From the human T2T-CHM13v2.0 reference genome, Homo sapiens, in NCBI RefSeq assembly GCF_009914755.1, contig NC_060937.1: a stretch of DNA of 64,000 bases, one strand, 5' to 3'. This document shows positions 1 to 64,000 of the stretch, one piece after another. The position numbers were made by a program, and so were the translations under genes. Each line of letters opens with the position of its first letter. The first letter of the stretch is position 1. The notes under the pieces were generated by a model. It was given only the letters and a program-made list of their open reading frames with translations, was not told the origin of the DNA and did no database searches.

Positions 1-725
1 ATTGCTGATATATCTCGAAGCATATTGTAAATTTAAGAGGTAGGAAACCTTAGCTTAGATTGCTGCTTTTACTTTGGCAAGACTATGGAAGTGATTTAAA
101 CTACTGTTAGGAATATCAAAAACCAAAATCAATAGCAATAGTTGAATATAAAATGGATGCTTCTAGAATTGTCTGTTTTGTTATTGTTGAGATAACTTTA
201 ATGAGATAAATTTTATTTCATGTGTACCTTTGCTGTTTTATGCATTTGTCAAAAGTCTGATTCATTCTTGAAGCAAATGAGTGTACAGTAGTTAAACCAC
301 ACCAAATCAAAAAGGAAGGTTTAGGAATTTTTCCTACTCTGAAACACTCAGAATATTTAAGTATGTATAATTCCTTAGAAGTGGTCATGTATTTTCAAAT
401 GCAGGTGTACCTTTGCTTTGATTTCATTATTTTCTATAGCTATACTTTAAATAATTTTAGCCACTGTGTCGCTACTTGATCACATGAGGATGTAGTGTGT
501 CAGCAAAGCAGACTCCATGTGCAGCTCATTGAAACTTGCTCTTGAGAGCTTAGGAAAGAGAACTAATAGTATAAATTGTGCAATTATTTGTGAAATCCTG
601 GGCCTCTGTTTATAATCATCGTTATCACAGCATAATATTGCTTAAGGATACACACACAAACACAGATACATAAAACATTCAGCTATATACTTGACTTTTA
701 AGAGCACAAAGAGCTTCAACTTCTC

Positions 726-1093
726 TAATGTGGTTTGGCTCTGTGTCCCCACCCAAATCTCACCTTGAATTGTTAATAATCCCCTTGTGTCAAGGGCAGG
801 ACTAGGTGGAGATAAGTGAATCATGGGGGAAGTCCCCCACCCCATGCTGTTCTCATGATAATGAGTAAGTACTCAAGAGATCTGATGTGGTTTTATAAGG
901 GGCTTCCCCCTTCATTCATTTTTCTTCTTCCTGCCATTATGTGAAGAAGGACATGTTAGCTTCCCCTTCTGCCATGATTATAAGTTTCCTGAGGCCTCCC
1001 CAGCCATGTGGAACTGTGAGTCAAACTTCTTTCCTTTAGAAATTACCCAGTTTCGGCCAGTTCTTTATAGCAGCATAAGAACAGACTAATACA
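726..1093 (+). mobile_element. THE1D-like MaLR solo LTR
   Basis: Starts TAATGTGGTTTGGCTCTGTGTCCCCACCCAAATCTC, contains TAAGTTTCCTGAGGCCTCCCCAGCCATG, ends GAACAGACTAATACA; perfect 5-bp TSD TTCTC at 721-725 and 1094-1098. Confidence 0.92.
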
Positions 1094-1299
1094 TTCTCAA
1101 AATTCTATATCAACAAATCAGATGATGTGGGTGCAGGGAGCACTCTAGCAACCTCTGCCATATACAACAGTGACTTTACCTGTTTAAAATTCTGCAAGCA
1201 TTTTAGACAATCATCAGCTATGAGGATATAAAAATCAAAATCCATCTGCACCCTCTTGCACCCACCGCAGGAGGAATAACAACAAATACTACATCATAA

Positions 1300-1495
1300 T
1301 CGACAATCATTTATGAAATGCTTAACATGTGCCAGGCAATTATCTTCTTTTCCTCAGAGTAACTCTATGACCTAAGCACTACAACCTGAATTTGCACAGG
1401 AGAAAACTGGTTTAGAGTCCAAGGGACATAATTGTATTAAGAATTCAGTTCTGGAATTCAGTTTAATTCCAAAATTAGTTATCTTAACTGCCATA
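1300..1495 (-). mobile_element. MIR SINE fragment
   Basis: CATTTATGAAATGCTTAACATGTGCCAGGC...AACTCTATGA...GGAGAAAACTGG resembles the reverse-complement MIR core; degraded. Confidence 0.5.
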
Positions 1496-1787
1496 GAAAA
1501 TTTTCTTTCCCATTCCTACCAGCTCGAGACCAGAATTTAGAAAAAGTCTCTAACATATTTTAAAGCAAAAATGTTCAATGCCTAAATTTAGGAATGAATG
1601 CCTATACTAGAAGATGGATGCCTACCCCTTACTAGTTATATACCTCTAGGTTCCAACACAACCCTCTAGTTTAAGCTCTCCTTTAGGAATAGGATGAACT
1701 GGTGACAGAATTCAGACAGTACTAAGACAAAATCACAGAGACTTGACACTGCTCCATCCCTTGCACCCTAACTCCAGATTATACTTT

Positions 1788-1890
1788 AAATATTCCACAA
1801 TGTATATACATACTTTCAAACATCATGGTGTATATGATAAATGCATATAATTTTGATCTGTCCATTTAAAAATATTTAAAAGAAAAAAAT
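1788..1890 (+). mobile_element. L1MA-type 3' end fragment
   Basis: ATTCCACAATGTATATACATACTTTCAAACATCATGGTGTATATGATAAATGCATATAATTTT followed by an A-rich tail. Confidence 0.65.
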
Positions 1891-1973
1891 GAAGTAAAAA
1901 TGCTCTAAAAGAATAAAGGATCATGAATAAGCACAAAAACTGTTTAGGTATAGTGAGAAAGGTTTATTTCAAT

Positions 1974-2014
1974 CTCTCTCTCACACACACACGTGCATGT
2001 GCACACACACACAC
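1974..2014. repeat. (TC)n(CA)n microsatellite
   Basis: Read directly. Confidence 0.85.
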
Positions 2015-3577
2015 AATAAAAAAATGAGGAGTAAGATATCTTATTTCTCTTTTAAAAATTGAGCATCATCCAATTTTAGATAAAGAGGAAGGGCATTATT
2101 ACTATTAAAGAAGAATGACAAATATTCGCTAATAGAAGAAATAGATTCACATTTAAAATTAGTTAATTATCAAACAATAAAAATACTAAATATGTGAAAT
2201 AAGTGCACTCAGCAAACACATATAGAAAAATAATTTTTCAAAAACAAGTTTTCTCATTCTCCAAGAATGAGAAGTTTTCTCATTCTCCAAGTAAGCAACA
2301 CAGCCTCCCTTGGTTGAAGGTGTTTTGACTTTCTCGTTGGACCCAGGACCAACTGTGTAAAGAAAGCCTAAAATGTGAAGTGAAACTTCTGCTTGTCTCT
2401 CTGCTATCCCTGAAGCTGCCTTTGTGTTTGTGACAATGCAAAGCCAATCTCTCACTCTCTCCAAAATCCATCTTTGTAAAACAAAAAAGAATAATAAAAG
2501 AGAAATCATAAAAGCATAAATTAGAATGACAAATGAAAGACTAAATTTAACTAATGTAACAAAATAGGAAAAACCAAATCTGCTTAAATTAACCCCTTAA
2601 ACATGTACTGGGTTGATTTTTTTTTAATCTAAAAATGTTTTCCCAAAAATAAACACAAAGAGGCTTAGAAATAAAATTTCATAACAAATATAAAAATAAA
2701 AAGAGCACAGCCCTACCCATAAAACATTAGCAAAAGGGAAGTAGAGTGGTTATATTACCAGCAAACTAATATTTAAACCTTTGAGGCTAGATGGCATGTT
2801 TTACTTATAAGTCTGGTGTATAGCATTTTTGTAAGACTTAGTGAGTACAGCACATTAATGAAGTTGGATTTCTAAGACATGAAATATCAGAAACGGGCCA
2901 TTTTAATTTGTATTAAACACTAACTTATAACAAATAGCTAACAATTGACTTCGACATTCTCATGCTTTTACTTAATCTCTTTATTAAGTTCTCCCCTTTT
3001 CCTTCTACCACTTGCACTCCCTCTTCAGGGACTCTAATTTTCCTTAGCATCTATATTTCATAACAACATACGTACCTTGCAAGTTCTGAAGCAGAGCAAA
3101 TAGACTGCAATTGATCAAATTTTTTTTTTCATTTTATAGATACATGAAAAGAATTGCCCCTGGCTCAATTCTTCTATCTCCTATTTCTTTTTGGATCTCC
3201 CAATGACTTCAAAGAGAAATTTTCTCTGGGAGAATTGAGCAAGGGGTCTATAATGTATAAATCTAAGTTTTTTAATGTCAAGACATAAAATAACAATAAT
3301 TCACTTTTTAAAAGTGAATAAAAAGCCCAACAAAAACAAAATCAATTTTAGAAGCCCCTCCTACTATGAAAATCTCTTTGTCTTACTGTCAGAGATAGAA
3401 TTTGACTAAGTAAGTTCATGTACCCAAAACATATAATTTGTTCAGCTGTGTTTTATGTTAACAATTATGTCTCAATAGAGTGATGTAGAGATTTCATGAA
3501 AGCAAGCAACTGAAATGTTCATTCCAAAGCAGCATAGTTCAATAAGACTCTTTACTTCAATCATGGATATGGTCCCA

Positions 3578-3730
3578 GCACTAATAAGGTAGCCACTTAT
3601 GTGCCCCTTTTAACCTTTCAAATGTGGTGAGTATAACGAAGGAAATAAACTTTTAATTTTGGTTAATTTTTAATTAATTAGAATGTAAATAGTTACGGTG
3701 ACTGTTGGCTACCATACCAGACAACATAGT
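3578..3730 (+). mobile_element. MER3 (hAT-Charlie MITE) fragment
   Basis: GGTAGCCACT...AAATGTGG...TTTTAATTTT..TTAATTTTTAATTAATT...TGGCTACCATACCAGACAAC matches the MER3 layout. Confidence 0.7.
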
Positions 3731-3759
3731 TCCAATTTTGCTTCTACAGCAGGCAATCT

Positions 3760-4955
3760 GCTAAACAGGAGTGCAGTGAAAAGTGAAACCAGTATTAGAC
3801 TCATGAAACTTATGGTTTAGTGCTGGTAACAAGAAACATGTAAATGAATAAACAAAAATATGAACTGAGTAGAAAAGCATGGTTTTTTTTAAAAAGGGAG
3901 ATAATTTACTATGATTAAGGAGACAGGGAAGACCACACAGAGGGTATGAGCTAACACCTGAATGATAGAAAGGGGTCAATCAATCAAATAGCTCAAGGAA
4001 AGGGCATCGGTGGCTAAGGAGCAGCAGAAGCCAAGTCTCAAGCATCTTGGCTTTTTCGTGGAACTGACAGAAACGTGTGGCTGGAATAGAGTAAGTAAGA
4101 AAGAGAAAAGAAAAGTCAAGTTGGAAGAATTAAGCAGTGTCTAGTATATGTCATGTCTTCAAATTTATAAAAAGGCTTTGATCTTTTTAAAATTGCAAAT
4201 GAAAACTATTGCTTTATTTTATTTATGTATTTATTATTTATTTGTTTTGAGATATGCAACGGTGCAATCTTGGCTCGCTGCAGCCTTGACCTCCTGAGCT
4301 CAAGCAATCCTCCCATCTCAGCCTCCCAAGTAGCTGGGACTACAGGCACATGCCACCATGCTCAGCTGTTTTTTGTATTTTTTGTAGAGACAGGGTTTCA
4401 CCATGTTGCCTAGACTAGTCTAGAACTCCTGAGCTGAAGCTATCTGCCCACCTTGGCCTCGCAAATGGCTGGGATTACAGGCATGAGCCATGGTGGCTGG
4501 CCACATCTACAGCATTTTTAATGGAAGAGAAACCTTATTATATTTGTGAATTTAAATTTTTACTTTCTTTGCCTCATACAGAATTAACCAGAGAGAGTGA
4601 AAATGGAATCTGGGGAGAAAATTTAAGAGGGTGTTGCAGTTGTCTGATTTGATACAGTAGGAGCATCTGAAGTGAAAAGAAGGCTCTAAGGTCCACACAT
4701 ACACAATGTGGATTAGACTTGATGTTCAGAAAAGAGAAATAGGGGTTAACCTTTCAACATGAGAGTAAACAAATCTCAGTGAGACAGGGAAAGCTGTGGG
4801 AAGAACAAATGCCAGGCCTCAGCCATATGTTTAATTTTACTAATTTTAATGTGTTGTTGAGACACTCAAAAGGAGTTCTCAAGTAGGCAATTGGAGCCAG
4901 AGAGTGGAGTTTCAGCCCAAGAGACAAATTTTGGAGTCTTCTAAAAAGAGATAGT
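3760..4955 (-). mobile_element. L2 fragments, interrupted by the Alu at 4213-4502
   Basis: Degraded purine-rich L2-like text (GAGCTAACACCTGAATGATAG, GTGTGGCTGGAATAGAGT, AAGTAGGCAATTGGA, TTTTGGAGTC). Confidence 0.5.
4213..4502 (-). mobile_element. AluJ-type SINE
   Basis: T-rich tail then GCAGCCTTGACCTCCTGAGCTCAAGCAATCCTCCC (AluJ diagnostics); short deletion near the 3' end. Confidence 0.92.
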
Positions 4956-5149
4956 GTTTGTTTTTCATTAGGATTTAAATTTGTAGGTTTAGTTAGGTAA
5001 ATCCTTCATAGCTTTATTTTGTATGAAATGTATCCTAATCTATTGAAATAATTTATATTATGTCAATATTTGTCATTTACTTAGAAGTACCGTAAGTTTT
5101 TGTCTTAAACATTTTCATATCTGTATGCCCCAAAATTTTTTAGTTGATT

Positions 5150-5410
5150 CTCAACATAACACAACGTTATAGCTAGATAGGAATAATAAGTTTTAGTGTT
5201 CTATCCCACTGTAAAATGACTGCAGTTAACAGTATAATAAATCATTTCAAATAGCTAGAAGAGGCGTATCAAATGAACCCAAGACAGAGAAATCATGTTT
5301 GAGATGAGGGAAATGCTTGATCTAATCACTATATACATATCAAAACATCACTATGGACCCCATAAATATGCACAATTTTTATATGTTAATGAAAATTATT
5401 TTTTAATGTA
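5150..5410 (+). mobile_element. L1MA-type 3' end fragment
   Basis: AGCTAGATAGGAATAATAAGTTTTAGTGTTCTAT...TTTCAAATAGCTAGAAGAGG...AAAACATCACTATGGACCCCATAAATATGCACAATT. Confidence 0.75.
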
Positions 5411-6022
5411 AAGCAGTAAAATTTTATCTTAACAAAAAATGTGTTACAGGAAAAATCCATAAAATAAATACTAATGAGGTAATGTCATTCAATCAAGAAA
5501 ACTGACTCAGAGGATCCTGACTGGAGGGATAAGGTGAGCAGAGCAGGCTCTCTATAGCACACTACTCTCTATTTCTCATCATCATCTGTCTTCTCACTTT
5601 CATCTCAGTCATACATGTAAAAACATTTCAGTGCGTTGATCCAAAACTCAACACTGCTAAATCATTCTAAAGAAATGATACTATACTTCTTTAAGTACTA
5701 GGTATAAGACAAAAATATGCCATGATTTATTTAAACATAAGGTACCTAATCAAATCAAGTGACAAAAACACACATGGGGATGAATAAATATTGTGAACAC
5801 AAAATTTGTTGTAATAACATTAATACTGAACCTTCATATTCTTCTGTTAGTTAGAAATGCATTGATTATTAATGAAATTAACTTAATCATTCATTTTCTT
5901 CTAATTTCTGGTAGCATATTGTTGTTAGCCATTTCTTTCTGAACCTCTCTTTTTTTATTTCATTTTTTTATTTCATTAAATTATTTCTTGACTTTTATTC
6001 TCTTTGTTCTAAGAGGTGTGTA

Positions 6023-6350
6023 TCAGGAACAGAAAACCAAACACTGCATGTTCTCACTCAAAAATGGGAGTTGAACAATGAGAACACATAGGCACAGGGA
6101 GGGGAACATCACGCACCTGTCAGGGCCTGTCAGTGGGTGGAGGGCAAGTGGAGGAATAGCATTAGGGGAAATACCTAATGTAGATGATGGGTTGATGGGT
6201 GCAGCAAACCACCATGGCACATGTATACCTATGTAACAAACCTGCACATTCTGCACATGTATCCCAGAATTTAAAGTATAACAAAATAAAATAAATAAAA
6301 TAACATAAAACAAAATAAAACCTTATTTTTTAAAAAAAGGAAAAAAAAAG
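6023..6350 (+). mobile_element. L1PA7/8-like 3' end, 5'-truncated
   Basis: GAACAGAAAACCAAACACTGCATGTTCTCACTC...CTAATGTAGATGATGGGTTGATGGGTGCAGCAAACCACCATGGCAC...ATGTATCCCAGAA plus A-rich tail; candidate TSD GAGGTGTGT at 6013-6021 and 6354-6362. Confidence 0.9.
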
Positions 6351-7089
6351 AGGGAGGTGTGTGTGTGTGTGACATTGTAGGATCAGGGAAGAGGCGAAGT
6401 CATTTCTGAAGCAAATTGTATAGTCCAGAGCTTTCAAGAAACAGTTTATGAAGAGATTAAGAAAATACATCAGGATATACTTAATCTATAGACGCTATAG
6501 GAATTCTGAATTCTTGAGAATTCCATAGAGAAACACAGTTGCTGATTGACTAACTTCATAACAATGTAGTAAATATGTCAACAAGATGAAACTGGTATAA
6601 ATAGAAATACAGCTAGCATTTGTATTGAAACTAAAATTAAAACTTTAGTCATTCCTAGATCAAAATAATACATCATACTGGTATCCAATTATTTTTCTTA
6701 TTTGTAAGAGCTCTTCACCAGGAAAGATATTACATGCATACTATATATTTATAAATACATGTGTCATACATAATGTTAATAGTCTAAGGTTGAAATTTAT
6801 ATGCAATGAATATAACTCTAGAATTTATTTTTGTGTGAAGAAACCTCTTATCAACAGGGAAAAAATTATATGAATTATATCAATGTGGAATGAATTTGAG
6901 ATAAATTACTTATCTCACATTACTCAGCTTGTAATGCACTTTGGGGATATTTACTTTTTACTTCCTCTATCCAAAGCCAATATTCAAATAACCCTGAAAA
7001 CTGCAATGTTAAAATTTTAAAATCACTTTAATCCATAGAACCAAAATTTTGCTGAGCCTAGAGCTGCAGTATAAAAGATCATATTCATT

Positions 7090-7245
7090 ATAATCATGGG
7101 AACAGAATAAATTTAATTTGATCCTCACAATATTCTTATGAGGCAGATATTATTCCTTTTCTACAGAGAAGGATACTGGCATGTGTGGATATTAACTACA
7201 TCACACAGTTAGTGTATTGTAAACACTCTTGAGAGTTAGGACTGT
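7090..7245 (-). mobile_element. MIR fragment
   Basis: ATTTGATCCTCACAATATTCTTATGAGGCAGATATTATTCC...ACAGAGAAGGATACTG...TCACACAGTTAGT. Confidence 0.65.
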
Positions 7246-8392
7246 CTTATGCTTTTCTGAACCTGCAGGACATAGTTGGAGAGCGACTGACATATCATAG
7301 GTGTCCAGCACATGTCTGTTTCATTGAAATAAAGCAGTGGCGCTGCAAATTAAATTGAGTATTCCCTGACATTAAATTCATTATCTTTCCACTGTATTGT
7401 ATAATACTCTACTGAGTCGAGGACTAAGCTCCCTCTCCCCACCTAAATATAGATGTCCACTATCTTGTGGATTTCTCTTACTTAGCTTTCTTTAAAGTAA
7501 ACCAAAAAGGTGTGGGGTGGGGGGGCATCTAAAATGCATATTTACTGCATTTTTAAAAAGTGCACAACTGACCATAATTGAGGGTCCAAGATGTTGGTAA
7601 ATGGGGTGGGGAAATCTCATAAAATCCATCAATGGAGGACATAAATAGTATAAGCTCTGGATTTGAAAAATGTCTGGGGAAACAAGGATGAACAAAACAA
7701 TGGAATAGAACAAAGAAAAAATTCCAAGGAATAAAAAATTGACACATGCAGAAAAATACTCCAGGACACACTTGAATCCCAGACTCATGGGTCCAGATGG
7801 CGATAGATCAGGAGGCCTCTGCAGTTGAGTGGCTTTCTGTGCATTTCAAAATCGTTTGCATCCCTTAGAGCTCTCAATATGGTGCCTTATTAATAATGAT
7901 TGCCCAGTAATTGTGGTCAAATATTGATTAATACCAAGGACCCACTGAAGGCCCCAAGTAAACAATCACATTTCTGAAGAGAGTGAAGATATGGCTACTG
8001 TTTGAAATAGTCTGAAATTAGATTTAGATCTACAAACTTGTAATTAAGTACCTATTGTGAGCAAAGCAGTGAATTCAATGCCAAAGGTAAAAAAGCTTTT
8101 AAATTCAGAATTACATTTTTAAAATCATGAGGAATATAAGGTGAATACAAACATGTTAAAGAAATTCCAGCATATCAGTACAATTAAAAATCAATCGTTT
8201 GAAATAAAATAATATTAGGATGAATTGGTATTTTGTAAACTGAGTTAATTTATTAAGTAAATTAGCATAGAAGACTATCAAGTCTGAAAATGTAAATAGT
8301 TTAAAGACTTTCAATAGATGACACACCACTGTTTACAATTAAAGACTGCAAGGAGATATTGGCAAATGGATCCATAACTTTGATGTTGGTAT

Positions 8393-8468
8393 CAGTGAGG
8401 TCAACAAAGTCTTTTGTAGGATAATCTTTGCAGTGAGGTCAACAAAGCCTTTTGTAGGATAATCTTTG
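8393..8468. repeat. 38-bp tandem duplication (2 copies, 1 mismatch)
   Basis: CAGTGAGGTCAACAAAG(T/C)CTTTTGTAGGATAATCTTTG at 8393-8430 and 8431-8468. Confidence 0.95.
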
Positions 8469-8639
8469 ATGCAATCTGAATCTACAGCTGCATGCCATGG
8501 GAGCTGCAAACAGGCCCATTCCATGTTTCTATAGCCCCATTTCTGAGCCTCATACTTTTTTCAAAAAACATGCTTGTGTCATTGACAAGGAGATAGTGTT
8601 GATACTGCTAGTTTTACATCAAATTCTGTTTTCTGATTA

Positions 8640-9260
8640 TTTTACAATAATGGAATTGTAGCTGGGGATTGCTGCTCATCTAAGGACAATATTTTTCAGC
8701 ACTCCCTGTAGTTAAATGTTGTCATGTGATTGATTTATTTTATTATTATAATTTTTTTGAGACAGAGTCCTAGCTCCATCACCCAGGCTGGAGTGCAGTG
8801 GCTGCAATCTTGGCTCACTGCAACCTCTGCCTCCCGGGTTCAAGCAATTCTCCTGCCTCAGCCTCCCAAGTAGCTGGGACTACAGGTGGGCACCATCATG
8901 CTCTACTAATTTTTGTATTTTTAGTAGAGATGGGGTTTCACCATGTTGGGCAGCCTAGTCTCGAACTCCTGACATCAAGTGATCCACCCACCTCAGCCTC
9001 CCAAAGTGCTGGGATTACAGGCATGAGCCACCAACACCCCAGCCTCATGTGGTTGATTTCTGAGCCAACTTGCATTTGCGGTCTTCGGTGCTCTGTCCCT
9101 CTGTCTTCTAGAGCGACTTTGAAAATTCTTGTTGAAGACGGTAGAACTGCCCTTCCCTTGGATTGAATGACTTCATGAATGACAGCCATTCATTAACCTG
9201 GAATAGCTCATTTGGACCATTACTTTATGAAATAAATTTCTTTGTTTCACTTTACTCTTA
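8640..9260 (+). mobile_element. ERVL LTR16-like remnant split by an Alu
   Basis: CCCTGTAGTTAAATGTTGTCATGTGA..[Alu]..TTCTGAGCCAA...GAAGACGGTAGAAC...GAATGAC...AATAAATTTC. Confidence 0.45.
8737..9044 (-). mobile_element. AluS (Sx/Sz-like)
   Basis: Full dimer; 15-bp TSD TCATGTG(A/G)TTGATTT at 8722-8736 and 9045-9059. Confidence 0.95.
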
Positions 9261-9982
9261 TTGTATTCTTTAGGTGACTAAATTATTTTTAGGTATCTTG
9301 CTAAGGGCTTAGTTTAAATTAGTTCCACCAGTAACATAGCTCTGAGAATTTAGGTCCAGCTTTACTTAATTTACCATCATTGGGTTTTTACTTTCATTTA
9401 TTTATTCAACCAAATTCTATGTGTCCTCATTAAAAATTGAAAAATTCCTGAAATATGTAAATGGTAAAAAACAGACTAGAGAATCTACTTTTCAGAATGT
9501 AGGATTAGAATTCAAGCATGTCACATACGATATAGAGCCAAACATATATAAAACGTATGAGGAAAATTACTACTTCACCCCTTAAAAAAGGGAAAACTTC
9601 TGACTACTATAGAAATAAAATATTCAGGTGTAATTATTCGATATCTTCATATGCATGAGATAGCATTAATCATCTTATTATCAATTAAACCAAAGTTTGA
9701 TGTAGACATAAAAGCACAGAAAATGAAAATATACCAATTTCTGAGCAAATGTATAATAGAGCAAGATCTTCCAATTTTTTATGATTGAATAACTGAAATA
9801 GTTCAACAACTTAGCCTAAATTTCTTGATGTATTCTCAAATGGATTAGAAATTTTAAATGTCCATAATTTTTTCTTAAATACTAACATCATTAATGAACA
9901 TACAAATAATCCAACATTATCATATGTTATTGGCATAAGAATAATAAAGATAAGTAATACGCAAAATGTTGTTTATTATCTT

Positions 9983-10325
9983 ATTTTTAAAATTGAAATA
10001 AAATTGTATATATTTATTATGTACAACATGCTGTTATGAAGTATATATACATCATGGAATGGTTAAATCTAGCTATTTAACAAGTGTGTTACACAGTTAT
10101 TTTTGTGATAAAAACACTTATCTCCTTTTGCATTTTTCAATAATACATTATATCATCAACTATAGTCACCATGCTGTGCAATAGATCTCTTAAACTGATT
10201 TCTCCTATCTAACTATAAATATGTATCCTGTCACTGACATCTACCCAACCCTTCTTCCCCCTAACCATCACAGCCTTTGGAAATCACCATTTTACTCTCT
10301 TTTTCTAGGAGATTAACATTTTTTA
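9983..10325 (-). mobile_element. L1MA8/9-like 3' end
   Basis: AAAATTGTATATATTTATTATGTACAACATG...GGAATGGTTAAATCTAGCTA...ACTATAGTCACCATGCTGTGCAATAGATCTCT. Confidence 0.8.
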
Positions 10326-13300
10326 AAGTTTTATTTTATTTTAATTGACACATAATTGTGCATATTTGTGAGGTACAATGTGATGTTTTAATACATGTAT
10401 ACACTGTGTAACGAATAGAACATTCCTATTCAATAGAACATGATAATTTATTCCTTCTATCTATCTGTAATTTTAACAAGTGGTCTTCTTTTTTGGTTGT
10501 GTTTTTGTCTGGTTTTAATATTAGAGTAACGCTGGTATTAAAAAAATAAATTTGCAAATATTTTTTTCTCTTCAATATATGAAAGGGTTTGAGAATAATT
10601 GGTATTAATTATTCTTTAAATGTTTGATAGAATTCAACAGTGATGCCGTCAAATTCTGAGCTTTTCTCTGATGGAAGACTTTTTACTACTGATTCAGTCC
10701 CCCTTACTCCTTACTGATCTATTTAGATTTTCTATTTCTTCATAACTCAATCTTTGTAGGTTATATGTCTTCAAGAATTTATCCATTTCTTTTTGCTTAT
10801 CCAATTTGTTGGCAGGTAATTGTTCATAATAATCTCTTACAAAACTTTGTGTATTTCTGTGGCATTAATTATAATATCTCCCTTTTCTTCTCTGATTTTA
10901 TGTATATGTATCATCTTTTTTTTCTTAGTGTAGTTAAAGATTTGTCAATTTAGTTGACCTCCTCAAAAAGCCAACTCTTTGTTTCATTAATCTTTTCTAT
11001 TTTTTAATCTCTATTTTATCTTTTTCTCTGATCTTTACTGCTATCAATATTTACTTTACATATGTAGCTGCTCTGAAGTTGGGTACGTATATATTTACAA
11101 TTGTTATATCTTCTTGCTGAATTGGACCCTTTATAATTACATAATGACCTTTGTTTCATTTTACAGTTTTTTTTACTTAAAGCCTAATTTATTTAATTAA
11201 GTAAAGGTACTCCAAATCTCTTTTGGTTGCCATTTGCTTGGAATATCTTTTTCCATCCCTTGACTTTCAGTGTGTGTACCCTCACAGGTGCTGTGAGTCT
11301 CTTTTTGGCAGCATATGGTTAAATCCTGTTTTGTTTATACATTCAGCCACTCTTTGTTTTGATTAAATAATTTAATCTATTTACATTAAATCTAATGATT
11401 GGTAAATAAGGACTTACTATTGCCATTTTGTTAATTGTTTTCTAGTTATTTTAGAGATCTTTTTTCTTTCTTCCTCTCTTGTTTCTTTCTTCCTCATTTA
11501 GTTTGTTTCTTTGTATACCTCTAGTAACAGTGCTTTCTTGTTTTTTACTTTTTGTGTATGTATTCTAGAGTTTTGCTTCACAGTTACCATGAGGCTTATA
11601 AAAACATTTTATAGCTATAACAGGTTATCTTAAGTTGGTAACAAGTTAACTTTGATGGAAAAAAAAAACTTTATAATTTTACTTGAGTCCTTCCACTTCA
11701 TTTTGAATTTTTGATGTTATACTTTACATATATTTAAATTGCATGCCCTTTAACAAATTATTGTGGTTATTAAAATTTTGAATATTTTTATCTTTAAATC
11801 TTCATACTAAAGATATTAGAGATTTACATATCACCATTATAGTATTAGAATATTCTAAATTTGACTGTGTAGTTCATTTTAGCAGTAAGTTGTTCTGTGC
11901 TCAGATGTTTTTGTGAAATTCATTCATTTAATTTTCTCTCAGATTAAGTAACTCCCTTTAGCAATTCTTACAGATGTGGTGGTGATGAACTTCCTAAGCT
12001 TTTGTTTTTCTGTGAAATTATTTATCTCTCCTTCATTTCAGAAAGATAGCTTTGCAGGATATAGTATTTTTGGTTGCCGGTCATTTTTTTTCCCCCTTCA
12101 GCAGTCTGCATATATCATCCCATTCTCTTCTGTCCTGTAATGTTTCTGTAGAGAAGTCCTCTGCTGGACATATTAAAACTCCCTTTTATGTTATTTGCTT
12201 CTTTCTCTTGCTGCCTTCAGGACCCTATATTTGTCTTTTATCTTTGAAAGTTTTTGATTATAATATGTCTTGAGGTAGCTTCATTTGCATTTAATCTACT
12301 TGATGTCTTTGGATGTTGAGGGAAGTCAGGGACCCCAAACAGAGGGACCGGCTGAAGCTATGGCAGAAGAACATAAACTGTGAAGATTTCATGGACATTT
12401 ATGAGTTCCCCAAATTAATACTTTTATAATTTCCTATGCCTGTCTTTACTTTAATCTCTTAATCCCGTCATCTTCGTAAGCTGAGGATGTATGTCACCTC
12501 AGGACCCTGTGATGATTGTTATCTGTACAAATTGTTTGTAAAACATGTGTGTTTGAACAATATGAAATCTAGGCATCCTAAAAGAACAGGATATCAGCGA
12601 TTTTCAGGCAACAAAGGAGATAACCATAAAGCCTGACTGCCTGCGGTGCCAGGCAGAACAGAGTCATATTTCTCTTCTTGCAAAAGCGAATAGGAGAAAT
12701 ATCACTGAATTATTTTTCTCAGCAAGGAACAGCCCTGGGAAAAGAATGCATTCCCAGGGGGAGGTCTCGAAAATGGCTGCTCTGGGAGTATCTATTTTAT
12801 GCAGTTGTAGATAAGGGATGAAATATGCCCTGGTCTCCTTCAGCACCCCCAGGCTTGCTAGGATTGGAAAATTCCAGGCTGGTGAAATTCTAGTCAGACT
12901 GGTTGTCTGCTCCTGAACCCTGTTTCCTGTTAAGATGTTTATCAATGACAACGTGTGCCCAGCAGGACATGGACCTTCATCAGTAATTCCAGTTTTGCCC
13001 TGGCCTTGCAATCTCAATCTGCCTCTCTGCCCTTGTGATATTTTATTGCCTTGGAAGCATGTGATCTCTGCGACCCACACCCTATTCGTACACTCCCTCC
13101 CCTTTGAATATCGCTAATAAAAACTTGCTGGTTTTGCGGCTTAGGTGGGCATCACGGAACCTGCTGACATGTGATGTCACCCCCGGAAACCCAGCTGTAA
13201 AATTTCTCTCTTTTGTACTCTTTCTCTTTACTTCTCAGACTGGCTGGCACTTAGGGAAAATAGACAAGAAACTATGTTGAAATATTGGGGGCTGGCTCCC

Positions 13301-14680
13301 CCAATAGTTGGACATTCCTGTACCTGGATATTTATATTTCTCTGGGTTTGGATACATCTATTCTTTTTTAAAAAATAAGATTTCTACCCCCTTTATCTTC
13401 CTCCGCCCACTCTTGAATGCCAATCACTTGAAATTTTTTTCTTCTGATGCTGTCCCATTAATTCTGTCAGCTTTCTTCATTTCTTTTCATTATTTTTTCT
13501 CCCCTGACTCTATGAGTTTAAATAACTTGTCTTTGAGTTTAAAATTCTTTCTTCTACTTTATCAATTCTGCTGATAATATGTATTGCAGTTTTCATTCCA
13601 AGTATTGTATTTGCAGTTTTCATTCCAATTATTTTATTTTTCATCTCTAAGATTTCTGTTTGATTTTTATATAAATAAATAGCTCTGTTAAATTTCTAGT
13701 TCGGATAACATTGTTTTTCTCATTTTGTTTATTGTTTCTTTGTAGTTCTTGAATATTGGTGAGCTTCCTTAAAAAAATCATTATTTTGAATTTATTATCA
13801 GGCAGTATATACATCTTCATCTCTTTAGGATCAGTTACTGATACTTTATTTTGTCCATTTGGTAGTGTCATTTTCCCCTAATTATTAATGATCCTTTTGT
13901 TCATGTGTTGATGCCCTACACATTGAAAAAACATTTTTTCCAGTATTTGCAGTATGGATTTGTCTGAAAATGCCTTTCAACAGTAAGCTTGTCCAGAGAT
14001 TCTGGGCAGGTTGTTTGGTGTGGTCCCTAAGCCTATGACTCCTGTAGACTTTTCAGTGGTAGGTAATGCCCTTCCCTCAGAACCACCATGGTTGGTGCAG
14101 TGTGATGCTGGAATTCCATGGCTGCTGAGGCTTTCACATTGCCAGGGTATATCTGCAGCCCATGGCTGCTAAAGCCTGCCAGTTGCTGAGGTTTGTACAG
14201 AACCTATGGTGACTGCACTTGGCTGGTGATGATGCAGGCCAAAGATTTTGCAGGGACTATGCATTCCCTCCTAGCACTGAGACAGGCCAGGAGGCTAAAT
14301 TAATGGACACCAGCCTGAATTCAGAGTCCATAGGTGTCTGCCTGGTGCTAGGTTTTACTGTGGTGGGCCCAGTGTTAAGGACCAAGGCAAAATCCTGTGC
14401 TCACTTCCCATCTTTCCTCAAGCTTATGATATATTTCTTTGCATTGCACTTCCTGGGTTGGTGGAGGAATTAAACAGGTAATGTAACACTGTCATTCTTT
14501 CCCTTTTCAGTTTATTTTTTCCTGTCATTATGCAACAACGAGGCACTGTAATCTCCCAGCTGGTTTCCTTACCTCTTGTCAGGTAGTTTTGTGCATGTAT
14601 AGTTGTTCAAATTGATGTTTCGGTTGGGAGAATGGCAATCACTGGAAGTTCCTATTCTACCATCTAACTCGACTCAATCC
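10326..14680 (-). mobile_element. Old L1M/L1MA element with 3' end, ORF2/ORF1 remnants and 5' region; internally deleted and split by MER11
   Basis: 3' end TTTTAATTGACACATAATTGT at ~10340; antisense ORF2-type text 10480-12310; ORF track 13647-13871 gives DPKEMKMYILPDNKFKIMIFLRKLTNIQE, like the N-terminus of L1 ORF1p; may be more than one element. Confidence 0.75.
12314..13306 (+). mobile_element. MER11 (HERV-K HML-8) solo LTR, MER11B/C-like
   Basis: Starts TGTTGAGGGAAGTCAGGGACCCCAAACAGAGGGACCGGCTGAAGC, AATAAA at 13116-13121, ends GGCTCCCCCAATA; 6-bp TSD TTTGGA/GTTGGA at 12308-12313 and 13307-13312. Confidence 0.92.
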
Positions 14681-14914
14681 TAAACAGATCATTTCTAGGT
14701 TGTATATATTGAAATGTATTTATTTGATATTATGAAACATAGACTATACCAGGTTATTGAGTCAGCTGATATTATGTGAATATCCAAATTCATTAAGATA
14801 CAAGTCTCAGAGAAAAAAAATTTAATTTATATACACAATGAATCAGTTCATATTTAAATTCAGAGAGATTCAAAGCAAGCGTATGGTAAATCATTTTTCA
14901 AAATAATAAGACTA

Positions 14915-15065
14915 TTTTTTTTTGAGATGAGGTCTTATGTTGCCTAGGCTGGAATGCAATAGCTATTGGAAGGTTCAACAATAGTGCACTGCAACCCTGA
15001 ACTCCTTGTTTCAAGCAATTCTCCAGCTTCAGCCTTCCAAGTAGCTGGAACTATGGGTTCCCAGC
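14915..15065 (-). mobile_element. FAM (fossil Alu monomer)
   Basis: Monomer with the FAM/7SL-type GCAATAGCTATT...ATAGTGCACTGCA segment; TSD TAAGACTA at 14907-14914 and 15066-15073. Confidence 0.8.
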
Positions 15066-15739
15066 TAAGACTACTTAAATTTTTTGTGTATATATTTGTG
15101 TAGGTATTTACAAATATATATATGAATTTTATAAAATGACATATATTTTATATATAATCTATATACCTGAGTGAAGAAAGCCATGATAAATACATATCAA
15201 AGTGGAAAATAAACGTACAACTTTGACAACGCAACATTCAAACAAGAGCAAGCTGTATTTAACTAATAGTTATATTGAAAGATAAAGTCAGAGCCAAATA
15301 AAAGACAATATTTAACTGCAAGGATGTGAAGTATATAAGAATAAGGGATATAAGAATGAGGTCAGATTAAGATAAAGATGATTCCACTAGGGCCAATAGA
15401 AATTTCATTCAAGATTTAAAATGTACCCAATACAGCCAAATATTTTATACCTGTAACCACTACTCCACCCTATTTTCCTATAGATGTTCAAAAGGAATTC
15501 CAAAGAGTGAAAGAAGAAATTATCTTGCCACAGTAAGTAGAGAGGAATGAGTAGTCATCTTTACAAAAAGTGCAACATTTGGTAGAGAGGGGAGATATTG
15601 CTAAAGCTGACTACAGAGTAGAAGTCATGTGGAAGACAGTCAGCACACGCAGTTTATATTTCCAATGATTCTTTGACAAGGGTTGCCTATACCTCAAGTT
15701 TTTTTAATAGTATACCTTCACAACTTAATCTATCTGTAG

Positions 15740-16046
15740 TTTTTTGTTTTTTTGTTTTTTTGAGACGGAGTCCTGATCTGTCATCCAGCAGGCTGGAGTG
15801 CAGTGGCACAATCTCAGCTCACTGCAACCTCCGCCTCCTGGATTCAAGCAATTCTTCTGTCTCAGCTTCCCAAGTAGCTGGGATTACAGGCGCCCACCAC
15901 AACACTCGACTAATTGTTGTATTTTTAGTAGAAATGGGGTTTTGTCATGTTGGCCAGGCTCTTTTGAAACTCCTGATCTTGGGTGATCCACTTGCCTTGG
16001 CCACCCAAAGTGCTGGTATTTCAGGTGTGAGCCACCGCGCCAGGCC
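15740..16046 (-). mobile_element. AluS
   Basis: Full dimer; flanking repeat ACTTAATCT at 15723-15731 and 16048-16056. Confidence 0.93.
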
Positions 16047-16909
16047 TACTTAATCTCTTCAAAAGTTAAAATTGGGCAATTATATGTGGGGCCTTCCATA
16101 TTGTATTTCTTAAGAGGTGGAATATGGACAAGATTTATATATTGATAAAAATATAATGATTGATCACACACAAACACATACATTTCCATGTATGCACTGA
16201 AAAAAAAAAAACCGAAAACTTTAATTCTCATTCTGTCTTTATTTTAGAGAAAATTTTCTTTGAGTTAAACAAAGTTCAATTAAAAGATGTGGCCCAGGCA
16301 ATGAAGAGCTTGTGACTTAGACAGGAGTCAACTTCAATTCCTTTGGGTTAGAGTCATTAACATTTGCGTGTAAAACTTTCTATATAGATTATATGAGGTG
16401 TTTCAGTTCCAGACCTCAAAACAAGCATAGATCATTAAGTTACACCTCTATCAAGGTAAAGGTTAAATAGTTTGAGGAAAATGACAGGAATTCTCAGAGC
16501 ATAATGTAATTTTAGAATTTAGCTTTAAATTGTCTGGTTTCTAAGACAAAAAAGAACAAAAGTAAAGAAAAAAGTTATTTTCCATCCTCTAAAGCAGATC
16601 TATGGAATAGAGTTTGAAGTCATGGGCAGGGCTCTTCAGCGTTATACAAATTAAGTAATTTTTGACCAAGCAAAGAAGTGATCACCAAGGCCAAAACATG
16701 CTTCTACAACTTTGCGCCATTATTAGATGCACACTGATTAAGAAAACCCTGAGTTATTGGTATTTTTCATATATATAATTAATTATCAGAACTCTGAAAT
16801 AGCGCTAAAAATACAACAAAAGAAAAAATACATCATATCGATTTTTTGAGAAATTCATAGAAAAAAATTCAAAACCATTATCATCATACAATTTAAGAAA
16901 TAAATTTTT

Positions 16910-17281
16910 TCTGTCTCTGTCTCTCTGTCAGTCTCTTTGTCCATCTGTCTCTTTCTCTGTCTCTTTCTCTTTCGCTCTCTCTCTGTGTCTTTGTCTCTCT
17001 CTGTCTGTCTCTGCCTCTGTCTGTCTCTCTTTCTCTCTCTCTCTGTATCTTTCTCTCTCTCTTTTCTCTCTCTGTCTCGCTCTCTCCCTCCCTCTCTTTT
17101 TTCTAAAATGAGCTCTGGCAGATCTAATAGAATCCATTACCAAGGCCTGAATTCTTAACTTTAGAAATCAAAGATTTGATCTCCATACAGAATCCTGTAC
17201 AAAACTGGTGAGTTGATTTCTGGGCTTGGATACCTCATAGATATTACATATTAATAAAGATCCAACCCTGAAAAAAGATAA
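16910..17281 (+). pseudogene. Putative retrocopy of a pyrimidine-rich rDNA intergenic-spacer-like transcript
   Basis: (TC/TG)-rich 16911-17100, unique 17100-17270, AATAAA at 17253-17258, A-rich 17271-17281, flanking direct repeat AAATAAATTTTT at 16898-16909 and 17282-17293; unique part resembles recalled human rDNA IGS sequence. Confidence 0.7.
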
Positions 17282-18524
17282 AAATAAATTTTTAACTTTT
17301 CTATCTGGACCCCAAATAGATAAACACATGCTAATGTCTTATACTTTGGAGTATTCTTAATGTGTGAGAACTCATTCACACCAGTTAATATTTTTGGAAT
17401 GTGCTACAAAATGGGACTACCTCATACTAAAAGTTGCTTTCTCATGAATAGAGATGTCTAATACGAGATAAATGGTTGAGGTTAATTTTTGTTTTGCATG
17501 TGATGTTCTTCATGGTTATTCACAGCAATCAGCTCTAAGCCAGTATTTCACAGTCTGGTTTACAAAGTAATTTAATTGCTGTCTGTAAAGCATAATTTGT
17601 TAGGAATACTAAAGGATAGTAGATTGGGAATAATTTACTTTCAAATGTTGTACTTCAAGTTGGAGCAGATTTGTAGGTACCTAGCACTGAGGTCATGTTT
17701 ACTTTCACTCAGATATGTTTAGTGTTTAGCTGTGGGAGAAAGAAAGAGGTGGAGCTGGAGTTGTCTTACAAAGGATTGTGCAGTTTGAGTGCCTACACTG
17801 GCAGAAATGGACCAAGACTAGGTGTCTATACTATGAATATAGAACCAGAGAAAGAATATCCCTTGAAATAGTGCACTATCTTTGTTAGCTTCTTACTTTT
17901 TTTAATCTAAAAACATGATATGTATTATTATTTAAAAGTTTGTAAATAAGTTTTACACTAGGGGGATCTCTTATATAGTCTATTTATGAAGCCAAATTTA
18001 AACATGAAAAATTATTTTAAATTATTCCAAAGAGATATTTAATAAAAAAGCTGATAAAAGCATGGGGAGGTGTTTGGTGATCTATATACATGAATACGTA
18101 TATACATGAGTGAAGAAAGCCATAAGCCAGATACAAGTAGCTGCAGCTCTGAGTGTGGATACTGGAGATTTTGACAAGAGTAGACAGCAGTAGTCAGTCT
18201 ACCAGCTCTAGAAGAGTCAGAGATGACGATAGACTCACCAAGCCATGGTGCTGCCAAGGTAGAAGAGGCTGTTCCTTGGAAAGGGTAGTGGCTAAGAGCT
18301 TTCTGGAACCTTAGGCACACAAATATAAGATACATCCAATCATTCCCAAACATAGCTAAAGTATTAGAAGAAAAAATAACATAATACAAGATCCCACTTG
18401 AGACCTATCAAAACACTATCCTCACAAGTATTTTTAATTTCAAGTTTATAGACATTAATACTTATAGTGTAGATAGCACAGCAGTAGTCTACAAATCTGA
18501 GTTTGGGAAATATTTTATATTTCA

Positions 18525-18615
18525 GAGAGAAGAATAAGAATAAGGAGGTGGAAGGGGAGGAGAGGAAAAAAATGTAGAGTTGGGAAGGGAAAGGGGAAAG
18601 GGAAGGAGGAGAGGG
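18525..18615. repeat. GA-rich low-complexity tract
   Basis: Read directly. Confidence 0.7.
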
Positions 18616-21600
18616 ATCAGAGTACTAAAAATAGCTTCAGTCAGTCAAATCTACTAACATTCTAACTTCTGTGTGTTTGGAAAGTTCGGTTATTGGGATG
18701 AATCAGTCATTAGTGGTGTTGTATGGCTTGAAGTTGACTGTATAAAACAGCAAGCTCAAGTACAAATTGATATTTTAGTTTTCTTAATAATATTTCTCAC
18801 AACTGATATCAGCTACTGTAACATGGTGTTAGAGTACCCCATAGTGGTTTCATTCAAAAAGTTTTTTGAAAATCTAACGTCGTTGTCACTTGAAGGTATA
18901 GTAGGGTTCTACATTCAAAAGAAGTGCAAAAATACTGCTTTAGAGCAAGTTAAGCTATATAATTAATAAATTGATAAATATATAATGTTTAAAATCTCCT
19001 TACATTAACTGACTTCTAGGTCTGATACAGCGTCTAAAAATATAATCGCAGTAGAAATCTACGTGAAGAAAGTTTGCGTCAATCTGAAGAGGATATCACA
19101 GAGAAAGCAGTCAAGGAAAAGAAGTTACTGAAACACACAATGACAGTGACTTCCCGGCACTGTGCTGGGGAGATGGTCTCACAAAAAAGAGCAAAGGGAA
19201 GGTTTTATCTGGAGAATGTAGATGTGTTATATTTAAGGCAAAATCTCAGCCTAATTCTTCTAAACAAATCCCACCATTGGAATTGCTTGATCACTAAGCA
19301 ATATCCTGGCGATTTACTTTTCATTCCATGTCGCATTCAAGAACAAATATGAGTCAAGTCAATCTTAATGGTGCCTGATTTAATGTTTATTCAGGTATTT
19401 TTCACTTAAGATTAGTAACTGGGGACTCTGGTTTATATACATTTCTGTTAGTTTATGCCAGCTGGAGACTAAAATTGATACACACCTTAATAGCAGTGTA
19501 CCTACAGATCCCTTCAAACTTCTAAAAGTACATGGTAGGTACTTTTCAGGAAAGAGTTATGTTGAACAGCTTGACAGTAAAAAGGTTCCCGTAACTTTTT
19601 TCTAACAATACACACTAGAGTGTGGAATTCAGGATAGAATAATTCTATTGAACTCTGCTCAATATGCCTTTTTTCCTGAAGTAATAAAAGAACATCTGTA
19701 GCAGTCAATCTTGTCTATGGAGCAATTTCACCAAAGAGATATTAAGAAAATCCTTTTTCCTCTTCCCTCTTTCTTCCAGAAACATTTATTGAAACCATGT
19801 AAATATTCCAGGCAATACAAGAAGAGCTGAAACTGCAGAGACTCATAAGGCTTAGTTCTATGTCTACTTCGTCTAGTACAGTGGGCAGACTTGAAAAGTA
19901 AAAATAGTAACACCTTGTGAAAATGTATATAAGGCTGACAAATCAATTCTTCCGTGGAAAAGATGAGGATTGAGCAAGCTCTAGAGTCAAGCAAGGTCCC
20001 AGTTTACCAGTCTAAATGCTCTCAGCCAAAAAAAAGACATATTTTAGTACAAATCTTGTATTTGATTTATTGGTATCTGTATGTGGTTTTTGTATATTTA
20101 TGACTTCTATTATTTGTTGACATCCTGTGGAAATATAGCTGTCCATTAAATGTGTAGATGTTCCCCCTATGGCAATAGTTGATAAAATCAAAGGCATAAA
20201 AAATGAAAAGAATTGAACTAAATTTATAACTCATATGATTAGCCAGGTTTTCCAGAAATTTAAATTTATACTTATTTATATAAGCCTAAGCATATATAAC
20301 AAAGCTTTTGAGGTAATCCAGTTCTCATGAAGCCTGATTTCCTAAACTACTATAATGTCAATAAATTTAAGGATGAGATGGTTTACTTCCTTTCTCTTCA
20401 GGGAAATATACTCTATGCTAGTGAATAGGGTATGAAGAATATGACAAAGGGAATTCTACTCCTATAAAGCTGTGTAAATTCTGAATCTAATGAGAAAGTT
20501 TTACTTATACATAAAACAATATTTTTAACAGCTTAGAAAGTTGGCTGGAAAGAATGACACAATTTTAGATTTCAATCTATAATTTCAAAGCATTTTCCTG
20601 ATGAACTCTAAAGAGAATGCAAGAGTGTACCAGCTACCAGAAAGCAAATATGAAAGAAACCCCATGCTGACAAAGCAATCTTTTATCCTTGGTATTTTAT
20701 CTATGTCCTAGAGGAGATTCAACAGGTGAAATGTCACTGTGGATCAGATGTCTTCCTTTTAGAGCTCATTTTATTACATCTTAATGTATAATATAAATTA
20801 ATATCATTAAAATTAATAAAGATAACAAACAGGTAAATCAGATAGTGCAAAACAAACAAACAAAGAAAAGCCCGTTAACTCTATGCTGATTTTCACATTC
20901 AGGGAGATTATGCAAAAGATCAAAGGGATTTAATGAGAAAAATGTTAAACTTAAAATATACAAGGTATGCATCATCTTACTTTGTACATATTTGCATTTA
21001 ATTTTCATGGAGAAGGACTGATTTATATCTCTACTCAGACACTGACTCTGGTTAAAAATATCATCTTTATTAAGTCTCAACCAGCCATCAAACAAACAAG
21101 TACATTTTAAAATAGTATTCCCACCCTACAGGGTTCCAGTAAAGGAAATAATAAAGTGAAATATGAAAAAAAAATGTTCTTTGAGAGGAAGAGACCTAAT
21201 TAAGAGGAGGCCCTAACAACTCCATGGATTAATTGGGATGCAACTGAGATAATTGGACCTATGGGAGTTTGATTACACCCATCATAAACTGCTTTTTTCA
21301 CAAGTATAGGTTAAATGCTTGATGCTTAAATTGGGTATAGCACTACAATGAAAGCAGGGTTCATATAGAAAAATTAATATTTGGGAAAGCGATATCCTGA
21401 AGTTTTCCGGCATCGTAGTAGCAACATGGTTTTTTTTTTTTCAGATATGCAATTTTCTAGGTTTTTCGGAGCCACTTTCATAACAGTGTGGTTACAATTC
21501 TATCAACCGAAATATGCTTATGCTATTAAAAGTTGACATGTAGACCACATGTAGCTGCTTTGCAATTAGAAATCCAACAAGACCACATCTTTCTGCAATG

Positions 21601-22164
21601 GAAGTTAAAATGGGCTGCTGTTTTTAAAAATGATGTCCTTAAATGTTCATTGCAACAAACACTGGCTTTCAATTACATGATTTTCCAGGAAATAGAACCA
21701 CAGAATTGTAGAGCCTAAGGGAACCTCATTGATCATTTATCTGGCCAAATCTCATATTTTTACAGTTGTGGGATCTGACGTGAAGACAAAAGGTTGAAAG
21801 TTCTAGGTAAAAGCTAGGTTTTTATTAGGGGCTGGGAGATGTAGGGGCTCAGCAGGGGCAAGGCAGGAGGGGATAATTTCTTTTTGAAAATAAGTGACTG
21901 AAAAAGGAGCATCCATTTGCATACATCTCAAAATCTTGTGCTTCTGCAATACTTTAAAAACAAATCTCTATTGAGGGAGGTATGGAAGTGGAAAATTGAG
22001 AGTCACTTTATTTACACTGGGAAATAGGGTTGCATGCATATTTTAATAGTGAAGAGATATTCCTTTCATTAGGATAAAGGCAGAAACAATATTAAATTAT
22101 TACTATAGATAGAAAAGATACTACTTATGTAATTTAAGTAGGCAAATAGATCAGCTTAAAGAAT

Positions 22165-22315
22165 AGGGAGGAGGGTGAGGGATAAAAGACTACACACTGG
22201 GTACAGTGTACACTACTCTGGTGACAGGTGCACCTAAATCTCATAAATTACCACTAAAGAACTTATCCATGTAACCCAAAACCACCAGTTCCCCAAAAAC
22301 TGCTAAAATAAAAAA
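22165..22315 (+). mobile_element. L1PB2/3-like 3' end
   Basis: GGGTGAGGGATAAAAGACTACACACTGGGTACAGTGTACAC...ACCACTAAAGAACTTATCCATGTAACC...TTCCCCAAAAAC plus A tail. Confidence 0.88.
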
Positions 22316-22419
22316 CAGGATAGGTTTACTAGCAGCCTCTAGCATCTGTAGGTTTTAGTAGTATGCCCAAAAGTCTTAGATGAAGCCACCCTTATCTCTT
22401 AAGGGGACAGATCTATAAA

Positions 22420-22740
22420 AACATGCTGGATATTTCCTTTTCTCCACCTGCTTCATGCCTAGTAGGCTAACCTTTTTAGACAGTTTCAATAGGGGCCTCC
22501 TGCCCTCCAACTTTTTTGGAGGGTCCAGCTAATGGGTCATCAACAAGTGATCAGTGGTGGGCAGAAATACAAGTGTGAGTAATTAAACCCAGGGATAAGT
22601 CATCAATGGACTGTTCTTGAAGTCAATCTGTCCCTCCAACAAAGGCTATAGCTCCTGCCAGACAGCCTCTTCTACTCATATAGCAATAGCTCTTTTTCCT
22701 GTTCTGGCAAACTCTTCCTTCTTTGTCCTTTTGAGCTAAA
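22420..22740. mobile_element. LTR33-like ERVL LTR fragment
   Basis: CTCCACCTGCTTCATGCCTAGTAGGCTAACC...CCTGCCCTCC...CAGCTAATGGG...GATCAGTGGTGGG; degraded. Confidence 0.5.
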
Positions 22741-23010
22741 AATCCACATTTTTGTCTCTTCAAGACTATTCTGAACACTGAAGCGAGAGAAGCATTTCAA
22801 AAACACAAATATGGTCACTGATAACTCCTAAATTCTAACCTAAGCTAAAAATCACAGGAGATTCTGGCTGCTTCTCATCACTCCAGGTTCACCTGAGTTA
22901 ACTCCTACATACCTTTCAGGACTCAGCTTAAATGTCACATTTTGGTACATCTACTGTGTTCCAGTATGGCTATTATGTTCCACTATGTCTTCATAGCACT
23001 CATCTGAAAT

Positions 23011-23193
23011 TTATTTTTATTTACTTATTTTTTTAAGAGAAGAGGTCTTGCTAAGTTGCCCAGTCTTGAGTGCAGTGGCTATTCACAGATGCAATCATGA
23101 TGTACTACAGCCTGGAACCCCTGGCCTCAAGTGGTCATCCTAGCTCAGCCTCCTCAGTAGCTAGGACCATAGGTGTGCACCATTGCACTTGAC
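23011..23193 (-). mobile_element. FAM (fossil Alu monomer)
   Basis: GAGTGCAGTGGCTATTCACAGATGCAATCATGATGTACTACAGCC is the FAM-type segment; degenerate flanking repeat TCAT(C/T)TGAA. Confidence 0.85.
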
Positions 23194-23584
23194 TCATTTG
23201 AATCTTAATATAGTAATTTGTTTAATTAGCTTTAGATCTATAGGAGAATATGTTTCACTTTTCTTTTTCCTTTCCTCCATTCCTCCCTTCAGCCCCTCCT
23301 TCATTTCTTCCTTCCTTCTAATCTTAGATCGTTGTCATTTAGTCTTTATTTCCCTTCAGTCTGTTCTTTTCGTAAATAGTTTGCCATGGTTCCTGCCCTC
23401 CTGGATTTTACATTTGACAAGAGAGGCAGATATTAAACCATTAAGTACAATAGTAGTAATTCAATTACAATCATGATAAGTGCTAGGAGGACAAGTTTCC
23501 AAGTCATATGCCATCTTCCCTGAATGAACATCAAAGCCTAAAACAGAAACTGGCAGATAATAAATCGACCTGCGGTGAGGTAAG

Positions 23585-23845
23585 GAGGCAGTATAGAGTT
23601 TTGATAAAGAACATCAGTTGTGCAGTCAACTCGAACTAGGTTCAAATTTTGGACTCTTTAACTTTTGCTACCTATATACATTAGGCAAATTGATTTATCT
23701 CCTCAATTCTCAGTTTTCCAATTATAAATGAGACTTATAAAATTTTCCCCATGGAATTATCATCAATATTAAATGAGAAAAAGTTGCATAAATCACTGAA
23801 AAGAGACCCTGATAGACATGTTGTGCTAACATTATGGTAGTATTT
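23585..23845 (+). mobile_element. MIR
   Basis: GAGGCAGTATAG...AGGTTCAAATTTTGGACTC...TTAGGCAAATTGATTTATCTC...CTCAGTTTTCC...ATTAAATGAGA. Confidence 0.7.
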
Positions 23846-25127
23846 TTAGAAAAACAAAGACATCTTGGACTATGTGTTGATTTTTAGAAAAAAGAACAAC
23901 AACAAGCTCAAACGTAATACATTTCTTTTCTATTTTTAGCAGACTATCACAATTTAAATTAACCATAATTAAAATTTCACAAAAACATGGAACAATTGGG
24001 TCCTAAGCACAAGGCATAAGGTAGCCAACATTCTGGCATAAGGAATTTGGAAAAAATATTATATCAGCTTCAGAAATACAGCTTTATGTACAAGAAGCCA
24101 CCTGGCACATGCAATAAAACAACTTTATTAATACAGTATGTTTCATGCATAAATCTGATCAGATTTGCTCTAGCAATCATCCTGTGTGCCTCAAGACACC
24201 TGCAGTAGGAGAAGAAATCATGTTTCTATCAATTCTCAAAACTCCCATCTTTTGTGGCATCATTTGATGTTAATTTGCAATACAAAGTTAACTTACATCT
24301 CATTATCATGCCACAATTTGTTTACATGCAAGTGTTCAATTTCTAGCTCATTTTTTCCTCATTTATAAAATTATCTTTGGATTATTTTTCTGTTTAGTAA
24401 ATTGTAAGCAAATGAAAGCTGTGTGTTATTCTTTTATATTAGAGTCTATTATTGAAGGGTTTGCTGGAATTGTCTCTGAGAAAATTAACTTAATCAAACA
24501 TTATTTGTATTTTTATTTTCTATATTTTATACCACATAAACTCATACATAAATAACCCATAACATGGTATGAATCTTGGTTGAAATAATATTTCTAAGTG
24601 TCACAAAGGGGCTCAACATAAACATAACATTTTAATAAAATAAAAAATAAAACTATGAAAATATCACAGTAAATCTTACAAGTTAAAAATATTTTGATTG
24701 TTTATTCTCAAATATTAAATATATAATTTTTTAAGCAAAGCATTACAAAGCATACCAATGTCACTGGGCTATCAATATTTATATTTGGCATATTAAAGTC
24801 ATTTTAATTTCTCTATTATCTATATAGAGGTACACATTGTTTGGTGGAAAGTAAACCAGAAAAAAAAAAAGTCTCACAAGTATAGTTTCAGTCATTTAAA
24901 TTTCGTTGATTACAAAAGATACCAGCGACACTCTTAAGTTTAGCTTGATTAGACGTGAACCTGAATAAATTAAGCTAAATGTATAACTGGTGGAATTTTA
25001 CTTTTTATAATAATATGATGTATCCATTCAACTACGTGACCGATCCTAAGTCAGCCAGCCGGTGTGTCTTTCATGTATAACTGTTTCCATCACATCAAAG
25101 ACAAAAGAAAATGAAAATAACATGCTC

Positions 25128-25683
25128 AGGGCTTTCCAATAGAATTTCCTTCAACGGAAGAAATGTTCAATGGCTGGAAATGTTCTATATATATGTGCTC
25201 TCCAATACAGTAGCTCTTAGCCACATGTAGCTATTGAGCGTTTGAAAAGTGCCTGGTCTCATTAAGAATTGAACTTTAAAATTTAATTTAATTGGCCAGG
25301 CACGGTGGCTCACGCCTGTAATCCCAGTACTTTGGGAGGCCGGGGCGGGTGGATCGCGAGGTCAGGAGATAGAAACCATCCTGGCTAATACAGTGAAACC
25401 CTGTGTCCACTAAAAATACAAAAAAAAATTAGCCGGGCGTGGTGGCGGGCGCCTGTAGTCCCAGCTTCTCGGAGGTTGAGGCAGGAGAATGGCGTGAACC
25501 CGGGAGGCGGAGCTTGCAGTGAGCCGAGATTGCGCTACTGCACTCCAGCCTGGGCGACAGAGCCAGACACCGTCTCAAAAAAATAAATAAATAAAATAAA
25601 ATAAAAATAAAAATTAATTTAATTATAATAAACATAAATCTAAACAACCACATGTGACTAGTGGCTACTGTATTAGAAAGCAG
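25128..25683 (+). mobile_element. MER3 MITE interrupted by AluY
   Basis: TCCAATAGAATTT...GGAAATGTTCTATAT...TCCAATACAGTAGC..TAGCCACATGTAGCTATTGAGC [Alu] CCACATGTGACTAGTGGCTACTGTATT. Confidence 0.85.
25294..25609 (+). mobile_element. AluY
   Basis: GAGAATGGCGTGAACCCGGGAGGCGGAGCTTGCAGTGAG diagnostics, many intact CpGs; TSD ~AAAAT(T)TAATTTAATT at 25278-25293 and 25610-25624. Confidence 0.95.
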
Positions 25684-25695
25684 AAGATGGTCTGA

Positions 25696-26031
<336 letters not shown>

Positions 26032-27382
26032 TAATTTTTTACACTAACATTTGCATTGAGAAACAAGACAATTATGTAGGAACATATTCATAATAACCTG
26101 CTTCAACTTGCAGAATACAACCCTTCCTGAGTCTCTTTAGTTATATTCATAAGGGACTAAAGACCACAGGGGACAGACTTGCTATTAGGAGAGAGCCAAC
26201 GTCTGACTCACCCAATCTTCACCTGGTGGAATAAAAAGCCACCTTGCAAACCTAACATGCTTGCAGTGTCCCTATGTGAATCACCTTCTGCTTCTGTGTT
26301 GAGAGGAAGAAAGCAGCTCCCAAACAGATGGTTTACCATCATGCAGAAGAAAGAGGGGGGAAATGATGGAGTCACTTCTTTCTCCTGCTCATCTACTAGA
26401 TTTGTTTTTTTTAACTCTGGAGGGAACTCATCAGCAAATTTTAAAAGTTATTTAACATATGAGCAAAGCATAGAAAATGGACAGATTGAGGCGGCTGTGT
26501 ACTGTGTTTATATTTTAGTCCTACTTTTTCTATAAAAGAAACCCATGTATTTATTGTGCTTCATCAAGGTACCCACATTTGGGCATTGTTTAGCCCTAGA
26601 GTTTTCATATCCATCCCTCAAGGTGATTTACAATACCCCAAATGACGTATTGTTATTATCACCTAAGCATTAAAGTGGCCTCCATTCAAGTAAAATCAGT
26701 ACTCAGTGAGCAGTAATTGTATTGTGTATAATTACAATTATCCCTGTCCTCCTAACTTTTTGCCAGTGTTCACACTTGCTCACCTTCAATCAGACAGCTT
26801 TGTTTTATTAATATCTATTCAAGTTTTGGTACTTGGTTCCCTGGGAATTTCATCCATTTTACCCACTAGCTTGTTACTTTTCTTCATTTGATTTAATTTG
26901 GATATTATTTTCTAAGTATATGACATTGAAATCTATTATAATTATCAGATTCTATCTGCATGATGATTAAGTTCCCATTTTTTATGCTGATTACTGCTAA
27001 TGTTTCACAAAAGAAAGTGCATTTTACCTGAGCTGCTTTGATTTAAGGATTATGAGCTAACACAGTGTTTCTTTTAAAAATGACAAAACATTTGTTTGCT
27101 TTTTAAAAAGTATCATTTTTGAAGAATAGAAAGTGGGATAAAGAGATTTATTAGTGTCTTAGGAGGCATGTAGTAAAATTAAATCACTTCACATTTTCCA
27201 TACGCCTAATGTTGCTTTCAGATTTGTGTAGAGTATACATATAATTTATTGTCCCAAATGGGGCCTTTTTAAGAGCAAAACAAGGCTTTGTTAATAATTA
27301 AGCTGGACGAGCAGGTACAAACAGAGACTGTTGCCAGCAAACCAGGACAGAGTGACCCTGGATTCAAGGATGCTTGGATATA

Positions 27383-27811
27383 TATTTGACTCTGGACAAC
27401 ACAGGTTTGAACTGCGTGGATCCACTTGTACATGGATTTCCTTTTGCCTCTGCCACCCCTGAGAGAGCAAGACCAACCCCTCCTCTTTCTTCTCCTCCTC
27501 AGCCTACTCAATGTGAAGATGATGAGGATGATGAACTTTGTGATGACCCACTTCCACTTAACCGATAATAAATATACTCCTCCTTGTGATTTTCTTAATA
27601 ACACTTACTTTTATCTAGCTTACTTTATATTGTAGGAATACATATAACGTACACAATATGTGTTAATTAAATTTTTAAGTCATTGATAAGGCTTCAGGTC
27701 AACAGTAGGCTATTAGCAGTGAAGTTTGGGGGGAGTCAAAAGTTATGCATGACTTCTCAACTGTGTGCAATGTTGACACCCCTAACTCCAATGCTGTTCA
27801 GCGTTCAACTG
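27383..27811 (+). mobile_element. Tigger2a (MER28) non-autonomous TcMar DNA transposon
   Basis: TIR-like ends TTGACTCTGGACAACACAGG...TGTTCAGCGTTCAACTG; internal GCCACCCCTGAGAGAGCAAGACCAACCCCTCCTC...CAGCCTACTCAATGTGAAGATGATGAGGATGA. Confidence 0.88.
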
Positions 27812-28018
27812 TGTTGACCCTTTAGATGAAGACTGACAAATGGGAATAGATCCAAGCCTTTCCCGAACTCCCCTATGTCACAAGGGGGCCTATTATCAAT
27901 ATAAAGGTGTTTCCATCCACCATGTTGGAGGCCCCATGCAACTGCTTCTGCTTTTGTCTCAGGTCATTTGACACACTGCTGTTGTTCAGGATCTCACTCT
28001 GTTTACCCTATTCTTTAA

Positions 28019-30243
<2,225 letters not shown>

Positions 30244-30569
30244 AAAAATACTCTCCGCTCTTTAATCTTCTACTGAAATATTCCTCTCTTCCCAATATCA
30301 TCTACAGTAACACTTACAAAAATAGCCCCTGGGTTTGCACTGTAGTTTTAGCTTCTCATTGTAGCTCATGAATATTTCTTCAAGTTGCATTAATTATTTG
30401 CGTATCATTCCTCTATCATGGCAGGAGTGATGGCTTTTCCAACATTTGTACTTACCATGTGACCTGTCACAGTGTAGCTCAACATCCTGTTCACTGAGTT
30501 ACAAGAAAAATAGTGAAGAAGTAATTGCGAAAGTTTGAAATTACACAAGAATTACACTGAGGTTATATA

Positions 30570-30765
30570 ACTAAATCAAGATATTGTTTACTATGTGCCT
30601 GACACTTTGACAAATGCTCTAAAATATTATTTCACATAAGTCCAGACTACACATATGTGACATGCCAATGATAAAGCTGAGATAAGGAAAATTAAATGCT
30701 ATGTCCTGATTCATAGAGGTACTAATTGGCCAGGCTGGATTCAAACTCAAGCCTATCAGATTTTT
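30570..30765 (-). mobile_element. MIR fragment
   Basis: TTTACTATGTGCCTGACACTTTGACAAATGCT...AAAGCTGAGA...GGATTCAAACTCAAGCC. Confidence 0.55.
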
Positions 30766-31489
30766 ATGTTGTTAGTGCAATAATGTGATGAGCAGCCCCA
30801 TGGTTCTTCATCTAGTCACTTCTGATAACATAAAACATATTCCCTGGGTTGTTGCTCTCTACTTTCTGTTTATCTTTTTATTTACAACATAGGTAAATCA
30901 GTTTCAGTTTCTTTCACATTTTCTCATATTCATTCAGGATTTGACCATTATTCTGACAAATTAAACTATTCCTTTCTATTTATCTTAGTTTCATTTCCAG
31001 TTTATTCTATCAATATTTCATAGTTTTAAATATGAGTCTCTTAGAGTTCCCTATGCAGTCTCCTAGATTTTGGTAGCTATTTTGGTATCTTTTTCTCAGT
31101 GAGATTGTTCATAATTCTGCAGTTCAGTGGCTTTTTTTTTTTAACATTTCCATTCTCCTTGAGCAATATTTCATTTCTGAAAAATCACCCAAAGAAAATG
31201 AAATCACCACCTCATAAAAATATTTGCATTCCCATGTTTATTACAGTATTGTTCACAATAACCAAGATATAGAAACAACCTAAGTGTCCACTGAGAGATG
31301 AATACATAAAATAATCTGTGGGACATGCATACAATGGGATCTTATTCAGACCTAATAAAGAGCTAAATCATCTCATCTGCCTCATTGGATAAGCCTGGAG
31401 GACATTATGCTAAGTGAAGTAAGCCAGACAGACAAAAAATATATTGCACGATCTCACTTATGTGGAATATTTAAAAATATGTCCAATAT

Positions 31490-31876
<387 letters not shown>

Positions 31877-32544
31877 CTAGAGAATAAAACAGTGGTTCCC
31901 AAGGGTGAGAAAAGATGGAGAAATAGGGTGATATAGGTCAAAGGATATAAAGTAGAGGTATGTAGAATAATCAAGCTAGAGATCTAATATACAACATGAA
32001 GATTATAGGTAATAAAATTGTACTGTGTATGGGATTCATTGTAAACAATTATGTTTTAGCTGCTCTAGGCACACAAGAAAGGGGTATCTATGTGAGATGA
32101 TGCATAAGTATGATTACTTCATTATAGTAACCTCTTTACTGTCTTTATGCATCCCATAACATCACGCTGTATACCTTAACTGTAGACAATAAAACTTATT
32201 ACAGAGTAAAAGGAAAGTTTGTTGATGGAAGCAAATCTATTTTTTGCCTAATTTTATTTTTTAAAAAATATTTCCAAAGACATGGTTTTATATTTCACTA
32301 GGATCAGCATCTGCTTCTTGCTTTGGAAAGCATGGTCATATGAGGCTGTGCAGAGTATTAAAGAACACAAGCAACCCAGGTGCAAATGCTGACTGCATGA
32401 CTCTGCTGTTGCCATTCTTTAAGCAACCAGAAGCTACCTGTCTTAGAAACAGGTCCATTCTCTCAAATGCCATTCTTTCAGATTCCCATGTGGCCAGCTT
32501 GCTCTTTCCTTGGGATATTCAGTCAACAGCAATTTTTTTCAGTG

Positions 32545-32832
32545 ACTTTCAAGACCATCTATTTTAAAATGACCCCTTTCCACTTTACTCCCTAGTCAAT
32601 ATTCTTACCTTACAATTCCCCGTGATACTTATGAGTTTCAGTGCAATGTATATACATATATAAAAATATGTATATAAAACTTATACATTTATTTCTTAGG
32701 TCTCCTCCACAGTGGAATGTAAGTCCTAGGAAAGGAAATTGTTTTTACTTAGCTCAGTGCTTTATCTCCAGTGCCTAGAACAGTATCTAGCACGTGGTAG
32801 GTATTCAATAAATATTTTTTGACTGAGCGAAT
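32545..32832 (+). mobile_element. L2a 3' end
   Basis: GAATGTAAG...TATCTCCAGTGCCTAGAACAGTATCTAGCACGTGGTAGGTATTCAATAAATATTT. Confidence 0.8.
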
Positions 32833-34385
32833 TTTTAAAATTGTGTTTTTATTAACCTGCTGTTTAGAAGACCAATAACAAAGCCTTAACTGAAGTAATT
32901 GTATGAAGCTGTAATTGTGGAGTTTGAAATCAGACTAAAGACTGTGGGATGCGGGTGGGGTGCATTTCAAGAGAATTCATCATTCTGATTTCCCCATAAA
33001 TTACTCATCATATGAAGTGGCCAATAATAAGTTGTGTAGAAGTAAGTGGAACTTGCTATAGTTATGACTTTTCCTGTAAAGGAATAATAAAAATAGATCT
33101 CCTACTTCTAATTGGGCCAACTTCTACTTACTTTAAATATTATATAATTTTATTTAAATTAGGATTGAATTAAAATTCACTAACAGATACTCAAACAGAA
33201 AATGACTTTTGGTGTATTAGCTGAATGCGTGTAAGTCATCCTACATTCTGCCCTTACCAGCAACAACTGTACTAGGATTCACCTCTTGCAGGGCAAAGTC
33301 AAAACATGGATTTAATCCAATTTTTAATCAGCTGTACAGATGGGTTTATTTCACAAATGCGCTATGCTGCACAGATGGAAGTTCCTGAATGCCTGACAAG
33401 GTGTTAAAACAGTTACTGATATTACAAAGGAATTAAAAATCAGCATAGGAAATTATAATTAGTAGAGGCTTGGTCTCTGAAGAGTTTATTAGCTCAGCAC
33501 TTATATTTTGTCCTTGGCACCAAAAGAATACATTTTTTGGTGAAGAAAATTTAAAAGTACACATTAGGCTTATATGATCTTGCATTCTTACATGAATTAT
33601 TTTTTGGCATGTAAGGACCTTGTGGCTTCTGTAAAATACTAAACTAGAAAAAACATATAAATTCATGTATTTTAAAAGGTATTTTTGAGATTTGGATGCT
33701 TCAAGTGTCATCCAATCTAAAATATAATGATAAAAGCAATACTTCAATCATGAAGCTGGCACATAAGTAATGAACTTACTTTAGTTATATTCATTTCAAT
33801 AACATCTATCACATAATAATCAGGAAGAAATGGCTACATCTCGGGCTCAAACAATCAAAAGCCTCTAGGCACTCTGAAAATCTGCCCCAAACACCTGTGG
33901 TTCTTTATTAAGAGCTTATTTTCTTTGTGAAAAAGAACAGCCATTAAAGAGATAAGATGCTTTAATTATTTTGTCCAAGTAAATCTCAATATATCAAACT
34001 TCTTGGATTCAGAATTTGGTATTTCGACTCTCCCTAATTTTTCTATCATGAACCTATTACACCTTTCCTGGTGAGTCCTTCCCTCTTTCCTCCCAGCCCC
34101 ACTCTATCTCCTCTGCCAACTGCAGATGTTGTTAAGAATTTACAAGCATTTTATTGATGAAATGAAAAAATCCTTAATTCCTACAGACTTGGAATTAGAA
34201 GAATTTTAATGGCACAGACATGCCTAATGTATTTTTAAATTTACATTAAATAGTTTATTAACCATAATTTTTTCCTAGTCCAACAAAAGAACTAAGAAAG
34301 CAAGAGAGAATGCAGGAGAGATAGCTGTCAGCTGGCAGATTGATTGATTTTTTTCAATGGGGTATCAATCATGGTAATCTCTAGA

Positions 34386-34720
34386 ACTAGGCGGCCCAAT
34401 GTGGTAGTCACAACACGCGATTAATGAACATTTGAAATCTGACTAGTCTAAACTGAGATATGTGCTCTAAGTGTAAAATACACATTAGATTTCAAAAGAA
34501 AAAAAGCCAACAATGTCATTGATATTTTTGCAGCAATTTCCTGAAGAAGTGATGTTTTAGGCACATAAGATTCAATTAATATATTATTAAAATCAATTAA
34601 TTACAATTTATTTTCGCCATTCCTTTTATTTTTATGAATATAGCTACTAAAAAAATTAAAATTACAGGTGTGACTCACATTTGTGGCTCATATTACAATT
34701 CTATTTTACAGCATTGGTCT
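34386..34720. mobile_element. MER33 (hAT-Charlie MITE)
   Basis: CCAATGTGGTAGTCAC...AACTGAGATATGTGCTCTAAGTGTAAAATACACATTAGATTTCAAA...AAAATTACAGGTGTGACTCACATTTGTGGCTCATATTA. Confidence 0.78.
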
Positions 34721-36067
34721 GGAGTTTATTCAGAGAGAATATCTCAAGTAAGGGAGTGTGTCCTGTAAGAGGTAATTATACATAACTTCAGTCAGATAAA
34801 TAAGCTTGCTTTTCTGTCAAATGGTAATGGATATTATTAATGTTTCTAAATTAATGACCCGCTATACAGCTATGGCTCATTTAACATAAATTAATCTAAA
34901 CAATTTCACATTTATGTGTTTTATTTTTGTTTTTCCCATTGCAAGAAAACAAACTTTCTGTAAAACAGCAAGGCAGGTCTACAGCTAGAATCACAGCAGC
35001 TCCATAGGCCGTTTAGCTTGTTGAAGGTCTCAGTTGCTCACAGATTTCTACTTCTCTGCATGCTACTTCGTCTTTTTTATCTAGTACATATCTTCTCGAC
35101 TCCTCACTGTTTTAGTCCTTGTCCCTCTCAGCTTTGGCCATTACACGACCCCAGAGTGCTGTTCTCCAGACTCTGCACGTGAATTTCTTTTCTTTTTTGC
35201 TTTTGTTCCCAGTGTTCTCAGCCCATTCTTTATTTCATAATTCACATTCTATAGAGAGGAAATCTGATAGTCCTTGCCCATCTTGTCCTACTCTGCCATA
35301 GCTCAAAAGTGACTGGCTAGGCTTTGTATGCTGGAGCCAAGAAAGACTAAGTCACCATGCCAAAAAAATTAACAGACACCTCGATCATACTTTAACCCAA
35401 AGTATAAGCAGAATAGTTCCCCTTAAAGGTGGTATGTGAAGGCAGGTATATTCTGAACACTGTCATGAACAATAGAAGAAATTAAATAAACCTAACTGAA
35501 ACCAATACATAGTCTCCTACCAAAATCAGAAACTGATGTTTATAAAAAATATGTATACATTTTAATGGTTATTATTTTAAGTAATTCAAATTCATTTACA
35601 AAACACACAAAAAACAAACACATAAAATCACTTCAGATATATTACAAAATAAACAAACAAAAGGAATGAGATGATCTTTCTGTTATACTCAGCAATGCAT
35701 AATGTTTGTATTTGACACTATCTATTCTTTCCTCTAAACATTATAAGTCCTCTATTTCTTATATATTTACTGACTTACTTTAGGTACAACATAACAGTAT
35801 TAAAATACCTTTAGTATTATCAAACTGTATACAAAGTCACATAATTGTTTCTTTTAAATTCATTTTAATGATTGCCACATCCTTGAACATGATTTAATTT
35901 TAACTAAGGGTTAAATGTAGCAGAATAAATCCCAAAATTCAAAATGGTAAGATGAAATTAAATAATTGAGAAAACCTTCATAAACAAGTTAGATTATACA
36001 TCAACTTCATTAAGGAAAAAATAGCCATATAAAAATTATTTAGCATAGAAATTTATCACAAATATGT

Positions 36068-36564
36068 TGAGGATGCTGTTTACCTACCTCCAGAGCCTCT
36101 CTTGTCTTCCCTCTTACAAATAGTACTATAATGTTTAGCAAGGTACATTGCCACCAGATGTAAAAGACTACACCTACCAATATCCCTCATATTTAGGTAT
36201 TACCAGATGCCTAAATTTGGGTCAATAGGCTATTAGCAGAAATATTTTATGAGACATCTGAAATTTTTCTTTAGAAAAGGATGGTTTTACCTATTTTCCT
36301 TCCTTTGTGCTTTAGCTACCTGGACTGAAAAAATGCAGTGTAGAGTTGTAAAAGCCCTCCTAGGACCTGTGGTGAATTTCAGAATGAAAGCCATGTTCCA
36401 AGACATTGTCTCAGGACTCTGGCACACCAGGAAGCAATCCAGAAACCCTGGACCACCCATCTTCAGACTTAGTTTACGTTTAGGTAAATAATCCTCTATA
36501 TGTCTTAAGTGAGTCTTATTTTGAGTTTTTCTATTACATGCAGCTGAATCTATTCCTTACTGAC
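36068..36564 (+). mobile_element. LTR16C-like ERVL LTR
   Basis: AAAAGACTACA...CCAATATCCCT...CTAAATTTGGGTCAATAGG...AGCAGAA; ends ACATGCAGCTGAATCTATTCCTTACTGACA. Confidence 0.6.
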
Positions 36565-38094
36565 AGAGTGTTTCAAACATTAAAATCATGTTATTATTTT
36601 AATTCACACAACCATTTCCTCAAAGACTTATAAATATAAAACCGTTCCATAAGTGTCTCCATAGATGTGTATTAAAACAATCAAACTAACAACATTTTAT
36701 ATTTGGTTGGGCATATACTTTATCAATACAAAACAATTTAGATTGCAAATATTATTTTATATAAATAGGCTAGTTAAAATATAGCCCTGAGGTAAATACA
36801 TTATATTGCTATTTCCAAAAGAGAAATGATACATAATTGCCCTGATCTTACTTTATAAACTATAGAAAACCTCTAACTAGTGAGCCTCTGTCTTATTTTT
36901 TTTAACTTTAAAGGGTTCTTCTGCATACGATCCTTCCCTTTTATTTTGGAAAGTCTTCATTAGTAGTTCTACTATTATTAAAAGTTATAAACCTAACACA
37001 TGTAAAAATTCTAATATTGTATTTCTTTCTTAAAAAATTAGATGATGCTAATCACATTTTTTACACCTACTTTATTCAGTTAACAGGATAGCAGCTTCAT
37101 CAGCCATGGCATTATTCTCCAAAAGTAAATAACTTTTCATTAGAGTTAAACCATGCTTTACATATCCATTGGATATTGTAGGTTTGTCTAATGTTTCACT
37201 AAAATAAGCCATAATAAAAAGTAAATAAATCCTTGTCTGTATTATCTATTATGCCTCTAGAAAACTGATGAGTGAAATTTTGAGTTAAAAGACTTGAGTG
37301 TTTTTAGTATGAATACTTTCAAGTTGATCTGTTCGAAGAGTGTATTATTTTACAGTACTCTTCATCGTACCTTTACTCAAAAAGGTCACTCAATGATTTT
37401 TTTTTATTTTACTGACGATAATTTTGCTTTAATTTGGATTAATAAATTTCTCCTTATTTTTAATGTAAGAGAAGTGGAGATATCTTAGAAGTATTTACCC
37501 CAGAGAATATATATTGATCAAAACAAGAAAAGTGTCATTATTTTCAATCTGCTTCAGAGAATTTCATTCTATGAGTAAGTCATAGGATATCAGCAACATT
37601 AAGGTGACATTTCTGTATATCTATCTTTTGGCTATACTTCCTTTGATTTGTTAATCCAACAGAAAGTTGTTGACAAAAAGGGTGAGTATTAATTCACTCT
37701 TTCACCATTTTCCCCAATTGAGGAACGTCACTGAGTAGGGCATGTATGGATCACCCTACATCTTGATTTTTACTCACTGATTATTGTGAAGACTTTATGG
37801 GTTTTTCCAAAAAAAAAAAAAATTTACTGTTTGAGACTGTTATTTATCTAACTAGGAAGAGATAGCAGTGTCCCATTTTTGAGTTTTAAAAATAATATTG
37901 ATAGAAGTATAATACTGCTATAAAACAACTAGGTAACAATTTTGCCTATAGAGCGCTGCCCAGCAATTAAATGATTATTTTATGTTCCATTATCTCATTT
38001 AATTTATTAGTTCTTTATGGAGCAAAATTTGAATATCCATACTCATACTGTTCTGATAGCCTAATCAATGTTCCCCTGGTTACATGGCTAATTA

Positions 38095-38612
38095 GCACCC
38101 ATGGCAAATTGGTTGAATGGGCAATATCGATTTCTCTCACTTTCCTAATAGAACCTTGGTATTATTTGAGCTGTTTACCTATGCTACATACAGCCACATG
38201 CATCAAGGAAAGCTAGGCACAATTCCCTTGAGAAAGCAATTTCTCATGAGAATCAGCCATGTGGCATTGCCCTGATGACCACCTCCAATCAAGAATTAGG
38301 CCCATTATGCAAGCTGGCCCAATACAATCCAAGGAGAAGGCTTATGCTGTATGCTTAGGGGAAAGCTTGCTCTTATGGACTCCTATGCATCAAGAAAACT
38401 GTCCCAATTGTCACTTGCATTCATCTTGAATGAAACTGATGCTGGATGGCAAAATACAGAAGAAGAAAGTTCTGATTTTCTCAGTGACGTTATTGAGCTA
38501 TTGATCTGATTGCATCAAGATATTTAAGCGAAGTACAAATTTTCTTATCTTTTAGAAAGGGAGCTTAATTCAAGATTTCTATTACTTGCAGCCAAAATCA
38601 TCCAAAGATACC
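38095..38612 (+). mobile_element. MLT1(K/L)-like MaLR LTR
   Basis: TTCCTAATAGAACC...; ends TTTCTATTACTTGCAGCCAAAATCATCCAAAGATAC. Confidence 0.5.
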
Positions 38613-39267
38613 CCTGACCTATCTTTCAACTGCACTACCCTGCAAGAAGGCAGGACTAGCTTCCTTAAGAAAATATCCCATTTGGGTAACTGTATAATTT
38701 AAAGGTAGCAAACACCTTGGAAGCCCTGACAATTAAGACAGACATTAAACAAAAAGTAAAGTCGTTAGTATTTGGGAAAATTTAACCTTGATTAAACTTC
38801 AAGGAAAAGAAAGGAGATAAAAAAATTCTCATCATGCATATTAAGGAGAAGAAAAAATAAAACACAACTGATTATGAATTACAAGAGATGTCGAAGCATT
38901 GCACTAAAAAGTACAAAGAAGACAATACGTATGATAGTGACAGATTCACAAAAACAAATCAAAATAATATTTATCCAACATCTTAACCAAGCTTCTCCAA
39001 ATGACAAAAATTTAGTCAAAAAACAGTCCTGACTTTGAATAATTTAGGTGGGAAGTAGAATAAATTATGGATTCCTAGTCTGCACTTATTTTTGTGTGCA
39101 GTTAATCACAAGACCCTCAACCCCATGCTGTACCACTTGGTGTGACTCCTATCTCTTTAGACACTACCTCTGATGCACAAACTTAAGACAGCACACGGTA
39201 AAGAACACAGCACTTTTTATATGTGAGCCTGTATTGTTAGTATTTTTCCAAAGTGAAGACTTTTTTA

Positions 39268-39703
<436 letters not shown>

Positions 39704-40020
39704 TCACCAAAAGAGAATTTTTCTTCCCCTTCATCCAATCAGTTGGCGACCCAGTGCCATAACTACCTATTTTTATGTGGAATATAGGCCTTCTATTTAA
39801 CTATGACACAGTAATAAAGTGTTTAGTATGAAAGCATATCAAGGTAATTAATCCACTTATTAAAAGAGGAGAGTTCTCCAAAGATAAAGGTATAGAAGTT
39901 GATAATATACAACCTTTTTGTACCCTCATTTTGGTTCATGTTTGAAAGAGGGAACAGTGTAGGCACAGGAGACCTAGAGTTCGTGCAAATTTCTGTTGTA
40001 CTATACTGATATTTAGCAAG

Positions 40021-40347
40021 TGTCTTCATCCACTTTGTGTTGCTAGAACAAATACCTTGGGTTAGATAATTATAAACACCATAATTTATTTCTTCACAAT
40101 CCCGAAGTCCAAGATCAAGCCACCAGCATCTGATGAGGGCCTTCTTGTTACATCCTCACATGGTGGTAGGGCAAGAGAGAGCCAAGGTCTTCCTTAAGCC
40201 CTTTTTATAATGGCATTAACCCATTTATGGCAGCAGAGCCCTCATCAACTAAATCCCTCTCAAAAGGCCTCGCCTCCCAACCCTGTTGCATTGCAGATTA
40301 AGTTTTCAACACATGAATTTCAAAGGGGATACATTCAAACCATAGCA
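40021..40347 (-). mobile_element. MST(C/D)-like MaLR LTR nested in a MIR
   Basis: GAAGTCCAAGATCAAG...GAGGGCCTTCTTG...GAGCCCTCAT...GATTAAGTTTTCAACACATGAATTT...ACATTCAAACCATAGCA; MIR-like text on both sides (~39950-40020 and 40348-40500). Confidence 0.82.
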
Positions 40348-40857
40348 TTAACCTTGGGTAAGTTATATGATTCACTTGACTTTCTCCTGCCTCATCTATA
40401 ATATAGAATAACAATATACACATAATAAGAATTGATAGTTAAGTTGAATAGTATTTGTAAAGGCATTTATCGTGACGTCCAGCATGCTCAGCATCTTCCT
40501 ATTGTTCCTAATATTAGGTTTTGGAATTGGCATGCTAGCTCACTGACTTCCACTCTGAATTTCAGGTTGAAACTTCAGTCTATCATCTCCCAGGGTACAA
40601 AGCTAAACAGTAATTTTTTTTTTTTTTTTTTTTTTTTTGCTGGGCTCCAAGTCAGTATCTTAAAGGCTCAAGGGAAAAATCAAAACAAAATAAAACAAAA
40701 AAAATCCAAACAAACTTAACTTATCCAGCTACTATCCTCACAGCAGTATTGTAAAAATCAATGATCCATCCCTGTTGTTTTTCCTATTTATTCTTTCCTC
40801 TTTCCCAGCAACACAGGACTCAGGCACAATTTCCTAGAGATAAGACTTCCAGTCTGA

Positions 40858-40966
40858 CTAGCACATGTAGAATTGTCCTGGTTTTCTAAAAATCCACTTG
40901 ATTTAAGAAAATCTAGCACATCTAGAATTGTCCTGGTTCCCTAAAAATCCACTGGATTTAAAAAAT
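40858..40966. repeat. ~55-bp tandem duplication (2 copies)
   Basis: CTAGCACAT(G/C)TAGAATTGTCCTGGTT..CTAAAAATCCACT(T/G)GATTTAA(G)AAAAT at 40858-40912 and 40913-40966. Confidence 0.93.
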
Positions 40967-41049
40967 CTGTCTGCTCTTCTTTCTCTCCTGGCCTTCAACC
41001 AGAAATCTCAGCAATCCTAAACCCTCAAGCAACAGTTACAGCAACAAAC

Positions 41050-41255
41050 TTCTCCCACTTACAAGTGCTTTCTCTGTGTCAATGTCTGAACCAAGACGTT
41101 TATAGCTACTGTCTTCTTTAATCTTCACAAAATCTCTATGGATTATGGGTAATTCAGACCCTGAGTAACCGGCTGAAATTTAGCAGGGTGAAATGTGACA
41201 AAATTGAGATGTGAATCAATGTTTGACTTCATAGCCTAGGCTCTTAACCAGCACC
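41050..41255 (-). mobile_element. MIR fragment
   Basis: TTTAATCTTCACAAAATCTCTATG...GTTTGACTTCATAGCCTAGGCTCTTAACCA. Confidence 0.55.
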
Positions 41256-41619
41256 CTTTCACCTCAAGGCAATCTCCCCCGTGGCTAATAGTTTCTATTA
41301 GCCAGGCCATTAACATTGCAAGAACTTCTATTTCAATTAGTTTCTGTTGTCTTAGTGCATATTGAGACAATTCTTTCCTTGGCAATTGGACAAACTTAAA
41401 ATTTTACCTCCAGCTCATCAAAAGAGTCTCTATACAATATGGCACAAATCTATCCACAGTGGGTTTATTTTTTTTTATTTTTTTTCCAGCTAGGAACATT
41501 TTTGCTCAGAATCTAGCTTTTATTTAAGAGCAACCAAAACTACTTTAAGTCTCTAAAATAGATTATATATACTTTATGACTCTATATTCTCCATTAGTAA
41601 AGCAAAATTTAAGATTGCA

Positions 41620-41845
41620 ACTTCCTCTCAGCACTGTGTATCCCCGTTTTATGCTCTGTTGGTCTTACTAACATTTATCAATTTCTATAGACCATATAAT
41701 TCACTTGTTTCTTTTGTACAATATCTGGCATTGTGAAAGGCAAGCTCCATAAGAATAGAATTTTTGTCAGTGTTGTTTGCTGCTATATTCTTGCATCTAG
41801 AACTTTGTCTGTCATTTACTTGGTGTCTAACAAATAAGTGAGCAG
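41620..41845 (+). mobile_element. L2 3' end
   Basis: AAGCTCCATAAGAATAGAATTTTTGTC...TGCTATATTCTTGCATCTAGAAC...CAAATAAGTG. Confidence 0.65.
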
Positions 41846-41929
41846 TGTACAAACTGTTCTATTCTTCAGCAAAAAATTCTGTCTATTTGAGTAAGGCTGG
41901 AGTCTAGTTACCAATATTGTTGTCAACCA

Positions 41930-42690
41930 AGATTATTTCTAGGGCATCTATCTTCTAATGCAATATCTGGGTTGCAGGGTAGTTACCAGGTAATGCTAAA
42001 CGTTTTTAAGGTGGCTCTACCAATTTTTGTTTCCATGATTAATAAGAATTTTACTGAAGCCACATGCAGACCACTTAACAATGTAAGACAAATTTTTTTT
42101 GGTTAATTAAGTAAATGTAAAACGGTATTTCATTGTTTATTACTTGACATTTCTGTAATAAATAATAAGGTGGGACATTATTTTATATAGTTGTAAACCT
42201 TTATGCTTTCTCCTCTGTAAACATTTTTTGGCAATTTTTTCCCCAAAAGATTTGGTTGTTTTCTTATTGATTCCTAGCAGTTCATAATATGCTTTGGATA
42301 GTAATCATTCATGAGTTAAATAAGTTGCAAATATCTTCTAGCTTGACTTTTTACTCATTTTTCAATCACCTCTCACAAAGAGAGGTTCTAATTTTTTGTA
42401 GTTGAATGTATTAACCTTTTCTGCATAATTTATAATTGTGCCTGCTTTATAAAATTTCCTGTCTATGAAGATATATTTCTATATTGTCTTCTTAAAGTCT
42501 ATTTGTTTTGCATTATATATTTGGTTTTTTAATTCATCTATAATTGATTTTGTGTATGGTGTGAGGCAGGGGCCTGTTTAATGTTTTTAGTAAAATGAAT
42601 AACCAACTCTTTCATCAATAGAGTAAATCCTATCCTTTTTCCCATGACATAAATTGCCACCTGTCATATATCAAGTATCCTTATTTATTT
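41930..42690 (-). mobile_element. L1ME-type fragment
   Basis: Antisense L1 3' text: GGTATTTCATTGTT...TTCTTATTGATT...GTTGCAAATATCTTCT...ATTGATTTTGTGTATGGTGTGAGGCAGGGG. Confidence 0.7.
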
Positions 42691-43443
42691 TTCAAGTGCC
42701 CAATCTCATATATAATTCCAAATAATGTTCCTACCTATGGTTGGAAATCCTTAGCCATATTATTAATCTATGAAACTTTATACAGGATTAAAAAAGAAAT
42801 CTCATGTCATGTAGAAGACTAATCACCTATACTGTTTTTAAAATTGTATTTTATCTTAGCCAGCTAATGTTGGCTCTCTGTAGGAGTTACATTTCTATAA
42901 ATAATCAATCAAGCATAACACAGAAAAGTTAATACTCAAAGGCAAGACAATTTCTAAACAGGCGATTTACCATTACTATGCAAATTCTCTAGCTCTAAGC
43001 CTTTAGTGAAGCAGAAGCTATTGTGTGAGGTTAGCTATCATCCTACACCACGCACTGAATTTATTGCAAGAGTAAGTGAAGTAACTTCATTTTCTATTGT
43101 AGCTCTGTTCATCTGTAATAATGCAAGAGTGATCCTTTGCACATAAACACATGGAGAAATTAATACATTATAAATAAGTACAGCAAAATCAATGTAGGTG
43201 AGTCATAAAACACAGGATTTAATGTTTGACAATTATTAGATATTTGAACTTATGATGAAATTTTCAATATATTATAACTTGAGCAGTGTTTTTTTCCTCT
43301 AAATTGAGTACATGTTAAAAAAGGGAATTCATTATTATGCTATGCTGGTAAACATTTCAGTAAAATAATTTTAGTCCATTGACAATGTTTGAATGACAAA
43401 CTGCAGGACTATAAAGATTTTGTGATTTATATACACACATATA

Positions 43444-43726
43444 TTAAGTTGGTGCAAAAGTAATTGCAGTTTTTGCCATTACTTTCAAATACAAAAAGTA
43501 ATTGTGGTTTTTGCCAATGAAAGTAATGGTATAATTTGTAAATAATTATGTTTTTACATACATGTAAATAATGTATAATAATGTATTACATACATGTAAA
43601 TAATGTAGTAATGCTATAATTTGTACATGCTTATGTATGTATTATGTAAATTGTATAATTTGTAAATGCTATCATTTGCCATTACTTTCAATGGAAAAAA
43701 TCGCAATTACTTTTGGATTAATCTAA
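43444..43726. mobile_element. Rearranged, expanded MADE1 (Hsmar1-derived MITE)
   Basis: TA + TTAAGTTGGTGCAAAAGTAATTGCAGTTTTTGCCATTACTTTCAA ... TTTGCCATTACTTTCAATGGAAAAAATCGCAATTACTTTTGGATTAATCTAA + TA, with a third partial copy at 43492-43529. Confidence 0.88.
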
Positions 43727-44352
43727 TAACATTTGTTGTGATTGTTTTCTAAACATATATAAACCACACTCTGTAACTCTTTTTTCTATCATGTGGACTT
43801 TTCTACAATATAAATAATATAGTGTGACAGATATACACTCTGTATACCACTCATAAATACATTGCATTATGCACACAAAAAATCTTTGTTTTACTGAGCT
43901 GAAGTCAATACATAGTTATTCCAAGACTCTTACACACCTGGGTTATGAATTTTATAATAAAAATCAATAATATCCTATTTAGAATGCTTACTTTGCTCCA
44001 TCAAAGTGCTCTGCAAATTTCAATTCACGAAATTCCAAGGGTATATTAAGGCATATTAGTGTGGTTTTATATAAGTCAGTAATTATATGTAAGTCAGTAA
44101 ATGAAAACATTTTTCTTGTTGGTCAATCTATTACCTTCGAGATTTATTCCAGGATCACCTGAAGAATTCCACAATAGTAGAAAACTGTCTGTATTAACAT
44201 ATACAACTGGATAAATTATTCCAAGGACATGCCATTAAAAATGTTGTGAACATAGATTTTATTAAACATAGAACATATGTATACATTGTACTCCTATAGA
44301 GTTAGGAAAACACAGACCATATATGTGCAGCTTGTTATAAAACCCAAACCTG

Positions 44353-44662
44353 GGCCAGGCACGGTGGCTCATGCCTGTAATCCCAGCCCTTTGGGAGGCT
44401 GAGGTGGGCAGATCACCTGAGGTCAGGAGTTTGAGACCACCCCGACCAACATGGTGAAACCCTGTCCCTACTAAAAATACAAAATTAGCTGGGCTTGGTG
44501 GCGCATGCCTGTAATCCCAACTACTCCGGAAGCTGACGCAGGAGAATCACCCGGACCCAGATGGCAGAGGTTTCAGTGAGTCAAGATGGTGCCATTGCAC
44601 TCCAGCATGAGTGACAAGAGTTAAACTCCATCTCAAAACAACAACAACAAAAACCAAGCCAA
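44353..44662 (+). mobile_element. AluSq/Sp-like
   Basis: GACCAACATGG and GACAAGAGTTAAACTCC diagnostics; (CAA)n tail. Confidence 0.92.
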
Positions 44663-46195
44663 AAAAACCCACCAAATCTGTGGTAATTTGTTATATTACT
44701 ACAGATTACCTTTGAAAAAATCTGATCATTAAATTGGCTATACATGTGAATGCCTAATAAATATATGTACACACTCATACATATATATGTAGGTGTTGCA
44801 CTTAAGGATAGTGTGCCAAAACAGATTCGATACTAAATTCAAGCAACCTGAGTAGTTACTATAGTGTATTGATAGTGAAAATGTTAAATATAATCACAAA
44901 AATAATTTAGAAATAGCTTATTTTCAACAATGAATCAAGGAGTGAAGAATATTTTCACCTTAGTTGATTGGATTACATCATGGTAAGATTCTTTGTGAAC
45001 CAGAACAAACAGAAATTAAAATTGACTTTTGCTGCCAATTTTAAAATTTCATAATACTGCACATGTAATATATGCTTATATATATATATAAAGATATGTA
45101 TATAAATATATAATGCATTCTCATATGATGGTCATTAGATGTAAAACCTGGGCCTACAGTTAGTCTTCAAATGTCTACAACTCACTAAGCACTCCTCTGG
45201 AGAGAACATGGACTATTCATGTTAATTAACTTTGATTGTTTGCATGCCCAAGGCTAGTGTCTTTATTCAACGAATACCTTTTGCTATGCATAGATAGAAA
45301 GACATTTTCTGGTAAGAACATACAGTCTAGAATAAAACAGATAGAAAATAACTTAGTATTACTTTAGGATGAGTCAGTGATTTTATAGGTAAAGTGAAGC
45401 AAAGCCCAAGGTATAAATTAATCCTTAATACCATTATATTGGCTTTAGTGGTACCACTCACTTACATTACCACTTCAATGAAATGTATCTAAACAACTTT
45501 CATGTTGTCTTTCAACATTTATGACGTATTTATTTATAACTAGTGTCAGAACATTTCATTGAAGTATTATAATATGGTTTATTGGTCCATCACCTTTTTC
45601 TCTCTTTCTAGAAAAAAACAAATATGACTATATGTTTAAAATCAAAGGGGAGGAAAAAAGAGTATAAGGCATTGACTAGTAGAACCTATTTTCTTTTTGA
45701 AAGAATTGTGCTGAAAACTTTAACATCTGTTGTGCTTGATTATTGGAGCTTTATTTTCATTGGCTTCTAAAATAATGCTGTTACATTCAAGCAAGTAGAT
45801 TAAATGTTATTAGCTTTAATACCTTTTAAAACAAGTAATCTGTTGAAACGATAATGGAATTTAAAGTAAGTACATTTGTTAAATTTGTTTTTACACTATT
45901 GTGTTTTCCCTGTTGGCCACATGAATCTCTAAACCCGACATTGCTAATTACAATTATCATATACAGTATATGTATATGTGATTAACTTCACACTACACTT
46001 AAGGCAGACATAAAGGTAACTGAAGAACTCCACTGTCATGTATAATTCTATGAAGGAATAATTCTCTTTGTTATTTTATTTGTCTTAGAAACAAGAAAGA
46101 TAGTTTTTTTCACATAAATTTATGAACCCATTAAAATAAAAAACGTAGACTGTAATGTTAATTTACTATGAGATGACAGGCATCTGGGTCTAATT

Positions 46196-46282
46196 AGGAA
46201 GAAGGAAGGAAGGAAGAAAGGCAAGAAAGAGAAAAGGAAGGAAAGAAGGAAAGAGAGGGAGGGATAGAGCAAGGGAAGAAAC
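46196..46282. repeat. GA-rich (GGAA-like) tract
   Basis: Read directly. Confidence 0.8.
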
Positions 46283-46932
46283 ATGGATGGGAAAGATCCT
46301 AGAGTAATCTTTCCAATTAATACACACCAATTTAGATTTTCAGTTACTTAGCTTTGAAGAATTAGCTCCACCGTCATACATGGTTAGAGGCAAAGTTTCA
46401 ATACTTCTTTTTGTGTCAAGACACCTGTCTTTTTACTTCAGTGCCAGAAGCGTTTAGCATCTTGTCACTGAAGAGACGCAGCCTGCACATTTATAGGTGT
46501 CACTCACTCTACCATCTGTTCCTTAGGATAACAGCCACCATTATCACCCAACCTCCACCTAAGGCTTTAACAATCTCTGTGGATTAAAGTTCAGATCTAC
46601 AAGGAAGAATGGCTGGCAGTAATGCTGCTGTTCAACTTTGCTTGACCTTAACTCTCCTGCTGTCAATACTGTATTGCAGCCTGTTAACTCTCTTTTTCAT
46701 CCTATGTGTATATTTCACTATAAAGTTCTTGATGTAGCAGTGAAACAATATAAGATCTTTTGCTCTGTTATTACCATTTTTGGTTCCCTTTTCACTTTCA
46801 GTTCACTGAAACACTCATGACTACATCTATAGTATCTTTAATAAATAAAGTTAAAGTGAATGAATCCTAATTAGATTTCAGTTCTGGTGTCACTAATCAG
46901 ACAGTTTCGCAAATGGAACTAACCCAAACGGA

Positions 46933-46941
46933 CACACACAG

Positions 46942-46982
<41 letters not shown>
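46933..46982. repeat. (CA)n microsatellite
   Basis: About 20 uninterrupted CA units at 46943-46982. Confidence 0.95.
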
Positions 46983-46984
<2 letters not shown>

Positions 46985-47105
46985 TTGAAATAAGAATGAA
47001 AAGGAGGAGATTGTGTTAAATGCCAGCAAATACAGGGTAATAAAGTATCTTAAGAATTTATTTAACATAATTTCACTTATTTTTCTTTTTAGTATAAAAT
47101 GAATA

Positions 47106-47339
47106 CAGTTTGATTATCTCTTCTCTAACATGCTTGGGACCAGAAGAGTTGTGTATTTGGAATTTGTTTAGTTTTTGAAATATTTGCATTATATACTGAC
47201 TGGATCAGCATCCCTAATCCAAAAATTCAAAATCCAAAATGCTTTGAACATTCTTTGAGAATCATGTCAATGCTTAAGAAAGTTTCCAATTTTGGAGCAT
47301 TTCAGATTTCCAGTTTTGGGATTTGGAATGCTCAATCTA
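47106..47339 (+). mobile_element. Tigger4a (MER46A/Zombi) MITE
   Basis: TA+CAGTTTGATTATC...ATGCTTGGGACCAGAAG...AGCATCCCTAATCCAAAAATTCAAAATCCAAAATGCT...TTTTGGAGCATTTCAGATTT...ATGCTCAATCTA. Confidence 0.88.
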
Positions 47340-48639
47340 TCATACTACATATAAATATAAGATAAATTGATTAACAAATACTTGTTGCTAACACCTTTAT
47401 GAAAGGTACTGCCTAACAAATAATTTATAAATAGCTTTAATTAATTAATTCCAGCCGATATATGACTGGGGGAAAATATCACAGTGCACCATATTCCCAT
47501 TCTTTTATTAATTTACTTTCTCTCTTTATTGTTGATATGATGCTTCCTGATTAGGAGTAGTATTTTTATGCCTGTTTTTATTTTGGTGGCTTTTCTTCTT
47601 TCTATATAAGATATTCTGCCACATTCAAATGAAAGAGAAAAGGGAGGGTGTTCTGTTTACTCATTGCCAATCAAACTAATAAAAATGTTTTGCAAAGATG
47701 GTAAAACATGATAATGCTGTCAATTTAAAGCAGCTCATTACAGATGGAGTGTTTGCACTCATTTTGTTCTACAACTGAACTTTTACTGTGGCTATAAAAC
47801 AGCATCTCTTTGTTACTACAAACACTGAATTCTGCTGAATCCTTTTGCTTTCCCCACTGATTTGTTTGTGTGCTCACTCGCTCATGGCTTTTGGAAGGAT
47901 TCATCTCCTCTCTCCTCTGGGAAGCAGTAACTGCTGCCCAGTAATGTTCTAGGATGGCTGTCTGCATGCTGCCTCCTCCATTTTATAGGCAATATTAGCA
48001 AGTTAACCCATGATTTTTCAACAAAATAGATAGTTTAGGATTTTGCTTAAGGATGATATTTCCATAAAAATTAGCACGGTGTTTGGAAGCATTTTCTACC
48101 AGTTTTCACTATCCCTTGGCTTAGGGGGCACTTGTGGCTATCATCTGCAGTTGGCTAGCACTTATATGTCATGCCCATTCCTGATCCATTTGAATGTGTG
48201 TGAAGAAAGCTTATTTATTCAGCCAGCTCCATTTATATACAGCATTGTGACATTTTTGTCATGTGTACAGAGGCTGGGGAAAAAGCAAAGTTGCAGACCC
48301 TTGTCTGTAAAACATGGAAGCCTACCATGGAACAACATGTCAAGGGGATATTCTCATTAATGCAGTGGTGTTACTTATACCTAATTAGTCTCTTTTGTTC
48401 AATTAGGACCAGTCATTTAAGCAGTACCCCAGTTTTCTGCTGATAGTGACAGCTTCCTCAAACTAGTTGGCTTCTCTGGTTTGAAAAATTAAATAAAAGT
48501 GTAACTGTGTTTTAGTTTGAGATGATATTGAGAAAAAGCAAACATAAAGCAATGTTTCTCATTTGATGGGTGCATAAGTAATAAACTGAAGAGAGATTTT
48601 TAGTAATATGCAGAATATAGGTTCATTCACTGTAGAGAA

Positions 48640-49170
48640 TTAATCCTTTCAACAAGTATCTGTTGAGCTTCTACCACACACTGTGAAAATGGTGAATAAA
48701 ATAGTTCTTGCCTTCAAGAAGCACAAAGCCTAGGAGATATAGACATATAAATACATAATTATATTAGATGTGTGTTATTAATATAAAATTGATAAAAGTG
48801 TATTAACGGTTGAAGAAGAAAATAATTAGCACATTAGGAGAAGTAGGGAAATGCTAGGCAAGATTATAAAAAAGAAGTAAATTTTGATTTCTGTGGCAGA
48901 TGAAGACTTTAAAAGATGGGTGAGCACTGGAGAAAAAAATTCTGTGCAATGATTGTAAGAGGTGAGAAAACAAAGCAGTGAAATAATACAGCTTATTAGA
49001 GGAATTTAAAGAACTTCAGTAGAGCTAGTTCATAGGTTGAGATAAGGAGAAAGAGTTAGGGAAGTGGACAAAGAAATAATTAAGGGGATAGTTCCACACC
49101 ATAATTAAGACTCTATCTCTCAGGTTACAGAGTTCTTTTGACTGGGAGTTATATTTTAAAATATGTGTTG
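48640..49170 (-). mobile_element. L2 fragment
   Basis: TTCAACAAGTATCTGTTGAGCTTCTAC...GGTGAATAAAATAGTTCTTGCCTTCAAGAAGC. Confidence 0.65.
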
Positions 49171-49941
49171 CTCACATTTTTTTTCTAGTATTCTAGACCA
49201 TTAGTTAGGCATTGCTCTAAAGACTTATTCAACCTACCCATATATAAATTTCATGGGGAAACTGGGGTTTCCCCGTGAAACCCCATTATCATCTTGGGGT
49301 TGATAATGATTTATGGTTATTTAAAAGTAATTTATACCCCATAATCTAAATATATGTAGGATTCCAATTAGACTCCAGCACTTTACCATAGTGACATAGT
49401 TCTTTCAGTTGTTCATCTTTGTCTGCTTTACGGTTATTAGAGAATAAATTCCTTATAGAACATAAAGTCCTAACCCTATAATAACAAACTTTCTAAGTAA
49501 ACCATCAGTGTAAATTTTAAAACAATTTCACATAAATTGTAAATGTAGATAAATCTCTAAGTGCAATCTCTATGTATGCTATGGCGAATAAAACACATGT
49601 GATACTTTCTTTAAAATAACTCAACGTTAAACCTCTACTATATGAAGACATGTCTTTCATTTGTACATAATATAATCTCCCATATTAATATGTTTGCATT
49701 TATAGAGTATGTGCATTTAAATAAAAACACATATTGCTTATTTTTTTAATATGGGACATCACTGTATATAGAAAAGAACAGAAAGTTGTAACTTTCAGCA
49801 GGGTCTTTAAAGCCTTTTCCTAGCTAAGCTGGAACCTATTTCTCTAGCCTCATCTACCAATCTTATCTGACTAAAACATGGTGTCCTCAGGTCATACACA
49901 CAGAATGCATTAAACAATGTGTTCTGTTTTTGTTTCTTGGG

Positions 49942-50075
49942 GTGTGTGTGTGTGTGTGTGTGTGTGTAAGAAAGGGAGGGAAGAAAAATAAGAAAAAATA
50001 GGGAAAGGAGGAAGAGAGCAAGAGAAAGATAAAAGAGGAGGAAGAAAATGACAGAGGATAAAAAGAGAGAAGAAA
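49942..50075. repeat. (GT)n microsatellite followed by a GA-rich tract
   Basis: Read directly. Confidence 0.85.
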
Positions 50076-50800
50076 GTCATCCTTGGGAGTTCAACAAAGT
50101 CAGTCATTTTTTCTTGTTTTTCCAAATATGGGCATTAAATATTTACTACACTCTTAACCAACACAAATACAATCCTATGAAATGTATGGCTTTCTCTGCA
50201 AAACCATTAGTTCTAAATATAATTTAACCATAACCTTCTAATAATTTTTGAACATTAAATGCCGTAAATAATTTGATTTAAAAATATCAACTTTTTATGG
50301 CCACTGATTTTCTTGATCCAAATGCGTCTTTAAGACAGTCCCTAATCCCATCTTCTCTTCCTTTGGTCTTCCTTTCTCCTCTGGAGTATATGCAGGCATA
50401 GGTGTGCACAGACACTGAATCTAGACAAAAGACTAATGTTCCAGAGATAAGTGGTTCACCTTTCCATGAAAATTAGAAAGAGAAAAAGTGGCTCCCCATG
50501 CATTTGTATAATAGGTAGGCCTATTTGAAATGATCTCTTGGCAATAGAGGAGTTATCCTGGAGGAAAGTTTTGCCTAACGGAAATCTACCCTGGGCAACT
50601 GACCTCAGGGCTGCTTCGTTCAATTTGCTTCATCTTCATCGCCTTCCCAATATCAAACATCTTCATCTTAGACCCACAATATTTTCTACCTGAAGAAGGT
50701 GCTTTTAATTTGAAATGCCTGGTATAGCACAGGCACAGAAAGAAAATGGCTCTGAATTATTAGAAATATTTGACTATATGATGCTTATTCCTGTTCCTCG

Positions 50801-51100
50801 TTTTTTTTTCTTTTTGAGACACAGTCTCACTCTGTCAGTTAGGCTTGAGTGCAGTGGCATGATCTCTGCTAATTGCAACATTTGCCTCCTGGGTTCAAGA
50901 ATTCTCATGCCTCAACATCCTGAGTAGCTGAGATTACAGCGCGTGCCACCAGGTCCAGTTAATTTTTTGTATTTTTAGTAGAGACGGGGTTTCATCACCT
51001 TAGCCAGGTTGGTCTCAAACTCTTGACCTCAAGTGATTGGCCTGCCTCGGCTGCCCAAAGTGCTTACAGGGATTACAGGCGTGAGCCACCACACCTGGCC
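50801..51100 (-). mobile_element. AluS (Sz-like)
   Basis: Full dimer with T tail; small TTACAGG duplication near 51064-51079. Confidence 0.92.
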
Positions 51101-51879
51101 TGCTACTCTTTATTAAGAGACTATTTTACTATGCTTTCTTTTATACATTTCATGACTTTAAACTCCCTTGTTCTCTAGAAGCTCTGTGATTTATGTCCAC
51201 ATATTGCTTTTTGCTAAGTTGGAAAGCGTTGGAGATAGTCTATGCGGTCAAGTGGTCAGGAAGGTAAGCATACTGACGGAACGAGGAAAAGCAGTCAGCC
51301 TGTTGTGGGGAGCCTGTCACACACATCATGCCAATGACAGATGGTGGGCAAAATGGAGACTGGGCATGATTGGTATCACTTAACAAAATCTTTCTGCATT
51401 GAGAGACTGTCACCAATAATCTATTTCCCTGATGAGTCACCTTATAAGCATATGATCTACTTTACTAGCAAGGTGTCCAATAAACTTGTGTTCCTCTAAT
51501 AGATAGCAATATTCAGTAATTAACTGCTAAGAACTATAAGGACCAGTATTAATTTCACTCATAAGTTATTCTCAGAGAATAAGAAATGTCTATATATTGT
51601 CTGTTTTGAGCTGCCCTTTAACACAACTTACGTTATTTAAGTTAAAACATTCAATCACTGATTTGTAATAAGGAACAATCAGTAATTTTAAATTATTTCT
51701 CTTAACTTTTGTCAAAACCTCACCTTCTGTTAAATGGCAATTTACAATGTCAGAAACCAGGTCAAAAAACTTTATGAGTCTCCTTAAAATGTGGGCTTTT
51801 GGCAATCTAATGACATCTTTAAAACTCCAGCCATCAGAGAGTTTTGTTGGTTAAATAATTTAACCATTGCCTGAGTCTG

Positions 51880-52595
51880 ACTGTATTCCACTACATCCAT
51901 CATACCATCTTGGCCCTGGTCAACTGGATGGGGACAGGAACTTGCTAGCTTCTCTACCTGCTTCCCTTCTTGCTGCCTCAGAGTATGTTTTCTACACAGA
52001 AGTCAGAGCCATCTTTTACAATTATAATCCATAGCCCCCTGCTTCCTTCCTCAAAATTCTCCATTGGTTTCACATAATATTTAGAATAAAATCCAAACTA
52101 TTTTTCATCGTCACCAAAGGTTACACTATTTCCCAGATGTTGCAATCCCTCTAACCACATAACTCTCTCAGTTCCACCCTTCTATCTATTCCCTGTAACA
52201 TAAACCCTGCCCTCTCACCCCCAGCCCGGGATCTATTTCTTCTTTCTGAAGTACTTTCTCTCATGTTGTTGAAAGAATCACTCCTCATTTCATCCAAGTC
52301 TTTGTTCAACTCCTCTTCAGCAAAACAATTCCTACCTATTCAAAATGAAATTTAACTTTGCCCTACCCCCACTAGCAATCATTTTGCACTTCATTCTATT
52401 TTTTTATCACTACCTGAAAATATATGATACATATATTTCTTTACTTGTTTATCATTTGTTTCCAGCACCCTCATGTAAGCACCAAGACCACAAGGCTTTG
52501 TCCGTCTTACTGACCATTAAAATCTCCAGTGCCTAGAATGGTCGCATTGTAGATAGATGCTCAAGCATATCCTCATACGCCAAATGGATAAATAA
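51880..52595 (+). mobile_element. L2a fragment including the 3' end
   Basis: CAGAAGTCAGAGCCATCTTTT...TTAGAATAAAATCCAAACT...TGTAAGCACCAAGAC...CTCCAGTGCCTAGAATGG...TAGATGCTCAA. Confidence 0.75.
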
Positions 52596-52774
52596 AAAGT
52601 ACTTTGCTAATCTAAAAATTTGTAGGTTAGGATTGCAGTCAGCAAGATGTCTCACTTGCATACTGATTTTGGTTGACTGCCTTAGTACATTTAAATCTAG
52701 CCAGAAATCTTGGTGAAAATCAATCTTTGATTTTATATCACAATATAAGTCAAATTGTTTTTTTTACAAACATA

Positions 52775-52950
52775 TTTAACAATCTCATTATTCCTAATTT
52801 TCCTCACTTAAAAAGAGGATAATAATGCTACCTATATTTTAGGGTTCTTGTGAAGATCAAACAAGCTGATACATGTCAAGCAGCTAGAAAAATGCTGGCA
52901 CATCCTAACTATTCAATAAATGTTACCTCTTGTTATTACTATTGTTATTT
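52775..52950 (+). mobile_element. MIR 3' part
   Basis: TTTCCTCACTTAAAAAGAGGATAATAATGCTACCT...AGGGTTCTTGTGAAGATCAAA...CTGGCACAT...TTCAATAAATGTTA. Confidence 0.7.
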
Positions 52951-53978
52951 AGTTCAGCTCAAACCAAAATGCATTTGGAGCATTTTCTTTCTTTCCTTTT
53001 TTTTTTTTTTTCGCCACAGCAAATATATTGTTCTTAACTAAAAATGTGTAGGCTGAAACCTCGAGGAGGGGGATGTAGGTCTGTATATATCCTCAGAACG
53101 TCACACATTGCCTGAAAAACAATAGATATTCAACAAATGCTAGTCAACTAAATTAATGAACATAATTGAAAATAAGCTTGAATTTTTCTAGTGAAGGTTA
53201 AGCAATAACATTATTTTGAATAATGAAAGCTCCTTTCACTGTACTGTGCTGGAATACCTAGAACTACGTGTAAAATGTAAGTAGTGACCAATAGAAAATA
53301 AGGTTACCTTAACTTCCTTTTTTCCTGTGTGTTCTAGGACAAAAGTATAGGCATTGCCAAGGTCAGAGAATCAAATGCTCATTGAGACTGATTAATAAAA
53401 TTACACTTACTGATATTTGCCCTGTAACAAATTTCCATCTTAAAGCAAAATGAAGTTTACATATTGCTGCAGGCATTGTGCAAATTAGAACTTCATTGAA
53501 TATTAATGAATTACTCTTTGTAGCCAATTGTTATGCAAATTACCAGAGTGTCAGAATTTATCATTTTATTTGGTTGAGGATTAAGGGGAAAATCTGCTTT
53601 CAAAATCAAGCAGAACTCTACACAAACTAATATGTGAATTCAAGAAAGAAAATGTTATAGAATTTCTGAATGTTCAGGATTAACTATCAGTTTTTGGTTA
53701 TTTAAAAAATATTAATCTATGTACGTTCTTCAAATTGCAGAAAGGTTAAGATATATTATTAAGCAAGTGGAGAGTAATCTTGTGGCTTTTTGAAAATCTT
53801 TAGAACATTAAAAAAATCTATACAGCATGTCTTTCTACAAATAATATAAAATCACTATAATCATTCTAAAAGTAGTTTAAACTGCATACTCAACAAATTC
53901 CAAATCAGGATAAGAAATGTATATATTAATGTGTATGTTGAATTTCTAATTTTCATTGCATGTAGACCAGGTGTTTTT

Positions 53979-54005
53979 CTGTTTGTTTGTTTGTTTGTTT
54001 GTTTT
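53979..54005. repeat. (TTTG)n
   Basis: Read directly. Confidence 0.85.
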
Positions 54006-56799
54006 TAACTAAAGTGTCTTTAAGTGTGGGAGGAAATATAACTAAATGGCAATACAACTTCTAAACAGGTCAACTGTACATAGAATTTATTAATCAGGTT
54101 TTTTTTTTCTTAGAGCTGTTTATTATTTGTTTTAGTCTGCCCTTAAAAAATAATTCTAGTTAGTATTAATCAAAGTTTCATCAATACAGGTCTAATAAAT
54201 GATTTGAACATGAAAATATCACAGAGACAAAACTTCTCAAAATAATGAATTCCTTTTAAACTGCCTCTGCAATATAATATGTTGTGAACAGTCAGGCACA
54301 TATAAGGCTGTTGATTCATACAGGATAGTTAAAAGAATGAACAATTTCATTGATAAACACTATGCATATTTTCTCATAAAAATGGAAATTGAGATTATTC
54401 ACCTATTTTACCTTAGGGATTTTAAGAAACAGAGATGTAATAAATGTTATTATAATTACACATTTTGTACTGCATATTTCTTAAAGACAATGGAGAATCT
54501 TACTCAACTGAAAAATGTGGCAGGTACTATCCATTTCATTGGTTATTTAATCTGATATAAAAAATGTACACTTCAATAGGGTGCTGTAAAGTTTAAAAGT
54601 TTGTTAATATTTCTCTCACAAGAGCCATTAAACTTTAAAAATTATAGTCAAGTAATTAAAAAACTATTAATATTTGATTTATTAAATGTTTTTTATATAG
54701 CATTGCAGAACAACTGAGAATAACAAAAAATCTTGGCATATAACAATTTCTTACAGTTTTCTCTTTATTTTATTATTTTCCCAATTATTTCAGAGCAAGA
54801 GGTGTTTTGCTAGTTAAATAGGGTGACAGTGGGGTCAGCAGCACTCTAATACTATTAATACATTATTTTAAGGGAACATTTTTCTCCCAAATTGAACCAG
54901 GTATTTAGGAACTCTAACGGAATCACCTTTAACTTGGCAGTCAAGTAATAAAGCACAGAAGACATTACTAATTTAAAACCATACTTCTAGAATTTGAGTT
55001 ATTAAATTGAAGTATGTCGGTTTACAAATAGAATCAACTCTGACTACACACAGTGTCAAGGTTGAATTTCATTCCTATGAAAAAAAATTGGTGTAATTAA
55101 TTATGATGTCAGCCTCTCTAGAGGGGGCATCCTGTCCCTAGAGGTATACAACTAATGTGTGCTGTTTGCAGCCCTAGGCCATAAAACAAGTATTCTTTTT
55201 CTTTTCTCTGCTTTCTATAAACATGCAATTCCAAATACAGTAAATGGTCTGATTAAAAGCTATCACATGCAGAGATGGTGTGTGCATTGCTACTGAGACA
55301 GCCAGTAAAGTAACCACCAGGTCAAAAGATAACATTTAAGAGCTAAATTAAACCAGTTATCCCTTTCGACTCCCTCTAATTTCAAATACAATTATGTACT
55401 ATTCTGGACACCAAAGCCTTAATGCTCCTCACCAGGCACTTAATGCCACTCCTGAGCATCCAGTAGAGACCACCTAACTCCACCAATCGCCCCAGCAGAG
55501 CTCCTGCAGCAACACTATGAAATCACAAAACCACTTGTTCACTGAAGCACTCCCCTTCTTTTGGCTGTCTTCAGTACCAGGGCAGCAGGTTTTGTTTTAT
55601 TTTCCCTTTCCTCTCCATTACTCTAGGGTGTTTTGAATTTCATTACAATAATGATTCATTTCATATGCATATTGCAAAAAGGTTTAGAGACTGCTCAGTG
55701 CAGAAATGGGTGGATAACGTTACAGAAAATTTGACCCGTGAGAAGGAACTGCCATCTATATTCCTTTGCTTAGTAAACTATTTTAAACAGCATCTAAAAA
55801 TGTGTAGCGTAACTATGCTGGCTTATGGAATAATCCACAGAATATGAAGTTGCTTTCCAACTGACTGAGACAGACATGCTGTTAAGTGATCTGTGTGATT
55901 TGCTCGGTGTAATAACCAGTTGTCTCTGGCTCACTGGGTGCCAGGGGCTACTAGAACAACTCAGCCTTGAGCTTGACAGGGACTGCTGAGTGATCACACA
56001 TGATTTTGCTACAAGCAGCCATTTGCCTGGTTAAAATCAATAAAATCCTGCTGTAATAGCAGCATTCGGATATGTGACTCTACTGTTTTCATTGAGAAGT
56101 CTTACTATTTAATTTACTCATACACATCTAATTCTCTCTTGCTCTTCCCCTAGCAGGATGTCACAGTTTACTACATTGTGTTTTGGACAAACACTCTCAA
56201 ATAATTCAGCTGTAAACTCATCCCTGGGTTAGCAGCCTTTCCAAGGTTTTGTTTACTGAATCACCAATAATTAGATCATAAGAGTGTATTTCCACAGTCA
56301 CACACATGTGAGGAGAAGAGGAGACTGGTCATTTGGCATAAACAATGAGAAAATAATACCTTTCAAGACACTTTGCATGACTCCTAAATTGCTTAACTTT
56401 TAAGAATAAATTTTAAATTATTTTAACAAAGTTTCTTGGTTGAGATAGAGAGGAAGATTGTAAAGGGAACATAGTTTCACAAGCACTGTAAGAGATTGCA
56501 GAATTGCAAGAGAAGCAGGGTCAATAAACAAACAAATTAATAGGTAAAAATAAATAAACAGCAAGCCTCTTTTGCCCAATTACTGTTCAAAGGAATTTGT
56601 TGTTAACTAATTGGAATTAGTCCTGGAAGAGTTAAGTTAGTTCTTATCATAGCTCTTATACTTTTCCTATATAAAAATTACTTATTTCATTTTCTGCAAA
56701 TTTTGGGATATAAATGACACATCCCAACATTTTCAAGAAGAGTAAGAAGAGCAATTTCAAGGCTAGACAGTTTGTGGGGTTTTTTTATACTTCTTATAG

Positions 56800-56922
56800 G
56801 AGGGGGACTATATATAATTCTTTAATTTCAAACACGTTTGAGAGTGAAAGGGAGTGTTATTCATAATTACGTGAAGACAGTCAATACAGTTCTGGACAAA
56901 TTGGGAATATATAGTCAACCAG
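56800..56922 (+). mobile_element. MER81-like (hAT-Blackjack) MITE
   Basis: AGGGGGACTATA...TTTGAGAGTGAAAGGGAGTGTTATTCATAATTACG...GGACAAATTGGGAATATATAGTCAACC. Confidence 0.7.
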
Positions 56923-58569
56923 GCAATGTTTCTCAAGGTTCTAAGGACATTGGCTAAGCTTACTAACCACAGGAGATCCATGGAAGGGGTAGTTTGGTAG
57001 GAAGATAAGAATGTATCCTATTCTACCACCTCCCTTATCTTGGCAGATAGTTAATAAATATGTTTCATCCATTATTTACTTATGTTCCTTAGGACTTTCA
57101 AATGCTTCATTCCATGATACTGTACAGAGCCAACTTTGTTCAATGTTACATAAAGTAAATAGTTTGAAAAATTCAATTTTGCAGTGTTTCCTAAAGTGTG
57201 GATACAACAGAAATCCTACAGGACATGTAGCAGATCTCTAGAGATATTGTTGAGTCCTAATTATCAAACAAGGGAACTAATTCTGCAGTCAAACGTATTC
57301 AGGATACTTAGTAGCACAAGTCCTAATGCAATAATTCAGGGATGGTGCACATTTTAGAGAATCCAGAAGTGACAACAGTGTATCCACAGAATATTTCAAT
57401 AAAGATGCAACTTGAAAACTAAAATAGGTAAAAATAAAATTGCATGTTAATCTAGAAAATTAGAAATATGGATTTTCTCACTGGGAGGAGGTGAGTGGTG
57501 ATATACTTTAATCCCCTTATGTTGCACAGGATGGACATCAGGTTCACTGACGTTAAATAACAGACACAAAGACACCCAACCAGGTACTTGTCCACTGGGA
57601 CTGTAACATAACTTTGCCTCCATTTCGTATCTTATGAAAGAAAAAAATAGAATTGTTGATATAGAACATAGAAATATTCCAATTCCGTCCTATGTCCTCA
57701 TATCAAGATGATACTATTTCTTTCTTATTTATTTTGCTACAGTATTTTTATCCACTCTGGATACAATGCAATCACATTTGAGGTTTGGCAGACTGCCCTT
57801 TTGGCTTAGCAGAGTTGATAAAAGGTTGCCAAATACCACAGTAGTTCATATTTATTTTCTGTTTTATGACTTTTTTTCCCCAAAACCCTCTGTGCTTTTA
57901 CTCAGTAAACCATCAATCAACTCTAGAAAAAAAACATTACTTCTTCTGTGGGTTGCCAATGTGACTCTAGCTGCAAACAGCATGACTTTTATGCACACAA
58001 AATATATATATTTTTAATAGTTCTAATCCAGGGGGGAAATATCACATTTTAGAAACCTTATGTATATATGTGTTTGTGTGAATAGATCTACATCTCTCTG
58101 TACATATTCATAAATATGTGTTTATGAATGTGTAAACCTTCCAGCTAAAAATATGTCAAAACTTATTTTATATCCCAAATATGTTTAAAATTTGATTTAA
58201 TTTTTTTCTTTTTTGAGACTTGGCATTGGGAGTGATTCAGTGTTACCAGAAAACCAACAATTTGGAGCTCTGGTAATAAATACAGAATAGCCCCAGGTGG
58301 TATAATCTAATGTTGACTAATTCATGGATTGGAAGATATTTGAATATATACAATCATCTCTTGCTGCAGAGTTAGGTTTCCAAGCCAGTATCCCATGTGA
58401 AATAGACTATTGGTTACTATGTTGGAACAGGCCCATCTGCTGAACATTTGTGCCCAGTGTAGTCTTGGCTATGTATGATTACCTTTGTCATTGTTGTTAT
58501 GGAAGCAAAGAGCTAGACACCAACTCTACAGTTTCTACAGCCCACACATACTCACCAACATAATTAAGG

Positions 58570-58790
58570 AGCTAGTATAACGATTAGCAGCATCGTTTCT
58601 GGGTTTGTAGTTTGGATCTGCTGTGTACAAATTCTTGCTTACTTTAAGTGAAGCACTTTATCTCTCTAAGTTCGGTATGTAAAATTGGGATAATAATATT
58701 TCCCCTACTGTGCTGTAGTTAATGAGTCAAGGAAGTACGGTGCTTAGCACAGCACCTGCAGGCAAGCATTCATCAACCAATTCATTTAAT
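58570..58790 (+). mobile_element. MIR
   Basis: TTCGGTATGTAAAATTGGGATAATAAT...GTGCTTAGCACAGCACCTGCA. Confidence 0.7.
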
Positions 58791-59414
58791 TTTCAAACAT
58801 TGGCAACTAGTATATGCATAATAAATAGTAGCAATTGTTTTGCACTTTTCAAACGGAAAACAGGGCCATTTGTATCCATTTATGATAAAGAATTGTTTTT
58901 AATTCTGTCTCTCATCACACTTCCCCTTCTACCCCTATTATGTAAATAACTGAATTTGGGAATGATCATAGCAGGCACTTTACTGCTACTTTTTCCTAAA
59001 AAATGTAGATATAAGCTCCACTAACATTCTCAAAACTCAAGTTTCATTCATAATTGAATGCCAGATTTACAGTGTTTTTTACAGAATGAAATTAGACAAT
59101 CTTCAACCATCTTACTCCTATAATGAGAAATACCAATACAAATATACTACAACTTACAGGATTACTTAATATCATAAGCTTAAAAGCTACAGTTTTGTCA
59201 CTCCACCACCATTCCTTTCCTTCACCTAAAACATACATCATTCCAGCCTACAGATTCCCAAACATATATTATTATCATGCTTGAAAGATTAAATGATTAC
59301 CAAATAGCTGGATTTGTGCAACACTATTATACTATTTTTCAAATTCTTCAAACTGAAAAATTTGAAATAATCAAACTCCGGTCCATCTCCTTGTTTAAAT
59401 AAAAACAAATATTA

Positions 59415-59640
59415 TGGGGTGTTATATAAGAACTTGCAGCTGGGATCAGAAAAGTTTCTAGCCCATTTTTGTTCTTCAAAAGATGTATAAGTTCCTTAAC
59501 TTCTCTGGCTTCAGTTTCCTAATCTGAAATGGGAATAACTACTGTTTTAATGAGCTTTAAGTGAGATAATTTATATAAAGATGTTTACACAATGCACAGC
59601 ATAAAAAACACTAAATAAGTATTTGTTATCTTATTAATAT
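59415..59640 (+). mobile_element. MIR
   Basis: AAGTTCCTTAACTTCTCTGGCTTCAGTTTCCTAATCTGAAATGGGAATAA...TTAAGTGAGATAAT. Confidence 0.75.
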
Positions 59641-60719
59641 AATTTTTGAATATTTTCAAATGTATAAAATATTAGACAAAGGCATGTATTATGTTTCTGT
59701 TAATAATATATGTCAGGCCCTTAGAATTTTTAATCCTTTGTGTTATATAAAGTACAATGTCTTAATTGATAAATATTAAACTTATCGACCTTTCTTTACT
59801 TTGCAGAGGTGTTCATAATTATAAGAAGTTTATGAACTTTCATGAACTCATGGATGGTAAAATCTAAAGAAGTCAGATATACAGCATTTCAGTATTTTCT
59901 ATTTTCTCAATGCATCCTCAGAGGGCTGGGTGGTTGAGTGTTATGGGGGTAGATGGAGGAGAGTTTGGCAGTCATTGCTCTAACAAACCAGACCAGGGGA
60001 CAGGTCATCTGTGCTTAGGAGTGTTTGGAGGTAGTTTCCCCTTCAATTTGCATCTGGATTTAGGCAAGTGACCATACCTGAAGGAAAACCTAGACATTAC
60101 TATCTAATAACAAAAAATATGTAGAGCAATCATAGTCCATAAGTCCATTTTATGGAGCAAAGTCAATCTCTGCAGTTATGAGGAAAGAAATGTATTTGGG
60201 TAGTTTGATTTCTTTCTGTTATTGAAGGAAAGTAGGGCTGCTGACACTTAATTTTAATTATTTTCTGAGTTTGATACTATATCCTCAATAAACTATAAAG
60301 CAACATAGACCAGATAAAAGGTTTATAAAAATTATGGTCCATAAAAAAAGATATAGGCAATATGGGTTTACTATTTATAACAAATACAAGATATATATTT
60401 TTTACATTTACGATAATATCTTTAAAAATAATTACATAGTAATAGGGCAACTTGTTCCCAAATTATTTCACTGCTAAAGTAAAACAAAACAAAACAAAAA
60501 AACAGAATTAGCACACCGTTAACAGATTTGAGGACGTGTAAACCAGTTCTTCATAGTTGCCTGGTAAGTCCTTCAAATCCCAGATGATTGCATTCAATTT
60601 TCTTGAAAATATTTATATTCCTGCTTCCCTGTAAAGCACTAGTAGGCTAATTGATCACAGGAGTGAAATATGCTAGAGAATGCATATTTATAAATTGTAG
60701 TTTATTCATTAATACTATT

Positions 60720-60892
60720 AGTCATTGTTACTTAATGTGCAGACCCTAACCCAGTTGCCGCATCAGAACCCAGAAGCTTATGAGTAATGCAGTATTTCAG
60801 GCCTTACCCACGATTACTAAAAGCAGATCTGCATCTTAACAAGATTTCCAGGAGATTTGTATGTACATTATATTTTGAGAAGCCCCACTAAA
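60720..60892. mobile_element. MER5A/MER5A1 (hAT-Charlie)
   Basis: AATGCAGTATTTCAGGCCTTACCC...ATCTGCATCTTAACAAGATTTCCAGGAGATTTGTATGTACATTATATTTTGAGAAGC. Confidence 0.75.
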
Positions 60893-60927
60893 GGTATTCT
60901 TGTGATTTAAAATTTTTTAAATACATT

Positions 60928-61221
60928 CTTGTTTGTTTTGAGACGGAGTCTTGCTCTGTCACCCACGCTGGAGTGCGGTGGCGCTATCTCGGCTCACTGC
61001 AAGCTCCGCCTCCCAGGTTCACGCCATTCTCCTGCCTCAGCCTCCTGAGTAGCTGGGACTACAGGCCCCCGCCACCACGCTCGACTAATTTTTTGTATTG
61101 TTTAGTAGAGACGGGGTTTCACCGTGTTAGCCAGGATGGTCTTGATCTCCTGACCTCGTGATCCACCCGTCTCGGCCTCCCAAAGTGCTGGGATTACAGG
61201 CATGAGCCACCGCGCCAGGCC
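60928..61221 (-). mobile_element. AluY
   Basis: GCAAGCTCCGCC, TTCACGCCATTC and CCTGACCTCGTGATCC diagnostics; TSD TTTTAAATACATT at 60915-60927 and 61222-61234. Confidence 0.96.
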
Positions 61222-61669
61222 TTTTAAATACATTTTTAATAGAAGAGTACCTTGAGGCTAGGTATAAAAATTACCGTGTATACAATATATTGAATATGTC
61301 TTACCTTTTATAGAAAATTTTGTTTAAATTAATATGACAAAACAGGCAAAATGACAAAGATCACACAATCTTCATGGAGTTTGTGGAATCCATTTTTTTA
61401 AAAGTCTACTCTGCAATATATAACATTGCTTAAATTATTACCAAATCTGTAGTCAAAGTACGAAAAAATCAAAACATTCTAGAGATAAACTAAATATGGT
61501 AGCAGGGCTTTCTCTCCCTATGGCTTGGATAAATTGCTGCTTAGAATCATCATCAAGACTACTTTTGTGTGTGTATACGCAGCAATGGTGCATGATTATA
61601 ACAGTTTAGTATCTACATGTAGAGACTTTCAGGTCACTGGTTTCTAATTTCAGTGCATTCCTTTGTTTA

Positions 61670-61795
61670 ATGTCTTGCTCTGTTTACAGACTCTTGAAAG
61701 CAGGGACTGTGTTTCATTAGCTTTTGTAATTCCAGCAATAGCTTTAGTACTTGGCAAAAAAAAAGAGGGTGCTTAATGAATATTTATTGAAGGTA
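61670..61795 (+). mobile_element. L2 3' end
   Basis: CTCTTGAAAGCAGGGACTGTGTTTCATT...GTGCTTAATGAATATTTATTGAA. Confidence 0.65.
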
Positions 61796-62324
61796 ACTGA
61801 AAACACATTTAACAAAGTGATCAACATAGGATCAAAAGCCTTTTTAAATTTTATAAGAATATTCCATATATTGTCCTTGTCCTTAGTGGCTAAAGAAAGC
61901 AACATTTAAAAATAATACTAACTCCAGTATTGAAAAATACACAAGACCCAGCAATAAAACAGGTACATGAAATGCTCAGAGAAAAAAAATTAAACATAGA
62001 GGAGAATATATGGGGAAAATGTTCACCAAAATGACTGTATGTTTGTGGAATTATACTTTATTTGCTATGTTTCTTACTATCATAAAACCATGTGGACATA
62101 ATCCATTGAGCATTCATATTTTATAATCATTGTATATTAGCCTTTTTTCTGTTAACTTAAAAATACTTTTAAGCATAGGGCTTAGAATCCTTTTTTATGA
62201 ATTTAATATCCTTTTTGAAAGCAGAGTGTTAGTATAAATACAGAATTTTTTTTAATTTAAAGTGGCTTCTACATGATATTTTTAATAATTGGCTAATCAA
62301 AAGCAATCAATAGGGAAGGTTTTG

Positions 62325-62540
62325 AGCCTTACAGTTCAAAAGATTGACTGGAATTTAAATTCAGCCATCTCATTTATTAGTTATGAGACAATGGATACAT
62401 CATTTAAGTTCTCAGATTCCCAGTTTCCTCATCTATTGAAAATTAGATAAAAATATAGAGCTTATAATATTCTTGGGAATATAATAAATGTAAAGTACTG
62501 GGAGCAGGTAGTTACTCAATATTAGCTATTAATATTGCTT
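62325..62540 (+). mobile_element. MIR
   Basis: CATTTAAGTTCTCAGATTCCCAGTTTCCTCATCTATTGAAA...TAAATGTAAAGTACT. Confidence 0.7.
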
Positions 62541-63537
62541 ATGCTACTTTATATATACAACAGTGAGCACCTAAGTATATGATGAAACATTCTTATATTA
62601 AACTTCTATCCCTAGTATTCTTTATTTTTATCACTCTTCTTAAGAGAGCTTATATTATGCTGCAAAATTTCTATCCAAAAAACACCAGAGATGTAAAGAA
62701 TCTTATAACTACTAGAGAGCAAAATATTTTCCAGTAACAACTATAATTTTGGTGAAATATTTCAAGCTTAAGAAAAAGATGTATTAATTATTAGAAGCTG
62801 AATGTGTGTGTACATATATATATAATATATATAGTGTTTCAACACAAGATATATGTTGCTATCTTCTTTTATGGATGAAGAAACTGAAAAAATACAAAAT
62901 TCCCTTTACCTAATATTAATATGATTATTTCATGATATTCATCACTGGTAATTGTCTTAACACTGATAATTACATTGAACCTTTTCTTTTAAAAGATTGA
63001 AAATTTATTGTAGTTTCATTGAACATTATTTTAGCACAGGCATATTTGGGTCAAAAATAAATCATGCCTATTAAAAATTTTTCCTCAAATTTGTTTACAA
63101 ATATAATTTTAATTCAGTAAAAAAATTGTTAAAACTGTAAATACCAAGATATTAAGAATGCTGATTTCAATTATTAATTCACAGCCTCTTGAGTCTCGTA
63201 TTGACCAAAGAGAAAAACAAGTGGAAAGAGATATTCTTGCTTGCTATTTTAAAAGGAAATTCTAATTGGCACATGGCCCAAAACCGCTGGATTAACAATT
63301 CTGCTATTAAGGCCCTTGTGGTCCTATATTAAGCACCTTCCTGTGCACCAGGTATATGATTGTCAAAGATTTTGTAATCATGAAGGGAATAAGTAGTAAA
63401 AATGTTTTACGCATAATACTCCCATTCAGCTTCCATAATAATGCTATTTTTCCTATGCTTAAAATGTTACACCAAATCCTAATAGTTGCTACTTGGAAAA
63501 AGTTTTGCTCACTGGCAGTCAATTTCAAGTTTGATTC

Positions 63538-63817
63538 ATTCCTCCCTCCCTCCCTCCCTCCCTTTCTTCCTTCCTACCTGTCTGCCTGCCTAACCTGCCT
63601 TCCTGCCTGCCTAACCTGCCTTCCTGCCTGCCTAACCTGCCTTCCTGCCTGCCTGTCTGCCTTCTTTCCATCTGCCTACCTTCTTCACCTTTCTTTCTTT
63701 CTCTTTCTCTCCTTCCTTCCTTCCTTTCTTTCTCTTTCTTTCTCTCTCTCTCTCTCTCTTTTCCTTCTCTTTCTCTCCTTCTTTCCTTCTTCCTTTCTTC
63801 CTTTCTTTCTTTTCCTT
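63538..63817. repeat. Pyrimidine-rich low-complexity block with an internal 21-bp minisatellite
   Basis: (CCCT)n, then (CTGCCTGCCTAACCTGCCTTC) x3.5 at 63582-63654, then (TTTC/TTCC/TC)n. Confidence 0.93.
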
Positions 63818-63898
63818 GGTTACAAAGTTTTTGACCCAAAATATCTTCACAAGCCTAGCTAAAGTAAGTAGTAAAGTATAATTAAATATATTTTAAAA

Positions 63899-64000
63899 TT
63901 TTTATTTATTTTCCTGTAAGTTATTGGGTTACACACAGTATTTGTTTATGTGAGGAAGTTGTTTAGTGGTGATTTGTGAGATTTTGCTGCACCCACCACC
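63899..64000 (-). mobile_element. L1PB1-like 3' end, running off the window
   Basis: TAAGTTATTGGG...TTTAGTGGTGATTTGTGAGATTTTGCTGCACCCACCACC. Confidence 0.8.

What the first reader, a model, noticed from the sequence alone, without database searches (positions are those of the whole stretch)
16895..17293. TSD-flanked, polyadenylated insert resembling the rDNA intergenic spacer: candidate L1-made retrocopy of an IGS RNA
Seen: ~190 bp of degenerate (TC/TG)n, then ~170 bp of unique sequence (TTACCAAGGCCTGAATTCTT...AGATTTGATCTCC.TACAGAAT..TGTACA.AACTGG.GAGTTGATTTCTGG.CTTGGATACCTCATAGA), AATAAA at 17253-17258, and an A-rich run starting 12 nt later. A 12-bp direct repeat AAATAAATTTTT flanks both ends (16898-16909, 17282-17293), and the left site reads TTT/AAGAAA, like an L1 endonuclease target. 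Knowledge, from memory and not searched: the unique part and its CT-rich leader resemble the sense strand of the human rDNA IGS around 28-30 kb of U13369, where pyrimidine-rich nucleolar ncRNAs (IGS28, PNCTR) are reported. The similarity appears to stop just after the AATAAA. Inference: an IGS-derived RNA was cleaved and polyadenylated at this signal and retroposed in an ancestral primate germline. That would make it a fossil of a processed IGS transcript, possibly one of a dispersed family usually masked as simple repeat.
Basis: partly seen in the sequence, partly recalled or inferred. Interest (0 to 1): 0.85.

Follow-up and report, generated by a model that had tools for sequence, protein, structure and literature searches.

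The report
Retrocopy of ribosomal-DNA spacer RNA
A 384-base insert in a PCDH9 intron looks like an old reverse-transcribed copy of an RNA from the spacer between ribosomal RNA genes, which suggests this spacer once made a polyadenylated transcript in the germline.

Summary

- **Homology:** window 16910-17273 matches the sense strand of the rDNA intergenic spacer (IGS). Identity is 85% over the 184-nt unique part. The matching IGS segment lies about 12.2 kb upstream of the next rRNA promoter.
- **3' end:** homology stops 15 nt after an AATAAA. The rDNA and all 22 other non-rDNA copies in this assembly read on past that point.
- **Insertion marks:** a short A-rich tail follows, and an exact 12-bp direct repeat brackets the insert. 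By chance this occurs at 15 of 63,300 positions, or 3 of 1,057 with AT-rich flanks.
- **Second retrocopy:** an independent copy on chr4 has a roughly 1.2-1.4 kb pyrimidine leader, an A13 tail and a 12-bp target-site duplication. Paralogous empty sites confirm it. It ends 21 nt further downstream.
- **The family:** most of the 23 dispersed copies are long DNA-level IGS duplications.

The mechanism is ordinary L1-type retroposition, but the source RNA is unusual. I found no description in print. The orthologous empty site in other primates could not be tested.

The parts
16898..16909 (+). Left copy of the target-site duplication, AAATAAATTTTT. It extends to 15 bp (16895/6-16909) if one G/A mismatch is allowed. 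The preceding TTT gives a TTT/AAGAAA nick site.
   Evidence: family D3. Chance estimate.
16910..17099 (+). 5'-truncated pyrimidine-rich (TC/TG)n leader. It corresponds to the 3' part of the 1.3-kb pyrimidine block that directly precedes the unique segment in the rDNA IGS.
   Evidence: window 16908-17273 aligns to C13:6841933-6842316. One search shows the last ~30 nt of the leader aligning column by column in all copies. locates the IGS block at unit 30801-32100.
17100..17273 (+). Unique IGS-derived segment in the sense orientation. It is 85% identical to present rDNA and 92-93% identical to the chr7 and chr12 copies.
17253..17258 (+). AATAAA polyadenylation hexamer inherited from the IGS. Homology ends 15 nt after it.
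   Evidence: In the IGS it is the first sense-strand AATAAA for 7.4 kb.
17274..17281 (+). Residual non-templated A-rich tail, AAAGATAA. The A run begins at 17271, but the first three A's are templated, because the source reads CCTAAAA.
   Evidence: All other copies read TCTGG... at this point.
17282..17293 (+). Right copy of the target-site duplication, AAATAAATTTTT.

Best explanation
Window 16910-17281 is a processed retrocopy. A sense-strand RNA from the rDNA intergenic spacer, or from an IGS paralogue of that era, was its source.

The RNA carried the pyrimidine-rich (UC)n block and the ~180-nt unique sequence that follows it. It was cleaved about 15 nt downstream of an AAUAAA and polyadenylated. 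LINE-1 target-primed reverse transcription then copied it into a TTT/AAGAAA site in what is now a PCDH9 intron. Reverse transcription or integration stopped inside the (UC)n block, which left only 190 nt of leader.

**Shown:**
- the homology, its strand and its exact limits;
- the flanking 12-bp duplication;
- the hexamer position;
- a second, independent retrocopy from the same 3' region.

**Inferred:**
- L1 as the enzyme;
- cleavage and polyadenylation as the way the 3' end was made;
- a germline setting;
- an age of very roughly 20-45 Myr, from a private branch of 0.047 substitutions per site combined with recalled neutral rates.

The insert itself most likely has no present function.
For: **Source and strand.** The query hits an array of 46,970-bp period on C13 at 85% identity. 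Rfam places 18S, 5.8S, 28S and the promoter-associated pRNA on the same strand. The unique segment is C13:6842132-6842316. That is 21.5 kb after the 28S end and 12.2 kb before the pRNA/promoter hit.

**Limits of homology.**
- Only window 16908-17273 matches the IGS.
- After CCTAAAA, the rDNA and all 22 other non-rDNA copies continue with TCTGG... The window alone switches to AAAGATAA plus the repeat.

**Target-site duplication.** The 12-bp exact repeat abuts both ends. Its chance frequency is 15 of 63,300, or 3 of 1,057 with AT-rich flanks.

**Polyadenylation signal.**
- The 3' end lies 15 nt after AATAAA. Only 1.1% of IGS sense positions lie 10-30 nt after an AATAAA.
- This hexamer is the first on the sense strand for 7,368 nt, downstream of two large pyrimidine blocks.
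- The IGS sequence just past the cleavage point is G/T-rich (TCTGGGGTGG, or TCTGGGTTTG in clade A). This resembles a downstream element, by recalled knowledge.

**Independent second event.** The copy at C4:82.688 Mb has a ~1.2-1.4 kb leader plus the unique segment, and it ends 21 nt further on.
- It carries an A13 tail and the duplication AATGTAT(T/C)GTTG.
- It sits inside a high-copy repeat. In 10 of 11 uninterrupted paralogues the two flanks are adjacent and overlap by the duplicated bases.
- It falls in the other clade of the tree, so it is a separate event at a different time.

**Shared 3' region with variable 5' extent.** The leaders are 190 nt, about 75 nt and about 1.2-1.4 kb in the window, C7 and C4 copies. 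This is the classic retrocopy pattern.

**The neighbouring IGS is not a transposon.** The 800 bp upstream of the pyrimidine block gave 258 candidates genome-wide. The retrotransposon flank of the chr4 copy gave 5,545.
Against: - The A tail is very short (8-11 nt, interrupted), so polyadenylation is inferred from position rather than from a long tail.
- The duplication is A/T-rich and begins with A's, so its left limit and the tail length are ambiguous.
- No orthologous empty site could be examined. The upstream flank is unique in the genome, so no paralogous empty site exists either.
- The best-known sense RNA of this region, PNCTR, is reported as a Pol I product that did not appear capped or polyadenylated (PMC6224606, passages read).
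- The window copy groups with two chr12 pericentromeric IGS paralogues (support 93/85). The template could therefore have been such a paralogue rather than the rDNA array.
- The tree rests on only about 207 columns.
- The chr7 copy has a 20-bp flanking repeat but no A tail. Not every short copy fits the model.
Confidence: 0.72

Rival explanations
1. It is a retrocopy, but the 3' end was not made by the AAUAAA-dependent machinery. A Pol I IGS transcript such as PNCTR, or a decay fragment of it, received an oligo(A) tail from a surveillance poly(A) polymerase. Alternatively L1 primed on the internal CUAAAA. In either case the nearness to AATAAA would be coincidence.
For: PNCTR is reported as Pol I-made and not polyadenylated (PMC6224606, passages). 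Sense IGS RNAs are attributed to Pol I in a review (PMC9575697, passages). The tail is short, and the source already has four A's at the break.
Against: Only 1.1% of IGS sense positions lie 10-30 nt after an AATAAA. A second independent retrocopy ends 36-37 nt after the same hexamer. A G/T-rich stretch follows the break in the source.
Confidence: 0.1
2. It is an orphan 3' transduction. A retroelement upstream in an ancestral IGS read through its own terminator and used this AATAAA. After severe 5' truncation, only the transduced IGS sequence was integrated.
For: This would explain a Pol II-type polyadenylated RNA and efficient cis-mobilisation. An Alu lies 1.3 kb upstream of the pyrimidine block, at unit 29267-29468.
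Against: A blast of the whole rDNA unit against 11 copies of the chr4-flank repeat returned only Alu-sized blocks. The 800 bp upstream of the block is IGS-specific, with 258 candidates. Neither the window copy nor the chr4 copy carries any retroelement sequence at its 5' end. This tests only the present-day IGS and only part of the retroelement.
Confidence: 0.07
3. It is a DNA-level event. A fragment of rDNA spacer, for instance from extrachromosomal rDNA or a decayed segmental duplication, was captured at a double-strand break. The A-rich run and the flanking repeat would be chance features of an AT-rich site.
For: Most dispersed copies (19 of the other 22) are DNA-level duplications that run on past this point. 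Robicheau et al. treat dispersed IGS sequence as incompatible with reverse transcription (PMC5381670, abstract and passages). The chr7 and chr14 copies lack A tails.
Against: The 12-bp duplication sits exactly at both ends (15 of 63,300 by chance). The break lies 15 nt after the hexamer (1.1% by chance). The nick site is TTT/AAGAAA. The location is euchromatic and intronic, far from pericentromeres. The chr4 copy proves that this RNA region was retroposed at least once.
Confidence: 0.06

Closest known systems
L1-mediated processed retrocopies (processed pseudogenes) of mRNAs and lncRNAs
   Same: Sense copy of a transcript. The 3' end lies 15 nt after AATAAA. There is an A-rich tail, a 12-15 bp target-site duplication, a TT/AAAA-like nick site and 5' truncation. 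The 5' extent varies among independent copies.
   Different: The template is the rDNA intergenic spacer, which is regarded as Pol I territory or as non-transcribed. It is not a Pol II gene. The tail is unusually short, and there are no introns to show processing.
Dispersed DNA-level rDNA/IGS pseudogenes (Robicheau et al. 2017, PMC5381670; abstract and passages read)
   Same: Same source sequence. 19 of the other 22 copies are of this kind. They are long, collinear with the IGS, and mostly pericentromeric or on acrocentric short arms.
   Different: The window copy is 364 nt long, euchromatic, bounded by a duplication, and ends at a poly(A) site. That paper argues that the presence of IGS excludes reverse transcription. 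This copy and the chr4 copy are exceptions.
PNCTR and IGS28 RNA, sense-strand pyrimidine-rich IGS transcripts (PMC6224606, PMC9575697; passages read)
   Same: Same strand and same (UC)n-rich character. The two published PNCTR gapmer targets map 2.9-12.9 kb upstream of the unique segment in the same spacer. [quoted passage not shown] Its 3' part could therefore reach this site.
   Different: PNCTR is reported as Pol I-made and not polyadenylated. In what I read, its 3' end is not defined. I could not map IGS28 because no sequence was available. Identity of the template with either RNA is not shown.
cdc27 processed pseudogene inside the human IGS (mentioned in PMC6281188, passages)
   Same: Retroposition involving the rDNA spacer in primates.
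   Different: The traffic runs the other way. There an mRNA copy landed in the IGS. Here an IGS RNA copy landed in a chromosome arm.

Membership tests
L1-mediated processed retrocopy | Homology to a transcribed source, in the sense orientation and confined to the transcript | tested here: met
   Only window 16908-17273 matches the IGS. It lies on the strand that carries 18S and 28S.
L1-mediated processed retrocopy | 3' end at a poly(A) site 10-30 nt after AATAAA/ATTAAA, followed by a poly(A) tail | tested here: inconclusive
   The position is met: 15 nt after AATAAA, where chance gives 1.1%. The tail is only AAAGATAA, 8 nt of non-templated sequence.
L1-mediated processed retrocopy | Target-site duplication of about 7-20 bp directly flanking the insert | tested here: met
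   A 12-bp exact repeat, or 15 bp with one mismatch. Chance frequency 15 of 63,300, or 3 of 1,057.
L1-mediated processed retrocopy | Insertion at a TT/AAAA-like L1 endonuclease site | tested here: met
   The left junction reads TTT/AAGAAA. The consensus itself is recalled, not taken from a call.
L1-mediated processed retrocopy | Independent copies share the 3' region and differ in 5' truncation | tested here: met
   The chr4 copy has a ~1.2-1.4 kb leader, an A13 tail and its own duplication, and it ends 21 nt later. Its empty site is seen in 10 of 11 paralogues. The window leader is 190 nt.
L1-mediated processed retrocopy | Orthologous empty site in species that diverged before the insertion | not testable with these tools
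   No primate genome is held. The upstream flank is single-copy, so there is no paralogous empty site.
DNA-level dispersed rDNA pseudogene / segmental duplication | Collinearity with the rDNA unit beyond transcript-like limits, and no insertion hallmarks | tested here: not met
   The window homology is 364 nt and stops at the hexamer. By contrast, C2, C14, C21 and C22 copies are collinear for 7-8 kb and the chr12 copies across roughly 20 kb of the unit.
PNCTR / IGS28-derived sequence | Lies within the mapped transcription unit of that RNA | tested here: inconclusive
   Gapmer targets map upstream at unit 19413-29229, against the segment at 32132-32316. The published start and length allow the transcription unit to reach this site but do not fix its 3' end. 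IGS28 was not mappable.
Plain (TC)n microsatellite (as masked in the NCBI file, 16941-17106) | Simple repeat arisen in situ with no homologous flanks | tested here: not met
   The repeat is contiguous with a 174-nt unique segment shared with 23 other places. It lies inside the duplicated target.

The most novel reading that the evidence does not exclude
The AAUAAA that lies about 21.6 kb after the 28S 3' end (C13:6842296-6842301) may be a genuine, long-used 3'-end processing site. The RNA would be a pyrimidine-rich sense IGS transcript: the 3' end of PNCTR, or a shorter Pol II-type RNA starting near the IGS28 / 'zone-2' promoter-like region.

The hexamer is the first sense-strand AATAAA for 7.4 kb. 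A polyadenylated isoform would then have been present in the primate germline or early embryo at two or more widely separated times. The retrocopies of the old clade A (window) and the younger clade B (chr4) would record this.
Probability: 0.35. Interest if true: 0.7.

Novelty: new member of a known kind. Interest (0 to 1): 0.55.

Why it matters
Dispersed rDNA-spacer sequence has been read as purely DNA-level debris. One study states that the presence of IGS rules out reverse transcription (PMC5381670). This copy and the chr4 copy show that spacer RNA was retroposed at least twice.

Retrocopies form only from RNAs present in germline or early-embryo cells. They therefore give independent, sequence-level evidence for three things:

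- a sense, (UC)n-rich IGS transcript existed there;
- its 3' end lay just after a particular AAUAAA;
- this happened at different times in primate history.

That pins down a precise, testable 3'-end coordinate for nucleolar non-coding RNAs such as PNCTR or IGS28-region transcripts, whose ends and polymerase are still debated. The clade-A copies also preserve an older state of a fast-evolving spacer. The insert itself is probably inert.

Tried and rejected
- **Rfam:** a scan of 16000-18500 gave only two sub-threshold chance hits (NBR2 at E 0.14, NsiR1 at E 0.98). Neither lies in the insert.
- **Paralogous empty site for the window:** not possible, because the upstream flank has one match in the genome, itself.
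- **Catalogued high-copy repeat:** rejected. The unique part gave 245 first-look candidates, about 222 of them the rDNA array. Four pattern searches designed to exclude rDNA found only the same set of loci, with 0 hits to the reversed control patterns.
- **Orphan L1 transduction:** no donor was found in the present IGS. It is kept as a minor rival.
- **Naming the chr4 flank:** a Pfam scan of 6 ORFs from one paralogue gave 0 families. The 'LINE-1' label is therefore my recollection of the sequence. The tools show only that it is a repeat with 5,545 candidates.
- **chr7 repeat:** The repeat finder did not list the 20-mer. A script found it.
- **Published poly(A)+ IGS transcript coordinates (PMC6281188, tables S10-S21):** the files are old .xls or PDF and unreadable here. 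The four readable supplements held nothing on them. These tables may bear directly on whether a poly(A)+ RNA ends at this site.
- **Literature searches for a prior description:** searches found none. Subscription journals are not covered.
- **chr14 copy (61.25 Mb) as a further retrocopy:** rejected as unproven. It has no tail and no flanking repeat, and it is internally duplicated.
Full report
**What is in the sequence**

- A degenerate (TC/TG)n tract lies at 16910-17099. TRF reports periods of 6-28 at 69-74% matches.
- Non-repetitive sequence lies at 17100-17270.
- AATAAA is at 17253-17258.
- An A-rich run starts at 17271.
- AAATAAATTTTT occurs at 16898-16909 and again at 17282-17293 (family D3).

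With one G/A mismatch the repeat extends to 15 bp, and the left junction then reads TTT/AAGAAA.

I tested the repeat against chance across the whole 64-kb window, keeping the same geometry. A shared 12-mer between a 25-nt zone and a 35-nt zone 364 nt apart occurs at 15 of 63,300 positions. It occurs at 3 of 1,057 positions where both zones are at least 80% A+T, as they are here.

**Where the sequence comes from**

The window's own assembly could be searched. The query 17090-17293 found a regular array on the same chromosome (C13, 5.8-6.9 Mb, period 46,970 bp) at 85% identity over query positions 1-184. It also found dispersed matches at 85-92% (40 of 245 candidates were scored).

I fetched one full period. 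Rfam placed 18S, 5.8S, 28S, the promoter-associated pRNA and mir-663 on its + strand. The matching segment, C13:6842132-6842316, is therefore on the sense strand of the rDNA intergenic spacer. It lies 21.5 kb after the 28S 3' end and 12.2 kb before the next promoter region.

On a 43-kb unit this would be roughly 30.5-30.7 kb, if the extra length of this 47-kb unit lies upstream. This is an estimate. The reference U13369 is not held, and the distance from the start site to 18S is recalled.

In the spacer, the segment is directly preceded by a 1.3-kb block of at least 85% pyrimidines (unit 30801-32100). Two larger such blocks lie further upstream.

**Limits of the homology**

I compared window 15400-18800 with the rDNA unit. 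The only spacer match is 16908-17273 (81% over 386 columns). An unrelated Alu at about 15735-16050 also matches the spacer's Alus. Against 20 loci, the homology never leaves 16905-17273.

At the 3' end, the rDNA and every one of the 22 other non-rDNA copies read ...CCTAAAA TCTGG(G/A)... and go on. The window alone reads ...CCTGAAA AAAGATAA followed by the direct repeat.

**The poly(A) signal**

The break lies 15 nt after the AATAAA.

- In the 33,954-nt spacer there are 24 sense-strand AATAAA hexamers.
- Only 1.1% of positions lie 10-30 nt after one of them.
- This hexamer is the first for 7,368 nt, coming after the two downstream pyrimidine blocks.
- The spacer sequence immediately after the break is G/T-rich. 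By recalled knowledge this resembles a downstream element of a canonical poly(A) site.

**The family**

The DNA search and four pattern searches built to exclude present-day rDNA converge on 23 non-rDNA copies. The reversed control patterns gave no hits.

Most are DNA-level duplications of the spacer:

- Copies on C2 (132.7 Mb), C14, C21 and C22 are collinear with the unit for 7-8 kb.
- Those on C13, C14, C15, C16 and C24 are collinear over the whole 3 kb fetched.
- One C20 copy is collinear apart from an internal deletion.
- Two copies flanking the chr12 centromere (34.15 and 38.00 Mb) carry collinear spacer pieces at about 76% identity. These pieces span roughly 20 kb of unit coordinates (18.7-39.9 kb).

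This is the class described by Robicheau et al. (PMC5381670; abstract and passages read).

Four places are short and lie in chromosome arms.

1. **The window copy.**
2. **C4:82.688 Mb.**
   - It has a ~1.2-1.4 kb pyrimidine leader plus the unique segment. It ends 21 nt after the window's end, with an A13 run.
   - It is flanked by AATGTATTGTTG and AATGTATCGTTG.
   - It interrupts a repeat with 5,545 genomic candidates. I recognise that repeat from memory as LINE-1, but no tool named it and Pfam gave nothing.
   - In 10 of 11 uninterrupted paralogues, the two flanks are adjacent and overlap by the duplicated bases. This is a paralogous empty site.
   - It is an unambiguous retrocopy.
3. **C7:98.220 Mb.** A 257-nt insert that ends 23 nt after the window's end. 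It has no A tail, but an exact 20-bp repeat on both sides within a compound microsatellite. Its mechanism is unclear.
4. **C14:61.25 Mb.** A 1.7-kb internally duplicated piece with no tail and no flanking repeat. Its mechanism is unclear.

**Relationships and age**

A maximum-likelihood tree was built on the shared ~207 columns for 22 rows. The C14:9.87 and C15:15.08 copies were left out because they were fetched later. The tree gives two clades, each with 100/98 support.

- Clade A holds the window, both chr12 copies, C7 and the two C14 copies.
- Clade B holds C4, present rDNA and the pericentromeric and acrocentric copies.

The window carries the clade-A state at 11 of 11 diagnostic columns. 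It has 7 private states, and its end branch is 0.047.

The chr12 members of clade A are long copies of much of the spacer, so clade A is best read as an older state of the spacer. The window copy was made from that older state. The chr4 copy was made from a later state closer to today's rDNA. They are therefore two separate events at different times.

With recalled neutral rates of about 1-2.2 x 10^-9 per site per year, a branch of 0.047 suggests an age of very roughly 20-45 Myr. That branch rests on about ten changes, so the uncertainty is wide.

The window is sister to the chr12 pair (93/85). I therefore cannot exclude that a chr12-type paralogue, rather than the rDNA array, was the template.

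**Mechanism**

The best reading (0.72) runs as follows.

1. A sense spacer RNA contained the (UC)n block and the unique segment.
2. It was cleaved about 15 nt after AAUAAA and polyadenylated.
3. L1 target-primed reverse transcription copied it into a TTT/AAGAAA site, with 5' truncation inside the repeat.

The homology limits, strand, duplication, hexamer position and the independent chr4 event are shown. L1 as the enzyme, the way the 3' end was made, and the germline setting are inferred.

Four weak points remain:

- the very short tail;
- the A/T-rich duplication, whose left limit is ambiguous;
- the lack of an empty-site test;
- the published finding that PNCTR, the known sense pyrimidine-rich spacer RNA, is a Pol I product that did not appear capped or polyadenylated (PMC6224606, passages).

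The rivals are:

- a retrocopy whose A tail came from surveillance oligoadenylation or internal priming (0.10);
- an orphan transduction from a retroelement in an ancestral spacer (0.07). No donor was seen in today's spacer;
- DNA-level capture with chance hallmarks (0.06).

**Relation to known spacer RNAs**

The two published PNCTR gapmer targets each occur twice in the unit, at 19413, 23525, 23839 and 29229. All are upstream of the segment at 32132-32316.

[quoted passage not shown] In this unit that could bring its 3' part to the hexamer, but no 3' end is given in what I read.

Agrawal and Ganley describe a 'zone-2' at about 28.2-32.6 kb of their reference. They report transcription-associated chromatin, a CAGE peak and overlapping transcripts there, as well as poly(A)+ spacer transcripts in general (PMC6281188, section 21 read). 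Their coordinate tables could not be read here. The link to PNCTR or IGS28 is therefore a lead and has not been shown.

**Novelty**

Six literature searches found no description of a retrocopy of spacer RNA. Robicheau et al. explicitly treat IGS presence as excluding reverse transcription. The library does not cover most subscription journals.

The mechanism is the ordinary one for processed retrocopies, so I file this as a new member of a known kind with an unusual and informative source. Interest is 0.55.

The boldest reading still open is that this hexamer is a real, long-used 3'-end site of a polyadenylated sense spacer RNA expressed in the primate germline. I give it probability 0.35 and interest 0.7 if true.

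Noticed in passing
L002 1478-1734 (C7:98.220 Mb, minus strand): A 257-nt clade-A spacer fragment: about 75 nt of leader, the unique part, and 23 nt beyond the window's end. It has no A tail but is flanked by an exact 20-bp repeat, ATATATATGTATATGTATAT, inside a compound (TC)(TA)(TG) microsatellite. It could be a tail-less retroposition or a DNA-level insertion at a staggered break. Its end branch in the tree is 0.
   Followed up: partly
L009 974-2688 (C14:61.25 Mb): A 1.7-kb clade-A spacer piece. It starts 450 bp upstream of the pyrimidine block (unit 30355), directly after an Alu A-tail. The block-plus-unique part is tandemly duplicated. There is no A tail and no flanking repeat. By distance from the next promoter, its 5' limit would fall near 28.7 kb of a 43-kb unit, close to where IGS28 is named. 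This was not tested.
   Followed up: partly
L027 and L028/L029 (C12:34.15 Mb and 38.00 Mb): An inverted pair of old (~76% identity) spacer paralogues on either side of the chr12 centromere. Their collinear pieces span roughly 20 kb of unit coordinates (18.7-39.9 kb). They preserve an older spacer state, including about 20 nt after the hexamer region that present rDNA and clade B lack.
   Followed up: partly
L021-L025 (one rDNA unit, C13:6810001-6860000): Each of the two published PNCTR gapmer target sequences occurs twice per unit (19413 and 23839; 23525 and 29229). This reflects an internal duplication of the spacer of about 4.4-5.7 kb. The sense strand has no AATAAA between unit 24928 and 32296.
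   Followed up: partly
L010 1115-1425 (C4:82.69 Mb): A younger Alu in antisense orientation has inserted about 60 nt downstream of the chr4 retrocopy, inside the same older interspersed repeat.
   Followed up: no
window 15735-16052: An Alu element that matches the many Alus of the rDNA spacer at 72-77%. It is unrelated to the insert and overlaps the NCBI-masked stretch 15783-16050.
   Followed up: no
window 16247-16308: A sub-threshold Rfam match to the NBR2 lncRNA conserved region (29.1 bits against a gathering score of 40, E 0.14). Probably chance, or part of a repeat.
   Followed up: no
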